Origin: a virus | Direction: 5' to 3' (one strand) | DNA: 39,654 nucleotides | IMG/VR virus record: IMGVR_UViG_3300046506_000191 | Part shown: in pieces, positions 1 through 39,654 of the stretch | How positions within the stretch are numbered: position 1 is the stretch's first letter | How the letters are laid out: each line of letters begins with the position of its first letter | Notes under the pieces: generated by a model | What the model was told of the DNA's origin: nothing | What the model saw: the letters and a program-made list of their open reading frames with translations, nothing else | Database searches by the model: none | Program-made: the position numbers and the translations under genes

Positions 1-127
1 TACAAGGAGTTGGACTGGCCGCGCTCCGCCGCCGAGGGTGACCCGGCCGCCAGCATCATCGGCACCGGCTTCCACACCTGGATGGAAGAAGCCTTCACCC
101 GCCGCCAGACGGTGCTGCCCGACGGCC
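1..127. repeat. Terminal overlap copy 1 (identical to 39528-39654)
   Basis: Exact 127-nt identity read directly from the sequence. It lies inside the nuclease CDS. Confidence 0.95.
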
Positions 128-669
128 GGCCCCGCTACAAGGTGGAGGAACGGGTCACCGTCCGCCCCCACCCCATCGAGGCCGCCGTCGTCGCCGGGTC
201 CACCGACCTGTTCGACCGCGCCACCAGCACCGTCTGGGACTGGAAACTCGTCGGCCACACCACGCTCGACAACTACCGGCGCAAGGGCCCCGGCCCCCAG
301 TACCGCACCCAGGCCCACCTGTACGGGCTCGGCCAGGAGAACGCCGGAGAGCACGTCGAACGCGTCGCGATCTGCTTCGTCGGCCGCTACCACGAGCTCC
401 GCGTCCACGTCTGGACCGAGCCCTACGACCGGCAGGTCGCCCTCGAGGCGCTCGCCCGACTGGACCGCATCCGCGCCCGCCTCACCGCATCCGGTGACGC
501 GAACGCCCCCTACGACCACGCCTGGTGGTCCCAAATCCCCACGGACGAACTGGCGAAGTGCCGGTTCTGCGAGTGGTTCAAGCCCGGTTCGACCGACCTC
601 GCCGTCGGCTGCCCCGGCATCCAGGCCGACCGCCCCGCGCGGCACGGCTTCGAATCCCTCATCGCATAA
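1..669 (+). CDS. PD-(D/E)XK nuclease, Cas4/RecB-like exonuclease (3' part; the gene starts at ATG 39375 and crosses the window junction)
   Basis: In-frame continuation of 39375..39654 through the overlap. Motifs GTGFHTWME, STDLFD, WDWK and QAHLYG are present. Four Cys are arranged as GDPCERR ... CRFCEW ... GCPG, as in Cas4-type Fe-S nucleases. Confidence 0.8.
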   Translation, partial: YKELDWPRSAAEGDPAASIIGTGFHTWMEEAFTRRQTVLPDGRPRYKVEERVTVRPHPIEAAVVAGSTDLFDRATSTVWDWKLVGHTTLDNYRRKGPGPQYRTQAHLYGLGQENAGEHVERVAICFVGRYHELRVHVWTEPYDRQVALEALARLDRIRARLTASGDANAPYDHAWWSQIPTDELAKCRFCEWFKPGSTDLAVGCPGIQADRPARHGFESLIA

Positions 670-683
670 GCACAGGAGCATCA

Positions 684-1316
684 GTGGACGCGAACAGCTT
701 CCTCATGGGCGGTGGTGGAGCAGCCACCGCCAAGTTCCCGACCCCCGGCACCGTGATCGGTGGCCGCATCACCGAACCGCCGACCCTCGAGCAGCAGCGC
801 GACATCAAGTCCGGCGAGAAGAAGTTCTGGAAGGACGGCGACCCGATGATGCAGCTCGTCGTCACCGTGCAGACCGACCTTCGTGACCCGGCCATCGAGG
901 ACGACGACGGCAAGCGCCGCATCTTCATCAAGGGCCAGATGAAGAACGCCGTCTCCGACGCGGTCCGGCAGGCCGGTGCCCGCGGCCTGGAGGTGGGCGG
1001 CACCCTGCACGTCCGCTTCACCCACGAACTCCCGGCGTCCGGGCCTGGCATGTCTCCGCCGAAACAGTACGTCGCGAAGTACGAGACGGCCGCCTCCATC
1101 GAGCTGGGCGCCTGGGGCGGCGCCGCCGCGGCGGCCCCGGCGGCGCCGCCCGCGCAGGTCGCGGGCGCCGTGCAGACCCCGGGCCCCATCGACTGGAACG
1201 CCGTCGGCGCCACGCCCGCCCCCGCCCCGGCCGCCGCCCCGCCCGGCGTCAACACCGTCACCGGCGAGATCGGCGGCGGCTACGCCCCGCCGCAGGGCGG
1301 CGAACCCCCCTTCTAG
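684..1316 (+). CDS. Protein with SSB-like architecture: folded N-domain, Ala/Pro/Gly linker, C-terminal GGEPPF tip. Candidate ssDNA-binding/recombination partner.
   Basis: GTG 684 follows AGGAGC. High GC3 ORF. The C-terminus AAPAAPPAQ...GGYAPPQGGEPPF resembles the actinobacterial SSB ...EPPF tail. Confidence 0.6.
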   Translation: MDANSFLMGGGGAATAKFPTPGTVIGGRITEPPTLEQQRDIKSGEKKFWKDGDPMMQLVVTVQTDLRDPAIEDDDGKRRIFIKGQMKNAVSDAVRQAGARGLEVGGTLHVRFTHELPASGPGMSPPKQYVAKYETAASIELGAWGGAAAAAPAAPPAQVAGAVQTPGPIDWNAVGATPAPAPAAAPPGVNTVTGEIGGGYAPPQGGEPPF

Positions 1317-1326
1317 GTACCGCCGC

Positions 1327-1382
1327 CCCCCAGCACCGCCCGCCACCGCGCGCCCCGCACCGCGGCGGCGGGCGGGCAAACC
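1327..1382 (+). repeat. 56-bp exact direct repeat, copy 1
   Basis: Identical to 1692-1747. Confidence 0.95.
1336..1375 (+). terminator. GC-rich stem-loop inside 56-bp repeat copy 1 (terminator/attenuator-like, no U tract)
   Basis: 1336-1350 pairs with 1361-1375 (15 bp, one A/C mismatch) around a 10-nt loop. It starts 20 nt after the stop at 1316. Confidence 0.4.
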
Positions 1383-1396
1383 AACCGGGAGAACTC

Positions 1397-1684
1397 ATGA
1401 AGACCCGCCGCGCCAGCCGCTACGTCACCGTCACCACCGACGTCGAGGTGGACATCGCTGACTACCTCACCGAGTCCGACAACGACGAGCTGAGCGAGCT
1501 CGGGCTGCACCGCGCGGACAGCTGTGCGGGAGACCCGCACGGCGCCGCCAGCGAGCTGCACAGCGCGCTCAACGCGCTGCACCAGCAGGCACACCCGGAC
1601 CAGTCGCTGTTTGTCGACATGTGCTTGCGCGAGCCGTGCCGCTCGCTGTTGCTGCAGAAGTTTCCGCAGCTCGGCAACTGCTGA
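1397..1684 (+). CDS. Hypothetical acidic protein (95 aa)
   Basis: ATG preceded by GGGAGA. High GC3. Bracketed by the two 56-bp repeats. Confidence 0.65.
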   Translation: MKTRRASRYVTVTTDVEVDIADYLTESDNDELSELGLHRADSCAGDPHGAASELHSALNALHQQAHPDQSLFVDMCLREPCRSLLLQKFPQLGNC

Positions 1685-1691
1685 CGCCCTG

Positions 1692-1747
1692 CCCCCAGCA
1701 CCGCCCGCCACCGCGCGCCCCGCACCGCGGCGGCGGGCGGGCAAACC
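1692..1747 (+). repeat. 56-bp exact direct repeat, copy 2 (contains the same stem-loop at 1701-1740)
   Basis: Identical to 1327-1382. Confidence 0.95.
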
Positions 1748-1776
1748 CCAGCCACCGACCCGAGGAGCGCTCCCCC

Positions 1777-4233
1777 TTGAGCACCGCACCGGTCCGCGAC
1801 ACGCCACTCGACGGCGCCCTGTGGCTCACCAGCCGCGGCTTCGCCGTCTTCCCCGTGGACCACCCCGGGCTGCAGCGGTGCGCCGGCATCGGCCAGGGCC
1901 ACGACCCCGCCACCTGTACCCAGCGCGGTAAGCACCCCGCCGTGGCGTTCACCCGCAGCCACGCCCGCACCGAGCAGCAGGCAGTCGCCCTGTTCGGCGG
2001 GCAGCTCCGCAACGTGGGCGTCGCCGTCGGCGCCTGCCGCGGCCCGGGCGGCGAGCAGCTGCTCGTCGTCGACTCCGATCGGCCCGGCGCCATCGAAGAC
2101 ACCGCCGCCCGCCTCGGCCACGCGCACACCCCGACCATGCGCGTCCACACCGCCAAGGGCCACCACGACTACTACTGGGCACCGGCGGACGCCCCCCTCG
2201 GCAACGGCCTCGGCATCCTCCGCGGACAGTTCGACGGCGACGTCCGCGCCGGAAATGCCTACGTCATCGGCCCCGGCTCCGTCCACGCCACCGGCGTCAT
2301 CTACGAGCTGGACGACCCCGAGCAGGCGCCCGTCCCGGCGCCCGCCTGGCTGCTCACCGCGCTGCAGACCAAGCCCGCAACCGCACCCGTCGCGCCGCCC
2401 AGCAACGTGATCGCGCTGCCCGCCGACCGGTATGACGCCTACACCCGCAAAGCCGTACAGGCCGAATGCGACGCCATCGCGCACGCAACGGACGGTGACC
2501 AGAACAACCAGATCAACACCAGCGCGTTCAGCATCGGCACCCTCGTCGGCGCTGGCGCGCTCACCGAAGGCGAAGCCCGGCAGACGCTGCTCGCCGCCGC
2601 CCGTGCAGGCAACCACCCTGACGGGCGGGCCCTGCCCACCATCAACTCCGGGCTCACCGCAGGCATGGCCCACCCCCGCACCCCGTGGCCCCCGGTCTCC
2701 CGCGACCGCTTCACCCTGCTCCTCCCCCAGCAGCCCACCGCCCCGGCCGCGCCTGCGGCGAGCACTCCCGCGTGGACCGCGCCCGTCGAGACGCCGATCG
2801 TCCTGCCCTCCCCGATGCCCGCCCGCGAATGGGACGACCTCGGCAACGCCGAACGCATCATCGACCGCTACGGCAGCGAGATCCGGTGGCTCGCCGACAT
2901 CGAACGCTGGGCGTACTACGACAAGGGCCGCTGGACCCTGAAGGCAGCCAACACCGGCGTGTGGACCCGCGCCGTCGACACCATCAACCAGCTCGAGGAC
3001 GAGGCCCCCAACTACAGCGACGAGACGCCACAGCCCGACCCCGGCAGCAAAGCGCAGGCGCCGGCCGCCAGCGAGCAGGAGAAGTTCCGCGCCTGGGGCC
3101 GCAAGCAGCGCATGCGGCCCAAGCTCGCCGCCGCCCGCGACGTCCTCCAGGCCTACCCCGTCGTCCACTCCGCCATGGACGCCTTCGATCAGCCGGAGAC
3201 GCTCCTCAACGTCACCAACGGCATCGTCGACCTCGCCACCGGTGACCTCCGCGCCCACGACCGCGGCCTCTACCTCATGCAGCAGTCACCCATCTGCTAC
3301 GACCCGACCGCCACCTGCCCCACGTGGGACAAGTTCCTCGCAGGCGTCATGCCCGACCCTGAGCGCCGCGCCTACCTCGCCCGCGTCGTCGGCTACAGCC
3401 TCACCGCCTGCACCGGCGAGCAGGTCATGTTCATCCACCACGGCGAAGGACAGAACGGCAAAGGCGTGTTCATGCGCGTCGTCATGGGCCTGCTCGGCGA
3501 TTACGCCCAGGCCGTGCCCGCCTCCACCCTCATGGCCAAGCACGGCGACGGCGGCATCCCCAACGACGTTGCCCGCATGGTCGGCAAGCGCCTCCTGTCT
3601 ACCTCCGAGACTGGACGCACCGCCGAAGGCCGAGGCAAGCCGCTCGACGAGGAACTCGTCAAGCGGCTCACCGGTGAAGACCCGGTGTCCGCCCGGTTCC
3701 TGAACGCCGAGTTCTTCGAGTTCAAGCCCGTCGGAAAGATCCACCTCGCGACGAACCACCTGCCCGACGTGTCCGGCAGTCACAGCATGGCCCGCCGCCT
3801 CCAAGACATTGGCTGGGACGTCATCGTGCCCCCTGCCAAGCGGATCCAGGGCCTGGCCGAACAGATCCTCGCCCGCGAAGCGGCAGGCGTCCTCAACTGG
3901 GCCATCCGCGGCTGCCTCGACTGGCAGCAGCGCGGCCTCGCCGTGCCCGACTCCGTCACCGCGAAGACCCGCGAGCACATCGCCCAGTCCAATCCCCTCG
4001 CGACGTGGCTGGAAGAGGAGACCGACGAGGTCGCTGACGCCGTCACCGAGAACGGCCAGCTGTACGGCAGGTACAAGGCGTGGGCCGAACGCGCGGGCGT
4101 TCGGCACCCCATGTCGATGAAGGCGTTCACGATCCGCCTGCAGGAGCAGGGGTTCCAGCAGGACAAGGACTCCCGCACCCGCCGGGCTGTCACTCGCGGC
4201 CTCGCGCTCGCCCTCCTTGGCGGCGCCCAGTGA
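1777..4233 (+). CDS. Bifunctional primase-polymerase (Prim-Pol) fused to a D5/P4-type SF3 helicase NTPase
   Basis: The N-terminal part (GFAVFPV, LLVVDSD, HTAKGHHDYYW, VIGPGSVH) matches the AEP prim-pol pattern. The C-terminal part carries Walker A HHGEGQNGKGV and a P4-family primase C-terminal region. TTG 1777 lies 9 nt after GAGGAG; the start is uncertain. Confidence 0.85.
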   Translation: MSTAPVRDTPLDGALWLTSRGFAVFPVDHPGLQRCAGIGQGHDPATCTQRGKHPAVAFTRSHARTEQQAVALFGGQLRNVGVAVGACRGPGGEQLLVVDSDRPGAIEDTAARLGHAHTPTMRVHTAKGHHDYYWAPADAPLGNGLGILRGQFDGDVRAGNAYVIGPGSVHATGVIYELDDPEQAPVPAPAWLLTALQTKPATAPVAPPSNVIALPADRYDAYTRKAVQAECDAIAHATDGDQNNQINTSAFSIGTLVGAGALTEGEARQTLLAAARAGNHPDGRALPTINSGLTAGMAHPRTPWPPVSRDRFTLLLPQQPTAPAAPAASTPAWTAPVETPIVLPSPMPAREWDDLGNAERIIDRYGSEIRWLADIERWAYYDKGRWTLKAANTGVWTRAVDTINQLEDEAPNYSDETPQPDPGSKAQAPAASEQEKFRAWGRKQRMRPKLAAARDVLQAYPVVHSAMDAFDQPETLLNVTNGIVDLATGDLRAHDRGLYLMQQSPICYDPTATCPTWDKFLAGVMPDPERRAYLARVVGYSLTACTGEQVMFIHHGEGQNGKGVFMRVVMGLLGDYAQAVPASTLMAKHGDGGIPNDVARMVGKRLLSTSETGRTAEGRGKPLDEELVKRLTGEDPVSARFLNAEFFEFKPVGKIHLATNHLPDVSGSHSMARRLQDIGWDVIVPPAKRIQGLAEQILAREAAGVLNWAIRGCLDWQQRGLAVPDSVTAKTREHIAQSNPLATWLEEETDEVADAVTENGQLYGRYKAWAERAGVRHPMSMKAFTIRLQEQGFQQDKDSRTRRAVTRGLALALLGGAQ

Positions 4234-4493
4234 GCGGCTGTGCGAAGGGGTGCGAAGGGGTTGCGAAGGGGTTTGCGAAGGGGTGTGCGAAGGCTTTGAC
4301 CTGCAAGTCGAAGGGATCGAAGGGGTTTTCCAACACCTACGCGCATAAGGAGATGGAAAACCAGAACGGTCCTTATGCAACAGCAGGACCGCGAAACCCC
4401 TTCGACCCCTTCGCACCGCAGGTCAACCCCTACGCACACCCCTTCGCAAACCCCTTCGCAACCCCTTCGCACCCCTTCGACGGCGCCCGATGA
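4230..4493 (+). CDS. Questionable 87-codon ORF reading through both palindrome arms (AKG-repeat N-half, NPF/PFA-repeat C-half)
   Basis: GTG 4230 overlaps the primase stop (GTGA) and the TGA stop overlaps the next start (ATGA). GC3 by hand count is only about 72 percent. The amino-acid repeats are direct by-products of the DNA iterons. Confidence 0.25.
   Translation: MSGCAKGCEGVAKGFAKGCAKALTCKSKGSKGFSNTYAHKEMENQNGPYATAGPRNPFDPFAPQVNPYAHPFANPFATPSHPFDGAR
4243..4479. repeat. Nested 237-bp palindrome built from GCGAAGGGG / CCCCTTCGC iterons; candidate replication origin
   Basis: 4243-4289 is the perfect reverse complement of 4433-4479 (47 nt). The arms continue imperfectly to 4328/4394. A central hairpin pairs 4343-4351 with 4370-4378. 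Confidence 0.6.
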
Positions 4494-4816
4494 GCAGCCT
4501 TCCGGCGCACCTCATCGCCGAGCGGGCTGCTCGCGCCGCCGAGACCGTCCGGCACCAGGCGTGCCCCCGCTGCGGAGCCGACACCCTCACCGCCCGCACC
4601 CCCGACCGCGTCGCCGCCGTCGACGTCCGCGCCGACCCGGCGCCTGTCGACCCGAACGCCATCCCCGCCGACCGCATGGCCTGGTGCCTCACCGGCGGCC
4701 AGCACACCACGCAGCACATCCGCTGGCGCGACCGCTGGCACGCCCCCCACTGCACCCACCCCGTCCTCATCGACCACGCATGCCGACCCCGACCCGTACA
4801 GGAGACCCTGCTGTGA
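4490..4816 (+). CDS. Hypothetical protein with CxxC and His/Cys-rich C-terminus (108 aa)
   Basis: High GC3 ORF. No obvious SD, so possibly coupled to upstream translation. Contains CPRC ... HAPHCTH ... HAC. Confidence 0.65.
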   Translation: MSSLPAHLIAERAARAAETVRHQACPRCGADTLTARTPDRVAAVDVRADPAPVDPNAIPADRMAWCLTGGQHTTQHIRWRDRWHAPHCTHPVLIDHACRPRPVQETLL

Positions 4817-5304
4817 GCCGATCCAAAGCCAAGGGCACCGCCGCCGAAACCGCGGTCGTCCAGTACCTCCAGGCCGCCGGGTTCGCCCAGACCGAGCGCC
4901 GCGCCCTCAACGGCAACCTGGACCGCGGCGACATCGCCGGCATCCCCGGCGTCGTCATCGAGGTGAAGAACTGCGCCCGGCAGGAACTCCCCGCCTGGGT
5001 CGCCGAAGCCGAGCTCGAGCGAGACAACGACAACGCGACGCTCGGCGTCGTCTGGCACAAGCGCCGCGGCAAGGGCAGCCCTCGCGACTGGTTCGTCACC
5101 ATGAGCGGCGCCCAGTTCGTTGCCCTGCTCCGCGAACAGCAGGGCCTCGACGCCCTGGCCCAGGACCCGGAGCGGAACCGCTGCCTGTCCGTATACGGCG
5201 GGATCTTCCGCTGCGCCAAGCCGACTGGCCACATGGGGGAACACCGGCTCGGCCGCACGGTGTGGGGCCGTCGCGCAGAGGACGACGGCGGTGAGGCAGC
5301 GTGA
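4813..5304 (+). CDS. PD-(D/E)XK endonuclease, Holliday-junction resolvase-like (archaeal Hjc-like)
   Basis: GTGA-coupled start after CAGGAG. KGTAAETAVVQYL ... RGDIAG ... VIEVK gives the E...D...ExK nuclease motif set. Confidence 0.7.
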   Translation: MSRSKAKGTAAETAVVQYLQAAGFAQTERRALNGNLDRGDIAGIPGVVIEVKNCARQELPAWVAEAELERDNDNATLGVVWHKRRGKGSPRDWFVTMSGAQFVALLREQQGLDALAQDPERNRCLSVYGGIFRCAKPTGHMGEHRLGRTVWGRRAEDDGGEAA

Positions 5305-5708
5305 CCCAGCAGCCGTACCGCGTCCTCGTCACCGGCAGCCGCGACTGGCAGGCCATCGGCGTCGTTCGCCGCGCCCTCGACGAAGTCCTCGCCGTCCTCC
5401 CGCACGATCAGCCCCTAGTCGTCGCTCACGGGGACTGCCCGACCGGCGCCGACATCATGGCCAAGGTGTGGGCGCTGACCACCTTCACCCCGGCCTGCAC
5501 GGACGACTTCGAGCGCGTCACCGAAGAACCGCATCCCGCTGCCTGGCACGTCCACGGCAACGCTGCTGGCCCGATCCGCAACAAGGCCATGGTCGACAAG
5601 GGCGCCGACATCTGCCTCGCGTTCATCCGCAACGGCAGCCGCGGGGCCAGCCACACCGCAGCCCTCGTCGAGCAGGCCGGGATCCCCACAAGGCGGTGGA
5701 CCGCGTGA
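5301..5708 (+). CDS. SLOG-superfamily / DUF2493-like protein
   Basis: YRVLVTGSRDW ... VVAHGDCPTGADI ... GPIRNKAMV ... SRGASHT pattern recalled from the DUF2493/YspA-type Rossmann-like family. GTGA-coupled start. Confidence 0.6.
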   Translation: MTQQPYRVLVTGSRDWQAIGVVRRALDEVLAVLPHDQPLVVAHGDCPTGADIMAKVWALTTFTPACTDDFERVTEEPHPAAWHVHGNAAGPIRNKAMVDKGADICLAFIRNGSRGASHTAALVEQAGIPTRRWTA

Positions 5709-5899
5709 GCGAGCAGCCCGCCATCGTCACCGGCATAACGGCCGGCCTCACCGTCCGCGGCCTCGACCGCGAGCAGACCCCGGTAGCCGACTGGCTGTGC
5801 GCCTGCCGCCACCACGAGCGCGCCACCGGCCGCCAGGCCGTGCAGCAGCTGCTCGCCCGCGTCCGCGTCGGCCACTGCCCCCACGGAGCCGCCGCATGA
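5705..5899 (+). CDS. Hypothetical small protein (64 aa, CxC ... HCPH)
   Basis: GTGA-coupled start, ATGA-coupled stop, high GC3. Confidence 0.5.
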   Translation: MSEQPAIVTGITAGLTVRGLDREQTPVADWLCACRHHERATGRQAVQQLLARVRVGHCPHGAAA

Positions 5900-6054
5900 T
5901 CCCCGCCGCCGTCCGCGCCGTCATCGCCGCCGTCATGACCGAACACCCCGCAGCCTCACCCGAGCTCCTCGCCCGCCTCGTCGTCGCCGAACTCCGCGAC
6001 CTCGGCTGGCACATCACCGCCACCCGCCCGTCACGCACCGCAAGGAGCAACTGA
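5896..6054 (+). CDS. Hypothetical small protein (52 aa)
   Basis: ATG after ACGGAG. Coupled on both sides. Confidence 0.5.
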   Translation: MIPAAVRAVIAAVMTEHPAASPELLARLVVAELRDLGWHITATRPSRTARSN

Positions 6055-6545
6055 TGCCCGCCGCCCGTGTCTTCACCCGCGACCAGCTCGACACCCTCGG
6101 CCTGCCGCACGACCTGGCCACCGAGGAGAACGCCGCCGAGTTTCCCGAGGCCGCCGTGGAACTGCACCGCGAGCAGGTCGACACCCGCCGCTGGGTGTCC
6201 GTCCACGAGCTGGTGTTCCGCGCCCCCGACGACGGCAAGACGTATGCCGTCACCTACGAGCAGGGCCTCACGGAGCTCCAGGAGGACACCGACCCGTGGG
6301 ACTACGCCAAAGAGATCAGGGCCCTTGAGGTTGAAGCGCGCGCCGTCGTAATCACGGAATGGCACTCCGTGGCAAGCAAGGCCGCCGATCGGCCCGCCGC
6401 CCTGACCACCGCCGAGCGGCAGTTCCTCACCTACGCCCTGGACCTCGCCGCGGACCAGATGGCCTCACGCGGCAACGAGTTCGGTGACGAGGACACCGCG
6501 GCGCTGGAGAAGCTGCGCCGCATGGCCGACGAGCAGCCGTCGTGA
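6054..6545 (+). CDS. Hypothetical acidic protein (163 aa)
   Basis: ATG 6 nt after AAGGAG. High GC3. Confidence 0.7.
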   Translation: MPAARVFTRDQLDTLGLPHDLATEENAAEFPEAAVELHREQVDTRRWVSVHELVFRAPDDGKTYAVTYEQGLTELQEDTDPWDYAKEIRALEVEARAVVITEWHSVASKAADRPAALTTAERQFLTYALDLAADQMASRGNEFGDEDTAALEKLRRMADEQPS

Positions 6546-6634
6546 TCGCGGTCCTCGGGTTCGTCGCCCTGGTCGTGCTCGCCGCCGGCCTGCCCCTCGC
6601 CCACTGGATGTACTCGCCCTGGAGGAACCGATGA
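6542..6634 (+). CDS. Possible 30-aa single-pass membrane peptide
   Basis: GTGA-coupled start and ATGA-coupled stop. Hydrophobic VIAVLGFVALVVLAAGLPLA. Below the ORF-track length cut-off. Confidence 0.35.
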   Translation: MIAVLGFVALVVLAAGLPLAHWMYSPWRNR

Positions 6635-6984
6635 CGCGCACGCCGCCCGCCGACGAAGACGTGATCCGCGCCGCCCGCCTCGACAGCCTTGGCGTGCTCC
6701 TCACCCGCATCGCCAACGGCGTCAGGTTGACCGCCGACGAGGCCCGGCTCCTCATGGACCACATCGACGTCGAGGTCCGTGAGAGCACCACGGCCCGCGA
6801 GGTAGCCCGCGGCAACCTGCGGCACGTGAAGATGCTCGTGCCCGAGCTGGAGGCGGCGCAGGCCGCCATTGTTCGGGTGCGCCGACTGTGCGAGATGACC
6901 ATCGCGAGTTCCATCCGGGTGCAGGCCGTGCAGCAGGCTTGCGACACCCTCGCGCTCCTCGACGAGCTGAAGGGGAAGTCGTGA
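6631..6984 (+). CDS. Hypothetical protein (117 aa)
   Basis: ATG 4 nt after GGAGGA. High GC3. Confidence 0.7.
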   Translation: MTRTPPADEDVIRAARLDSLGVLLTRIANGVRLTADEARLLMDHIDVEVRESTTAREVARGNLRHVKMLVPELEAAQAAIVRVRRLCEMTIASSIRVQAVQQACDTLALLDELKGKS

Positions 6985-7604
6985 ACCAGTGCGGCCTGTG
7001 CGATCGCCAGCTCGAGCACGGCTACCTCTGCCCCGGTGACACCCTCGCCCTGGCCGAGCGCCTCGAGCGGATGCCGAAGCTGTACGCGGCGCTCGCCGGA
7101 TTCCTTGCCCCGGCCGGCGCCTCGCCCGGGGAGCGTGTCTCGGTGAGCCGCGTCGAACCCGGGCTCCCCGTGAACGAGGCCGTCCTCGACCTTCGGTACG
7201 GCGGCATGGCCCTGGTTCTGGAATCGTGGCGGTCCGACGTCCAGGCCGCGCGCGGCTGGGGTGAGCCCGCCATCGAGGGCAGCGTCGACCGCCGCGTCCT
7301 GGTGGCGGCCCGGGCGCTGTCCATGAACCTCGAATGGATCGCCGCCAGCTACCCGGCGGCCGGTGATCTGGCGCGCGAGGTATGCGAGCTCGAGGGCGCC
7401 GCTCTGTCGATCGTCGGCGCTCTCCCGGACCGCGGCCGGCGTATCGGGCAGTGCGTGGCCGTCGACGCGTCCGAGGTGGTGTGCGGGGCCGTCTTGCGCC
7501 ACCGCGCTGGCGAGACGCGCATCGTCTGTCCGTGGTGCACCTGCGTGTACGAGGCCAGGGACTTCCTGATGCTGGCCCAGTTTCAGCCGAAGGAGTCTGC
7601 GTGA
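6981..7604 (+). CDS. Hypothetical protein with N-terminal CxxC...C and C-terminal CPWCTC zinc-ribbon-like pairs (207 aa)
   Basis: GTGA-coupled start after GAAGGGGA. High GC3. Confidence 0.65.
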   Translation: MNQCGLCDRQLEHGYLCPGDTLALAERLERMPKLYAALAGFLAPAGASPGERVSVSRVEPGLPVNEAVLDLRYGGMALVLESWRSDVQAARGWGEPAIEGSVDRRVLVAARALSMNLEWIAASYPAAGDLAREVCELEGAALSIVGALPDRGRRIGQCVAVDASEVVCGAVLRHRAGETRIVCPWCTCVYEARDFLMLAQFQPKESA

Positions 7605-7614
7605 CCTTCGGCGG

Positions 7615-7809
7615 TCAGTCCTCGCGGCCCGCAGCGCTGTTGTCGCCCTGCCGCGCTGCGGGCGCGGAGACGTATCGGTGCAGGGCGGACACGATGACGT
7701 CCGTGATCGTCCGCCCTTCGGCTGCCGCGCGTTCCTGGGCAGCCTTCCAAAGGCCGTCCGGGACCCGAACGTTGCGTACCGGCGTCTTGCCGGTGGCCGG
7801 CCTGCCCAT
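7615..7809 (-). CDS. Ribbon-helix-helix (CopG/Arc-like) DNA-binding protein
   Basis: ATG at 7809 follows GGGAGG on the minus strand. VRVPDGLWKAAQERAAAEGRTITDVIVSALHRYV is a typical RHH beta-alpha-alpha segment. Confidence 0.7.
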   Translation of the reverse strand: MGRPATGKTPVRNVRVPDGLWKAAQERAAAEGRTITDVIVSALHRYVSAPAARQGDNSAAGRED

Positions 7810-7854
7810 GGCACCTCCCGTGTAGGTACAGAAATCTACGCCCACCACCCCGGA

Positions 7855-7890
7855 TTGACTTGACAGGGCTCACATCCGGCGAGTTAATGT
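7855..7890 (+). promoter_or_regulatory. Sigma70-like promoter candidate for the rightward operon
   Basis: TTGACTTGACA (TTGACA at 7860-7865). GTTAAT/TAATGT lies 17-19 nt downstream. Sits in the divergent intergenic region. Confidence 0.35.
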
Positions 7891-7935
7891 AAGTACACAA
7901 AGTCGCCGTGAACAGCAGCGACAGAGGAGTGAAGC

Positions 7936-8265
7936 ATGTCTGACATCACGTGGCACCGACCGGAATACCAAGGGAAGGACGACCAGCTCGTCAGCCTCGC
8001 CAGCGTCGCCACGCTCGCCGGAGTCACCCGGGCCGCCGTCTCGAACTGGCGCCGCCGGCACGACTTCCCCAAGCCCGTCATGACCGCCGGCCGCACCGTC
8101 TGGGTCGTGCGGGCGGAGGCCGAGGCGTGGCTCGCCACGCGTCCGGCCCGGACCGCCAAGGACACCGACGCCCAGCTCGCCGCGCTGGAGGCCCGCGAGG
8201 CCCGCCAGACCGCCGCGTTGGCCATCACCCGCAAGAAGCTCCGCCAGCTCCACCAGCACCCCTGA
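7936..8265 (+). CDS. Helix-turn-helix DNA-binding protein (excisionase/MerR-like HTH_17 type)
   Basis: ATG after GAGGAG. LVSLASVATLAGVTRAAVSNWRRRHDFPKPV is a typical excisionase-family HTH. Confidence 0.7.
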   Translation: MSDITWHRPEYQGKDDQLVSLASVATLAGVTRAAVSNWRRRHDFPKPVMTAGRTVWVVRAEAEAWLATRPARTAKDTDAQLAALEAREARQTAALAITRKKLRQLHQHP

Positions 8266-8344
8266 ACCAAGACGGCCCCCGGTGGTGTTACGAGCACCGA
8301 CCGAGGGCCTGACCGAACCCTTGAACCAGCAAGGAGAACGGCTA

Positions 8345-8809
8345 ATGGCCGATCTTGCCATGCCCGCACGCCCCGACAACACCGTCCCCGAGCCCAGCAA
8401 CCTCGACGCCGAGGCCCGTGACCTCCGGGCCCTGCTCGAAGTCGTCCTCGACGCGATCACCCTGCCCTACGGCACCCACGACTATGACCGGCGGATGCGG
8501 GAGCGCGCCTCATGGGTGCGGACCACCGTCCGCGCCGCGCTCGACGAGAGCCCCACCGAGTTGGGCTGGAACGTGGACTTCCTCCGCAGCCGGATGATCA
8601 CCGAGCAGGCCGAGGCCGACGAGCGCGCCAAGAACTCGTGCGGCCGCTGCTACCGCCCGTTCGACGCGAGCGACACGAGGTTCGACGGCCGCGCCCGCCA
8701 CAAGGCCACCCCGTTCTGCCGATGGTGCACGGACAACTGCGCCGACGGCGGCACGGAACACGTCTGCGTCATCTGCGAGCCGAAGCGGTACGGCGGTGCG
8801 GGCCGATGA
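8345..8809 (+). CDS. Hypothetical Cys-rich protein (154 aa)
   Basis: ATG after AAGGAG. C-terminal CGRC ... CRWC ... CVIC pairs. Confidence 0.65.
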   Translation: MADLAMPARPDNTVPEPSNLDAEARDLRALLEVVLDAITLPYGTHDYDRRMRERASWVRTTVRAALDESPTELGWNVDFLRSRMITEQAEADERAKNSCGRCYRPFDASDTRFDGRARHKATPFCRWCTDNCADGGTEHVCVICEPKRYGGAGR

Positions 8810-9924
8810 CCACCCGCGAACTCACCAGAGGCCAGACCATCGTCTTGGGCGCCGCGTCCGTCGCCATGGTCGCCGTCGGAGCCTTCGGCGCCTGGGGCAC
8901 CTACACGAACGCCGTCACCGAGTTCCAGCGGCAGGCGACCGCCGCCGGCGTCGTCGCCTCGGGCGAGGGCCTGACCCTGATCCTCGCCCTGGTCATGCTG
9001 GGACGGACGATGCTCAACATGCCATCGCCCGGCGTCGTCCGGGGCGGCATGTGGGTGGCCCCGCTGTCCGCCAGCGGCATCGGCATCTCCATCGCCAACG
9101 ACGTCCGCGAGGCCGCCGTGTACGCGGTCACCCCGCTGGCCATGTCCGGCGCCGCCGAAGGCCTCGGCCTGATCGCCCGCAGCATCGTCGTCTACCGCAC
9201 CGGCGTAGACGCCGAGGTGATGCGCCACAACGCAGACGCCGCCCGGCAACTGGCCTTCCACCGCGCCGTCGCCGACGGCCACCCCGACGACCGCAAGCGC
9301 AAGCGGGCCGTGCGCCAGTACTGGCGGCTCGCCAAATACGTCGGCGTCGATGACGCCGAGCTCGGCGCCGGCCTGGTCGACGTCCAGCGCGCCCGCGTCC
9401 GGGACGGAGCTGATGCGGCCCTCGCATCCATGTACGGCGGCACGCTCAAGCCGCGTAGCGAACGCGACACACCTCGAGCTCAGTCGGCCTCGGCAACGGA
9501 GGTACTGCGAGCCCGGTTCGCCGAGATGGACCCGGCGGATGTGATCCGCCTCGCAGCTGATGCGCGACCTGATGCGCCGCCCGCCGAACTCGCCCACGTG
9601 CTCGGCACCTACGGGCTCTCCGTGGACGCCGTGGCCGTCGCCCTCGTCCTCGGCCAGAGGGCCCCGGAGTACGAGGTGCATCGACCTGATGCGGCGGATG
9701 CACCGCAGGTCAACGCACTGGAGGCCGTAACGCTGGAGGCCGCCGTCGTCGAGGCCGCATCCATCCTCGGCCCCGACGCCAAAGCCCGCGAGATCGCCGA
9801 GCACATCGCCCGGCACCGGCGCCTCGTCGTCACCGAGCCGTACATCCGCACCGCCCTCTCCAGGGCCGCTAAGAAGGACCAGGGCGAGACCCCGGCCACG
9901 CCGATGGAAGGTGGATACGCATGA
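8806..9924 (+). CDS. Integral membrane protein with four N-terminal TM helices (DUF2637/Spd-like) and a soluble C-terminal domain
   Basis: ATGA-coupled start. Four hydrophobic segments lie in the first ~150 aa. The family name is recalled, not searched. Confidence 0.65.
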   Translation: MTTRELTRGQTIVLGAASVAMVAVGAFGAWGTYTNAVTEFQRQATAAGVVASGEGLTLILALVMLGRTMLNMPSPGVVRGGMWVAPLSASGIGISIANDVREAAVYAVTPLAMSGAAEGLGLIARSIVVYRTGVDAEVMRHNADAARQLAFHRAVADGHPDDRKRKRAVRQYWRLAKYVGVDDAELGAGLVDVQRARVRDGADAALASMYGGTLKPRSERDTPRAQSASATEVLRARFAEMDPADVIRLAADARPDAPPAELAHVLGTYGLSVDAVAVALVLGQRAPEYEVHRPDAADAPQVNALEAVTLEAAVVEAASILGPDAKAREIAEHIARHRRLVVTEPYIRTALSRAAKKDQGETPATPMEGGYA

Positions 9925-10097
9925 TGCGCCTCGCGTTCGGCGCCGTCCTCGGCCTGCTCGTCGTCTACCCGGCGCTGCTCGCCATCCTGCTGAGCATCGC
10001 GGCCGTGGTCCTGGTGCAGCCCGTCGTCCTCGCGTTCGCCGCCGGAGTCATCCTGTGGCCCCACCTCGCCCGCCGGGCCCGGAGGTGGACGTCGTGA
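9921..10097 (+). CDS. Small two-TM membrane protein (58 aa)
   Basis: ATGA-coupled start after GAAGGTGG, GTGA-coupled stop. Almost entirely hydrophobic. Hand-translated because it is below the track cut-off. Confidence 0.45.
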   Translation: MMRLAFGAVLGLLVVYPALLAILLSIAAVVLVQPVVLAFAAGVILWPHLARRARRWTS

Positions 10098-10405
10098 GCG
10101 ACCCGCTCGCCAAGGCGGAAGCCGCGGTCACGGAAGCGCAGACGAACACCGTCGCCGTGCAGTTGGCGCTCGCCGCCGTCGAGCTCGCCAAGGCCGCTAC
10201 CGCCCAGCAGCAGACTGCCGCTCAGCAGCCCGCTCCCGTCTCGCAGTTCGACTCCCGGAAGTGGCTCACCATCGGCGGCCTCTGCATCGCGGGAGGCCTC
10301 GTCGGCGCCCTGTTCGCCGTCGCCGTCGCCATCGGCGCCGTATCCGTCGCGATCCTCGCCCTCGTCCTGCGCTCCATCTGGCACGACATCCAGCGCAAGG
10401 GCTGA
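10094..10405 (+). CDS. Membrane protein with Ala/Gln-rich N-part and C-terminal TM segment (103 aa)
   Basis: GTG 8 nt after GGAGG. LTIGGLCIAGGLVGALFAVAVAIGAVSVAILALVL. Confidence 0.6.
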   Translation: MSDPLAKAEAAVTEAQTNTVAVQLALAAVELAKAATAQQQTAAQQPAPVSQFDSRKWLTIGGLCIAGGLVGALFAVAVAIGAVSVAILALVLRSIWHDIQRKG

Positions 10406-10417
10406 CAGTCCCTCCGT

Positions 10418-10440
10418 CCCCCGCGGCCCGTCCGTGGGGG
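10418..10440 (+). terminator. Stem-loop after the membrane-protein genes
   Basis: CCCCCGCGG (10418-10426) pairs with CCGTGGGGG (10432-10440). This gives 9 bp including one G-U, with a 5-nt loop. Confidence 0.3.
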
Positions 10441-10486
10441 TGCGGTGGAGCCGGACAGCCCGGCCCGCAACCCGAGGAGAGAGACC

Positions 10487-10696
10487 GTGAACCGAGAAGA
10501 GCGCCTGACCATGGCCAATACGGCGATGGACAAGGCCACCCAGCTCGCCCGCGACGCCGAATTCCACGCCCGCAGCCACGAATCCCGCCAGAGGACGCAG
10601 CCCCTCGCCGCCGCCGGCGCCCTGTGGGTGGACATCGCCCGCGCCCACGCCGACATCGCCCGCCTGCTGCCCGAGACGGAGGACACCGATGTCTGA
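10487..10696 (+). CDS. Hypothetical small protein (69 aa)
   Basis: GTG after GAGGAGAG. ATG 10511 is an alternative start. Confidence 0.5.
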   Translation: MNREERLTMANTAMDKATQLARDAEFHARSHESRQRTQPLAAAGALWVDIARAHADIARLLPETEDTDV

Positions 10697-10859
10697 GCCG
10701 AAGGTGAAGCTCACGCTCTGGGAGAAGGCCCGCATCGTCGCCATCGAGGCACACGGCGTGAAGCGTGCCGCCGCCGGTATCGAGAACCAGCCCGACATCG
10801 ACAAGCGCGTCGAGCGCGTCCGTGAGCAGGCCCGCAAGAGGGCCGCGCGCGGCAAGTAG
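10689..10859 (+). CDS. Hypothetical basic small protein (56 aa)
   Basis: ATG 4 nt after ACGGAGGA. Overlaps the upstream stop. Hand-translated as MSEPKVKLTLWEKARIVAIEAHGVKR... Confidence 0.45.
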   Translation: MSEPKVKLTLWEKARIVAIEAHGVKRAAAGIENQPDIDKRVERVREQARKRAARGK

Positions 10860-10865
10860 CTACAT

Positions 10866-10909
10866 CCCGGGGACGGCTGTTCACCGCCAAGCAGACCGCC
10901 GTCCCCGGG
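10866..10909 (+). terminator. 12-bp perfect inverted repeat upstream of the translocase gene
   Basis: CCCGGGGACGGC (10866-10877) and GCCGTCCCCGGG (10898-10909) flank a 20-nt loop. Confidence 0.3.
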
Positions 10910-10945
10910 CGTCCCAGCCCCAGTAAGAGGCAGGAAGCCACCAGC

Positions 10946-13048
10946 ATGACCGACATCCTGATCAAGCCGCTACAGGACGCCCACCAGGACGCCGAGGACG
11001 CCACCCCGGACGCGCAGGACGCCGTCACCGAAGTCGAGGCGGTCGACCGCCCCGACAACCCCCTCGCCGACTGGCTCACCGTCCCCGACGCCCCGATCCT
11101 GCCCGCCTGGGCCCGCAACTGGGCATCCGTCCGCGCCAACAGCGGCGCCTTCGCCAAGGTCACCTGGTGGCACACCCGCTACCACGGCCTCCGCAGCCCC
11201 AAGTACGCCGTGAAGATCGCCGGATACTCGACGCGCGGCGCCTTCCGGGGCGGGCGCCGCCTGTGGCCCGTCCTCGCCGCCCAGGACCACACCCGCGCCG
11301 TCAAAGCCCTCGCCGCCCAGTCCAAGGCCAAGCCCGAGGACGAGGCGCTCGCCCTGCGCTACCAGGTCGCCCACCGCGACCGCACCCTCGCCCGCCGCTG
11401 GCGCTGGGGTGCCGCCCTCGGCCTGGCGTCCGCCGCGTCCGTCTCCCTCAACTACGCCAGCCTCGGCCTGCAGCTCGCCGCCAGCTGCATGATGTGCGGC
11501 GGCCTCTCCGCAATCGGCTGGTCCGACGAGGCGCAGATCCTCGACCACGGCACCCCGCCCCTGCGGATCGCCATGGACTCCCAGCAGCTCAACGACGCCC
11601 TGCGCGCCACCAGCCTGCTCAAGCAGGGCAAGGGCGACGACGAAGGGCCCAAGGTCAACTGTGTGATGGGGCCGCTCCGCGACGGGAACGGCTGGGCGGT
11701 CGTCTTCGACCTGCCCCGGGGCGGCGGGAAGACCGCGGCCGATGTCCTCGCCAAGCGGACCGCGATCGCGGCCGAGCTCGGCGTCGACGAGATCCAGGTC
11801 ATCATGAGCCGCGTCCGCGCAGCCCACGGCGGCAACGCGGGCCGCGTGTCCATGTGGGTCGCCGACGACGACCCCTACCTCGCCCCGCCCACGACCTCGC
11901 CGCTGGAAGCCCTGGACACCTTCTCCATCTGGGACCCGGTGCCCTTCGGCCAGGACGCCCGCGGCAACCGCGTCTCCATCCCCATCGTGTGGCAGTCCAT
12001 GTTCTTCGGCGGCCTGCCCCGGCGCGGCAAGACGTTCAGCCAGCGTCTCCTGACCGCCGCCGGCCTCCTGGACGCCTACGTGCGGCACTACGTCGCCGAC
12101 TTCAAGGGCGGCCAGGACTGGATCCAGATGCGGCAGGTCGCCCACCGGCTCGTCCTCGGCGCCGAAGAAGACGCCATCGAAGCCTTCAAGACCATGCTCA
12201 AGGAACTCCTGGCCGAGATGGAACGCCGCTTCGCCGTCCTGCGCGGCCTGCCCACCTCGATCTGCCCCGAGGGCAAGCTCACCCCCGAGATCGTCAAGCG
12301 CTACAACATGCCGTTCATCCTGTTCACCGTCGACGAGCTGCAGGAAGCGTTCCTCGCCGTCGACGACCAGGAGCGCGAAGAGATCATCAACGACATGGCG
12401 CGCATCGCCCGGCGCGGCCCCGCCGCCGGTTTCGTCTCCAACTACGCCTCGCAGCGCCCCGACGCCAAGTCCGTGCCCACCAAGCTCCGCGAGATCATCA
12501 CCATCCGCTACTCCACCCAGGTCACCGACCAGACCAGTTCCGACATGGTCCTCGGCAAGGGCAAGGCCGCCCAGGGCGCCGACGCGTCCGTCCTGTCCGA
12601 AGACCACCTCGGCGTCGGTGTCCTCGTCACCGGCCCCGCCTCCTTCGTCACCGTCAAGGCCGACAAGCTGGAGACCGCCGCCTTCAACTCCATGTGCTCC
12701 AAGGGCCGCACCCTGCGCGAGCAGGCCGGACAGCTCACCGGCGAGGCCGCCAACGACCCCAGCGCGATCGCCGAGGCATCCGGCGTCACCGTCAGCCCCG
12801 TCTTGTCCGACTGCCTCGCCGTCATGCGGCACAGCGTGAAGATGCACACCGTCGACCTGCTCGCCCGTCTGGAGAACCTCGACGAGGACTATGGCGACTG
12901 GGACGCCGAACGCCTCGCCAAGGAGCTGGACGACGCCGGCGTGAAGCGCACCACCAAGCAGGTCAACATCGGCGGCAAGAACCTCGCCGGATACCGCCGC
13001 GAGGACCTCGAAGCCGCCATGCCCGCCGAGCTCCTCAACGCCCGGTAG
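10946..13048 (+). CDS. FtsK/SpoIIIE-family dsDNA translocase, TraB-like (N-terminal TM region, P-loop motor, C-terminal wHTH-like tail)
   Basis: Hydrophobic segments lie around aa 160-200. Walker A is GGLPRRGKTF and Walker B is ILFTVDELQE. The size and layout match actinomycete plasmid TraB and phage FtsK-like proteins. Confidence 0.8.
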   Translation: MTDILIKPLQDAHQDAEDATPDAQDAVTEVEAVDRPDNPLADWLTVPDAPILPAWARNWASVRANSGAFAKVTWWHTRYHGLRSPKYAVKIAGYSTRGAFRGGRRLWPVLAAQDHTRAVKALAAQSKAKPEDEALALRYQVAHRDRTLARRWRWGAALGLASAASVSLNYASLGLQLAASCMMCGGLSAIGWSDEAQILDHGTPPLRIAMDSQQLNDALRATSLLKQGKGDDEGPKVNCVMGPLRDGNGWAVVFDLPRGGGKTAADVLAKRTAIAAELGVDEIQVIMSRVRAAHGGNAGRVSMWVADDDPYLAPPTTSPLEALDTFSIWDPVPFGQDARGNRVSIPIVWQSMFFGGLPRRGKTFSQRLLTAAGLLDAYVRHYVADFKGGQDWIQMRQVAHRLVLGAEEDAIEAFKTMLKELLAEMERRFAVLRGLPTSICPEGKLTPEIVKRYNMPFILFTVDELQEAFLAVDDQEREEIINDMARIARRGPAAGFVSNYASQRPDAKSVPTKLREIITIRYSTQVTDQTSSDMVLGKGKAAQGADASVLSEDHLGVGVLVTGPASFVTVKADKLETAAFNSMCSKGRTLREQAGQLTGEAANDPSAIAEASGVTVSPVLSDCLAVMRHSVKMHTVDLLARLENLDEDYGDWDAERLAKELDDAGVKRTTKQVNIGGKNLAGYRREDLEAAMPAELLNAR

Positions 13049-13191
13049 AGGGGGGAGGGCACTACAACCCCCGCTACGAGACCCCCTCTTGGCCACCCCT
13101 ACCCGGCGAGTGGATCTAGAGGGGGGCCTCTACGGCCATAGACCCCCCAGTAGAGGCCCCCGACCTGCAAAGTAGTGGGGATAGAGGGGGG
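13045..13191. repeat. Cluster of (G)TAGAGG(G/C)4 repeats downstream of the translocase gene (clt-like or operator-like)
   Basis: Copies start at 13046, 13117, 13151 and 13182. An inverted copy CCTCTAC lies at 13128-13134. Degenerate copies are GTAGTGGGG (13172) and CCCCCTCTT (13082). Confidence 0.6.
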
Positions 13192-13237
13192 TACGGGGCC
13201 ACCCTCCAACAGCCCCTCCAGAGGGCATCATGGAGGC

Positions 13238-13417
13238 ATGCAGCAAACCGTCCTCGTCGACGCCTACGCCGCCCACGCAGCCACCGGCATACAGCCCGGC
13301 ACCATCCGCGTCTGGCTTCACCGCGGCAAGCTCACCCACCACGGCCACGACCGCCAAGGGCGCGCCCTCGTCGACCTCAACGAACTCGCCGAGAAGGCAA
13401 ACGGTCAAGCAGCTTGA
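13238..13417 (+). CDS. Small helix-turn-helix DNA-binding protein (MerR/excisionase-like, 59 aa)
   Basis: ATG after GGAGGC. ATGIQPGTIRVWLHRGKL ... GRALVDLNEL. Confidence 0.6.
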   Translation: MQQTVLVDAYAAHAATGIQPGTIRVWLHRGKLTHHGHDRQGRALVDLNELAEKANGQAA

Positions 13418-13487
13418 CCAACGCCCTGACCTGCTGTAACACTCAAGCCACGTTCACTGTGTCCTCAACCGACACCACAGACGCACG

Positions 13488-13521
13488 CGAAGCCCCGGCG
13501 GCCATGAGCCCCGGGGCTTCG
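13488..13521 (+). terminator. Stem-loop terminator after the HTH gene
   Basis: CGAAGCCCCGG pairs with CCGGGGCTTCG: 11 perfect bp around a 12-nt loop. Confidence 0.55.
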
Positions 13522-13530
13522 TCGTGCACG

Positions 13531-13649
13531 GGCGGACCGTGGCAGAGCGGCCAAATGCACCGGCGAGCGGAAGAGCCTCCGCAACGTCGGCGAGAGTCGG
13601 GGCGGCCCTGCCCTTGCCCTCCGTGGGTTCAAATCCCACCGGTCCGCCT
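13531..13649 (+). ncRNA. tRNA-like element (118 nt) with acceptor closure, class-II-type D-arm and canonical T-arm but no canonical anticodon arm
   Basis: GGCGGACCG (13531-13539) pairs with CGGTCCGCC (13640-13648). The D-loop is GAGCGGCCAAA. The T-arm is GTGGG-TTCAAAT-CCCAC (13623-13639). A manual scan found no 5-bp stem with a 7-nt loop between them. Confidence 0.4.
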
Positions 13650-13670
13650 ACTCACGACGGGAGGGCGCCC

Positions 13671-13955
13671 GTGGCCGGTATCCGCAACGGGCGCCCCTAC
13701 CGCCGCCTGGTGGCTGCCGTGAAGGCCCTCGGCCTCCCGTGCTGGATCTGCGGCCACAACATCCCCGCCAACGTCGACGGCCGGCGCCACCCGCTCGCCT
13801 TCACCCTCGACCACCTCATCCCGCTCAGCCGCGGCGGCGACCTCTGCGACCCCGCCAACGCCCGCTCAGCACACCGCCGCTGCAACAGCGCGCGGGGCAA
13901 CCGCACGACGACCCGGCCGAAGACGGCGCCGCAGCGAGCCTCACGGAGGTGGTGA
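13671..13955 (+). CDS. HNH endonuclease
   Basis: GTG 5 nt after GGGAGGG. CWICGH ... TLDHLIPLSRGG ... NARSAHRRCNSARGN is the HNH Cys/His motif set. Confidence 0.8.
   Translation: MAGIRNGRPYRRLVAAVKALGLPCWICGHNIPANVDGRRHPLAFTLDHLIPLSRGGDLCDPANARSAHRRCNSARGNRTTTRPKTAPQRASRRW
13931..13955 (+). repeat. 25-bp exact repeat (GCAGCGAGCCTCACGGAGGTGGTGA), copy 1, supplying the SD for the next gene
   Basis: Identical to 14343-14367. Confidence 0.95.
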
Positions 13956-13959
13956 GACG

Positions 13960-14343
13960 ATGCCGAGCATGAGTGATGAGCTGGTGCGGTGGCTCGCCGA
14001 GCAGTTCGACGAGGACGAGCGGATCGCGCGCAGAGCGGGTGACAGCTTCCGGCAGATCGGCGAGACCGGCGTCATCGTCGCCACCGAGGGCGACCGAGCG
14101 GAAGAGTGCGCCTCCGCAAACTGGGCTGGCGTTGCCGAGCACATCGTTGCGCATGATCCGGCTCGGGTGCTGCGCGAGATCGACGCGAAGCGGCGCATCC
14201 TCGCCGAACACGCACTCAACGGCTGGGTCTGCACCACCTGCGATAACGGGCAGGTCGAACAGGTCTTCCCCTGCCCGACGCTGTGCCTGCTCGCCCTGCC
14301 CTACGCGGACCGTCCCGGCTACCGCGAGGAATGTCACCCGTAG
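13960..14343 (+). CDS. Hypothetical protein, DUF6221-like (127 aa)
   Basis: ATG 7 nt after GGAGGTGG. The HIVAHDPARVLREIDAKRRILAEH segment is recalled from a Streptomyces/mycobacterial DUF family. Confidence 0.65.
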   Translation: MPSMSDELVRWLAEQFDEDERIARRAGDSFRQIGETGVIVATEGDRAEECASANWAGVAEHIVAHDPARVLREIDAKRRILAEHALNGWVCTTCDNGQVEQVFPCPTLCLLALPYADRPGYREECHP

Positions 14344-14367
14344 CAGCGAGCCTCACGGAGGTGGTGA
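14343..14367 (+). repeat. 25-bp exact repeat, copy 2
   Basis: Identical to 13931-13955. Lies directly upstream of ATG 14370. Confidence 0.95.
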
Positions 14368-14369
14368 CC

Positions 14370-14570
14370 ATGGCCAGCCTGATGGATGCCGCAGCCCTGC
14401 GGCGCCTTGCTGACGCCCTCGACCGCATGGCCGAGACCGCCACGCAGACCGGTGTCACCCTCTGCGCTTACGGCACGGACCACATCGAGATCGACGGCAT
14501 CACGCTGGCACTCCAGAGCGTGAGCGATGGCGACAGCGTCCGATACGTCGTCGACCTCGCGTACAGCTGA
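14370..14570 (+). CDS. Hypothetical small protein (66 aa)
   Basis: ATG 5 nt after GGAGGTGG inside the repeat. Confidence 0.6.
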   Translation: MASLMDAAALRRLADALDRMAETATQTGVTLCAYGTDHIEIDGITLALQSVSDGDSVRYVVDLAYS

Positions 14571-14572
14571 CC

Positions 14573-15010
14573 GTGCTGATCGTCGTCACCGGCCCGCCGG
14601 CCGCAGGCAAGTCGAGCTGGATTAAGGCGCACGCCAAGGCCAACGACATCGTCATCGACCTCGACCTGATGGCGCTGGCCATGGCCGGGCCCGGAGCTGA
14701 CCACCACGCCCACGGTGAGGTGCTGACCAAGGTGGTGCACCGCGCCCGCTACGCAGCCATCGACGAGGCGTGCCAGCACCTCGACAAGGTCGACGTGTAC
14801 GTCATCCACACACAGCCCAGCGCGAAGGCGCGAGCGAAGTACAAGAGGCTCGACGCGCGCATCGTGACCGTGGACCCAGGCAGGGACATCGTCATGCAGA
14901 GGGTCAAGGCCATGCGACAGCCCGAGATGGAACGGGTCGTCACCCGGTGGTACAACGCCCGGCGCGGCCAGGCCCGGGGCGCGATGCCGCAGGCGTCACG
15001 AGTGTGGTGA
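14573..15010 (+). CDS. P-loop NTPase/kinase-like protein (145 aa)
   Basis: Walker A at the N-terminus: LIVVTGPPAAGKSSW. Small single-domain size, like AAA_33/zeta-type kinases. Confidence 0.7.
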   Translation: MLIVVTGPPAAGKSSWIKAHAKANDIVIDLDLMALAMAGPGADHHAHGEVLTKVVHRARYAAIDEACQHLDKVDVYVIHTQPSAKARAKYKRLDARIVTVDPGRDIVMQRVKAMRQPEMERVVTRWYNARRGQARGAMPQASRVW

Positions 15011-15208
15011 TCATGATCAGCGCGTCAGGCCTCACCCATTTTTGGTGGCCTTCCCGGGCGACCCAAACGCCCTTCTCGCCCGTTTTTTTGCGCGGCGATT
15101 TTGAAAGATCAATCCGCGCGAACTCGGTTCGACCGTTTTAGCGGCCGTCACTCCGCGTGACCGCGCTATTTCCGCGAACCGGGTTCGAGTGAATTAGTGG
15201 GGGCGGTC
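15008..15208. other. AT-enriched intergenic region; candidate cos/packaging recognition site
   Basis: Lowest-GC stretch in the window, directly upstream of the small terminase gene. Contains T runs, the palindrome TGATCATGATCA (15008-15019), and a duplicated CGCGAACNNGGTTCGA at 15117-15132 and 15173-15188. Confidence 0.35.
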
Positions 15209-15481
15209 ATGAGCGTCGCCGATGAGATCACCGCTGAGCTTGACGATCTTCACGCCGCTGAGACGTCGCCCGGCATGGCGGCCGTCGCCCTCGACCTGGC
15301 GAAGGCCATCGACGGCGCGGACGCCCCGACCGCGAAGGCGGTCGCCGCCCGCGAGCTCCGCTCGATCATGTCCGACCTCCGCAAGCTCGCCCCTGTCGGG
15401 GAGAAGGGGGACACGGTCGATGACATTGCTGAGCAGCGAGCAAAGCGCCGCGCCGCCGCCCGAGAGCAGGCCAGCGGCTGA
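15209..15481 (+). CDS. Terminase small subunit (candidate)
   Basis: Position immediately upstream of and overlapping the large terminase gene. 90 aa, helical, basic C-terminus AEQRAKRRAAAREQ. Confidence 0.55.
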   Translation: MSVADEITAELDDLHAAETSPGMAAVALDLAKAIDGADAPTAKAVAARELRSIMSDLRKLAPVGEKGDTVDDIAEQRAKRRAAAREQASG

Positions 15482-16943
15482 CGGGCCCCTGTACGGCTGG
15501 CAGGAGCCACCGATCCAGACCGCGCCGCCGTCGGTGTCGAGCGCGGGCCAGGAGGCCATCGACCTCGCCGCGCGTGCTGGCCTGACGCTCGACCCGTGGC
15601 AGCAGCACGTGCTGCGCATCGGCATGGGCGAGAAGCCCGACGGCTCATGGGCAGCCTTCGAGGCTGCGGTCAACGTCCCGCGCCAAAACGGCAAGGGCGG
15701 GATCATCGAGGCCCGCGAGCTCTGGGGCCTTTTCATCGGCGGCGAGGAACTGATCCTCCACTCGGCGCACGAGTTTAAGACTGCCAAGAACGCGTTCAAG
15801 CGGATCGAGCGCCTGATCCGTGGGTGCCCTGACCTGCACAAACGCGTCAAGGCGTACAGGTACACGGTCGGTGAGGAATCGATCGAGCTGCACACCGGTC
15901 AGATCCTGCGGTTCATCGCCCGCTCGAAAGGCTCCGGCCGCGGCTTCACCGGCCACTGCAACATCCTCGACGAGGACATGATCCTCGGAGACGAAGCGAT
16001 GGACGCCCTGCTGCCGACGATGGCCGCAGTGGAGAACCCGCAGATCTGGTACCTCGGATCGGCGGGCATCGGTGCGCTGTCCGTGCAGCTGGGCCGTTTG
16101 CGGCGCCGGGCTCTGGCCGCGATCGAGGCCGGCGTCCCGGATCCGTCGCTGGCCTACTTCGAGTGGTCCGCCAACCTGCATGTCGCCGAGTGCGGGCAGG
16201 GCTGTACCGAGCATGACGACGCGGCCTCCGACGAGACGGTCCTGAAGGCCAACCCGGCCGTGGGGTACCGGCTGACGCTGGAGAAGGTGGCCAACGAGCG
16301 GTCAACGCTGAGCGCGGTCGGCTATGCCCGTGAGCGGCTCGGTGAGGGCGACTACCCGTCGGACACCGAGGACACGTGGCAGGTCATCGGTGAGGACGCC
16401 TGGCGGGCGCTGGCGGCCGCAGAGTCGCAGCCCTCGGATCCGGTGGCGTTCGCCATCGACATGACGCCCGAGCGCTCACATGCGGCCATCGCGGTGGCCG
16501 GGGCCTGGCGGGGCGGAACGCACGTCGAGGTGGTCGACCACCGGCCCGGTACGGGCTGGATCCTGGACCGCGCCGAGGAGCTGCACAAGAAGTGGAAGCC
16601 GCGGTGCTGGGTCGTCGACGCGGGCGGCCCTGCCGGATCGCTCATCCCTGACCTGCAAGAGCGCCTCGGCATCGAGGTGGTGCAGCCGAAGATGCGCGAA
16701 GTGGCGCAGTCCTGCGGCCAGTTCTACGACGCAGTGACCGAGCAGACCCTCTCCCACCTCGACCAGGCGCCGCTGACGGCCGCTCTGGCGGGCGCGCAGA
16801 AGCGTCCGCTGGGCGACGCCTGGGCGTGGGCCCGGCGCATCGTCTCCGTGGACATCAGCCCGCTGGTAGCGGTGACGAACGCCAAGTGGGGGCTGGGCGC
16901 CGAGGTCGAGGAAGACACTGACCCGCTCGACAACATCTGGTGA
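15420..16943 (+). CDS. Terminase large subunit
   Basis: LDPWQQHVL ... VPRQNGKGGI (P-loop-like) ... CNILDEDM (Walker B), followed by a nuclease-half region. ATG 15420 follows GAGAAGGGGG; the start is uncertain. Confidence 0.85.
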   Translation: MTLLSSEQSAAPPPESRPAADGPLYGWQEPPIQTAPPSVSSAGQEAIDLAARAGLTLDPWQQHVLRIGMGEKPDGSWAAFEAAVNVPRQNGKGGIIEARELWGLFIGGEELILHSAHEFKTAKNAFKRIERLIRGCPDLHKRVKAYRYTVGEESIELHTGQILRFIARSKGSGRGFTGHCNILDEDMILGDEAMDALLPTMAAVENPQIWYLGSAGIGALSVQLGRLRRRALAAIEAGVPDPSLAYFEWSANLHVAECGQGCTEHDDAASDETVLKANPAVGYRLTLEKVANERSTLSAVGYARERLGEGDYPSDTEDTWQVIGEDAWRALAAAESQPSDPVAFAIDMTPERSHAAIAVAGAWRGGTHVEVVDHRPGTGWILDRAEELHKKWKPRCWVVDAGGPAGSLIPDLQERLGIEVVQPKMREVAQSCGQFYDAVTEQTLSHLDQAPLTAALAGAQKRPLGDAWAWARRIVSVDISPLVAVTNAKWGLGAEVEEDTDPLDNIW

Positions 16944-16955
16944 AAGGGGGTGCTC

Positions 16956-17171
16956 ATGCCCGGCAAGGAACCGCTGGCGGTGCGCCTCGCGGCCCCGCTC
17001 GGGGCGGCCGTGGGCGTCGTGTGGCGTGCTTTCCCGGTCCTGCTGGGCTGGGCGCTGGTGTCCGTCGGGGCATGGCTGGCATGGCCGCCTGCGGGCTTCC
17101 TGACCGCCGGGGGGTTGCTGCTGGCCGACCAGGTCGCCGACCGTCTCGCGATTCGTAGGAGGCCTGGATGA
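16956..17171 (+). CDS. Small membrane protein between terminase and portal (71 aa)
   Basis: ATG after AAGGGGG. Two hydrophobic segments. Confidence 0.55.
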   Translation: MPGKEPLAVRLAAPLGAAVGVVWRAFPVLLGWALVSVGAWLAWPPAGFLTAGGLLLADQVADRLAIRRRPG

Positions 17172-18337
17172 GTTTCCTTCTCGGACGTGAGCAGCGTGCG
17201 GGGTCGGTGTTCCCCAGCCCGCCGATTCCGCCGAACTCGCAAACCGGCGGCGCCGGCTCGAGCTACGCCCGCGTGGACCTGTCGCGCACGGAGGCGTCCC
17301 TGCAGAAGGTCGCGGTCTGGTCGTGCGTGAACCTGGTGGCGACGATCGCCGAGACGATGCCGCTGGACTACTTCCCGCGCCCTCGGGATCCGCAGCCGAT
17401 GCCTTCCTGGCTGGCCGATCTCGGCGGGGATGGGCACGGTTTGCCGGACTGGCTGTACCAGTACGCGTATTCGTCGATGCTCCGCGGCAACGCCTACGGC
17501 CTCGTAGGGGCGATGGACAGCCGGCGGGGCACGCCGACACAGATTGTCCTGCAGCATCCGGACCTGGTGCACGTGCTGCCCGACCAGGACGGTGTTCCGC
17601 ACTGGTGGATGAACGGCCAGCAGGTCGACGCCGACAAGGTGTGGCACCGGCGGGTGCATCCGGCGCCCGGGCAGCTGCTGGGGCTGTCGCCGATCGCCCT
17701 GCAGGCCACCACGATCGCCACGGGCATCGCCGCGCTGCAGTTCGGTTACCAGTGGTTCAAGGAGGGGGGCCACCCTTCCGGGGTGCTGACCACGGATCAG
17801 GAGCTGGACCGGAAGCAGGCGCAGACGGCGAAGGACCGGTTTATGGCCGCCATCCACGGCCGCCGTGAGCCTGCCGTGCTGGGTGGCGGCTGGAAGTACC
17901 AGCAGATCCAGATCGCGCCGAACGAGTCCCAGTTCCTGGAGACCAACCAGTTCACGGCGGCCGAGTGCTGCCGGATCTTCGGACCCGGCTTCGCGGAGAT
18001 CTTCGGATACGAGACGGGCGGCTCGCTCACCTACAGCAACATCGAGCAGCGCTCCCTCGACCTGCTGACGTATGCCGTGGATCCGTGGCTGGTGCGCATC
18101 GAGCGTGCCCTGTCCGGCCTGCTGCCGCGCCCACAGACCGTCAAGTTCAACCGGGCCGCGCTGGTCCGCACGGACCTGCTGACCCGCTTCAAGGCGCACG
18201 CGATCGCCCTGCAGAACCAGTTCGAGACCGTCAACCAGGTCCGGGACCACGAGGACTGGGGGCCCGTCGAGTGGGGAGACAAGCCCACCGCGCCGCCGCC
18301 GGATCCCGCCAAAGTCAGCCCGCTGGGAGGTCACTGA
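17168..18337 (+). CDS. Portal protein (HK97 family)
   Basis: ATG after AGGAGG. Size, position and sequence character match an HK97-type portal. Confidence 0.85.
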   Translation: MSFLLGREQRAGSVFPSPPIPPNSQTGGAGSSYARVDLSRTEASLQKVAVWSCVNLVATIAETMPLDYFPRPRDPQPMPSWLADLGGDGHGLPDWLYQYAYSSMLRGNAYGLVGAMDSRRGTPTQIVLQHPDLVHVLPDQDGVPHWWMNGQQVDADKVWHRRVHPAPGQLLGLSPIALQATTIATGIAALQFGYQWFKEGGHPSGVLTTDQELDRKQAQTAKDRFMAAIHGRREPAVLGGGWKYQQIQIAPNESQFLETNQFTAAECCRIFGPGFAEIFGYETGGSLTYSNIEQRSLDLLTYAVDPWLVRIERALSGLLPRPQTVKFNRAALVRTDLLTRFKAHAIALQNQFETVNQVRDHEDWGPVEWGDKPTAPPPDPAKVSPLGGH

Positions 18338-19023
18338 TGACCGATAAGAGTGCGCGCGCCGCCGTCACGGGCATCGTGCGCCGCGCCTACCCCGTCCAAC
18401 TGGAGGCCCGCGCCAAGGACGGCGCCTCCGGTGTTTCCACCGTGTCCGGCTACGCCTCGGTCGTCGAGGAGCCCTACGAGATGTGGGACTTCCTCGGCTC
18501 CTACGCCGAGGTGGTCCGCACGGGCGCGTTCACGAAAACCCTGTCGGAGACGCCGCAGGTGCAGCTGCTGCTGAACCATGGCGGCCTGGCGATGGCGTAC
18601 ACGAAGGCCGGCACGCTGCGCCTGTCGGAGGACTCGACGGGCCTGCACATGGAGGCCGACGTCACCGCGGCACGGACGGACGTCCAGGACATGCTGCTCG
18701 CCCTGGAGGACGGCAGCGTCGACGAGATGTCGTTCGCGTTCCGCGTGACCCGCCAGATGTGGTCGCCGGACTACGACCAGCGGGACATCCTCGAGGTCGA
18801 CCTGAATCGCGGAGACGTGTCCGTGGTCAATTTCGGCGCCAACCCAGCCACGTCGGTACAGCCCGCGCTACGGGCGGCCGACTTCGACAAGCTCGGCGAC
18901 GACGACGCCAAGGCGCTCCTGGAGCGCCTGCAGCGCCGCCTCTCGCCGCCCGCGGTGCCCGAGCCGACGGCCGGGCACCTGCTTTCGCTGTACCAGGCTC
19001 AGGCTGCCGCTCTGGCCCTGTAG
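18337..19023 (+). CDS. Prohead maturation protease (HK97/S78 family)
   Basis: TGATG junction with the portal gene. LLLNHGG ... GSVDEMSFAF ... DVSVVNFGANP. Confidence 0.8.
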   Translation: MTDKSARAAVTGIVRRAYPVQLEARAKDGASGVSTVSGYASVVEEPYEMWDFLGSYAEVVRTGAFTKTLSETPQVQLLLNHGGLAMAYTKAGTLRLSEDSTGLHMEADVTAARTDVQDMLLALEDGSVDEMSFAFRVTRQMWSPDYDQRDILEVDLNRGDVSVVNFGANPATSVQPALRAADFDKLGDDDAKALLERLQRRLSPPAVPEPTAGHLLSLYQAQAAALAL

Positions 19024-19166
19024 CCGCCACCCGCCTGCACCACCTGACGCGCCGGAATCCACGCCGGAGCGCTGTACGGCATGCCCGCACAGCGCCACCA
19101 CCTGGATCACCACCCGGACGGTTCAGCGGGCGCGACCCATCCGATAACCCCTGAAGGGAGCGAGCC

Positions 19167-20672
19167 ATGCTCGCCTACCTGCGTAAGCAGATGCAGAGCG
19201 CGCTCGAGGCCCGGGCCGCGCTGAAGACCGAGCTGGACGCCATCGTCACGGCTGCGGAACAGGCCGGCCGGGAGAAGCTGTCCGCCGACGAGCAGACCGC
19301 GTTCGACGCCAAGCGCGCCGAGATCCGCTCCAAGGACACCGAGCTCGAGGACCTCCAGTCCCGCGTCACCGAGCTCGAGGAAGACGAGAAGCGCAGCGCC
19401 ACGGCCGCCGAACTGCGCGCCAAGTACGGGCAGAACACCCCCGAGGGCCCGCGCGTTCAGGTGGTGTCCGAGCCGCTCACCTACGAGCGGGGCAGCAGCC
19501 ACAGCTACTTCCTCGACCTGGCCCGCGCCGAACTGGGTCGCGGCGACGGCGACGGCGGCCCTGCGGCGGCCCGCGAGCGTCTCCAGCGGCACGCCAGCGA
19601 GATCGACGTCGAGATGCCGCGCCGCATGGCCGCCCGTGATGCGGCCGCTCAGCAGGGCGTGCGCGGTCTGGAAGGCGTGTCTGAGCGGGCCGCCGAGTCC
19701 GCGTTCGAGAAGCGCGTCAACCCCAACCGGGTCGACGGGCAGGGCGGTTACTTCGTCCCGCCGCTGTGGCAGGTCGACCAGTACATCGATCTGCCGCGCT
19801 TCGGCCGGACGATCGCCAACTCGGTGCGAAACCTGACGCTTCCGTCTGGCACCGACTCCATCAACCTGCCCAAGATCGCTACGGGCGCCGCGACGGGCGT
19901 GCAGACCGCGGATGCCGCGGCCGTCACCAGCACGGACATGACCGACACGTTCGTCACCGCCCCGGTGCGCACCATCGCCGGTCAGCAGGACGTGGCGCTG
20001 CAGCTGCTCGACCAGTCCCCGGTGTCGTTCGACGAGATCGTCTTCGCGGACCTGATCGCCGACTACAACCAGAAGCTCGACGTGCAGGTCATCAACGGTT
20101 CCGGCTCGGCGGGCCAGGCGACCGGAATCCTGAACGTGTCCAGCATCAACGCCATCACGTACACGGATGCCACGCCCACCTTCCTGGAGATGTGGCCGTC
20201 GTTCGCGCAGGCCGCGAGCCAGGTCGAGAAGAACCGGAAGATGCCCGCGCTGGCTACCTTCATGACGCCGTCGATGTGGTACTGGATCGCGTCCCAGCTC
20301 GACGGCGCAAACCGGCCGCTGGTGCAGATCGAGGGCGGTACCGGCTTCAACGTCCTGGGCCTGCAGACCGGCGCCGGCGCTGTGGGCGAGGGCCCCGCAG
20401 GCCGCATGCTGGCGCTCCCGGTGCTGACGGACGGCAACATCCCGTCGAACCTCGGCGGGGGCACCAACGAGACCCGGATCATCACCGCCCGTACCTCCGA
20501 CATGTACCTGTGGGAGGGCAACATGCGGACCCGCGTGCTGCAGGAGGTCCTCTCCGGGACTCTGCAGGTCCGGTTCCAGGTGTGGAACTACTTCGCGTTC
20601 ATGGGCAACCGCCGCCCGGAGGCCATCAGCGCAATCTCCGGCACCGGCATGATCCCGCCGGCCGGGTTCTGA
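19167..20672 (+). CDS. Major capsid protein (HK97 fold) with N-terminal coiled-coil delta/scaffold domain
   Basis: Follows the protease gene. The N-terminal ~110 aa are Ala/Glu/Lys-rich and helical. The remainder is a typical HK97-like MCP. Confidence 0.85.
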   Translation: MLAYLRKQMQSALEARAALKTELDAIVTAAEQAGREKLSADEQTAFDAKRAEIRSKDTELEDLQSRVTELEEDEKRSATAAELRAKYGQNTPEGPRVQVVSEPLTYERGSSHSYFLDLARAELGRGDGDGGPAAARERLQRHASEIDVEMPRRMAARDAAAQQGVRGLEGVSERAAESAFEKRVNPNRVDGQGGYFVPPLWQVDQYIDLPRFGRTIANSVRNLTLPSGTDSINLPKIATGAATGVQTADAAAVTSTDMTDTFVTAPVRTIAGQQDVALQLLDQSPVSFDEIVFADLIADYNQKLDVQVINGSGSAGQATGILNVSSINAITYTDATPTFLEMWPSFAQAASQVEKNRKMPALATFMTPSMWYWIASQLDGANRPLVQIEGGTGFNVLGLQTGAGAVGEGPAGRMLALPVLTDGNIPSNLGGGTNETRIITARTSDMYLWEGNMRTRVLQEVLSGTLQVRFQVWNYFAFMGNRRPEAISAISGTGMIPPAGF

Positions 20673-20684
20673 TCCCACGCCCTA

Positions 20685-20714
20685 CGGGCCCGCTGCCAGC
20701 TGGTGGCGGGCCCG
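20685..20714 (+). terminator. Stem-loop after the capsid gene
   Basis: CGGGCCCGC pairs with GCGGGCCCG: 9 perfect bp. The loop contains CCAGCTGG. Confidence 0.5.
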
Positions 20715-20737
20715 CACCGTCTGAAACGGAGACCGCG

Positions 20738-21079
20738 ATGCACGATCGCATTGCCGAACTTCGCGGGCTGCGTAACGAGCTCGCGGACTGCGAGAGCCGG
20801 CGGAGCAAGGCCGACGAGGTTCAGAAGCAGATCGCCCGCGTCCGCGGCGAACTCGAGGGCCAGGCCGCCGTGCTCGAGAAGCAGGCCAAGGAACTTGCCG
20901 GGAAAGGCCAGGACGGCGTTGCTGGGCAGGCCACCGAAGAGGCCCGCGCTATCCGCGAGGCCCTCGCCGAGGATGACGCCCGCACGGGTCGTGGCGGCCC
21001 GCGGGTGCAGGAGAACGCTGCCGATTCGCGGCCGAAGCAGACCGCGTCCGGTCGCGGCGGCCGGGCCAGCAAGGGCTGA
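20738..21079 (+). CDS. Hypothetical coiled-coil protein (113 aa)
   Basis: ATG after GGAG. Glu/Ala/Arg-rich. Confidence 0.6.
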   Translation: MHDRIAELRGLRNELADCESRRSKADEVQKQIARVRGELEGQAAVLEKQAKELAGKGQDGVAGQATEEARAIREALAEDDARTGRGGPRVQENAADSRPKQTASGRGGRASKG

Positions 21080-21094
21080 CGGGAGGGGTGAGCT

Positions 21095-21919
21095 GTGCCG
21101 TTCGATCTCGGCGACACCGCGCGTTTGACCGCGACCTGCACCGATGCGGGCGGCACGGCTACCAACGCCGTCGGCGCCACGCTGACCATCGGCCTGCCGG
21201 ACGGCACGACCGCGACCCCGGCCGTGACCAATCCCCCGGCGGCCACCGGCAAGTACTCCTACGACTACGTCACCACCCAGGCCGGACGGCACTCGGTCCG
21301 CTGGGTGTTCACCGGCCCGGCCTGCGCCTACACGGACGTCCTGGACGTGCGGGAGGCCGCCCCGCCGCTGCTGTTCTCCCTCGCGGGGGCCAAGGCCAAG
21401 CTCGACATCCCGGCGACCTCGACGGGCGCCGACGAGGAGCTGCGGGAGTTCATCGAGGCCACCACCCAGTGCGTCGAATACTTCGTCGGGCCCGTGGCCC
21501 GGCGGGCGGTGCAGCAGGTCGTGCGGGGCGGCGGGTACTCCGTCGTGCTGCACACTCACCCGGTCCTGTCGGTGACGTCGGTGGTGGGTATCCAGTCCTG
21601 GCAGCTGCCTATCGACGTCAGCGCGCTCGACATCGACCCGGACACGGGCATCGTGCGCCGCTCGGACGTCCTGCCGTTCTGGCCGGGCGAGTACCGGTTC
21701 ACCTACACCGCAGGCCGGGCCGTGGTCCAGGCGAACGTGTCGCTGGCGGCGAAGCTGATCCTTCAGCATCTGTGGCGCACCAATTACGGTGCGGCGCGCG
21801 GGCCTTCCAGCAGCGACGACTACAACGTGACCGAGCAGGTGCCCGGCTTGGGTTATGCGATCCCGAACCGTGCCCTGCAGCTGCTGCAGGGCGACCGGCA
21901 GTTGGAGGGCTTCGCATGA
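21095..21919 (+). CDS. Head-tail connector (gp6-like) with N-terminal Ig-like domain
   Basis: GTG after GGGAGGGG. The N-terminal ~90 aa are beta-rich, Thr/Ala-rich and Ig-like. LAGAKAKLDIPATSTGADEELREFIEATTQCVEYFVG resembles the gp6-type connector signature. Confidence 0.6.
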   Translation: MPFDLGDTARLTATCTDAGGTATNAVGATLTIGLPDGTTATPAVTNPPAATGKYSYDYVTTQAGRHSVRWVFTGPACAYTDVLDVREAAPPLLFSLAGAKAKLDIPATSTGADEELREFIEATTQCVEYFVGPVARRAVQQVVRGGGYSVVLHTHPVLSVTSVVGIQSWQLPIDVSALDIDPDTGIVRRSDVLPFWPGEYRFTYTAGRAVVQANVSLAAKLILQHLWRTNYGAARGPSSSDDYNVTEQVPGLGYAIPNRALQLLQGDRQLEGFA

Positions 21920-22380
21920 TGACCTCCCGTGTCCCGGCCGCCGTCGACGCGCTGCTGGCCATCCTGCGGGCGGCGCCCGCGCTCGCCGAGGTCGCCATCG
22001 TCGACGGGCCGGAGGCGTTGAACTACACCCAGCTGCGGCGCCTGTATGTCGGATGGCGTCCGGACGGCGAGGCCGCCGTGTCGCTGCAGCAGGAGTTCAA
22101 CGCGGCCGGGGCCCGCACCCGCAATGAGGCCTTCACGATCTCCTGCTACGCCGAGGCGCGGGCGGGCGACAAGGACATGAAGGCTCGCCGCGACGAGGTG
22201 TTCGCGCTCGTCGGCGAGGTGGAGACGGCGCTGCGCGCCACCAACGTTGCGCCGACCGCGCCGACGCTGAACGGCACGGTGCTGTGGGCGCACCTGACGG
22301 CAGGCGATCTCCAGCAGGCGCAGAGCGAGGGTTCGATCGCGGGCCTTGCGTTCACAGTGACCTGCCGAGCCCGTATCTGA
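21916..22380 (+). CDS. Neck/tail-terminator-like structural protein (154 aa)
   Basis: ATGA-coupled. Lies between the connector and tail tube genes. The function is assigned by synteny only. Confidence 0.5.
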   Translation: MMTSRVPAAVDALLAILRAAPALAEVAIVDGPEALNYTQLRRLYVGWRPDGEAAVSLQQEFNAAGARTRNEAFTISCYAEARAGDKDMKARRDEVFALVGEVETALRATNVAPTAPTLNGTVLWAHLTAGDLQQAQSEGSIAGLAFTVTCRARI

Positions 22381-22407
22381 TCCAACCCATCACTGAGGAG
22401 TACTGCC

Positions 22408-22623
22408 ATGGCGCGTGTGCGCTACGTGGGCTCGGAGCCGGTCACCGTGCCTGAGCTCGGGGACCTGTTCGTCGAGCCGGACACCGTCGTCGAGGTCCCG
22501 GACGAGAGGTTCGAGGGCTACGTCTGCCAGCCCACCAACTGGGAGTCCGTCGAGGAACCCGGCCTGAAGGCCGCGGCCGAGGCGAAGAGGGCGGCGCGTG
22601 CCGCGAAGGGAGCTGATCTCTGA
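22408..22623 (+). CDS. Hypothetical small protein (71 aa)
   Basis: ATG after GAGGAG. TGATG junction to the tail tube gene. Confidence 0.6.
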   Translation: MARVRYVGSEPVTVPELGDLFVEPDTVVEVPDERFEGYVCQPTNWESVEEPGLKAAAEAKRAARAAKGADL

Positions 22624-23609
22624 TGGCGATCGGTTCGGGCCTTGGAGCCCAGCTCGGCTTCTCGGCCGAGGGCAGCTACGGCACGTTCGCCGCGCCGGCG
22701 AAATTCGTGGAGTTCACCAAGGAAAGCCTCGCCCTGAAAAAAACGACGGCGCAGTCTGCGGGTATCGCGGCGGGCCGTCTGCTGGCGCTGTCGTCGCGGC
22801 GCGTACTGACCCGCCAGGAGGTACAGGGGTCCATCGACCTGGAGATCGTCAACAAGTCCATGGGTACCTTGCTGCAGGCCCTCATGGGCACGACGGTCAC
22901 GCCGGTGCAGCAGGCCGCGACGGCCGCCTACCTGCAGACGCACACCCTGGCGGACACCGCGGGCAAGAGCCTCACGATCCAGAAGGGCGTCCCACTGACC
23001 ACGGGCACCGTCACGGACAAGACGTTTTTGGGCTGCAAGGTCACCTCGGCGGAGTTCGCGTGCGAGGTGGGCGGCATGCTCACCGGGACGTTCGACTTCG
23101 ACGGCAAGACCTGCGACGAGGCGCAGACGCTCGGGGTCGCGAGCTACCCGAACATGTCGCCGTTCCACTTCGGGCAGATGGCCGTGAAGACGGGCACGTT
23201 CGGCACGGAGACGGCGCGCGACGGCGTCCGCAAGGTCTCGGTGAAGATCGAGCGGCCGCAGCACACGGAGCGCTTCTACGCGGGCCAGGCCGGGCTGAAG
23301 AAGGAACCCATCAGCAACGACCAGGTCAAGATCAGCGGCAGCCTGGAGACGGACTACATCGACACGATCCTCGACGACCTGCACACCTCCGACGCGGCAA
23401 CCAGCCTGGTGTGGGAGTTCGTCGGGCCGCTGATCGCCTCGACGTATTTCGAGACGTTCCGGATCACCCTGCCTGCGGTCAAGTTCGACGAGGGCCCGCC
23501 GGTGGTCGACGGCTTCGACGTCATCAAACCCACGTTCAACTTCACGGCCCTGTATGACGGCACGAACCAGCCGAAGATCGAGTACATAGCCACGGACATC
23601 ACGCTGTGA
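22623..23609 (+). CDS. Major tail (tube) protein
   Basis: 328 aa, beta-rich. Lies upstream of the chaperone pair and tape measure. Confidence 0.75.
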   Translation: MAIGSGLGAQLGFSAEGSYGTFAAPAKFVEFTKESLALKKTTAQSAGIAAGRLLALSSRRVLTRQEVQGSIDLEIVNKSMGTLLQALMGTTVTPVQQAATAAYLQTHTLADTAGKSLTIQKGVPLTTGTVTDKTFLGCKVTSAEFACEVGGMLTGTFDFDGKTCDEAQTLGVASYPNMSPFHFGQMAVKTGTFGTETARDGVRKVSVKIERPQHTERFYAGQAGLKKEPISNDQVKISGSLETDYIDTILDDLHTSDAATSLVWEFVGPLIASTYFETFRITLPAVKFDEGPPVVDGFDVIKPTFNFTALYDGTNQPKIEYIATDITL

Positions 23610-23618
23610 GGTGACCTC

Positions 23619-24125
23619 ATGGTCTCCGACATCCGCATCACCAACACCGGCAGCCTGATCGAGCTGCAACGCCGCCTGCGGGCTGCCGGTCACGAGAACA
23701 TCCGCGCCTCGATGCAGCGCCGCCTGAGGCACGCCGCCGAGCCCCTGCGGGACGAGTTGCAGTCCGCGATCCGCGGGCTGGACATCAGCTCGCAGGGGCG
23801 CCGCGGCCGCCCTGGCGGCCCGTCCCCGACGACGCGTCCGCTGCGCGCGACGATCGCCGACGCGATCCGCATCAGCGTCCGCACGTCGGGCAACCCGGGC
23901 GCCCGCGTCTGGGTCGACAAAGGCCGCCTGCCGGCCGACCTGCGGAAGATGCCGGGCGCCCTCAACACAGGCCGCGTCCGACACCCCGTCTACGGCAACC
24001 GCAAGCGCTGGGTGCAGCAGAACGCCACCCCGTTGTGGTGGGACTCCACCGTGCGCAAGGGCCGCCCCCGCATGGAGCGCGAAGCCGCCCGTGTCCTTGA
24101 CGACGTACGCCGTCGTCTCGAGTAA
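23619..24125 (+). CDS. HK97 gp10-like head-tail/tail completion protein (basic, 168 aa)
   Basis: ATG after GAGGTGA. Arg-rich sequence with RRLRHAAEPLRDELQSAIR. The family is recalled, not searched. Confidence 0.5.
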   Translation: MVSDIRITNTGSLIELQRRLRAAGHENIRASMQRRLRHAAEPLRDELQSAIRGLDISSQGRRGRPGGPSPTTRPLRATIADAIRISVRTSGNPGARVWVDKGRLPADLRKMPGALNTGRVRHPVYGNRKRWVQQNATPLWWDSTVRKGRPRMEREAARVLDDVRRRLE

Positions 24126-24138
24126 CCAGGAGCAACAA

Positions 24139-24624
24139 GTGATCGTTTCGTACCGCCAGGAAAACGGCACCGTCGAGGAAGTCTCCACCGACGACCTGTC
24201 CGCGATCGAGTCGTCCGTCATCGAGTCCGCAACCGGCATGGACTGGGACGACGTCGACACCGCCCTGCGCCAGCAGGCGCCCACCGCGATGCGTGCCGTG
24301 CTGTGGGTGTTCCGCAAGCGGCAGCAGCCCACGGTGCGGTTCTCCGACTTCGACCTGCCCGGCTGGAAGCGCCGCACCAAGGCCCGCCTGGAGTACGCCG
24401 AGATCCTCGACATGGTCGAGGCGCTGGTGAAGAACCCGGAGTCGACGGACGAGATCGTCGAGCGGATGACCGGCTTCATGCGGACCATGGCGCACGACGA
24501 GGCCGACGTCGACAAGGCGTTCGCCGAGCTGTCCCCAAAAGACCAGGGCATCGCCACGCCCCTGGAGCCGGCGGTCTCGCCGGACGCCGTATCGGAGGCC
24601 TCCTCGACGAGTACTGGCCTCTGA
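24139..24624 (+). CDS. Tail assembly chaperone (G-like)
   Basis: GTG after AGGAGC. Acidic protein directly upstream of the tape measure gene. Contains the slip site at 24534-24540. Confidence 0.75.
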   Translation: MIVSYRQENGTVEEVSTDDLSAIESSVIESATGMDWDDVDTALRQQAPTAMRAVLWVFRKRQQPTVRFSDFDLPGWKRRTKARLEYAEILDMVEALVKNPESTDEIVERMTGFMRTMAHDEADVDKAFAELSPKDQGIATPLEPAVSPDAVSEASSTSTGL

Positions 24625-24755
24625 TCGCGCACCTCCTGCACATCGGCCCCGCCGAGCTCGAAGCGCTGCCGCGTGCCCGCTTCCTCCAGGCCGTGGTCTG
24701 GGCCGAACGACACGTGGCCGCGCAAGCGCAGTCCCAAGCAGCTGGAGGTGAGTGA
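24139..24755 (+). CDS. Tail assembly chaperone frameshift product (G-T-like): join 24139..24540, 24540..24755
   Basis: The -1 frame encodes ...LLDEYWPLIAHLLHIGPAELEALPRARFLQAVVWAERH. It ends one nt into the tape measure start. Confidence 0.6.
24534..24540 (+). other. -1 programmed frameshift slippery heptamer C_CCA_AAA
   Basis: The zero-frame codons are tcC CCA AAA. The -1 frame stays open to TGA at 24753-24755. Confidence 0.65.
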
Positions 24756-27700
24756 TGCCCAGCACCAGCCTGACGTTCACGCTGGAGGGCCGCGACCGGC
24801 TCAGCCGCATCCTCGACAACGCGGGCGACTCCGCGAGCGACCTGGAGAAGAAGCTCGCCATGGTCGGGGCGGCGATCCCCGCGGCCGCCGCCCTGGCTCC
24901 GCTCGTCGCGCAGACCGGCGCGGCAGCGGTGGCGGTGGCCGCCTTCGGCGCGGCGATCGTCCCGCAGATCGGCGCTCTGTCGGATGCAAGCCAGGCGCAG
25001 AAGAAGTACGAGGACGCGGTCGCCAAGTCGGGCGCCACGTCCGAGGATGCGATCACCGCGCAGCTGGCGTTCCAGCGGCAGATGGCGAAGATGCCGCCCG
25101 CTTCCCGTGAGGCTGCGGCTGGGCTGTCGACGCTGAAGAAGGAGTACCAGGGCTGGTCGGACGGCCTGGCCAAGGACACCATGCCCGTCTTCACCAAGGG
25201 TCTGGCGGTGGCCTCGGCGATGCTGCCGAAGCTGACCCCGCTGGTGAAGGGTGCCTCGACCGAGCTGAACCGCTTCATGACCGTGGTGGCCGGCGGGGTG
25301 AACACCTCCGCCTTCGACAAGATCAGCAGCAAGTTCTCGGACTTCGCGACGGGGTCTTTGAAGCGGGCGAACGACGGGCTGATCCACCTGCTGCGCACCT
25401 TCGACACCGCCAAGGTCGGCGGCTCCCTGTCGCAGTTCATGGACTACGCACGCCAGCAGGGCCCGATGCTGGCCAGCACGCTGAAGAACGTCGCCACCGC
25501 GGCGCTCAACCTGCTGCAGGCGGCCTCCGGTGTGGGCGTGGGCCTGCTGCAGCTGGCGAACGCCGCGGCCAAGGTGGTGGCTGCTCTGCCGCCCGGGTTC
25601 ATCACGGTGCTGATGCAGACCGCCCTCGCGATCCGGGCCGTCACCCTGGCCACCAAGGGGATCCAGCTGGCGGCCGGGGCCTACGCCCTGGTGCGCGCAC
25701 AGATCGCGGCCATGGGCACCGCTGCCATCGGGGCGTCCGGGGCTGTCGGCACGCTGCGGGCCATGTTCATGGCGCTGAGCGTCTCGGCCCGGGCCGCCGT
25801 CGCGGCGACCGGTATCGGTCTGCTGGTGGTCGCGCTGGTCGAGCTGGCGTCGCTCGGCAAGAAAGCGCCGCCGGACGTGGACAAGTTGACCACGGCGCTC
25901 GGCAAGCTCGGCCAGACCGGGCAGGTCACCGGTGAAGCGGCAGCCCAGTTCGGCACGCACTTCGAGAAGCTGAAGTCCCAGATCGACAAGGTGATCGATC
26001 CCAGCGTCGCGGAGAGCATCAACAACTGGGGCGCCAAGTGGTCGGGCGGGCTGCTGAGCGCTGGCGACGCCACGGAGGAGCTGACCGGGTCCTTCACGTC
26101 GATCGACGAGTCTCTCGCCAACATGGTCAGGGGCGGCAACGCCAAGATGGCCGCAGCGGCGCTCAAGAACATGCTCAGCACCATGAAGCCCGAGCAGGTC
26201 AAGAAGCTGCAAGGGAGCCTCGACAAGTACAAGGACGCTTTGGCCGACCAGAAGTTCGAGCAGGACTTGGCCGCTGAGTCGATGGGCCTCTTCGGCGCGC
26301 AGGCACAGAAGACGCAGGCCGCGCTCGCCGAGCAGCAGCGGAGCGCCGACGGGCTCCGGCAGTCGATCATGGCGCTCAATGAGGCGCACCGGTCGGCGTT
26401 CGACGCCGACACGAAATTTGCGGCGGCGATCGACAACGTCGCCAAGTCCCTCAAGGACAACGGCAAGACCCTCGACATCAACACGGAGAAGGGTCGAGCA
26501 AACCGGGACGCCCTCTCTCAGCTCGCCTCGGCGACCGAGGAGTCCGCGGCGCAGGCCCGCGCGAACGGTGCCTCGTGGTCAACCGTCTCAGGTATCTACG
26601 ACAAGGGCCGCAAATCCCTGATCGACAACGCCTACGCAATCACGGGAAACCGGAAGGAGGCGAAAGCGCTCGCCGATCAGCTCCTTCGGACGCCCGACAA
26701 GACGGCGCGGTTGAAGGGCAATCTGGACGACCTCAAGTCGAAGTTGGACGAGGCCGCAAAGCGTTTGAAGAACGCGCCGTCGTCGAAGCAGACGGCGATC
26801 AGGGGCAACATCGACGACCTCAAGTTCAAGATCAGCGAGGCGCAGCGTCGGCTGAACGCGATCGACGGCAAGACGGCCGTGACGTATGTCGTAATGAAGA
26901 CGACGACGTCGAACGCGGGGACCGTCTTTCACGAGGGCGGCAACTACGCCAGCGGCGGCCCCATCGGATTCCCCGGCGGCGGCCCGATCAGCGGTCCGGG
27001 AACGGGCACCTCGGACAGCATTCCGATCATGGCCTCGAACGGCGAGTACGTGATCAACGCACGTTCGACCGCCAAGTACCGCAGCCTCATTGAGGCCATC
27101 AACGCCGGCACCCTCGGCGGTGGACGCGGCATGCCCGGCGCGGGCGCGGCTGTGGCGCAGGGCCTCATGTCCGGCATGGCCGGAGCAACGTCCGGGGTCG
27201 GCACGGCTGCCCGGACCATGGCGGCGGCCGTCGTGGCCGGCGTCAAGGGCGAGCTGCAGATCGCGTCTCCGTCGAAGAAGATGAAGGCGCTGGCCGCGGA
27301 CATCGGTAAGGGCTTGATCGTCGGTCTCACTGGATCCCAGGCCAAGATCAAGTCGGTGGCGGCTGACCTGGCGAAGGACATCCGCACCGCGTTCAGCGGG
27401 AAGAAGGAATCCCACCTCGTCGCCTACGTCAACAAGCAGACGGGCAAACTGCTCGCCGCGGCGAAGAAGCGGGACGCCATCGCGGCGAAGATCGCCGAGG
27501 CGAGGAAGTACGCGTCCGACGTGACGACCGCGGCCCGCGAGAGCGCCGGTCTGTCCAACCTGGGCATGGAGCCCGAGCAGGTCACGGCGGGCGGTATCAA
27601 GGCCGGGCTGGCGGGCAAGCTCGCGCAGATCAACCAGTTCACGAAGTACATCGGGATCCTTGCGAAGAAGGGCCTGAGCAAAGGTCTGTTGAGGCAGATC

Positions 27701-28273
27701 CTCGACATGGGCCCGGATGCTGGATACGCCTACGCCTCGGCGCTCGTCGGCGCGGACAAGGCGACCTTCGCATCCATCAACAAGACGCAGAACGCCGTCG
27801 ACAAGGCGAGCACGGCGCTCGGGCGGTCCGGTGCCGACATCCTGTACGACTCGGGCAAGCAGGCCGGGAAGGGGTTCCTGAAGGGACTGGAGGGCCAGCA
27901 GAAGGACATCGAGAAGCTGATGATGTCCATCGCCAAGGGCATGCAGAAGGCGATCAAGAAGGCCCTCGGCATCAAGTCCCCGTCCACCGTCATGGCCCAG
28001 CTCGGCCGCTACTCCACGCAGGGTCTGGCCCGCGGCCTGGTCGACGGGGTGCCCGTCCTCGACCGCGCCCTCGACGTGGTCACCGGCCGGGTGGCCGGCG
28101 CGCAGCCCGTCATCGGCCGCCCCGCAGTCAGGGCGGGCGGAGGGGGCGTCGTCATCAACCTCACCGTCGAGGTACGGCCCGGCGCCGACGCCCAAGCGGT
28201 GTGGCGGGAGATCCGGCAAGGCCTGCTCTCCCTCAAGCGCGGCAACGGCGGCGGCAGCCTCGGCCTGGCCTGA
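24755..28273 (+). CDS. Tail tape measure protein
   Basis: 1,172 aa. Ala/Gly/Lys-rich helical repeats with hydrophobic central segments. ATG after GGAGGTG. Confidence 0.9.
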   Translation: MPSTSLTFTLEGRDRLSRILDNAGDSASDLEKKLAMVGAAIPAAAALAPLVAQTGAAAVAVAAFGAAIVPQIGALSDASQAQKKYEDAVAKSGATSEDAITAQLAFQRQMAKMPPASREAAAGLSTLKKEYQGWSDGLAKDTMPVFTKGLAVASAMLPKLTPLVKGASTELNRFMTVVAGGVNTSAFDKISSKFSDFATGSLKRANDGLIHLLRTFDTAKVGGSLSQFMDYARQQGPMLASTLKNVATAALNLLQAASGVGVGLLQLANAAAKVVAALPPGFITVLMQTALAIRAVTLATKGIQLAAGAYALVRAQIAAMGTAAIGASGAVGTLRAMFMALSVSARAAVAATGIGLLVVALVELASLGKKAPPDVDKLTTALGKLGQTGQVTGEAAAQFGTHFEKLKSQIDKVIDPSVAESINNWGAKWSGGLLSAGDATEELTGSFTSIDESLANMVRGGNAKMAAAALKNMLSTMKPEQVKKLQGSLDKYKDALADQKFEQDLAAESMGLFGAQAQKTQAALAEQQRSADGLRQSIMALNEAHRSAFDADTKFAAAIDNVAKSLKDNGKTLDINTEKGRANRDALSQLASATEESAAQARANGASWSTVSGIYDKGRKSLIDNAYAITGNRKEAKALADQLLRTPDKTARLKGNLDDLKSKLDEAAKRLKNAPSSKQTAIRGNIDDLKFKISEAQRRLNAIDGKTAVTYVVMKTTTSNAGTVFHEGGNYASGGPIGFPGGGPISGPGTGTSDSIPIMASNGEYVINARSTAKYRSLIEAINAGTLGGGRGMPGAGAAVAQGLMSGMAGATSGVGTAARTMAAAVVAGVKGELQIASPSKKMKALAADIGKGLIVGLTGSQAKIKSVAADLAKDIRTAFSGKKESHLVAYVNKQTGKLLAAAKKRDAIAAKIAEARKYASDVTTAARESAGLSNLGMEPEQVTAGGIKAGLAGKLAQINQFTKYIGILAKKGLSKGLLRQILDMGPDAGYAYASALVGADKATFASINKTQNAVDKASTALGRSGADILYDSGKQAGKGFLKGLEGQQKDIEKLMMSIAKGMQKAIKKALGIKSPSTVMAQLGRYSTQGLARGLVDGVPVLDRALDVVTGRVAGAQPVIGRPAVRAGGGGVVINLTVEVRPGADAQAVWREIRQGLLSLKRGNGGGSLGLA

Positions 28274-28284
28274 AAGGGGGCATC

Positions 28285-30714
28285 GTGACCCGTCCGATCG
28301 TCGAGATCGCCTTCGGCTACAGCCTGACCTCCGCATCCCCGGTGCGGACGGACATCACCCAGTACGTCGACCTCGCCGAGTCGGGGATCTCCGTCACCCG
28401 GGGCGCCCAGGACGAGCTGTCCGAGACCCAGCCCGGCACGGCCACCCTGACCCTGGACAACAGCGACGGGCGGTTCACCGCCGCCCGGACGGCGTCGCCC
28501 TACTACCCGAACGTCAAGAAGAACGTGCCCATCTGGGTCTCCATCGCCACCATGGACGTGACCACCGGGGCCGCGCCCTGGCCGATCGCCCAGCTCAGCG
28601 ACGACTTCGACGACGGCCGCATCAACACCTTCCTGTGGGCGAACAACTTCAACGCCGTCAGCGAGAGTGGCGGCCGTGCCCGCATTCCCTGCGCTGCGGG
28701 CGTGTTCGCCGGATTCCAGTCGTCCCGGTCCTGGACGCTGACGGGCAGCCAGGTCAACGTGAAGGTGGCCACGCTGCCCGCTCCGGGCGCCGCGGCCACC
28801 TGCACGGCCGGGATCTTCGTCAACTCGGTCACCGCCGGCACGCGGATCGCCTTCGAGCACAACCGGGTCACCGGGCAAATCCGGTGCGGCTCGGACGTGG
28901 GCTACACGGACGGGGCGGCGACCGTACTGACCTACGATCCCGCCCTGCACGGCTGGCTGCGGATCCGTGAGGCGGGCGGCACTCTGTACTGGGAGACGTC
29001 CCGCGACGGCGCGGTATGGACGGTGCGCCGCTCAATCGCCACCCCGGCCTGGGTGGGCACCGACACGGTGACGTTCTCCATGGAGTCGAACCGCGACGCC
29101 GGAACCGGGGACGTCTTCGAGGTCGAGATGGCCGGCGCCACGGTGCATCCCCGCTTCTTCGGCATGGTCAACGAGTGGCCCCTCGAATGGGAGGGCCTCA
29201 ACTCGAAGGTCACCATCCCCTGCACGGACGCGGTCAAGTGGGCCGGCATCAACAAGCAGTTGCGGCCGATGCTGGTGGAGGAGATCCTCCTCGACCGGCC
29301 TATCGCCTACTTCCCGCTGTCGGAGCCGGCCGACTCCACCACGGCCGGGGACCTGTCGGGAACGCCGGGCGTCGGCACGCTGTCCATCGTCCAGGCCGGC
29401 AGTGGCGGCACGCTCACCTTCGACTCGGGCACCGGCCCGTCGGACGATCTGGGCTGCCCCACCTTCACCCCGGCTTCGATCAGCGCGGGCAAATACCTGA
29501 CCGCCGACCTGGGGCAGGGGTTCGTCGACGCCAACCTGAACTACCGGGTGCGCTGCGAGGCATGGTTCACGACGTCGACCAACGGCCGCGTGCTGATGGC
29601 ACTGGCATCGACGGACCTCGGAACAAAAATGATCGTCCTGCTGGAGTCGGGCACCGGGAAACTGGTGGTGGAGAAAGACCAGTACGGGGCGGGCACCCAG
29701 ACCTACACGTTCGCCACCCCGAACCTGGCCGACGGCCTCTTGCATCACATCGTCTACAACGAGTTCGCCAACGAGCTGTACGTCGACGGCGTGCTGTACA
29801 CACTGACCGCCTTCAACGGCACCGACCTGCGGACCCTGACCGTGGGCGGCTTCGCCGGCACCAGGCTGTGGGCGGGCACGATCGCCCAGGTCGCTATCTA
29901 CTTCCGGTCGGTCACCTCCCCCGAGCTCGTCACCCACTACACGACCGGCACGACCGAGCACATCGGCGAAGCCGCGGATGTCCGCATGGCCCGCCTCGCC
30001 TCCTACGTCGGACTCACCGTGACCGCCCAAGGATCGCCGTTCGACGCCATGGCCTCACAGAAAGCCCTCGGCCAGGAGGCGCTGACACACATGCGCCAGA
30101 TCGAGACCACCGAGAGCGGGAAACTGCTCGCCTCGCGGTCCGATCCGTCCCTCGTCTTCCAGAGCCGCGGCCTGCGCTACAACCCGATGCCGGCGATCTC
30201 GCTGGAGTACGCGGACCTGGAGACCAACGGCGTGAAGTACGCCGACGACGACCAGAAAATGATCAACATTGTGGAGGCGTCGCGGCAGGGAGGCGCCACC
30301 CAGCGCATCATCAATCAGACCGCGGTGAGCACCTACGGCCCGTACAAGCAGACCCTGGACCTGTTCAAGAACAGCGACAACTCGGCCACGGACGCGGCGA
30401 ACTGGCTCGTCAGCAGGTACTCGGACCCCCCGCCGGAAATCCGGCAGGTCCCCGTCGAGGCGTACAGCATGCCGCTGGCAACCTACCGAGCGCTGCTTGC
30501 CGCCGACGTGTCCACCGTGCTGACCCTGACCGGCCTGCCCGACCAGGCCCCGGCCGCGACCGCGACCGTCACCGTCGAGGGCTACACCGAGACGATCAGC
30601 CTGAGCCGCCACCTCATCGACTTCCACACCAGCCGCGCCGACACCGACAACGTGTGGATCCTCGACGACTCCACGTACTCGGTGCTCGGCTCCACCACAC
30701 GACTGGCCTACTAG
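28285..30714 (+). CDS. Minor tail protein: distal-tail (Dit-like) N-domain with inserted ConA/LamG-like lectin domains
   Basis: GTG after AAGGGGG. The N-terminus PIVEIAFG ... GTATLTLDN resembles the phage tail family. LHHIVYNEFANELYVDGVLY ... IAQVAIYFR is LamG-like. Confidence 0.7.
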   Translation: MTRPIVEIAFGYSLTSASPVRTDITQYVDLAESGISVTRGAQDELSETQPGTATLTLDNSDGRFTAARTASPYYPNVKKNVPIWVSIATMDVTTGAAPWPIAQLSDDFDDGRINTFLWANNFNAVSESGGRARIPCAAGVFAGFQSSRSWTLTGSQVNVKVATLPAPGAAATCTAGIFVNSVTAGTRIAFEHNRVTGQIRCGSDVGYTDGAATVLTYDPALHGWLRIREAGGTLYWETSRDGAVWTVRRSIATPAWVGTDTVTFSMESNRDAGTGDVFEVEMAGATVHPRFFGMVNEWPLEWEGLNSKVTIPCTDAVKWAGINKQLRPMLVEEILLDRPIAYFPLSEPADSTTAGDLSGTPGVGTLSIVQAGSGGTLTFDSGTGPSDDLGCPTFTPASISAGKYLTADLGQGFVDANLNYRVRCEAWFTTSTNGRVLMALASTDLGTKMIVLLESGTGKLVVEKDQYGAGTQTYTFATPNLADGLLHHIVYNEFANELYVDGVLYTLTAFNGTDLRTLTVGGFAGTRLWAGTIAQVAIYFRSVTSPELVTHYTTGTTEHIGEAADVRMARLASYVGLTVTAQGSPFDAMASQKALGQEALTHMRQIETTESGKLLASRSDPSLVFQSRGLRYNPMPAISLEYADLETNGVKYADDDQKMINIVEASRQGGATQRIINQTAVSTYGPYKQTLDLFKNSDNSATDAANWLVSRYSDPPPEIRQVPVEAYSMPLATYRALLAADVSTVLTLTGLPDQAPAATATVTVEGYTETISLSRHLIDFHTSRADTDNVWILDDSTYSVLGSTTRLAY

Positions 30715-30723
30715 GAGGTGCAG

Positions 30724-31161
30724 ATGATCCCCGTCGAGCGCGCCGAATCGTTCTACCTCCCGCCGCCGGATCAGCCGCCGGACGCATGGGCGCTGGTGCC
30801 TGCAGCTGAACGCGTCTTCCGCTGGGTCGAGCTGCGGCAGCAACGTCGCCTCAGCCCGCCCGACGGGTTCATGCTCGGGCACCTGGTCTACGCCCGGATC
30901 AACCACGGCCGGTGGGTGGCGGACTGCCCGTGCGGGTCCGCCCAGGTGGTCACCCCGGCGGACCCGCGGGTCGCCTGCACGGAGTGCGGGGCGGGCTGGT
31001 TCCGCCTCATCGTCCCCGAGGACCCCGCGGCGGTGGAGGCGTCGGTAGCCGACGACCTGCCGCACGAACGCAACTGGTGGAACCCCGACGATCCCGACCC
31101 GTGGGGCGCACCGTCTGAGCCGGTCGCCGTCCAGCCGCAACGGGAGGCGACGACGTCATGA
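30724..31161 (+). CDS. Hypothetical tail-associated protein with zinc-ribbon (CPCG ... CTECG)
   Basis: ATG 5 nt after AGGAGG. GTG 30718 is an alternative start. Confidence 0.6.
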   Translation: MIPVERAESFYLPPPDQPPDAWALVPAAERVFRWVELRQQRRLSPPDGFMLGHLVYARINHGRWVADCPCGSAQVVTPADPRVACTECGAGWFRLIVPEDPAAVEASVADDLPHERNWWNPDDPDPWGAPSEPVAVQPQREATTS

Positions 31162-31688
31162 CGTTCGCACCACGCACCTGGGTGGTCGGCGAGGTGGTCA
31201 CCGCCGCCCTCCTGAACAGCGAGATCCGCGACCAGTTCAACACCATGTTCGGCGCCTGGACCGACTACACCCCCACATGGATCGCCGAGAGCGGCGGCAC
31301 CCCGGCCGTCAACAACGGAACGCTCACCGGCCGCTACCTGAAGACCGGCCGAACGGTCCACTTCCTCACCAAATTGACCGTCGGCAGCACGACGACATTC
31401 GGCAACGCCAACGCCAACTGGGCGTTCGGCCTGCCCGCCTCCCCGTCAGCCGCCTACAACGGTGCCCGCGGGGCGAACGTGTCGTTCCGCCTTTCAGGCA
31501 CAGGCGAGGCCCGCGGCTCGGGTGAGATCTCCACGAACAACAGCGGCACCGTCCGCAACCTCGCAGGCGGCAGCGTCTTCAGTACCACCAACCAGCTAGA
31601 CAACACCGTCTGGGACCAGTCCAATCCCATGACCGCAGCAGCTGGCATGACCGTCGCCATCAGCGGCACCTACGAAGCCGCCAACTGA
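31158..31688 (+). CDS. Minor tail protein / receptor-binding candidate
   Basis: ATGA-coupled. The N-terminus RTWVVGEVVTAALLNSEIRDQF is typical of actinophage minor tail proteins. Confidence 0.65.
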   Translation: MTFAPRTWVVGEVVTAALLNSEIRDQFNTMFGAWTDYTPTWIAESGGTPAVNNGTLTGRYLKTGRTVHFLTKLTVGSTTTFGNANANWAFGLPASPSAAYNGARGANVSFRLSGTGEARGSGEISTNNSGTVRNLAGGSVFSTTNQLDNTVWDQSNPMTAAAGMTVAISGTYEAAN

Positions 31689-31703
31689 CCCGCAGCACCA
31701 CCT

Positions 31704-31731
31704 AGAGCCCCGAGCCGCCGGCCGGGGCTTT
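31704..31731 (+). terminator. Terminator after the tail genes
   Basis: AGAGCCCCG pairs with CGGGGCTTT (9 bp incl. one G-U) and there are inner GCC/GGC pairs. It is followed by CTTC. Confidence 0.55.
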
Positions 31732-31759
31732 CTTCATGCCCAGAAAGGGGCCCGCCCTC

Positions 31760-32614
31760 ATGTCCACTCCTGCCTGGCGCCGCCTGGTCGACCACGTGAT
31801 GGCCGTCCCCGAGCGCGTCTACGAGCACTGGAACAGCCGCGACGGCTGGGACAACCGCACCGCGTTCGGCACGGAATATGGCTGGGACGGCGTCGCCTGG
31901 TGCATGGAATGGGACTGGGACATGTTCCACGACGTCGGCCTCGACAAGCTCGTGCCCAAGACCGCGTCAGTCGCGGCGATGTGGCAGTGGGCCAAGGACC
32001 ACGATCTGGATACCCAGTACCCCTCTATAGGAGCCCTGGTCAACTTCGGCCGCGGCTCCCACACCGAGATCGTCATCGGATTCAACGAGACCACGGTCTT
32101 CACCAAGGGTGGCAACTCGGTGAAGGCCGGGGCCACCGACAACGGCCAGGGCAACGGGGTCTGGAGCCACGAGCACCCCCGCCACAGCGACTACATCACC
32201 GGCTACCTGGCACCGGTGTTCGCCGATGGGTGCCCGCCCACCGCAGACCCGCACGACCGGCGCGGCGGCAAGGCGGTCGCGTCCTGGCGCTGGTCGCCGC
32301 CCGCCCCGGCGGTGAAGCCGTCCGTGTCCCTCGCGCACGTCGTGTACGCCGCGCGGCACGACCCGGCGGCGCCGCAGGGCCACACCTCGCACAAGGCCGA
32401 AGTCCTCCTCGTCGAGAAGGCACTGAAGGCGGAAGGCCTGCTCGAGGCCCAGTACGTCGACGGCTCCTTCGGCACGCTCACCGTCACCGCGTATGCCCGC
32501 TGGCAGCGCTCCCCGGCAGGCGGCGGCTACACCGGCTCGGCCGCCGACGGCATACCCGGCAAGACCTCCCTCAAGCTGCTCGCCGCCCGCCACGGCTTCC
32601 AGGTGGTGTCGTGA
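31760..32614 (+). CDS. Endolysin: N-terminal CHAP/NlpC-P60-like amidase/peptidase with C-terminal PG_binding_1-like domain
   Basis: GVAWCMEWDW (catalytic Cys) and GSHTEIVIG (His). The C-terminus has VLLVEKALKAEGLL ... VDGSFG ... DGIPGKTSLKLL. ATG 31736 is an alternative start. Confidence 0.75.
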   Translation: MSTPAWRRLVDHVMAVPERVYEHWNSRDGWDNRTAFGTEYGWDGVAWCMEWDWDMFHDVGLDKLVPKTASVAAMWQWAKDHDLDTQYPSIGALVNFGRGSHTEIVIGFNETTVFTKGGNSVKAGATDNGQGNGVWSHEHPRHSDYITGYLAPVFADGCPPTADPHDRRGGKAVASWRWSPPAPAVKPSVSLAHVVYAARHDPAAPQGHTSHKAEVLLVEKALKAEGLLEAQYVDGSFGTLTVTAYARWQRSPAGGGYTGSAADGIPGKTSLKLLAARHGFQVVS

Positions 32615-33171
32615 CAGCCATCGACTACGACCTGGAGTTCCTGGAGGACGGCAAGACCATCGAGCTGATCTCCATCGGCATGGTGTGCGACGACGGCCGC
32701 GAGTACTACGCCGTCAACTCGGACATGCCCGTGAAGAGCATCCGAAGGCACGAGTGGCTCATGGCAAATGTCGTCCCTCACCTGCCCCACGGGCACGGAG
32801 ACCGCCGCAACCACCTGCCGCGTAGGTGGCTGATCGACTACTTCGACCCGACGGTGAAGGCTCGCAAGACCATCGCTGCAGAAGTGGCCGCCTTCATTCA
32901 GGACGCGGGGCCCGAGGTCGAGCTGTGGGCGAACTACGGGGCCTACGACCACGTCGCGCTCGCGCAGCTGTGGGGCCCGATGATCGCCCTCCCCGACGGC
33001 GTACCGATGTTCACCAACGACATTCAGCAGGAACGCGCCCGCCTCGGCCTCGCCTGGGACGACCTGCCCAAGCAGGAGAGCGGCGAGCACAACGCGCTCG
33101 CCGACGCCCGCCACAACCAGACCGTCCGGCGCTGGCTCGCCGCCCGGCACGGCTTCACCGTCACCGACTGA
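32611..33171 (+). CDS. DEDD-type 3'-5' exoribonuclease (Rv2179c-like)
   Basis: GTGA-coupled. DLEFLEDG ... ELISIG ... YGAYDHVAL ... HNALADARH gives the DEDDh Exo I/II/III pattern. Confidence 0.65.
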   Translation: MTAIDYDLEFLEDGKTIELISIGMVCDDGREYYAVNSDMPVKSIRRHEWLMANVVPHLPHGHGDRRNHLPRRWLIDYFDPTVKARKTIAAEVAAFIQDAGPEVELWANYGAYDHVALAQLWGPMIALPDGVPMFTNDIQQERARLGLAWDDLPKQESGEHNALADARHNQTVRRWLAARHGFTVTD

Positions 33172-33183
33172 AAGAGCGCCACC

Positions 33184-33411
33184 ATGAAGGACACCTCCAA
33201 GCGCACCGTTCGCACGGTGCTACAGGCGGCGGTCGGCTTCGCTGTCGCGCTGCCTGGGATTGTCGCCGCGTCCGGCGTCCCCGCGGCCCTGCCCTGGGTC
33301 GCCGGATCGCTGGCGGTCGCGGGCGGCTTCGCCCGCGTCATGGCGCTGCCTGGCGTGCAGCAGCTGCTGCCCGCGTGGCTGCGCACCGACGACACGGCGA
33401 GCCGCCAGTGA
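33184..33411 (+). CDS. Holin (two-TM, actinophage type)
   Basis: KRTVRTVLQAAVGFAVALPGIVAA ... LPWVAGSLAVAGGFARV. Lies in the lysis cassette. Confidence 0.7.
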   Translation: MKDTSKRTVRTVLQAAVGFAVALPGIVAASGVPAALPWVAGSLAVAGGFARVMALPGVQQLLPAWLRTDDTASRQ

Positions 33412-33662
33412 CCACGCCGGAGCCGAGGGACGTCGCGCTCGAGCTGGAGCGGCTACGCGGCACCGTCGAGGCCGGGTTCGCCCGCGTCGACGGACAGCTC
33501 GCGCTGCTGGTGCAGCGCGGCGACCAGACCGACAAGCGGCTCGACGACCATGAACGGCGCCTGGACGCGATCGAGCAAACGCGGTGGCCGCTGCCCACCA
33601 TCGGCATCCTCGCCGGCCTGGCGGGCGCGGCCACCGGCGCCATCGCCCTGTTCGCCCGCTGA
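33408..33662 (+). CDS. Lysis-cassette membrane protein (coiled-coil plus C-terminal TM)
   Basis: GTGA-coupled. C-terminal LPTIGILAGLAGAATGAIALFA. Confidence 0.6.
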   Translation: MTTPEPRDVALELERLRGTVEAGFARVDGQLALLVQRGDQTDKRLDDHERRLDAIEQTRWPLPTIGILAGLAGAATGAIALFAR

Positions 33663-33668
33663 CAACAC

Positions 33669-33709
33669 ATCGCCCCCTGCACGGTCATGACGGCCGTGCG
33701 GGGGGCGAT
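33669..33709. terminator. Bidirectional terminator between convergent genes
   Basis: 16-bp stem (one G-U) pairing 33669-33684 with 33694-33709, around a 9-nt loop. Confidence 0.65.
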
Positions 33710-33724
33710 TCGTCATGCCCGGAG

Positions 33725-33970
33725 TCAATCAGCCGGCGGCTGGTCGACGACGAACGTGCCGATGCCCGTCTCGCCCCTGAGGTACCCCTCGGTCCGCAGG
33801 TACGCGAGGGCCTTCTGGCTCGTCGACGACGCGATGCCCAACTCGGTCGCAAGTTCCAGCGTGGATGGCACGCGGGACCCCGGCGGATACGTCCCGTCCT
33901 TGATGCGGCCGATGACGATCTGCGCGACCTGCTTCCATACGGCCCGCGTCCGGTCAAGATCAGCGCTCAT
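33725..33970 (-). CDS. GntR-type winged-helix regulator lacking an effector domain
   Basis: VWKQVAQIVIGRIKDGTYPPGSRVPSTLELATELGIASSTSQKALAYLRTEGYL is a canonical GntR N-domain. The start is ATG 33970 or TTG 34015. Confidence 0.7.
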   Translation of the reverse strand: MSADLDRTRAVWKQVAQIVIGRIKDGTYPPGSRVPSTLELATELGIASSTSQKALAYLRTEGYLRGETGIGTFVVDQPPAD

Positions 33971-34120
33971 GTACTGGACCGTAGGTTCCCGCGCTATACC
34001 GCGCGACTGCGGCAACCCTCAGCAAAGCGCAGTAAGGCGCGGTAAGGTCCGAATACTGAAAACCCCCGCGGCCGCGCAAACGACCCGGGGGCATGGACGA
34101 CGCTACGGAGGAGCGACGAC

Positions 34121-34459
34121 ATGACAGAGCCTACAGACACCGCCCCACCGCCAGGGAGAGCAGCGCTGCCCCTTCCGGGCGTGGGCACCCTGAGCGAGCA
34201 GCAGCTGCGCGGAGCGGAGTGCGTGTGGTGCGGAGTGCACCTCACCTCCGAGACAGCCGTCGACCTCGGCGAGCACCGCATCCGGGTCCTGGACAGCCAC
34301 ATCACGGCATTCCCCCGCGGCTGCCGCCCCTGCACCGCGGATACGGCGTACCGCGCACTCCTCGACCACGCGCCCACGTGCGAACAGTGCGTCGACGACG
34401 CCGGCATCTGCACCACCGGCGTAGCGCTGCGCCGCCTGATCCGGGAGGGCCACCGATGA
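34121..34459 (+). CDS. Hypothetical Cys-rich protein (112 aa)
   Basis: ATG after GGAGGAG. CVWCG ... CRPC ... CEQC ... C. Confidence 0.6.
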   Translation: MTEPTDTAPPPGRAALPLPGVGTLSEQQLRGAECVWCGVHLTSETAVDLGEHRIRVLDSHITAFPRGCRPCTADTAYRALLDHAPTCEQCVDDAGICTTGVALRRLIREGHR

Positions 34460-34629
34460 TCTGCGCACGCTGCGACCAGCCCATCCGGAAGGGCGAGAAG
34501 TACACCACGGAGCCCGTAGGCGGGGGGTCCGGCGCCGGGGCGGATATCCACCTGCACGACCCGCTGTGCCCGCGTCCCCCGGAGGTGGAGCGCCCCCGGA
34601 CCTACCAGACCTCGCCCTACAAGGGATAA
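34456..34629 (+). CDS. Hypothetical small zinc-ribbon-like protein (57 aa)
   Basis: ATGA-coupled. MICARCDQPI ... HDPLCP. Confidence 0.45.
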   Translation: MICARCDQPIRKGEKYTTEPVGGGSGAGADIHLHDPLCPRPPEVERPRTYQTSPYKG

Positions 34630-34684
34630 AGCTCCGGGGCGCTCGGCGCCCCGGTGAATCAAGGAACGATCGAAAGGCAGCACC

Positions 34685-34885
34685 ATGCAGAACACCGACG
34701 GCCTCAGCTGGGCCAAGTCGTCCTTCTCCGGCGGTAACGGCGCCTGCGTCGAGGTCGCCGCCCTGCCGGACGGGGGTCGGGCGGTCCGCGACACCAAGGA
34801 CCGTCAGGGCGGGACGCAGTTCTACACCCCCGCCGAGTGGACCGCGTTCGTCCAGGGCGTGAAGGCCGGAGAGTTCGACGCCTGA
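34685..34885 (+). CDS. DUF397 (BldB-family) protein
   Basis: SWAKSSFSGGNGACVEVA ... VRDTKD ... FYTPAEWTAFVQGVKAGEFD is the canonical DUF397 pattern. Confidence 0.8.
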   Translation: MQNTDGLSWAKSSFSGGNGACVEVAALPDGGRAVRDTKDRQGGTQFYTPAEWTAFVQGVKAGEFDA

Positions 34886-34897
34886 TCCATCGCCACA

Positions 34898-34934
34898 GCC
34901 GAGCCCTGGCCGGGCATTACGGCCGGGGCTCGGC
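34898..34934. terminator. Stem-loop between convergent DUF397 and XRE genes
   Basis: GCCGAGCCC pairs with GGGCTCGGC (9 bp). The right arm overlaps the XRE 3' end. Confidence 0.35.
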
Positions 34935-35165
34935 CTCGTCCTCGACCAGGTGGGCGACGGGCACCTGGAGGGCGCGCGCGATGGCGTACAGGCTGTCGGT
35001 GCTGGTGCCGGCGCGGCCGGACTCGATGGCACCGATGGTGCGGGGGGCCAATCCGGCAGCATGGGCGAGCTGCTCTTGGGACAGGTGCCGTCCGGTGCGG
35101 GCCTCGCGAACGTGGTCGGCGAGTAGGCGCCGGAACGCACTGAGGCCGGGCGGGGGATCGAGCAC
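34917..35165 (-). CDS. XRE-family helix-turn-helix regulator (82 aa)
   Basis: LSQEQLAHAAGLAPRTIGAIESGRAGTSTDSLYAIARAL. GTG start. Confidence 0.75.
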   Translation of the reverse strand: MLDPPPGLSAFRRLLADHVREARTGRHLSQEQLAHAAGLAPRTIGAIESGRAGTSTDSLYAIARALQVPVAHLVEDEAEPRP

Positions 35166-35321
35166 GCGTCTACGGTCACGGCACCATGATCATCCTGTCA
35201 CGGCAGAATGTTGCCGAATCCCGTTGGCCATTGAAATCATATGTGCAGACCGTATACGGTAGATCACGTTCCGCATCGGGGCCGCGCCCGCGGCACGTAG
35301 ACATCCCGGCGCAGAAACGAC

Positions 35322-35353
35322 AGGGCCCCAGACGGCATACCGTCTGGGGCCCT
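35322..35353. terminator. Strong terminator downstream of int
   Basis: AGGGCCCCAGACGG-CATA-CCGTCTGGGGCCCT: 14 perfect bp with a 4-nt loop, then TTTG. Confidence 0.7.
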
Positions 35354-35398
35354 TTGTCGTCCGAGAACAACGTTTCAGCAGGTCAGAGACTCCGCCAC

Positions 35399-35432
35399 TT
35401 TGTAGGCGATGCCGTCGGGCATGGCCTACAAA
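35399..35432. other. 34-bp near-perfect palindrome; attP-core or terminator candidate
   Basis: TTTGTAGGCGATGCC-GTCG-GGCATGGCCTACAAA, flanked by CCACT on both sides. Lies 39 nt from the int stop. Confidence 0.25.
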
Positions 35433-35470
35433 CTGCCACTCACGCCCCCCGAGGGCCAGCACGCTAGCAC

Positions 35471-37042
35471 TTACTGGACGAGTGCGGGTTCGTCCTCCCA
35501 CACGGGGATCACGCGTGCCGCAGCCTGATAGCGGGATGGGCGGGGCAGCACCCACACGTACCGCATCAGCTGCCGCAGCAGCAGGTTCTTCGTCACGACG
35601 GTGAGGAGGTTCGGCTCCTCCCACTGGGCAAGCAGGTCAGCCGCCAGCGGCTGGAAGTCGGCCGCGGTCCGCACCGGCTTCTCCTCTTCGCACTGCGCCA
35701 GCTCGGCCAGCACCTGCTTGCGGTCGGCTTCCAACCGCCTCACAGCCTGGTCGTAGGCGTCGGCCGGATACCGGTCGGGATTGAGGGCGTAGTCCATGGT
35801 GAGCCTGCCCAGCGCATCGGAGAGACGCGCGGACTCGGTGGAGAGACGCGCCCGCTGCACCCCCGGGTCGGGGCCGGCCGACCGCGGCGCGGAAATGGTG
35901 GCGGGGGCCGCGTCCACACCGGCCGCCACCTCCCGAATGAAGGGCAGCACAACCTCGGCTAGCAGCCAGCCGCCGGGGGCCGCGGTGCCTGGGCATGGCA
36001 CGCCGCCCGCCCGGCGCGAGCACCGCCAGTCCGCATCCCGGCCGCCACCGCGCCGTTTCGCACTCATCGAGTGATTGCAGTAACAGCAGCGCACCAGGCC
36101 GGTGAGCTCATAGGTGGCATGGCGCGCTCGAGGTGGCTGGCTGCGGACCAGGGAACGCCGCTCCCGGTACGCCTCCCACAGCTGTGTGGGATCGGCGTCG
36201 ATGCCGTACCCGATGATCGGCAGATGCGCACCGTCGGTATACCGCCAGTGCCCGCAGCTCTTAAAGCCGCGACCTTCGGCCTTGGGGCAATCGCAGTCGT
36301 CGCGGACGCGCAGCATCCCGGCCGGGAACCCGGAGTCCATGTAGCGCAGGAGGCTGTCGTAGCCCCACGGGCCGCCGCGCGTGGTCTGGTGGCCGACGGC
36401 GTTGAGCTGCTGGGCGAGGGCGACCATGCCGGTGCCGCCGAGGTACTGGGCGTAGAGGGATGCGACGAGGGGCGCCAGCTCGGGGTGCGGCTCGTACAAC
36501 TCCTGCTGGGTGCTGTATCCCGTAGGCGAGGCCGGGTCGGGGATGCGGCGTGGGTGCCAGATGTAGCCGAAACGGGGGCGGCCGGCGGATGGCACGCCCT
36601 GAGCGATGCGGTGCTTGTGGGTTTCCTGCCACTGCTCGCCGATGCGCCGCGACTCGAACTCCGCGATGCCGAACTGCACATGGCGACTCAGGCGGCCGAC
36701 GGCGGTGGTTGCGTCGATCCGCTCCGTCGCCGACTCCAGCGTGCCGCCCGCTTGTTCGAGGCGACGCAGGTTGATCTGGATGCCGTAGTCGTCGCGGCCG
36801 AACCGGCTGTACTTCCAGACGGCGATCCCTCTGGCCTCGCGGCGCTCGACGCGCTGGATCGCACCCATGATCTTCCGCTTGAAATGCCGTCCGGACACAT
36901 CCAGGTCCTCCACCCAGTCGATGACTTGACGGCCTGTCTGCTGCGCCCATGTGGTGATCGCAGCACGCTGGATCTCCGGGCTGATCTTCTCCTCGCGCCA
37001 GGTACTGACGCGGACGTATCCGATGAACGGCTCTGTGCTCAT
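35471..37042 (-). CDS. int: Large serine recombinase (phage integrase)
   Basis: The N-terminus IGYVRVSTWREE carries the catalytic Ser motif. Also present: the resolvase domain ...VWKYSRFGRD, a recombinase domain, and zinc-ribbon Cys pairs (CDCP...C, CCYC...C). Confidence 0.9.
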   Translation of the reverse strand: MSTEPFIGYVRVSTWREEKISPEIQRAAITTWAQQTGRQVIDWVEDLDVSGRHFKRKIMGAIQRVERREARGIAVWKYSRFGRDDYGIQINLRRLEQAGGTLESATERIDATTAVGRLSRHVQFGIAEFESRRIGEQWQETHKHRIAQGVPSAGRPRFGYIWHPRRIPDPASPTGYSTQQELYEPHPELAPLVASLYAQYLGGTGMVALAQQLNAVGHQTTRGGPWGYDSLLRYMDSGFPAGMLRVRDDCDCPKAEGRGFKSCGHWRYTDGAHLPIIGYGIDADPTQLWEAYRERRSLVRSQPPRARHATYELTGLVRCCYCNHSMSAKRRGGGRDADWRCSRRAGGVPCPGTAAPGGWLLAEVVLPFIREVAAGVDAAPATISAPRSAGPDPGVQRARLSTESARLSDALGRLTMDYALNPDRYPADAYDQAVRRLEADRKQVLAELAQCEEEKPVRTAADFQPLAADLLAQWEEPNLLTVVTKNLLLRQLMRYVWVLPRPSRYQAAARVIPVWEDEPALVQ

Positions 37043-37111
37043 GTCGGGCTCCGGGTACAGGTAGGCCCCGAACGCGGTGCAGCGCCGGGGCCTCGAGGCA
37101 ATGCAATGGCG

Positions 37112-37429
37112 CTATCTTGCGCGCTTCCCCAGGTGCACCACGTCAGCGGTGTCGCGGGCAGCAAGCACGGCATCGAGACGCAACTGCCGGGAATGGGACG
37201 TCACTCCCCGGTCGTGCGCCCAGTGGTAGAACGACCGGGCGGCGGCAGGGAAGGTGGCGGCGAGGCTCAGGGTGCCCAGAATGCTGAGGGCGAGACCAAT
37301 GTCCGACGCCTTGGTGATGACGCCGGTGGCACGGGCAGTTACCTGGATGTCCAGGCCCACGATCAGGGTGAGGCCCGCCAGGCCGGCAAGCGTGTAGCGG
37401 GTGCGCGGGCGAATATCGATACGGTTCAT
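37112..37429 (-). CDS. Membrane protein in the lysogeny operon (superinfection-exclusion candidate)
   Basis: 105 aa with hydrophobic segments LAGLAGLTLIVGL and IGLALSILGTLSLAATF. Lies between the repressor and int on the same strand. Confidence 0.55.
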   Translation of the reverse strand: MNRIDIRPRTRYTLAGLAGLTLIVGLDIQVTARATGVITKASDIGLALSILGTLSLAATFPAAARSFYHWAHDRGVTSHSRQLRLDAVLAARDTADVVHLGKRAR

Positions 37430-37440
37430 GTCGTGCGCTC

Positions 37441-37833
37441 CTAGCTGGTGTTCGCCCCCCCTGCGAGGGCGCTGATCATGGTGAGTACTGCCTGCTGGTG
37501 AGCTGGATTGGTGACACCCAACGCCTCGAGGGCCTCACGCTGAGTGATGCTCCGGTCCCCCCGGGCCGGTAGCTCCTCTGGGTCGATGTAGCCGCACATG
37601 GCGAGCATGGGTGCGATAGGAAGACCCAGGCGTCGTGCGACTTGTTCGATGGCGTTGGTGTTGGGGCGTTCGATGCCGCGAAGCCACCGGCCGAGGGCTT
37701 GGGGGCTGACGCCTGCGTCGTGTGCGAATCGTGCGCGGCCTCCGCCTCTGGGCCCGAGATCGTAGCCCCTCGCCTGAAGTTCTTTGGTCAGCCATGCGCC
37801 GAAGCGCTGGGCGTCCGTCGGGTGTGTAGACAT
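37441..37833 (-). CDS. Phage repressor-like XRE/HTH protein
   Basis: FAHDAGVSPQALGRWLRGIERPNTNAIEQVARRLG. Divergent from the cro-like gene across a 303-bp operator region. Confidence 0.75.
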   Translation of the reverse strand: MSTHPTDAQRFGAWLTKELQARGYDLGPRGGGRARFAHDAGVSPQALGRWLRGIERPNTNAIEQVARRLGLPIAPMLAMCGYIDPEELPARGDRSITQREALEALGVTNPAHQQAVLTMISALAGGANTS

Positions 37834-37843
37834 GTCGCCGAGG

Positions 37844-37859
37844 CTATCGCGTGCGATAG
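37844..37859. promoter_or_regulatory. Operator-like palindrome CTATCGC-GT-GCGATAG (half-site repeated at 37874-37882)
   Basis: Read directly from the sequence. Lies 11 nt upstream of the repressor start codon. Confidence 0.45.
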
Positions 37860-38055
37860 GTCGGTAGAAGTAGCTATCGCGTCATGGAGCCCCCCGTGGG
37901 CCAGTTGGCATATCCCGGGAAAATGGTCTCCGCACACTATCCCCGGCCTGTTCGACGCCGCAAGCCATACCGCACACGGCATTTCGCGCAAAAATTCGAA
38001 CACTGAGGCGCCTCACCAAACGCTGCGTAATCGCACGGCCTTCACCCTCTCTTTT

Positions 38056-38114
38056 ATCTACCTCACCCGGTAGATAGTGGTAGCGTCTACCTACTGCGGC
38101 AGGTAGCTACCTGC
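38056..38114. promoter_or_regulatory. Array of GGTAG/CTACC palindromic operators upstream of the cro-like gene
   Basis: ATCTACC-N6-GGTAGAT (38056-38075), GGTAG-CGT-CTACC (38079-38091), GCAGGTAGCTACCTGC (38099-38114). Confidence 0.5.
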
Positions 38115-38136
38115 CGAACAAGAGAGGTATGCCTAA

Positions 38137-38361
38137 GTGAGGTACGACCGAACAGCACTACAGAGAGCCGCCGCAGCCGCCGGCCAACCCAACAGCTGGC
38201 AGATGTCGGCCAAGCTCGGCATCGGCACGATGACCGGCTGGCGCCTGTGGCACGGCCACGGAGCACCCAGCGTCCACACCGCCGCCCGCGTCGAGCTCAT
38301 CTACGGCCTGCCCATGGCCGCGCTGCTCAAGCCGCTCGCTCGTGTCAAGGCATCAATGTGA
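38137..38361 (+). CDS. Cro-like helix-turn-helix protein (74 aa)
   Basis: GTG after AGAGAGG. WQMSAKLGIGTMTGWRLWHG. Confidence 0.6.
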   Translation: MRYDRTALQRAAAAAGQPNSWQMSAKLGIGTMTGWRLWHGHGAPSVHTAARVELIYGLPMAALLKPLARVKASM

Positions 38362-38537
38362 GCGCGCCTACCGCGACCCGCGCCCAGGCCTGCACCGCCG
38401 CGCGCGCCGTGCTCGACCAGGCGCTCGCCGACATCGCCGCCGACTACGCGGCGGGACGGCTGAGCCCGGAACGTACGGCCGCCTACGAGCGGCTGCTGAT
38501 GAGGCAGCGCCACCACCAGCTGACGACCGCCGCCTGA
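38358..38537 (+). CDS. Hypothetical small protein (59 aa)
   Basis: GTGA-coupled. High GC3. Confidence 0.45.
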   Translation: MSAPTATRAQACTAARAVLDQALADIAADYAAGRLSPERTAAYERLLMRQRHHQLTTAA

Positions 38538-38628
38538 CCCCCTGAACGCGCCGAAGGGCCGCCCGACTTACCCGGCCCGGCGACCCAACGACTCGGCGCC
38601 TCACACCAACCACGAGAGGAGGAGCCTC

Positions 38629-39267
38629 ATGGCTCCGATCATTCCAGACCAGGCACTGCCCCGCCGAAGCGAGTCCGGCATGACGACGCGTGCGGTGAAC
38701 GCAGCCGCCGGCGTCATCCTCGCCGCGATGCAGCAGGACCGTCGCACGCCGACCGGCCTGGCCATCGCCCTCGACTCCGCGTGCCTGCTCAACTCCCCCG
38801 AGCACGCCGCCGAGGTGGCCAAGCTGCAGGCCCGCATCGCCGAGCTGGAGGCCGCCGCCTACGGCGACGCCGAGGTCCAGCTCCTCAACCCGGTCGAGCA
38901 GATCCAGCACCTGCACGCCTGCGTGGCCGCACAGATGTCCCGGGCGGACACGCTGGACCGGCTGTGCCGGGAGCAGCGGAAGCGTGCGGACCAGGCCGAG
39001 GAGCAGCTCGCCGCGAAGGACCGGCCGGTCGACGAGGACCCGATCGTGTACGCGCTCACCGACAAGGCCGCGCAGCTGCCTGCCGCCCCTCGCGTCCGGC
39101 ACCTGCGAGAGCTGCTCGACAGGCAGTGCGACCAGACGGAGGCCGACGGCATCACCCGCCGCATCGCCCCCACCCAGGCCCTGCAGCTCGAGGACCCCCA
39201 CGACTCGCCGCTGCACCACACCTACCGCGTCGGTCACGACCTGCCGACGACGGATGGCGCGTCGTGA
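38629..39267 (+). CDS. Hypothetical coiled-coil protein (212 aa)
   Basis: ATG after GAGAGGAGGAG. High GC3. Confidence 0.7.
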   Translation: MAPIIPDQALPRRSESGMTTRAVNAAAGVILAAMQQDRRTPTGLAIALDSACLLNSPEHAAEVAKLQARIAELEAAAYGDAEVQLLNPVEQIQHLHACVAAQMSRADTLDRLCREQRKRADQAEEQLAAKDRPVDEDPIVYALTDKAAQLPAAPRVRHLRELLDRQCDQTEADGITRRIAPTQALQLEDPHDSPLHHTYRVGHDLPTTDGAS

Positions 39268-39371
39268 TCGCCCTCCAGGGCCCGCTCATCGCCGCCACGT
39301 TCCGCGCCCGCTGGTACGTCCGCCCGACCCGTCAACGCCACCTCAACACCCAGCCCAGCAAGGACACGTGA
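39264..39371 (+). CDS. Possible 35-aa basic peptide
   Basis: GTGA-coupled. Fills the gap to the nuclease gene. Weak support. Confidence 0.3.
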   Translation: MIALQGPLIAATFRARWYVRPTRQRHLNTQPSKDT

Positions 39372-39374
39372 TCC

Positions 39375-39654
39375 ATGGCCCGCACCAGTGGTTCCGACGA
39401 GACCGGCGAGGCCCTCGCCGAGCGCATCGCCGCGCTCATCGTGGACACCGCCCTCAACGCCCCCCGCTCCCTTCAGAAGCGGCTCGGCCCGTCCGAGGTC
39501 GGCGATCCCTGCGAGCGGCGCCTCTCGTACAAGGAGTTGGACTGGCCGCGCTCCGCCGCCGAGGGTGACCCGGCCGCCAGCATCATCGGCACCGGCTTCC
39601 ACACCTGGATGGAAGAAGCCTTCACCCGCCGCCAGACGGTGCTGCCCGACGGCC
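39375..39654 (+). CDS. Cas4/RecB-like PD-(D/E)XK nuclease, 5' part (runs off the window end; continues as 1..669)
   Basis: ATG 39375. MARTSGSDETGEALAERIAALIVDTALNAPRSLQKRLGPSEVGDPCERRLSYKELDWPR..., in frame with the ORF at 10..669 via the overlap. Confidence 0.8.
   Translation, partial: MARTSGSDETGEALAERIAALIVDTALNAPRSLQKRLGPSEVGDPCERRLSYKELDWPRSAAEGDPAASIIGTGFHTWMEEAFTRRQTVLPDG
39528..39654. repeat. Terminal overlap copy 2 (identical to 1-127)
   Basis: Exact 127-nt identity with the window start. Confidence 0.95.

Follow-up and report, generated by a model that had tools for sequence, protein, structure and literature searches.

The window analysed here, a 39.6-kb stretch of DNA (39,654 nt), carries the complete, terminally redundant 39.5-kb genome of a Streptomyces phage with a genome-wide GC content of 0.70. 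The gene for a fused primase and helicase, referred to here as the initiator, is followed on the same strand by a small gene of unassigned function, and the 256 bp from the stop of the helicase (4233) to the next start (4490), between overlapping genes, are occupied by a mirrored element in which the first iteron starts 9 nt past the helicase stop. The features of the locus are the following.

1777 to 4233, plus strand: initiator gene, 818 aa with a TTG start, comprising a Prim-Pol primase-polymerase, D5_N, an SF3 (P4/D5-type) helicase and a C-terminal winged-helix domain.
4230 to 4493, plus strand: 87-codon open frame spanning the element, with a GTGA overlap on the helicase stop and an ATGA overlap on the next start.
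4242 to 4295, plus strand: left outer array of five iterons, GCGAAGGGG at 4242, 4252, 4263 and 4275 and GCGAAGGCT at 4287, spaced by 10, 11, 12 and 12 nt.
4243 to 4479, no strand: whole mirrored element, with arms at 4243-4328 and 4394-4479 around a 65-nt centre.
4297 to 4305, plus strand: inner motif TGACCTGCA, within the 21-nt gap of iterons 5 and 6, with its mirror partner at 4417-4425.
4308 to 4325, plus strand: left inner iteron pair, TCGAAGGGA at 4308 and TCGAAGGGG at 4317, 9 nt apart.
4329 to 4393, no strand: low-GC centre, the presumed unwinding region, with a 9-bp inner hairpin and a conserved GCGCATAAG motif.
4397 to 4414, minus strand: right inner iteron pair, TCGAAGGGG and GCGAAGGGG on the minus strand, with starts at 4397 and 4406.
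4417 to 4425, minus strand: mirror partner of the inner motif, GCAGGTCAA as read on the plus strand.
4427 to 4480, minus strand: right outer array of five iterons, a degenerate GCGTAGGGG at 4427, exact copies at 4439, 4451 and 4462, and TCGAAGGGG at 4472, spaced by 12, 12, 11 and 10 nt.
4490 to 4816, plus strand: downstream gene for a 108-aa CxxC zinc-ribbon-like protein, function unassigned, matching phrog_16156 in PHROG.
4813 to 5304: RusA-like resolvase, following the 108-aa zinc-ribbon-like gene.

The element consists of 14 iterons, seven forward and seven reverse, in two mirror-image arrays. Each iteron is a 9-bp word with the core CGAAGG and about three specificity bases, and the start-to-start spacing of 10, 11, 12, 12, 21 and 9 nt is close to one helical turn. 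The preliminary description had placed the forward repeats correctly in both the outer array and the inner pair, and its repeat pattern holds for the first four copies, the sole slip being the fifth, at 4287, where the last base is T and not G. The six reverse starts that it gave are all present, and a seventh, the degenerate word at 4427, had been overlooked. Exact copies of GCGAAGGGG number eight in the 39.6-kb window, all of them within 4242-4470, with none elsewhere in the window and no second site in the genome. A repeat search returned inverted arms of 86 nt each that are 91% complementary and separated by 65 nt. The perfect pairing of 4243-4289 with 4433-4479 (47/47) was reproduced, as were the roughly 80% pairing farther in (8 mismatches in the inner 39 positions) and the 9-bp inner hairpin of GCATAAGGA at 4343-4351 with TCCTTATGC at 4370-4378, whose axis at 4360.5 nearly coincides with that of the large palindrome at 4361.

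As single-stranded DNA the region folds with -121.6 kcal/mol, compared to -48.2 +/- 4.0 in shuffled sequences (z = -18.5). The centre has a GC content of 0.47-0.50 in 40-60-nt windows against the 0.70 of the whole genome, and the 60-nt window from 4316 has a dG of -83.2 compared to a mean of -99.0 +/- 4.6, which places the centre among the three to four 60-mers of the genome that are lowest in GC or least stable. GC skew along the genome gave no independent origin signal at the element, and a search of the window for Rfam families, tRNA and tmRNA gave no match.

The initiator matches Prim-Pol (3e-19), D5_N (2.4e-21), DUF5906 and Pox_D5 in Pfam and the DNA primase family 1156 in PHROG (2.8e-116). 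An AlphaFold model of its last 299 residues (pLDDT 92.6) found structural matches in ASFV PrimPol, SaPI5 PriRep (7ola), MPXV E5 and 8iqi, and about 290 of the 299 columns aligned with PriRep (E 9.5e-12). The C-terminal domain alone was matched best by RFX DNA-binding domains (8zjr, E 8.4e-4; 1dp7, rmsd 2.3 A) and also resembles the winged helices of PadR, MarR and ORC. The modelled fold thus suggests an SF3-type helicase of the hexameric class with a C-terminal winged helix, which fits the kind represented by SaPI Rep and P4 alpha.

The same element lies directly 3' of the same helicase gene in 17 Streptomyces phages, prophages and plasmids, in which the helicases are 55-96% identical. With W denoting the window of this phage and L-numbers the related genomes compared, position and layout are kept in L001-L007, L012, L016-L019 and L022. 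Throughout these phages, prophages and plasmids the helicase is the only gene that constantly adjoins the iterons; homologues of the 108-aa downstream gene also lie 3' of the element in L019, L006 and L022 and were not found after it in L007 or in the plasmids. W, L001-L006 and L018 share the spacing 10,11,12,12,21,9 / 9,21,12,12,11,10, close variants of it occur in L016, L003 and L022, and L019 has the spacing of W minus the outermost iteron of each arm, so that the geometry is preserved down to helicases 57-66% identical to that of W. Among six close genomes, none of the 78 positions of the iteron cores varies, compared to 16 of 97 in the remaining arms and 35 of 65 in the centre, the quickest-evolving part of the element. 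The columns of the inner motif are invariant in an eight-genome alignment; in every close relative the motif lies +65 and +185 from the helicase stop, and it was found again in L013, L015 and L021. Its 7-mer is frequent genome-wide, with about 20 copies per strand, and therefore only its fixed position is informative.

The 3' specificity bases of the iterons change in concert on both arms, reading GGT, ACC/ACT or GAT/CTT depending on the lineage: L006 has CGAAGGAC at 14/14 sites, L007, L012 and L022 have GAT/CTT words, and L013 and L015 have ACC words. In the alignment, 17 pairs are changed on both sides, compared to 4.8 +/- 1.7 in shuffles (0 of 500 reach 17) and 3-6 pairs in slid controls, and these changes are located at iteron positions 7-9. 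No compensation was seen in the spacers, where the arms are as complementary across close genomes (0.675) as within a genome (0.672), and L007 retains the words at an in-register complementarity of only 59%. Since changes in the spacers are uncompensated, selection acts on the binding words and their geometry and not on base pairing, and the capacity for a long hairpin follows mainly from having the same word in mirrored arrays, although extrusion of a cruciform may still aid melting. The winged-helix domain diverges faster than the helicase core (34% versus 77% identity between W and L012). The words change in concert between lineages without mapping cleanly, one to one, onto the winged-helix sequence; L019, for example, has kept the GGT word although its winged-helix domain is only 48% identical to that of W.

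The helicase family was found in 353 plasmid records from Streptomyces. On NZ_CP107770.1, a plasmid of 31 kb, a Prim-Pol and a helicase of this family are the sole recognisable replication genes. The 900-bp gap that follows the helicase gene holds all 7 forward CGAAGGAC sites of this plasmid and 5 of its 8 reverse ones, arranged as mirror images around an AT-rich core. The plasmid versions have extra direct clusters of iterons beyond the mirrored core as well as a separate small terminator-like hairpin. With a ParA operon about 1 kb from the iteron region in the plasmid relatives, some of the plasmid iterons could serve partition and not initiation. Among relatives from many phyla, a strong inverted repeat was found just 3' of the gene in 34 of 75, compared to 2 in within-gene controls, which are coding DNA and hence poorer in inverted repeats than intergenic DNA anyway.

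Iterons directly 3' of the initiator reading frame, and two opposite-facing sets of repeats around an easily melted centre, are features of iteron origins of the SaPI Rep/P4 alpha kind, and both are found here. The palindrome is therefore probably an iteron origin, the assembly site of a primase-helicase that loads itself, of the same kind as the SaPI and P4 origins and those of pRN1 and pWTY27. This was the main reading of the preliminary description, and it is now backed by comparative, structural and literature evidence. By analogy with these systems, the CGAAGGGGT array would be the putative binding target of the initiator or of its C-terminal domain. The C-terminal winged helices of the Prim-Pol/SF3-helicase protein would bind the words on both arms, and two helicase rings would then assemble around the centre, facing opposite ways because the arms point in opposite directions. 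Melting of the centre and priming by the Prim-Pol domain would follow, and replication would proceed bidirectionally.

The repeats could also serve another DNA transaction, as a centromere for partition, an operator array, or a site for copy control or incompatibility like crr of P4; some other protein would then bind them, or the helicase would do so for regulation. Centromeres and operator arrays likewise consist of short words at intervals of about one helical turn, and the ParA operon and the extra direct clusters of the plasmid relatives would fit such a role. In the phage genomes, however, no ParA adjoins the element and the words occur at a single locus, the helicase gene is the sole constant neighbour, and mirrored arrays around a centre of low stability are the origin layout of the SaPIs and pWTY27, so we consider this explanation unlikely. 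An RNA hairpin in the early transcript, acting in RNase III processing, in termination or attenuation, or as a block to translation ahead of the next gene, is in our view very unlikely to be the selected feature. The region does lie inside a plus-strand operon, its RNA fold reaches -196 kcal/mol (z = -17.2), and long perfect duplexes are substrates of RNase III. What is invariant, however, is the repeated word and not the pairing, as the uncompensated spacer substitutions and the weak in-register complementarity of L007 show; there is neither a T-tract terminator nor an Rfam match, and the plasmids combine long direct arrays with their separate terminator-like hairpin.

The preliminary description had also pointed to the frame 4230..4493 and to its possible role as a mirror-encoded gene. 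The frame is indeed open with both overlaps, and it is open with ATGA/GTGA-type junctions in five to six lineages, among them the W-group, L019, L006, L022 and L007 (probability of being open in shuffles, 0.13-0.20 each), as would be expected of a real gene with a functional 87-aa product whose repetitive peptide made the DNA repeats secondary. It does not behave as an ordinary conserved gene. Variable columns are spread evenly over its three codon positions (20/21/23 of 86 each), in contrast to the helicase gene (27/25/91 of 200), and its GC3 is 0.72 in W, where neighbouring genes have 0.90-0.93 (0.92 in the initiator gene and 0.91 in the 108-aa gene), and 0.62-0.76 across lineages, compared to 0.89-0.96 in the neighbours. 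The peptides are unrelated because the right arm of L006 and the left arm of L007 are in other registers. No Pfam match was found for the 87-aa product and no gene with such a product is on record, and the Streptomyces chromosome record of L012 has no annotated gene in the corresponding gap. No stop codon is possible in any frame of the arms, the minus strand is likewise open in 4/6 lineages, and among distant relatives there was no enrichment of open frames (23 vs 19 vs 17.9 of 33). A constraint on the peptide cannot explain the concerted changes on the two arms, because the arms encode different peptides. Homologues that kept the protein and lost arm complementarity had been named as the outcome that would speak for a gene; the reverse was found, with the mirrored repeats kept and the protein lost. 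We therefore regard a gene with a functional product as highly improbable, and the frame may, if translated, serve as a bridge through which the downstream gene stays coupled. The last alternative, a mobile palindromic insertion of MITE-like type with a duplicated target CGGCGCCC(A/G)(G/A)TGAGC, goes back to the proposal that the near-identical flanks are a target duplication, and we find it extremely improbable. The flanking 15-mers match at 13/15 positions in W and 12/15 in L001, but this falls to 8/15 in L002 and L003 (8-10/15 over L002-L005), and the shared remainder is mostly the CC-RTGA-C context of the stop/start overlaps. No empty site was seen, every close relative examined carrying the element. 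Its presence as a single copy at the same site in all relatives, over the whole range of helicase identity, with repeats that co-vary with the helicase family, identifies it as a resident part of the replication module and not an insertion.

The reading as an iteron origin can be set against several known systems. SV40 large T antigen and papillomavirus E1 are SF3 helicases that form two opposed rings on inverted-repeat words beside an easily melted tract; these are, however, eukaryotic viruses, with far fewer sites and with an origin-binding domain other than a winged helix. The domain order and the placement of a stem-loop 3' of the gene are shared with ORF904 of pRN1 and with Bordetella phage BIP-1. 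The origin of ORF904 in the Sulfolobus plasmid pRN1 is a large stem-loop 3' of its own Prim-Pol/SF3/winged-helix gene that is required for replication and can be moved on the plasmid (PMC4234260). It was reported without iterons and with a stem kept as structure with little sequence conservation, which is the opposite of the phage element, and a structure-conserved stem of this type was rejected here given the invariant iteron cores and uncompensated spacers. In P4 alpha, one polypeptide carries a primase, an SF3-type helicase and, at the C-terminus, a winged helix by which origin repeats are bound (summarised in PMC4234260). The Pox_D5 and P4-family matches of the phage initiator agree with this, although the P4 primase is of the bacterial Toprim type and the phage genome lacks a second site. 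To our knowledge, P4 has no single mirrored array that places ori and crr next to the 3' end of alpha.

The Streptomyces theta plasmids pWTY27, pFP1 and pFP11 share their host genus with the phage. The minimal replicon of pWTY27 comprises repB (a Prim-Pol), repA and a downstream 300-bp non-coding iteron region without which it does not replicate; the footprint of RepA covers a long inverted repeat, ~105 bp in length, with one word on both strands, GTGGGAAC / TTCCCAC, and there are AT-rich tracts and bidirectional replication (PMC3583192). The phage element resembles this replicon in its published layout, and the plasmid relatives with CGAAGGAC iterons have the gene order of pWTY27-type replicons. 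In contrast to the phage, these replicons use another iteron word and encode the Prim-Pol and the second Rep protein in separate genes, and the phage version is squeezed into its short gap between overlapping genes. In the SaPIs, the iterons directly follow the initiator gene, and the halves to the left and right of an AT-rich centre have opposite orientations; they are read by the C-terminal winged helix of the initiator, a hexameric helicase (PMC9371898). The phage model superposes on SaPI5 PriRep over nearly its whole length, although the two proteins are only about 14-15% identical, and in the phage a primase of Prim-Pol (archaeo-eukaryotic) type is fused to the helicase. The phage has 14 iterons of about 9 bp where the SaPIs have 6-12 penta- or hexanucleotides, and its mirror symmetry is far more regular and includes the spacers, with 47 bp pairing perfectly in W. 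Because the host has 70% GC, an "AT-rich" centre in the phage means about 47-50% GC. Since the layout is known from the staphylococcal islands and Streptomyces plasmids, we regard the find as solid and unsurprising.

Few actinophage origins of replication have been mapped so far, and the mirrored iteron array at 4243-4479, just 3' of the primase-helicase gene, probably gives a family of temperate Streptomyces phages and prophages, by analogy with known replicons, a precise origin that can be tested. Our literature searches turned up no account of this origin, or of one of its kind in a Streptomyces phage. With 39,527 bp followed by an exact 127-bp terminal direct repeat (1-127 = 39528-39654), the window represents a complete genome, circular or terminally redundant; it has 70% G+C and nearly all genes on the + strand. 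Since it carries an integrase gene and its proteins have close homologs in Streptomyces genomes, it is a temperate Streptomyces phage. Searches of the element region against 50,697 GenBank phage records by megablast and blastn gave no match, and these records contain no related cultured phage from which annotation could be transferred. A protein from outside the window, P0082, is 94% identical to part of the high-GC Streptomyces phage protein of the window, and its source is probably a contaminated or mislabelled assembly. GC skew along the window was uninformative on the origin because one-directional transcription dominates the signal. The genes that matter here are as follows.

1777-4233, + strand: primase-helicase gene, upstream of the element, with a GC3 of 0.92 and a typical coding signature
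4490-4816, + strand: 108-codon gene, downstream of the element, with a GC3 of 0.91 and a typical coding signature
35471-37042, - strand: serine integrase gene

The stretch between the first two genes has 61% G+C and no frame with coding-like GC3. Elsewhere in the window, a perfect 56-nt direct repeat (1327-1382 and 1692-1747) that forms a GC-rich hairpin of -36.8 kcal/mol brackets a 95-codon gene at 1397-1684, with one copy lying after the stop of the gene at 684-1316 and the other after the stop of the small gene itself. The relatives' loci L001-L006 have a partial single copy at most; a recent insertion may have brought in the small gene together with one hairpin, or the hairpin may be a duplicated terminator.

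The element is built from seven forward and seven reverse copies of a 9-bp word (CGAAGGGGT on the arms), which consists of a CGAAGG core and three further 3' bases. The coordinates in the preliminary description all hold, save for one wrong base in its pattern for the fifth forward repeat, which is actually GCGAAGGCT, and a degenerate reverse copy at 4427 that is missing from its reverse set. Complementarity between the arms (4243-4328 and 4394-4479) is 91%, with the 47 perfect pairs reported there at their outside, and the 9-bp inner hairpin (4343-4351 with 4370-4378) is present on an axis common with the large palindrome. The fold energy of the element is 17-18 SD below that of dinucleotide-preserving shuffles, and all eight genome copies of the exact 9-mer are inside the element. 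The start-to-start spacing on the left arm is 10, 11, 12, 12, 21 and 9, and the right arm is its mirror. This spacing is graded, not constant, and is kept across lineages that differ in the iteron word (the window and loci L001-L006, L016, L018, L019 and L022) and where helicase identity to the window falls to 57-66%; its role could be to fix the rotational path that the DNA takes around a loading helicase complex. Stretches of 60 nt at ~4316-4326 rank with the three or four of lowest G+C genome-wide (0.467) and with the least stable ones (dG of -83.2 compared to a genome mean of -99.0 +/- 4.6), and this low-stability centre is where one would look for an unwinding element. The remaining stretches of this length with the lowest G+C and stability in the genome are 35207-35266, 7882-7941, 38050-38109 and 15081-15140, the first of which lies in the intergenic space immediately after the serine integrase gene, perhaps as attP or as a regulatory region. 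GACCTGC was rejected as a specific word, with ~20 copies per strand in the genome, and its fixed position alone is meaningful.

Using the primase-helicase protein as the query, we collected 11 viral contigs and then prophage, plasmid and genome loci. Arrays of the CGAAGG type follow the helicase gene in every Streptomyces relative examined (L001-L007, L012, L013, L015-L019, L021 and L022), and the helicases of these array carriers are 55-96% identical to that of the window. L013, L015 and L021 are plasmid-type loci, where ~100-350 nt separate the helicase gene from the arrays downstream. In an alignment of eight phage elements, the invariant columns are the CGAAGG cores of all 14 repeats and the TGACCTGCA/GCAGGTCAA pair and nothing else, and among the six closest genomes, variable positions make up 0/78 in the cores, 16/97 in the rest of the arms and 35/65 in the centre. 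The 3' triplet is GGT in the window, L001-L005 and L016-L019, ACT or ACC in L006, L013 and L015, and a GAT/CTT mixture in L007, L012 and L022, and its class is the same on both arms within any one genome. Judged from these alignments, an invariant CGAAGG with a switchable triplet looks like a simple code for matching initiator and origin; such a code could delimit incompatibility groups and be of use in vector design.

The sequence of the inner hairpin of the centre (4343-4378) is not conserved, and L006 has a different 7-bp dyad, GATGTGC/GCACATC, in the corresponding position (~5610-5640); the centre may thus retain a degree of dyad symmetry. Most lineages keep the motif GCGCATAAG (or GCGCATAC) where the centre meets the left arm, with variants in L003, L004 and L018. 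A more distant viral contig, L011 (6200-6620), whose primase-helicase is only 30% identical, uses a different word in a layout of the same logic, with GTGACCC(A) and (T)GGGTCAC arrays around an AT-rich centre directly after the gene and CTGACCTG motifs as well. In a broad survey of 75 relatives from many phyla, a strong inverted repeat was found right after the gene in 34/75, compared to 2 in within-gene controls, and the top 7-mer recurred at least five times in 28, compared to 6; as the control is coding DNA, these counts are supportive only, and they suggest that an inverted repeat after the gene may be a common arrangement.

The primase-helicase has Prim-Pol, D5_N, DUF5906 and Pox_D5 domains in Pfam. 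A structure model of its last 299 residues (pLDDT of 92.6) superposes on ASFV PrimPol, SaPI5 PriRep and the mpox E5 helicase, with an E value of 9.5e-12 over ~290/299 columns for the SaPI5 primase-helicase PriRep (7ola). The last ~100 residues modelled alone form a winged helix that best matches RFX DNA-binding domains, with PadR, MarR, Fur and ORC/Cdc6 winged helices next; by sequence, the C-terminal 177 aa gave nothing but noise in a search of the PDB, and it took the structure model to reveal the fold. Between the window and L012, the winged helix is 34% identical and the helicase core is 77% identical, and this fast divergence would be as expected of a specificity determinant. Mapping the winged-helix sequence onto the iteron class was suggestive, but the mapping was not clean.

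The helicase family is present in 353 Streptomyces plasmid records, and the element links Streptomyces phages to a replicon found in hundreds of such records. The circular plasmid NZ_CP107770.1 (31 kb) has no recognisable replication genes other than a Prim-Pol gene and a helicase gene of this family, which are followed by a 900-bp gap without annotated genes. Seven of the seven forward and five of the eight reverse CGAAGGAC sites on the plasmid are in this gap, where they form mirrored arrays on either side of an AT-rich core, accompanied by the CTGACCTGC motif. Prim-Pol and helicase are separate genes at three Streptomyces plasmid loci (L013, 4449-5526; L015, 4464-5538; L096, 12188-13086), where the noncoding region is much longer, ~0.9-1.1 kb, and holds 12-20 CGAAGGACC iterons, with direct clusters also outside the mirrored core; shortly after it, the opposite strand carries a small gene and ParA. 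Some of the plasmid iteron sites might serve copy control or partition.

To separate selection on the words from selection on a hairpin, pairing was counted on the alignment: 86.9% of cells pair between the arms, and 17 pairs have changed on both sides, where shuffles gave 4.8 +/- 1.7 and slid controls 3-6. These double changes fall at iteron positions 7-9 and are mostly contributed by L006, the left arm at variable positions of six close genomes pairs as well with the right arm of another genome (0.675) as with its own (0.672), and L007 has kept the words with an in-register complementarity of only 59%. This indicates selection on the word and its geometry, from which the hairpin potential follows, and the comparison argues against the RNA hairpin as the selected feature. 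No match was obtained in an Rfam scan of the whole window, in a tRNA scan or in scans for promoter- and terminator-like sites in the element region. The flanking repeats had been interpreted as a target duplication; they match at 13/15 positions in the window but at 8-10/15 in L002-L005, and the shared part is mostly stop/start overlap context. A target-site duplication is unsupported, given the single copy, the fixed location and the co-variation with the helicase family.

It had also been proposed that the mirrored repeats encode a protein, from an 87-codon frame (4230-4493, + strand) that is open across both arms with overlapping junctions. The frame is indeed open, but it is not a conserved protein, as variation is flat across codon positions (20/21/23 variable columns, compared to 27/25/91 in the helicase gene) and the arms are read in other registers in L006 and L007, giving unrelated peptides. 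Its GC3 is 0.62-0.76 in all lineages, a Pfam search with the product gave no family match, the databases list no gene with the exact 87-aa product, and the L012 Streptomyces chromosome record has no gene call in the corresponding gap. An in-frame ATG at 4353, preceded by AAGGAG, was rejected as the start of a 46-aa protein, being AAG in L002-L004. It is possible, but less likely than not, that in the Streptomyces phage clade the origin doubles as a translated bridge, a stop-free frame with ATGA/GTGA overlaps to the helicase gene and the next gene. In the group of the window, L019, L006, L022 and L007, the frame begins at or beside the helicase stop codon and stays open up to a TGA that overlaps the start of the next gene; in L012, it runs straight into the next gene, and shuffling of the non-core bases leaves it open with a probability of 0.13-0.20 per lineage. 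Ribosomes would read the 14 words of one arm set as AKG/CEGV-type codons and those of the opposite arm as NPF/DPF-type codons, and selection would act on translatability and not on the peptide, with translation unfolding a transcript hairpin of ~-196 kcal/mol, preventing polarity and keeping the downstream genes translationally coupled. If this is true, the DNA would be under two constraints at once, as an array of protein-binding sites and as a translated spacer indifferent to sequence. The case for a maintained frame is weakened by the - strand control, which is also open in four of six Streptomyces lineages, by the arms, where a stop codon is impossible in any frame, by the lineages in the tally not being independent of one another, and by 33 distant relatives, among which a through-ORF as a general property of this origin type showed no enrichment (+ strand open in 23 and - strand open in 19, with 17.9 expected).

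On the basis of its match to the SaPI, pRN1 and pWTY27 systems, we read the element as probably the origin of replication of the phage. The primase-helicase would bind the mirrored words through its winged-helix domains and form two oppositely oriented helicase rings; melting of the centre and priming by the Prim-Pol domain would follow. The regular array of seven plus seven words with graded spacing is a clean natural substrate for studying the loading of SF3 primase-helicases as opposed rings. SaPI origins have 6-12 iterons directly after rep, divided equally between the two sides of an AT-rich centre and oppositely oriented, and the C-terminal winged helix of SaPI Rep reads the iterons, with two hexamers thought to load, one per side (PMC9371898); the element matches this described layout. 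The origin of pRN1 is a stem-loop of ~100 nt just after the initiator gene, and the authors of that work describe the same arrangement in Bordetella phage BIP-1 (PMC4234260); the pRN1 initiator has the same domain order as the protein of the window, and both have the stem-loop after the gene. The Streptomyces plasmid pWTY27 requires repA, repB (Prim-Pol) and a 300-bp iteron region, its RepA footprints a long inverted repeat of ~105 bp with one word on both strands, and the replicon is bidirectional (PMC3583192); the element, too, repeats a single word on both strands as a long inverted repeat. Origins of this kind are already known from SaPIs, P4, pRN1 and Streptomyces plasmids, and among them the present element stands out for its regularity and its simple core-plus-triplet word.

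Follow-up and report, generated by a model that had tools for sequence, protein, structure and literature searches.

A candidate clt-like repeat array at the 3′ end of a TraB-like translocase gene in a temperate Streptomyces phage

Introduction

What is a cluster of short G-rich repeats doing immediately behind the gene of a DNA translocase in a phage genome? The question is raised by a stretch of 39,654 nt of viral DNA (IMG/VR record IMGVR_UViG_3300046506_000191), referred to here in its full length as the window. It is a complete genome of a temperate Streptomyces phage, a 39.5-kb integrating siphophage that encodes a full virion and lysis module and carries a Tra module of the type found in AICEs, the actinomycete integrative and conjugative elements. 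Known clt regions contain direct 8-bp repeats that are read by the cognate TraB (PMC4447253), and published work places the recognition in TraB's winged-helix domain at the C-terminus (PMC4447253, PMC3583192). A preliminary description of the locus offered two readings, a clt-like site for the translocase and an operator for the small HTH gene that follows. Comparative sequence analysis points to the former: the cluster is probably a cis-acting recognition locus, the equivalent of clt/TRS, for the TraB-like translocase encoded immediately upstream.

The Repeat Array

The array begins on the stop codon of the translocase gene. Four direct copies of TAGAGGGG had been described, at 13046, 13117, 13151, and 13182, and all four are matched on the plus strand by TAGAGGSSSS. 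The motif is better given as GTAG(A/C/T)GGSS, with about ten copies (Table 1); its consensus is G-T-A-G, then A more often than C or T, then G-G-S-S, and it occurs in both orientations. The inverted copy of the earlier account is real (TAGAGGSSSS on the minus strand at 13123–13132), although its CCTCTA lies at 13127–13132 and not at 13128–13134, and the palindrome TAGAGG-GGGG-CCTCTA holds, being formed by sites 5 and 6. Of the two degenerate copies proposed, GTAGTGGGG at 13172 proves to be genuine and conserved, and CCCCCTCTT at 13082 is without the TA core and is no conserved site in relatives. Inverted copies with a CTAC core, at 13062, 13074, and 13099, had been missed, as had the weak direct site 7, which reads GGTAGCGGGG or GGTAGAGG in relatives. 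Conservation across the array is highest at site 9.

Table 1. Features of the translocase–array region, with positions numbered along the window.
Feature	Sequence	Position	Strand	Remarks
DUF6257 protein, small, basic, 56 aa		10689..10859	+	Pfam PF19771, E 5.7e-7; directly 5′ of translocase gene
TraB-like FtsK/SpoIIIE-family dsDNA translocase, 700 aa		10946..13048	+	Assigned by PF01580, PHROG, and tblastn to plasmid Tra
Whole array, candidate clt-like locus		13044..13190	both	Ten GTAG(A/C/T)GGSS sites and one conserved box
Site 1	GGTAGAGGGGG	13044..13054	+	PWM 14.3 bits, best score in window; overlaps translocase TAG stop; kept in all lineages
Site 2	TGTAGTGCCCT	13056..13066	-	PWM 10.2 bits; CTAC column invariant
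Site 3	CGTAGCGGGGG	13068..13078	-	PWM 10.2 bits; offset kept among relatives
Site 4	GGGTAGGGGTG	13093..13103	-	Weaker; found in part of family only
Site 5	TCTAGAGGGGG	13115..13125	+	PWM 11.1 bits; offset conserved
Site 6	CGTAGAGGCCC	13124..13134	-	PWM 11.7 bits; palindrome with site 5
Site 7	CATAGACCCCC / ATAGACCCCCC	about 13137-13148	+	Weak, degenerate in window
Site 8	AGTAGAGGCCC	13149..13159	+	PWM 11.9 bits
Conserved box	CCGACCTGC	13160..13168	+	CTGACCTGC in most relatives, pSVH1, pSG5, and other plasmids
Site 9	AGTAGTGGGGA	13171..13181	+	PWM 9.9 bits; first of tandem pair after box
Site 10	GATAGAGGGGG	13180..13190	+	PWM 10.9 bits; second of tandem pair; T, A, G, G, G, G columns invariant

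Counting the motif across the window, a check that the preliminary description had proposed, shows it to be enriched in the cluster. TAGAGGSSSS matches six times in the 39.6 kb, and only one of the matches lies outside the array; shuffling gave an expectation of 0.9, and no shuffle reached six. Five of the eight TAGAGG hexamers in the window are also within the array. With a PWM trained on the other lineages only, the window being left out, 23 matches of at least 9 bits were obtained on the two strands, eight of them inside the 160 bp at 13040–13200.

A G-rich 8-mer read by the C-terminal winged helix of an FtsK-family pump, as proposed for the window, is known from KOPS (GGGNAGGG) and SRS (GAGAAGGG). 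The sequences used by FtsK and SpoIIIE are dispersed genome-wide with strand polarity, whereas the window motif forms one 150-bp cluster of mixed orientation. An orienting sequence of the KOPS/SRS type was rejected on these counts, five of six exact and eight of 23 PWM matches falling in a single cluster.

Linkage of the Array to the Translocase Gene

Relatives were compared in two sets, 17 non-redundant viral-contig lineages (66–98% protein identity) and 78 species-level genomic loci. The conservation asked about in the preliminary description is evident in both sets, the array following the translocase gene in the 17 lineages as well as in the genomic loci. In all usable related loci, the order, spacing, and orientation of the sites after that gene are constant, whatever gene lies downstream, and the 17 viral-contig lineages all share the offsets 6+, 21-, 33-, 58-, 76+, 89-, 98+, 110+, 132+, and 141+. 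Two lineages (L014 and L022) stop translation elsewhere yet retain site 1, so this copy is a site in its own right and more than part of the stop codon. The linkage is also seen from the array side: a scan for the tandem pair gave 14 high-GC matches, each with the translocase gene immediately upstream.

Applied to the 78 genomic loci, the PWM found at least four matches within 245 bp in 64, as against about 0.2 expected. Among the 14 low-scoring loci, eight were read, and in all eight a GGTAA(A/G)GG variant occupies the corresponding positions. Within the family of 66–100% identity the motif does not vary, except in one sublineage where GTAG has changed to GTAA in concert; no amino-acid change was found to track this variant consistently.

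The elements that carry translocase and array together are diverse. Relatives were found in full prophages, in 14–15 kb AICE-like conjugative elements without phage genes, and in one terminase-bearing AICE. Related prophage loci lie, for instance, in S. cupreus PSKA01 and Actinacidiphila glaucinigra NBC_01694. The phage and the AICE-like L024 and L038 have the translocase in common and, weakly, the prim-pol; nothing else is shared. The closest relatives (66–72% identity) reside in AICE modules with an integrase, GntR, Spd-type proteins, DUF6257, and Prim-Pol/DUF3631. The conjugation modules of these AICEs comprise GntR, SpdB/DUF2637, DUF6907, DUF6257, and Tra (L024, L058, and L059/L060), and in L059/L060 the module is coupled with a terminase pair. 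In the same relatives, GntR and Spd-type proteins adjoin the translocase and the DUF6257 family is directly upstream of it, as in the window; in AICE-type elements, DUF6257 repeatedly accompanies this translocase. A Pfam search of the window found neither a GntR kil-kor regulator nor a recognisable Spd protein; three small or large ORFs with membrane segments lie upstream of the translocase gene. Isolated phages were found to be without the translocase: megablast gave no match, and the sole tblastn match was to phage Gilgamesh, whose FtsK-like gene has 26% identity.

Constancy of the array irrespective of its downstream neighbor bears directly on the operator reading. The HTH gene (13238–13417) begins 48 bp downstream of the array, and its product matches MerR-like regulators and Cox-like excisionases. 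BldC- and Xis-class relatives of such a protein can bind direct repeats cooperatively. The repeats would then be a regulatory site, bound by the HTH protein or another phage regulator, that controls the start of the late (HNH–terminase) region. We consider this unlikely. The array is unchanged where the downstream gene differs or sits on the opposite strand, and either HTH variant follows in only nine of the 78 genomic loci that carry it, which disfavors the second reading of the preliminary description. A scan for sigma-70-type promoters found none; TGACC...TAGAGG, entertained as one, was rejected on that scan and for a second hexamer without the terminal T. The operator-like repeats that the phage does have, at 38055–38115, carry a different motif. 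This GGTAG/CTACC cluster was considered as the same motif and set aside, as it has no PWM score and is missing from the AICE relative.

The Translocase

If the array is read by the translocase, as we favor, the protein should be examined as a TraB. Its Walker A (356-GLPRRGKT) and Walker B (459-LFTVDE) motifs are present. The Pfam PF01580 score is 24.6 bits, just over the cut-off of 24, and the PHROG match is to FtsK/SpoIIIE-like proteins (E 5.8e-27). By tblastn, the protein is 28% identical over aa 6–597, most of its length, to the characterised TraB of pSG5 (E 1e-44) and 29–39% identical to other plasmid Tra proteins. The 28% figure pertains to pSG5 TraB; pSVH1 TraB, likewise characterised, was reached via L026 alone (26%). 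These alignments mark the translocase as a homologue of TraB from Streptomyces conjugative plasmids. By profile comparison it is a distant subfamily and not an equivalog of the NCBIfam plasmid_TraB model (NF041214), against which it scores 17.9 bits, the cut-off being 800. The subfamily has 634 database proteins, and relatives occur in at least 114 species-level genomes, mostly in AICEs.

A winged helix is predicted for the last ~70 aa, from an AF2 model of the C-terminus with a pLDDT of about 90 over residues 40–110 of the model. The best Foldseek matches of the model are all winged-helix DNA-binding domains; they are generic and not significant (E ≥ 0.057). Profile–profile alignment (hhalign) with the C-termini of pSG5-type TraB gave an E of 0.16, also not significant, a sequence search of the PDB with the C-terminus gave no match, and Pfam gave a weak match to the DUF3631 C-terminus alone (E 0.004). 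A homologue search with the C-terminal 110 aa returned six fragments, with no gain in diversity. The predicted third helix of the domain is acidic (AERLAKELDD), so DNA contact may go through the basic wing instead.

A Layout Shared with Plasmids

Behind traB in pSG5, pSVH1, and other plasmids, the stop codon is followed by a lineage-specific 6–8 bp repeat in mixed orientation; the conserved CTGACCTGC box comes next, and a tandem pair of repeats ends the series. The likeness to the window is clear in pSVH1 of Streptomyces venezuelae, which also has an FtsK-like translocase: the repeats start from the stop codon, run in both orientations (at least six copies of GACCCGGA, as against GTAG(A/C/T)GGSS in the window), and lead to the box and two tandem copies. 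As in the window, the array fills the gap up to the next gene, which is ~230 bp in pSVH1. The hosts differ, pSVH1 being a 12.6-kb rolling-circle plasmid and the window a 39.5-kb phage. pSG5, whose TraB is a close relative of pSVH1 TraB with ~28% identity to the window protein, has five copies of CCCGGAC after traB. A homologous layout is present in plasmid lineages L029, L028, L026 (GACACC, seven copies), and L027 (CCCGCTC, eight copies). In all, distinct repeat motifs occupy the same position in seven lineages.

The clt of pWTY27 consists of 16 bp within traA and 159 bp beyond it, and contains 7-bp direct and inverted repeats footprinted by the Tra protein of ~690 aa (PMC3583192). By this published description it is like the window array in size and position, overlapping the 3′ end of tra and extending ~160 bp further. 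It differs in its motifs, TGACACC and CCCGCCC, and in belonging to a theta-type plasmid.

Of 31 genomic loci, 21 have a perfect CTGACCTGC box at +90..+170, as against 61 copies elsewhere in 1.36 Mb. The box is degenerate in the phage lineage, which could mean that the locus is decaying there.

The common layout is informative about which protein of the module reads the repeats. Instead of a translocase loading site, the array could be a centromere, stability, or spreading site bound by DUF6257 or an Spd-like protein. The DUF6257 gene directly precedes the translocase gene in several AICE relatives as well as in the window, and Streptomyces plasmids offer a precedent in small Spd proteins that bind DNA at repeats of their own, namely SpdA2 and sps (PMC4170104). 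This seems somewhat less probable even than the operator. Sequence search finds DUF6257 in a minority of loci, whereas the array is universal, and published work names TraB as the protein that recognises the repeats in plasmids of the pSVH1 type, whose layout is the same (PMC4447253, PMC3583192). The palindrome of sps has an unrelated sequence and a different position, and the conserved box is not the palindrome bound by SpdA2.

The terminase genes lie 2 kb downstream of the array, beyond an HNH gene, and this location brings to mind a packaging signal (pac, with repeats bound by the terminase small subunit) or the iterons of a replication origin. Such arrays of repeats typically occur at pac, cosB, and origins, and L059/L060 joins the module with a terminase pair. 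Such a role is nonetheless very unlikely, as the same array is found in elements without terminase or capsid genes (L024, L058, and most of the 78 loci). The prim-pol replication proteins of the window and L024 are only 28% identical, though the arrays are nearly the same, and the rolling-circle plasmids pSVH1 and pSG5 share the layout and have neither feature at that position.

Finally, a chance G/C run, a structured RNA, or a terminator, suggested by the G/C richness and local palindromes such as TAGAGGGGGGCCTCTA, is effectively refuted by the conservation data. None of the shuffles reached the observed repeat count, the fold is no more stable than that of shuffles (z -0.85 for RNA, +0.17 for DNA), an Rfam search gave no match above chance, a search of the plus strand gave no terminator-like site, and the palindromes lack consistent covariation between lineages. 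(A hairpin proposed from covariation in the central palindrome, GCTACCCCGGTAGC vs. TCTACCCCGGTAGA, was discarded, the pairing being broken in other lineages.)

In sum, since the array is fixed to the 3′ end of the translocase gene, the translocase is homologous to TraB, and the layout is common to plasmids, the array corresponds in position and architecture to a clt/TRS locus whose motif is new, which supports the clt-like reading of the preliminary description.

Implications for Phage and AICE Biology

By analogy with TraB and clt, hexamers of the translocase would dock on the GTAG(A/C/T)GGSS repeats via their C-terminal winged-helix domains and load onto the circular double-stranded element. 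ATP-driven pumping would then carry the DNA through a hyphal cross-wall, or another membrane barrier, to the next compartment or a recipient hypha. The element so moved in the window would be a complete temperate siphophage genome. It is possible, and we put it forward tentatively as the less likely outcome, that the window is a conjugative phage, a siphophage that uses an AICE-type TraB pump and the clt-like array in place of virions to pass its own dsDNA from one hyphal compartment to another or to recipient hyphae. The same repeat specificity is found in AICEs and terminase-bearing satellite-like elements of the same genera; as part of the same tentative proposal, the three kinds of element could mobilise one another.

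Elements of this kind are already known; the point of interest is a conjugation module within a complete 39.5-kb siphophage. AICEs such as pSAM2 hold the nearest relatives of the translocase, and the window differs from them by its full virion and lysis module. Another Streptomyces element, pZL12, is described as having phage-particle genes together with a tra gene that conjugal transfer requires (cited in PMC3583192 and PMC4487206). In contrast to an integrating siphophage with an AICE-type Tra module, pZL12 is a ~90-kb autonomously replicating plasmid-phage with ParAB.

Published work notes that the archetypal AICE is still without a described clt (PMC9513070). The present analysis defines a likely recognition motif, GTAG(A/C/T)GGSS, for a large uncharacterised subfamily of TraB. 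That clt-type loci of unrelated specificity have one layout and the CTGACCTGC box provides a simple computational rule for finding such loci. A functional-looking conjugation module in a phage makes two questions testable: whether the phage spreads through the mycelium or between strains as naked dsDNA, and whether phages, AICEs, and satellites exchange mobilisation services.

The repeat array and its conservation

The preliminary description listed four direct copies of TAGAGG(S)4 and one inverted copy just past the translocase gene, all of which were found. TAGAGGSSSS has six matches in the window when 0.9 are expected, a number reached in no shuffle, and five of the six lie within 13046-13191. 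When both strands are read, the array comprises ten sites, with TAG cores at 13046+, 13062-, 13074-, 13099-, 13117+, 13130-, 13139+, 13151+, 13173+ and 13182+. A weight matrix built from other lineages only, with the window left out, gave 23 matches of at least 9 bits across the window, eight of them inside the 160-bp array stretch. The order is eight sites, a short box that reads CCGACCTGC, and a tandem pair, GTAGTGGGG-ATAGAGGGG. No Rfam family matched the array, its fold stability is not in excess, and scans of the region found neither a sigma-70-type promoter nor a plus-strand terminator.

The repeats are kept in relatives. Scanning viral contigs with the translocase returned 23 loci (protein identity 66-98%), and in all 23 the array lies directly 3′ of the stop codon. 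Aligning 17 non-redundant lineages shows the site cores to be the invariant columns (consensus G-T-A-G-(A 55%, C 20%, T 18%)-G-G-S-S). Site order, orientation and spacing are near-constant, with offsets of 6+, 21-, 33-, 58-, 76+, 89-, 98+, 110+, 132+ and 141+, and it is the inter-site sequence that drifts. Site 1 overlaps the TAG stop of the translocase and is kept in two relatives (L014, L022) despite an earlier TGA stop. The terminal tandem pair was also searched for across the whole collection, with 27 matches: the 14 in high-GC contigs all lie directly 3′ of the translocase, and the remaining 13 are chance matches in low-GC contigs, where the repeats are not enriched.

Among species-representative genomes 114 relatives were found, of which 80 were kept and 78 had sufficient downstream sequence. 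In 64 of these 78 loci, 245 bp hold at least four matrix matches, where the background is about 0.2. Of the 14 loci that scored low, eight were read (L099, L100, L105, L110, L111, L114, L122, L132); all of them have this array, but at several sites in concert GGTAA(A/G)GG stands in place of GGTAGAGG. The stop codon of this sublineage has switched too, to TAA instead of TAG; a matching amino-acid change in the C-terminal domain of the translocase was sought and none was found.

Likeness to plasmid clt loci

As judged by sequence comparison, the ten-site array is firmly tied, both in position and in evolution, to a pump homologous to TraB, and it has a layout homologous to those of characterised clt loci, which upholds the clt-like reading of the preliminary description. 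In pSVH1, the gap of about 230 bp 3′ of traB holds six or more copies of GACCCGGA, with both orientations present, followed by CTCTGACCTGCGCAAAC and then two tandem copies (GTCCGGGCTCC, GTCCCGGTCTCC). GACCCGGA is reported to be the pSVH1 TRS (Vogelmann et al., 2011), and the post-traB sequence is consistent with this. The window family fits the pSVH1-type plan exactly: eight sites, the box, the tandem pair. The plasmid pSG5 and four other plasmid lineages (L026-L029) keep the plan with motifs of their own, namely CCCGGAC five times in pSG5, GACACC seven times in L026, CCCGCTC eight times in L027, CCCGGA and CCAGGTC in L028, and ACCCGGA nine times in L029. The literature supports the functional reading: direct 8-bp repeats in clt regions are recognised by the cognate TraB (PMC4447253), pSVH1 TraB reads them via helix 3 of its C-terminal winged helix (PMC4447253, PMC3583192), and the clt of pWTY27, 16 bp within traA plus 159 bp beyond, is footprinted by TraA (PMC3583192).

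The box is specific to its position: of 31 genomic loci, 21 have a perfect CTGACCTGC between +90 and +170, as against 61 copies in the other 1.36 Mb. It is found within the post-traB arrays of plasmid, AICE and phage lineages that are otherwise unalignable (the window, pSG5 [L025], L026-L029, L057, the S. decoyicus element L024, and the AICE-type L058 and L059), always ahead of the two final tandem repeats. AICE and plasmid loci carry it in perfect form, but the phage lineage has degenerate forms of it (CCGACCTGC, CTGAGCAGG, CTCACCTGC). The sps palindrome of SpdA2, considered as its identity, proved unrelated on comparison.

A second copy of the box lies just 3′ of the HTH stop codon and 5′ of a GC-rich hairpin (about 13489-13520). 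Over 17 nt, CCAACGCCCTGACCTGC, it matches the clt box region of pSG5 (around 8014-8030) exactly, and GTGTCC and GACACC come after it. This copy could be a regulatory site or what is left of a second clt.

Other repeats were seen. Between the repressor and cro-like genes there are six GGTAG/CTACC copies in 60 bp, forming three inverted repeats (ATCTACC-N6-GGTAGAT, GGTAG-CGT-CTACC and CAGGTAGCTACCTG; spacers 6, 3 and 0 bp), with a palindrome CTATCGCGTGCGATAG and a half-site CTATCGCG close by (also 37844-37881). These repeats gave no score with the GTAGAGGSS matrix and are probably immunity operators. In phage L009, an AT-rich stretch (about 6170-6330) some 1.1 kb 3′ of the translocase, beyond another CTGACCTGC, has iteron-like GATCA and TTTGA(A/G)ATC repeats; it could be an origin or regulatory region.

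The translocase and the elements that carry it

The translocase has a Walker A (356-GLPRRGKT) and a Walker B (459-LFTVDE) motif and scores just above the cut-off of Pfam FtsK_SpoIIIE; among proteins of solved structure, FtsK and the conjugative coupling protein TcpA match it best. With pSG5 TraB it shares 28% identity over residues 6-597, and with Tra proteins encoded by other Streptomyces plasmids 29-39%. An AlphaFold model covering the C-terminal 120 residues, from a 30-sequence alignment, has a pLDDT of about 90 for residues 40-110 and a predicted order of helix, strand, helix, helix and beta hairpin, that is, a winged helix. The top Foldseek matches are all winged-helix DNA-binding domains (Fur, SSV1 F-93, TubR, forkhead), none of them significant, and in Pfam the C-terminus of DUF3631 (RepAM initiator family) is weakly matched. 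The wing, VKRTTKQVNIGGKNLAGYRR, is basic and bears the family-invariant residues. A DNA-binding fold is thus plausible from the model; comparing profiles with the C-termini of pSG5-type TraB proteins gave no significant match and did not establish homology to the TraB recognition domain.

Features of the window
Feature	Coordinates	Strand	Remark
5′ copy of end overlap	1-127		127-bp direct overlap
Exonuclease	10-669
Prim-pol/D5 replication protein	1621-4233
RusA-like resolvase
FtsK/SpoIIIE-type protein	10946-13048	+	700 aa
Repeat array	13044-13190		ten sites
Box	13160-13168		within array
MerR/Xis-like HTH protein	13238-13417		59 aa
Second box copy	13419-13435
HNH endonuclease			listed between HTH protein and large terminase
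DUF6221 protein			listed between HTH protein and large terminase
Terminase-small-subunit-like ATPase	14573-15010
Large terminase	15222-16943
Portal, major head protein, head-tail adaptor, minor tail protein, tape measure
Endolysin
Serine integrase	35471-37042	minus
Repressor	37441-37833	minus
GGTAG/CTACC repeats	38055-38115
Cro-like gene	38137-38361		divergent from repressor
3′ copy of end overlap	39528-39654		127-bp direct overlap

Because its ends overlap directly, the window (about 70% G+C) is a circularly assembled, complete temperate siphophage genome of about 39.5 kb. Near-identical translocases annotated in Streptomyces genomes point to Streptomyces as its host range. The product at the small-terminase position is ambiguous in role, since it matches both PHROG 'terminase small subunit' (E 6e-36) and AAA_33 kinase-type ATPases.

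A DUF6257 gene is directly 5′ of the translocase, and ORFs with hydrophobic segments 5′ of it could be Spd-like. The genomic relatives belong to conjugation modules of the typical AICE kind, comprising GntR, DUF6907, SpdB or DUF2637, DUF6257 and Tra. Among plasmids, the translocase is 69% identical to that of a 14.57-kb circular AICE-like element, present as a head-to-tail dimer in S. decoyicus 'plasmid unnamed1' (L024; NZ_CP107886.1, 1-29140), which encodes GntR, a small sigma-like protein, DUF6251, DUF6257, the translocase, prim-pol and a serine recombinase, without phage structural genes. One 15-kb integrative element (L059 5543-20851, and L060; S. lunaelactis) joins a GntR-Spd-DUF6257-Tra module to Prim-Pol/DUF3631 and small and large terminases; it lacks genes for capsid or tail and resembles an AICE that doubles as a phage-satellite-like element. 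As window-type terminase, portal or capsid genes lie within 10 kb in only about 6 of the 78 genomic loci, and a satellite-type terminase in six more, the translocase-array module is mainly an AICE module, acquired by the window phage lineage.

The genes flanking the array are mosaic. Between the window phage and the AICE-like L024 and L038 only the translocase is well conserved, prim-pol being 28% identical. With many carriers lacking a terminase and the replication proteins divergent, the array is unlikely to be a packaging site or an origin. The other suggestion of the preliminary description, an operator dedicated to the HTH gene, is ruled out, since the downstream neighbours vary while the array stays: the HTH gene follows it in only 9 of 78 genomic loci (two variants counted), and elsewhere the adjacent gene differs or is on the opposite strand.

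Implications

We regard the clt reading as the most likely. TraB plus clt is already known as a kind of element; what is added here is the motif, the subfamily and the common box. In the literature searched we found no description of a complete integrating phage that carries an AICE-type Tra/clt module, the nearest precedent being the pZL12 plasmid-phage. In the mechanism that we propose, the C-terminal domains of the pump would bind the array repeats, and a pump hexamer would load onto the circular double-stranded element and translocate it. In the window phage this could enable virion-independent spread or conjugal transfer, and the common motif may permit cross-mobilisation between the phage and AICEs.

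What the first reader, a model, noticed from the sequence alone, without database searches (positions are those of the whole stretch)
13531..13649. 118-nt tRNA-like element with perfect acceptor, D-arm and T-arm but an expanded, non-canonical middle
GGCGGACCG (13531-13539) pairs perfectly with CGGTCCGCC (13640-13648). The D-region GCA-GAGCGGCCAAA-TGC copies the class-II (Tyr/Ser-type) D-loop. GTGGG-TTCAAAT-CCCAC (13623-13639) is a textbook T-arm.

The roughly 63 nt in between (13560-13622) contain no 5-bp stem with a 7-nt loop; I checked every register by hand. Instead there is a 6-bp helix (13560-13565 with 13585-13590) capped by a second hairpin (GCGGA/TCCGC with a 6-nt loop). A G/C-rich arm follows.

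The acceptor helix can be 9 bp rather than 7. Possible explanations are a degenerate phage tRNA, an allo-tRNA-like molecule, a tRNA mimic (for example a decoy for anticodon nucleases or tRNA-modifying enzymes), or a processing signal. The element sits 10 nt after a terminator and just upstream of the HNH gene.
Basis: seen in the sequence. Interest (0 to 1): 0.65.

Follow-up and report, generated by a model that had tools for sequence, protein, structure and literature searches.

The report
Anticodon-less tRNA-shaped phage RNA with kissing loops
This is a real, conserved RNA gene in a Streptomyces-type prophage that keeps the tRNA corner and stems but replaces the anticodon with two long arms whose loops pair with each other, an apparently undescribed kind of tRNA mimic of unknown function.

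Summary
Window 13530-13649 folds as a class-II tRNA cloverleaf with canonical D and T arms, no anticodon loop and a 10-bp terminal helix. ARAGORN and Rfam 15 recognise nothing.

It is not a decayed tRNA. I found four relatives:
- L211, a related prophage, with the element in the same slot before a different HNH/terminase module.
- L217 and L218, two other viral contigs.
- L084, a Streptomyces chromosome.

All five share the design: an invariant D/T "elbow", a terminal helix of 9-11 bp (interrupted in four of the five), and two arms of about 8-12 bp ending in hexaloops (a heptaloop in L084).

Stems covary: 34 of 50 pairs show compensatory changes, and 96.5% of cells pair against 33-46% when partners are slid.

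The two loops are complementary to each other in every member, with unrelated sequences:
- CUGCGA/UCGCAG
- GUACCU/AGGUAC
- AGGA(A)CC/GGUCCU
- AGAGCC/GGCCCU (5 of 6)
- AGGUCC/GGCCCU (5 of 6)

This indicates a kissing-loop contact.

It fails the defining tests for tRNA, allo-tRNA, tRNA-Sec, tmRNA and YrlA.

In the window it occupies a variable cargo slot between a conserved late-leader hairpin and HNH/terminase.

Best reading: a non-decoding, structurally locked tRNA mimic made at the onset of late transcription. The structure is well supported. The function (decoy, processing module or self-assembling scaffold) is inferred only.

The parts
13530..13539 (+). 5' strand of the terminal (acceptor-like) helix P1, GGGCGGACCG
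   Evidence: It pairs with 13640-13649 to give 10 bp, including G13530-U13649. The helix covaries in L211, L084, L218 and L217: 9 of 12 pairs show changes on both sides.
13540..13541 (+). U8-G9 linker (TG), as in class-II tRNAs
   Evidence: Invariant in all five members. A phage tRNA-Ser in L002 has the same linker.
13542..13558 (+). D arm: GCA / GAGCGGCCAAA / TGC (A14, G15, G18G19 and A21 present)
   Evidence: Identical to the D arm of a phage tRNA-Ser(UGA) in L002. The D stem is invariant in the family.
13560..13590 (+). Anticodon-position arm P3. P3a is 13560-65/13585-90 (6 bp with a G-U). The internal loop is A/AA. P3b is 13567-71/13578-82 (5 bp). The hexaloop AGAGCC is 13572-77.
   Evidence: MFE fold. 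P3a has 4 of 6 and P3b 5 of 6 pairs with compensatory change. RNAalifold recovers both helices.
13572..13577 (+). Loop 1 (AGAGCC), proposed partner of loop 2
   Evidence: It is 5 of 6 complementary to GGCCCU at 13604-09. The equivalent loops are 6 of 6 complementary in L217 and L218, and form 6 bp plus a bulge in L084.
13592..13621 (+). Variable-arm-position arm P4. P4a is 13592-97/13616-21 (with a conserved A-C mismatch). The internal loop is C/U. P4b is 13599-603/13610-14. The hexaloop GGCCCU is 13604-09.
   Evidence: MFE fold. P4a has 6 of 6 and P4b 4 of 6 pairs with compensatory change.
13604..13609 (+). Loop 2 (GGCCCU), proposed partner of loop 1
   Evidence: See loop 1. In the kissing helix all 6 pairs covary and 93% of cells pair.
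13622..13639 (+). C48-equivalent plus T arm: GTGGG / TTCAAAT / CCCAC
   Evidence: Canonical T54-Psi55-C56-A58 loop. The stem is invariant in all five members.
13640..13649 (+). 3' strand of terminal helix P1, CGGTCCGCCT; no encoded CCA
13489..13520 (+). Conserved GC hairpin (GAAGCCCCGG / CCGGGGCUUC) of the late leader. It is the left border of the cargo slot.
   Evidence: Sequence. It is conserved in L003, L007, L021, L040, L041, L054, L067 and L211. The consensus terminator scan does not call it, because there is no U run.
13528..13663 (+). Variable cargo slot: homology with related prophages stops at 13527 and resumes at 13664
   Evidence: blastn of the region against 80 related loci. The slot is empty in L067. 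It holds about 440 bp with a small membrane-protein ORF in L007.
13671..13955 (+). HNH endonuclease gene (GTG start, SD GGGAGGG at 13659-65), first gene of the packaging/late module
   Evidence: Pfam PF01844; PHROG 338. TerL, portal, major head protein and tape measure protein lie downstream.

Best explanation
Window 13530-13649 encodes a non-decoding tRNA mimic that belongs to a small, apparently undescribed family carried mainly by high-G+C phages and prophages.

What it is:
- The RNA keeps the complete class-II (Ser/Tyr/Leu-type) tRNA core: U8, A14, G15-C48, G18G19, the T-loop, a 3-bp D stem and a 5-bp T stem.
- It should therefore form the tRNA elbow.
- Its ends are closed in a 9-11-bp helix instead of a 7-bp acceptor with a free CCA.
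- The anticodon arm and variable arm are replaced by two interrupted helices of about 8-12 bp. Their hexaloops base-pair with each other (a kissing loop).

How it likely works (inferred):
- The loop-loop contact locks the lower body into a rigid form that cannot decode.
- The invariant elbow and the D and T stems are the working surface. They would be bound by some tRNA-recognising factor, such as RNase P, a tRNA-modifying or CCA-adding enzyme, or a tRNA-directed toxin or defence enzyme.
- In this prophage it sits in a cargo slot directly after the late-leader hairpin. It would therefore be made in bulk when late transcription reads through.
- There it would act as a decoy or sequestering RNA.

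What is shown:
- The fold.
- The family.
- The covariation, including the loop-loop complementarity.
- The slot.
- The lack of coding potential.

What is inferred:
- Expression timing.
- Whether the kiss is within one molecule.
- The binding partner and the decoy role.
For: Fold and recognition:
- The MFE fold is a cloverleaf with z = -3.34.
- ARAGORN and Rfam find no tRNA, tmRNA or other family in the window or in the relatives.

Family members:
- L084, Streptomyces sp. NRRL WC-3742.
- L211, a related prophage, with the same leader followed by the element and then a different HNH, TerS and TerL.
- L217 and L218, viral contigs.

Covariation on the structural alignment A5:
- 96.5% of cells pair, against 33-46% when 3' partners are slid.
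- 34 of 50 pairs have changes on both sides.
- 0 of 500 shuffles reach any measure.
- The loop-loop helix has 6 of 6 pairs covarying.
- RNAalifold independently recovers P1, P3a, P3b, P4a, P4b and the T arm.

Loop complementarity:
- The loop matrix gives 5-6 of 6 within each molecule and 0-3 between lineages.
- Under strict hairpin criteria, 6 of 6 complementary loops occur only in L217 and L218 among 290 D-arm/T-arm candidates, and in 0 of 1450 shuffles.

Not coding:
- GC by codon position is flat (0.69/0.76/0.71), against 0.68/0.63/0.94 for HNH.
- There is a 2-nt indel between the window and L211, and an in-frame stop in L211.

Slot:
- Homology with 80 relatives breaks at 13527 and resumes at 13664. 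The slot is empty in L067 and holds an ORF in L007.
- Only 9 nt separate the hairpin from the element. The promoter scan found no promoter-like site in 13100-14000.
Against: - There are only five members, and the alignment was fitted by hand to the structure, which inflates pair counts.
- The D-loop and T-loop motifs were required by my search patterns, so their invariance is partly ascertainment.
- In the window and in L211 the loop pairing has one central mismatch (5 of 6; duplex energies only -3.9 and -5.0 kcal/mol).
- There are no expression data, no mapped RNA ends and no partner protein.
- Nothing co-occurs with the element in all contexts. The kinase and the 71-aa gene next to L084 are not linked to it.
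- A decoy with no anticodon loop and no free CCA could not mimic the usual target sites of anticodon nucleases or acceptor-end toxins.
- The chromosomal copy (L084) lies in an 808-bp insertion with no phage genes within the 8 kb available.
Confidence: 0.45

Rival explanations
1. It is a cis-acting processing or stability module, a form of tRNA punctuation. The tRNA-shaped fold embedded in the late transcript would be cut by RNase P, RNase Z or RNase E. Alternatively it would simply stay as a stable 5' structure. Either way it would set the 5' end and half-life of the HNH/terminase mRNA.
For: - It lies 9 nt after the leader hairpin and 21 nt before the HNH start codon, with no promoter or terminator of its own.
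- L211 has the same arrangement before a different HNH/TerS/TerL module.
- In L218 it lies between a portal/MuF-like gene and a 560-aa gene in a phage head-gene region (only a weak Phage_Mu_F match).
- M. smegmatis YrlA shows that RNase P can cut a closed tRNA-like helix (PMC4201824).
Against: - Most related prophages express the same genes without it, and the slot is empty in L067.
- L084 is not upstream of any co-oriented gene.
- L217 sits beside another tRNA-like gene rather than before an ORF.
- A processing signal would not need two elaborate arms with co-evolving loops.
- The irregularity in the terminal helix lies 3-5 bp from the junction, not at the 7-bp mark that RNase P measures.
Confidence: 0.2
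2. It is a self-assembling scaffold RNA. This would build dimers or closed rings of tRNA-shaped units, possibly working with the adjacent packaging machinery.
For: - The loops co-vary while their sequences are free, exactly the signature seen among phi29-family pRNAs (my own knowledge).
- A fully paired 6-nt by 6-nt kiss needs a head-to-head, near-coaxial arrangement. That is hard to close within one molecule from two arms leaving one junction (geometric inference).
- The element neighbours HNH/terminase genes in the window and in L211.
- Phage-associated ROOL and GOLLD RNAs multimerise through kissing loops (PMC12990946).
Against: - Both arms have mid-arm internal loops and similar lengths. 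That fits an intramolecular kiss made possible by bends, as in the lysine riboswitch L2-L3 (my own knowledge).
- HK97-type terminase/HNH packaging needs no RNA.
- Most relatives lack the element.
- There is no Rfam pRNA match.
Confidence: 0.12
3. It is a chargeable tRNA-like carrier. After trimming and CCA addition it would be aminoacylated, with serine-type identity from the long extra arm. It would then be used off the ribosome, for example as an aminoacyl donor or as bait for aminoacyl-tRNA-dependent enzymes.
For: - The class-II core and D arm are identical to those of a phage tRNA-Ser.
- The inner seven pairs of P1 resemble a tRNA-Ser acceptor (L002 9537-9624).
- Precedents are B. cereus tRNA-Other and allo-tRNAs charged with Ser (PMC5389517).
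Against: - No member encodes CCA.
- The helix continues 2-4 bp beyond position 1-72, and is interrupted at pair 4-69 in three members and one pair further out in L217.
- The variable-arm orientation that SerRS reads would be altered by the kiss.
Confidence: 0.07
4. It is a decaying tRNA gene or integration-site remnant with no function of its own.
For: - Related prophages do carry broken tRNAs, such as L020 with a 6-nt anticodon loop and an acceptor mismatch.
- The element is rare: it is absent from all 80 loci retrieved through the terminase.
Against: - Five copies in unrelated contexts keep the same non-tRNA arms through 34 compensatory pairs and co-varying loops.
- Both tRNA halves are present, so it is not an att-site fragment.
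- The window's integrase is a serine recombinase about 22 kb away.
Confidence: 0.04
5. It is an N-terminal coding extension of HNH (ORF 13524-13955).
For: The frame is open from GTG 13524 into HNH.
Against: - The codon-position GC is flat.
- There is a 2-nt indel relative to L211, and an in-frame stop in L211.
- HNH starts at the conserved SD and start codon in relatives that have an empty slot.
Confidence: 0.01

Closest known systems
Class-II tRNAs (tRNA-Ser/Tyr/Leu), including phage-encoded tRNA-Ser
   Same: - Same order of helices.
- U8-G9 linker and 3-bp D stem.
- D loop GAGCGGCCAAA, identical to that of a phage tRNA-Ser(UGA) in L002.
- G15-C48.
- Canonical T arm.
- A long extra arm.

   Different: - There is no 7-nt anticodon loop and no U33.
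- The anticodon-position arm is 8-12 bp with a hexaloop.
- The terminal helix is 9-11 bp, and no CCA is encoded.
- ARAGORN and Rfam do not call it.
YrlA / bacterial Y RNAs (tRNA-mimicking Ro60 partners)
   Same: - A non-decoding RNA with tRNA-like D and T arms and a closed acceptor-type helix.
- Found in bacteria and phages, including actinobacteria.
- Conserved D/T stems are thought to be a binding surface (PMC4201824).
   Different: - YrlA is circularly permuted: the T arm comes before the D arm, the acceptor is capped by a loop, and the ends lie in the anticodon-side stem.
- YrlA carries the GNCGAA Ro60 site and lies next to Ro60.
- Here the order is that of a tRNA, no such motif is present, and no Ro60 gene is seen among the proteins tested.
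Allo-tRNAs and tRNA-Sec (long acceptor stems, long variable arm)
   Same: - An acceptor helix longer than 7 bp.
- A long extra arm.
- A serine-type core.
- Found in soil bacteria and phages (PMC5389517).
   Different: - Allo-tRNAs keep a 12-bp branch (8/4 or 9/3), tRNA-Sec has 13 bp, and both keep a functional anticodon.
- Here the branch is about 15 bp with a full 5-bp T stem, and there is no anticodon.
- The tRNA-Sec model scores 15.7 bits against a gathering score of 47.
tmRNA tRNA-like domain
   Same: - An acceptor/T-arm mimic in a non-tRNA.
- The T arm gives the only weak Rfam hit in a family member.
   Different: - tmRNA lacks a D stem.
- It has a tag ORF and pseudoknots and is about 350 nt.
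- It is charged with alanine.
- ARAGORN finds no tmRNA.
phi29 pRNA; ROOL/GOLLD phage-associated RNAs
   Same: - Phage-borne RNA of about 120 nt.
- Its two loops co-vary to stay complementary (pRNA).
- ROOL and GOLLD sit near tRNA genes in prophages and assemble through kissing loops (PMC12990946).
   Different: - There is no sequence or Rfam relationship.
- pRNA has a three-way junction rather than a tRNA core, and belongs to protein-primed podoviruses.
- ROOL and GOLLD are 500-800 nt.
Lysine riboswitch L2-L3 and purine riboswitch L2-L3 intramolecular kissing loops (my own knowledge)
   Same: Two neighbouring arms of one junction are tied together by loop-loop Watson-Crick pairs. Bends at internal loops make the contact possible.
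   Different: Those are ligand-sensing 5'-UTR elements with no tRNA core.

Membership tests
Canonical tRNA (Rfam RF00005 / ARAGORN) | 5-bp anticodon stem with a 7-nt loop (U33, 3-nt anticodon) | tested here: not met
   No such hairpin exists between 13559 and 13623. The arm is 6+5 bp with the hexaloop AGAGCC. ARAGORN finds 0 genes. There is no RF00005 hit even at E = 10.
Canonical tRNA (Rfam RF00005 / ARAGORN) | 7-bp acceptor stem with a single-stranded discriminator and CCA end | tested here: not met
   The helix runs 10 bp in the window and 9-11 bp in the relatives. No member encodes CCA.
Canonical tRNA (Rfam RF00005 / ARAGORN) | D arm and T arm carrying the elbow nucleotides (U8, A14, G18G19, T54-Psi55-C56, G53-C61) | tested here: met
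   All of these are present and invariant in the five members.
Allo-tRNA (8/4 or 9/3) | 12-bp acceptor/T branch made of a longer acceptor and a shortened T stem | tested here: not met
   The T stem is a full 5 bp and the terminal helix is 10 bp, giving 15 bp. Definition taken from PMC5389517.
tRNA-Sec (RF01852) | 13-bp branch, 6-bp D stem, UCA anticodon; score at or above gathering | tested here: not met
   The score is 15.7 bits against a gathering score of 47, with E = 2, over a shifted sub-region 13562-13648. The D stem is 3 bp.
tmRNA (RF00023 and relatives) | tRNA-like domain plus a tag reading frame and pseudoknots | tested here: not met
   ARAGORN finds no tmRNA. Rfam matches only an 18-nt T arm in L217. 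The element is 120 nt.
YrlA / bacterial Y RNA | Permuted order (T arm 5' of D arm, acceptor-like stem capped by a loop, ends in the anticodon-side stem) | tested here: not met
   The order here is P1, D, arm, arm, T, P1. Definition taken from PMC4201824.
YrlA / bacterial Y RNA | Encoded next to a Ro60 (TROVE) gene; GNCGAA Ro60-binding motif | tested here: inconclusive
   There is no GNCGAA in any 5' strand. There is no TROVE hit among the roughly 15 window proteins scanned. The whole window and the relatives' full contigs were not scanned.
phi29-type pRNA | Two loops kept complementary by covariation | tested here: met
phi29-type pRNA | Rfam pRNA fold (three-way junction) in a protein-primed phi29-like phage | tested here: not met
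   There is no Rfam hit. The host element is a siphovirus-type prophage with TerL, portal, HK97-like head protein and tape measure protein.
Proposed family: kissing-loop tRNA-like RNA (this report) | Class-II tRNA core, a 9-11-bp closed terminal helix, two interrupted arms of 8-12 bp, and mutually complementary hexaloops | tested here: met
   The window element and L211, L084, L217 and L218 all meet these features. The window's loops pair 5 of 6.

The most novel reading that the evidence does not exclude
The element would be the founding example of a new class of phage tRNA mimic.

The decoy version would disarm a tRNA-directed host immunity enzyme. One candidate is an AbiEii/MenT-type nucleotidyltransferase, a family reported to prefer tRNA-Ser (my own knowledge, not tested).

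Either way the RNA would be made at the onset of late gene expression.
Probability: 0.2. Interest if true: 0.9.

Novelty: new variant of a known kind. Interest (0 to 1): 0.7.

Why it matters
tRNA mimicry is a recurring strategy (tmRNA, Y RNAs, viral tRNA-like structures, mascRNA). Phage tRNAs are now understood partly as counter-measures to tRNA-targeting immunity.

A phage RNA that keeps the tRNA elbow but deliberately removes decoding and the free acceptor end, and ties its lower body with a co-evolving loop-loop contact, would be a new structural answer. It would also give a handle on whatever host factor reads the elbow.

The scans also showed that high-G+C viral contigs hold several other anticodon-less class-II tRNA-likes that tRNA finders miss. 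This suggests an overlooked layer of phage non-coding RNA.

Tried and rejected
**Searches that found nothing**
- blastn of the element and its flanks against 50,697 GenBank phages found only T-arm or D-arm fragments of ordinary tRNAs. The L217 and L218 elements also found nothing.
- 80 prophage loci fetched through the terminase held no copy, by blastn or by a T-loop/acceptor scan.
- The exact-motif viral scans found no relative. Relaxed motif scans did.
- Two further viral scans added no member.
- L338 gave a 6-nt complement, but one partner is not a credible hairpin loop, so I excluded it.

**Possible linkages that failed**
- Link to the AAA_33 kinase: the window kinase and the L084 kinase are unrelated, and L211 has none.
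- Link to the 71-aa gene next to L084: seven homologue contexts lack the RNA.

**Other points**
- A further outer helix in the window (GTCGTG 13521-26 with CACGAC 13653-58) is not conserved in L211, so I treat it as chance.
- I did not build a covariance model. Only sequence already fetched can be searched with one, and MAFFT misaligned the arms.
- att-site remnant and coding extension: rejected (see rivals).
Full report
**1. The observation**

- GGCGGACCG (13531-39) pairs with CGGTCCGCC (13640-48). G13530 and U13649 add a tenth pair.
- Next come the linker UG, a 3-bp D stem with the loop GAGCGGCCAAA (13542-58), a 31-nt arm (13560-90), a 30-nt arm (13592-621) and a canonical T arm (13623-39).

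The minimum-free-energy fold is exactly this five-helix cloverleaf: -64.4 kcal/mol, z = -3.34, with 1 of 200 shuffles folding as well. ARAGORN reports no tRNA or tmRNA anywhere in the window. Rfam 15 gives nothing at gathering score. At E up to 10 it gives only a 15.7-bit tRNA-Sec match on a shifted sub-region.

**2. Setting**

The window is about 70% G+C and is a siphovirus-type prophage. Its genes include:
- a primase-polymerase/D5 helicase, an FtsK-like protein and a MerR/HTH-like 80-aa protein;
- HNH (13671-13955), DUF6221 and an AAA_33-type protein;
- TerL, portal, major head protein and tape measure protein;
- a serine integrase at 35474-37042.

I fetched 80 related loci through TerL. 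None contains the element. Their homology to the window stops at 13527 and resumes at 13664.
- The left border is a conserved GC hairpin (13489-13520). It is preceded by a promoter-like TTGACC-N17-TAACAC box (13414-42; my reading of the sequence).
- The right border is the Shine-Dalgarno sequence of HNH.

The slot between the borders varies:
- It is empty in L067, where the hairpin is followed 16 nt later by the HNH start.
- It holds about 440 bp with a small membrane-protein ORF in L007, L003 and L040.

The element is therefore cargo in a variable slot at the head of the late/packaging operon. This recalls the tRNA genes that lie just downstream of pR'-tR' in Stx phages (my own knowledge). 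Only 9 nt separate the hairpin from the element. The promoter scan found no promoter-like site in 13100-14000. Transcription therefore probably depends on read-through from the leader (inference).

**3. Relatives**

Motif scans that required a class-II D loop, an over-long middle and a T loop found four relatives.
- **L084**, Streptomyces sp. NRRL WC-3742, minus strand 5141-5271.
- **L211**, an IMG/VR contig, minus strand 10619-10740. The same leader and hairpin are followed by the element and then by a different HNH, a Terminase_4 TerS and a TerL.
- **L217** and **L218**, IMG/VR contigs with 57% and 65% G+C.
  - In L218 the element lies between a portal/MuF-like gene and a 560-aa gene in a phage head-gene region (only a weak Phage_Mu_F match).
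  - In L217 it lies 240 nt after another unrecognised tRNA-like sequence.

In L084 the element sits in an 808-bp insertion that is absent from the syntenic locus L412.

None of the four is called by ARAGORN. None matches an Rfam family beyond an 18-nt T arm. GenBank phages hold nothing similar.

**4. Shared architecture and covariation**

I aligned the five sequences by structure, using N as a gap. MAFFT left the 150 columns unshifted. All five share these features:
- U8-G9, GCA/UGC, G18G19, C48 and GUGGG/UUCRAAU/CCCAC.
- A terminal helix of 9-11 bp. After the first 3-5 pairs it has a weak or irregular position, then 4-8 more pairs. The irregular position is an A-U pair in the window, G-A in L211, C/CUC in L084, a bulged C in L218 and a bulged G in L217.
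- Two interrupted arms of 8-12 bp ending in hexaloops (a heptaloop in L084).

The pair counts for this structure are as follows:
- 96.5% of cells form standard pairs, against 33-46% when the 3' partners are slid by 1-3 columns.
- 34 of 50 pairs have changes on both sides.
- 0 of 500 shuffles reach any of the five measures.

RNAalifold, run without my structure, recovers P1, P3a, P3b, P4a, P4b and the T arm. The D and T stems never vary, so they say nothing for or against.

Caveats:
- There are only five sequences.
- The alignment was fitted by hand.
- The D-loop and T-loop motifs were demanded by the search patterns.

**5. The loop-loop pairing**

The loop of the first arm is complementary to the loop of the second arm in every member.

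| Member | Loop 1 / loop 2 | Pairing |
|---|---|---|
| L218 | CUGCGA / UCGCAG | 6 of 6 |
| L217 | GUACCU / AGGUAC | 6 of 6 |
| L084 | AGGAACC / GGUCCU | 6 bp with one bulged A |
| window | AGAGCC / GGCCCU | 5 of 6 |
| L211 | AGGUCC / GGCCCU | 5 of 6 |

- Cross-pairing loops between lineages gives only 0-3 of 6.
- I screened 290 unique D-arm/T-arm candidates from all scans, requiring 6-7-nt loops closed by at least 4 bp. Perfect 6 of 6 complementarity occurred only in L217 and L218. It occurred in none of 1450 shuffles (a looser test is).
- The chance of a fixed pair of hexamers being fully complementary is about 3e-4.

Because the loop sequences are free and only their complementarity is kept, the loops are unlikely to read an external target. 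They pair with each other.

Whether they pair within one molecule or between molecules cannot be decided here.
- The equal arm lengths and the mid-arm internal loops fit an intramolecular kiss made possible by bends, as in the lysine riboswitch (my own knowledge).
- A fully paired hexaloop kiss needs a head-to-head geometry, which would be easier between molecules, as in phi29 pRNA.

**6. What it is not**

- **Not coding.** GC by codon position is flat. There is a 2-nt indel relative to L211 and an in-frame stop in L211. The conserved HNH start lies downstream.
- **Not a decayed tRNA or att remnant.** See the covariation above. Both tRNA halves are present, and the integrase is a distant serine recombinase.
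- **Not an allo-tRNA or tRNA-Sec.** The branch is about 15 bp with a full T stem, and there is no anticodon.
- **Not tmRNA**.
- **Not YrlA.** That family is circularly permuted, and it is defined by a Ro60 site and a neighbouring Ro60 gene.

I found no description of such an RNA in six full-text searches. Absence from that library is not proof of novelty.

**7. How it probably works**

What is conserved at the sequence level is the elbow with its D and T stems. What is conserved only as structure is everything else. The simplest mechanism is a tRNA-shaped body with these properties:
- It cannot decode and has no free CCA.
- It is made rigid by the loop-loop contact.
- It presents the elbow to a tRNA-recognising factor.

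Its position predicts bulk synthesis when late transcription passes the leader hairpin. I favour a decoy or sequestering role in trans (confidence 0.45 for the whole statement; the structural half alone I would put near 0.85).

The rivals are:
- a cis-acting processing or stability module (0.2);
- a chargeable carrier (0.07);
- a pseudogene (0.04);
- a coding extension (0.01).

No protein co-occurs with the element across contexts. The AAA kinase and the 71-aa orphan gene near L084 were tested and dropped.

**8. Verdict**

The element is a member of a small and, so far as I could find, undescribed family of kissing-loop tRNA-like RNAs in high-G+C phages. That makes it a new variant of the known kind 'tRNA mimic'. 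Function remains to be shown.

Noticed in passing
L020 2233-2309: A degenerate tRNA sits inside the conserved late leader of a related prophage, upstream of the GC hairpin. ARAGORN calls it 'tRNA-???'. It has a 6-nt anticodon loop and a C2-A71 mismatch.
   Followed up: partly
window 13414-13527 (also L007 1440-1523, L067 2540-2650, L211 upstream of 10740): A conserved late leader lies directly in front of the HNH/terminase module. It consists of a promoter-like TTGACC-N17-T(A/G)ACNNT box, a small hairpin (GUGCC/GGCAC type) and a strong GC hairpin with no U tract. It looks like a read-through or antitermination control region.
   Followed up: partly
L007 1524-1966 (same in L003, L040): In these relatives the cargo slot holds about 440 bp with an 83-aa predicted membrane-protein ORF instead of the RNA. 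In L067 the slot is empty.
   Followed up: partly
L083 9050-9153 (-): A class-II tRNA with a CUA (amber-reading) anticodon and a variable arm of about 33 nt lies in a viral contig. It encodes CCA. ARAGORN misses it.
   Followed up: no
L116, L263, L270 (matches listed): A second high-G+C subfamily of anticodon-less class-II tRNA-likes. Its members share the acceptor GCGUGU/ACACGC and long, structured extra arms.
   Followed up: no
L247, L316, L343, L350, L381, L402: A recurrent viral tRNA-like with a 6-bp stem, an 8-nt 'anticodon' loop (AACUCCCG), a long extra arm and an encoded CCA. It may be a quadruplet-reading or non-decoding species.
   Followed up: no
L217 about 1935-2050 (+): A second long tRNA-like sequence lies 240 nt upstream of the kissing-loop element. 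Its acceptor is GGGCCCA/UGGGUCC and its T arm is AGCCGG-UUCGAAU-CCGGCU. ARAGORN and Rfam are silent on it.
   Followed up: no
L215 (-), match 972-1072: A class-II tRNA-like with a normal GAA anticodon loop but an 11-bp terminal helix and a variable region of about 47 nt.
   Followed up: no
L084 4931-5737: An 808-bp insertion relative to the syntenic L412 carries the RNA plus a 71-aa orphan gene (5400-5615 minus strand, GC3 0.93). Homologues of that gene in Kitasatospora and Streptomyces sit in unrelated contexts without the RNA.
   Followed up: yes
window 13524-13955: The mechanical ORF that runs through the RNA into HNH is an artefact of high G+C. The true HNH start is GTG 13671, behind the SD GGGAGGG.
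   Followed up: yes
window 14573-15007: A 145-aa P-loop protein between HNH and TerL matches Pfam AAA_33 and also PHROG 4581, which is annotated 'terminase small subunit'. It is conserved in nearly all relatives, so it may be the TerS analogue or a kinase.
   Followed up: no
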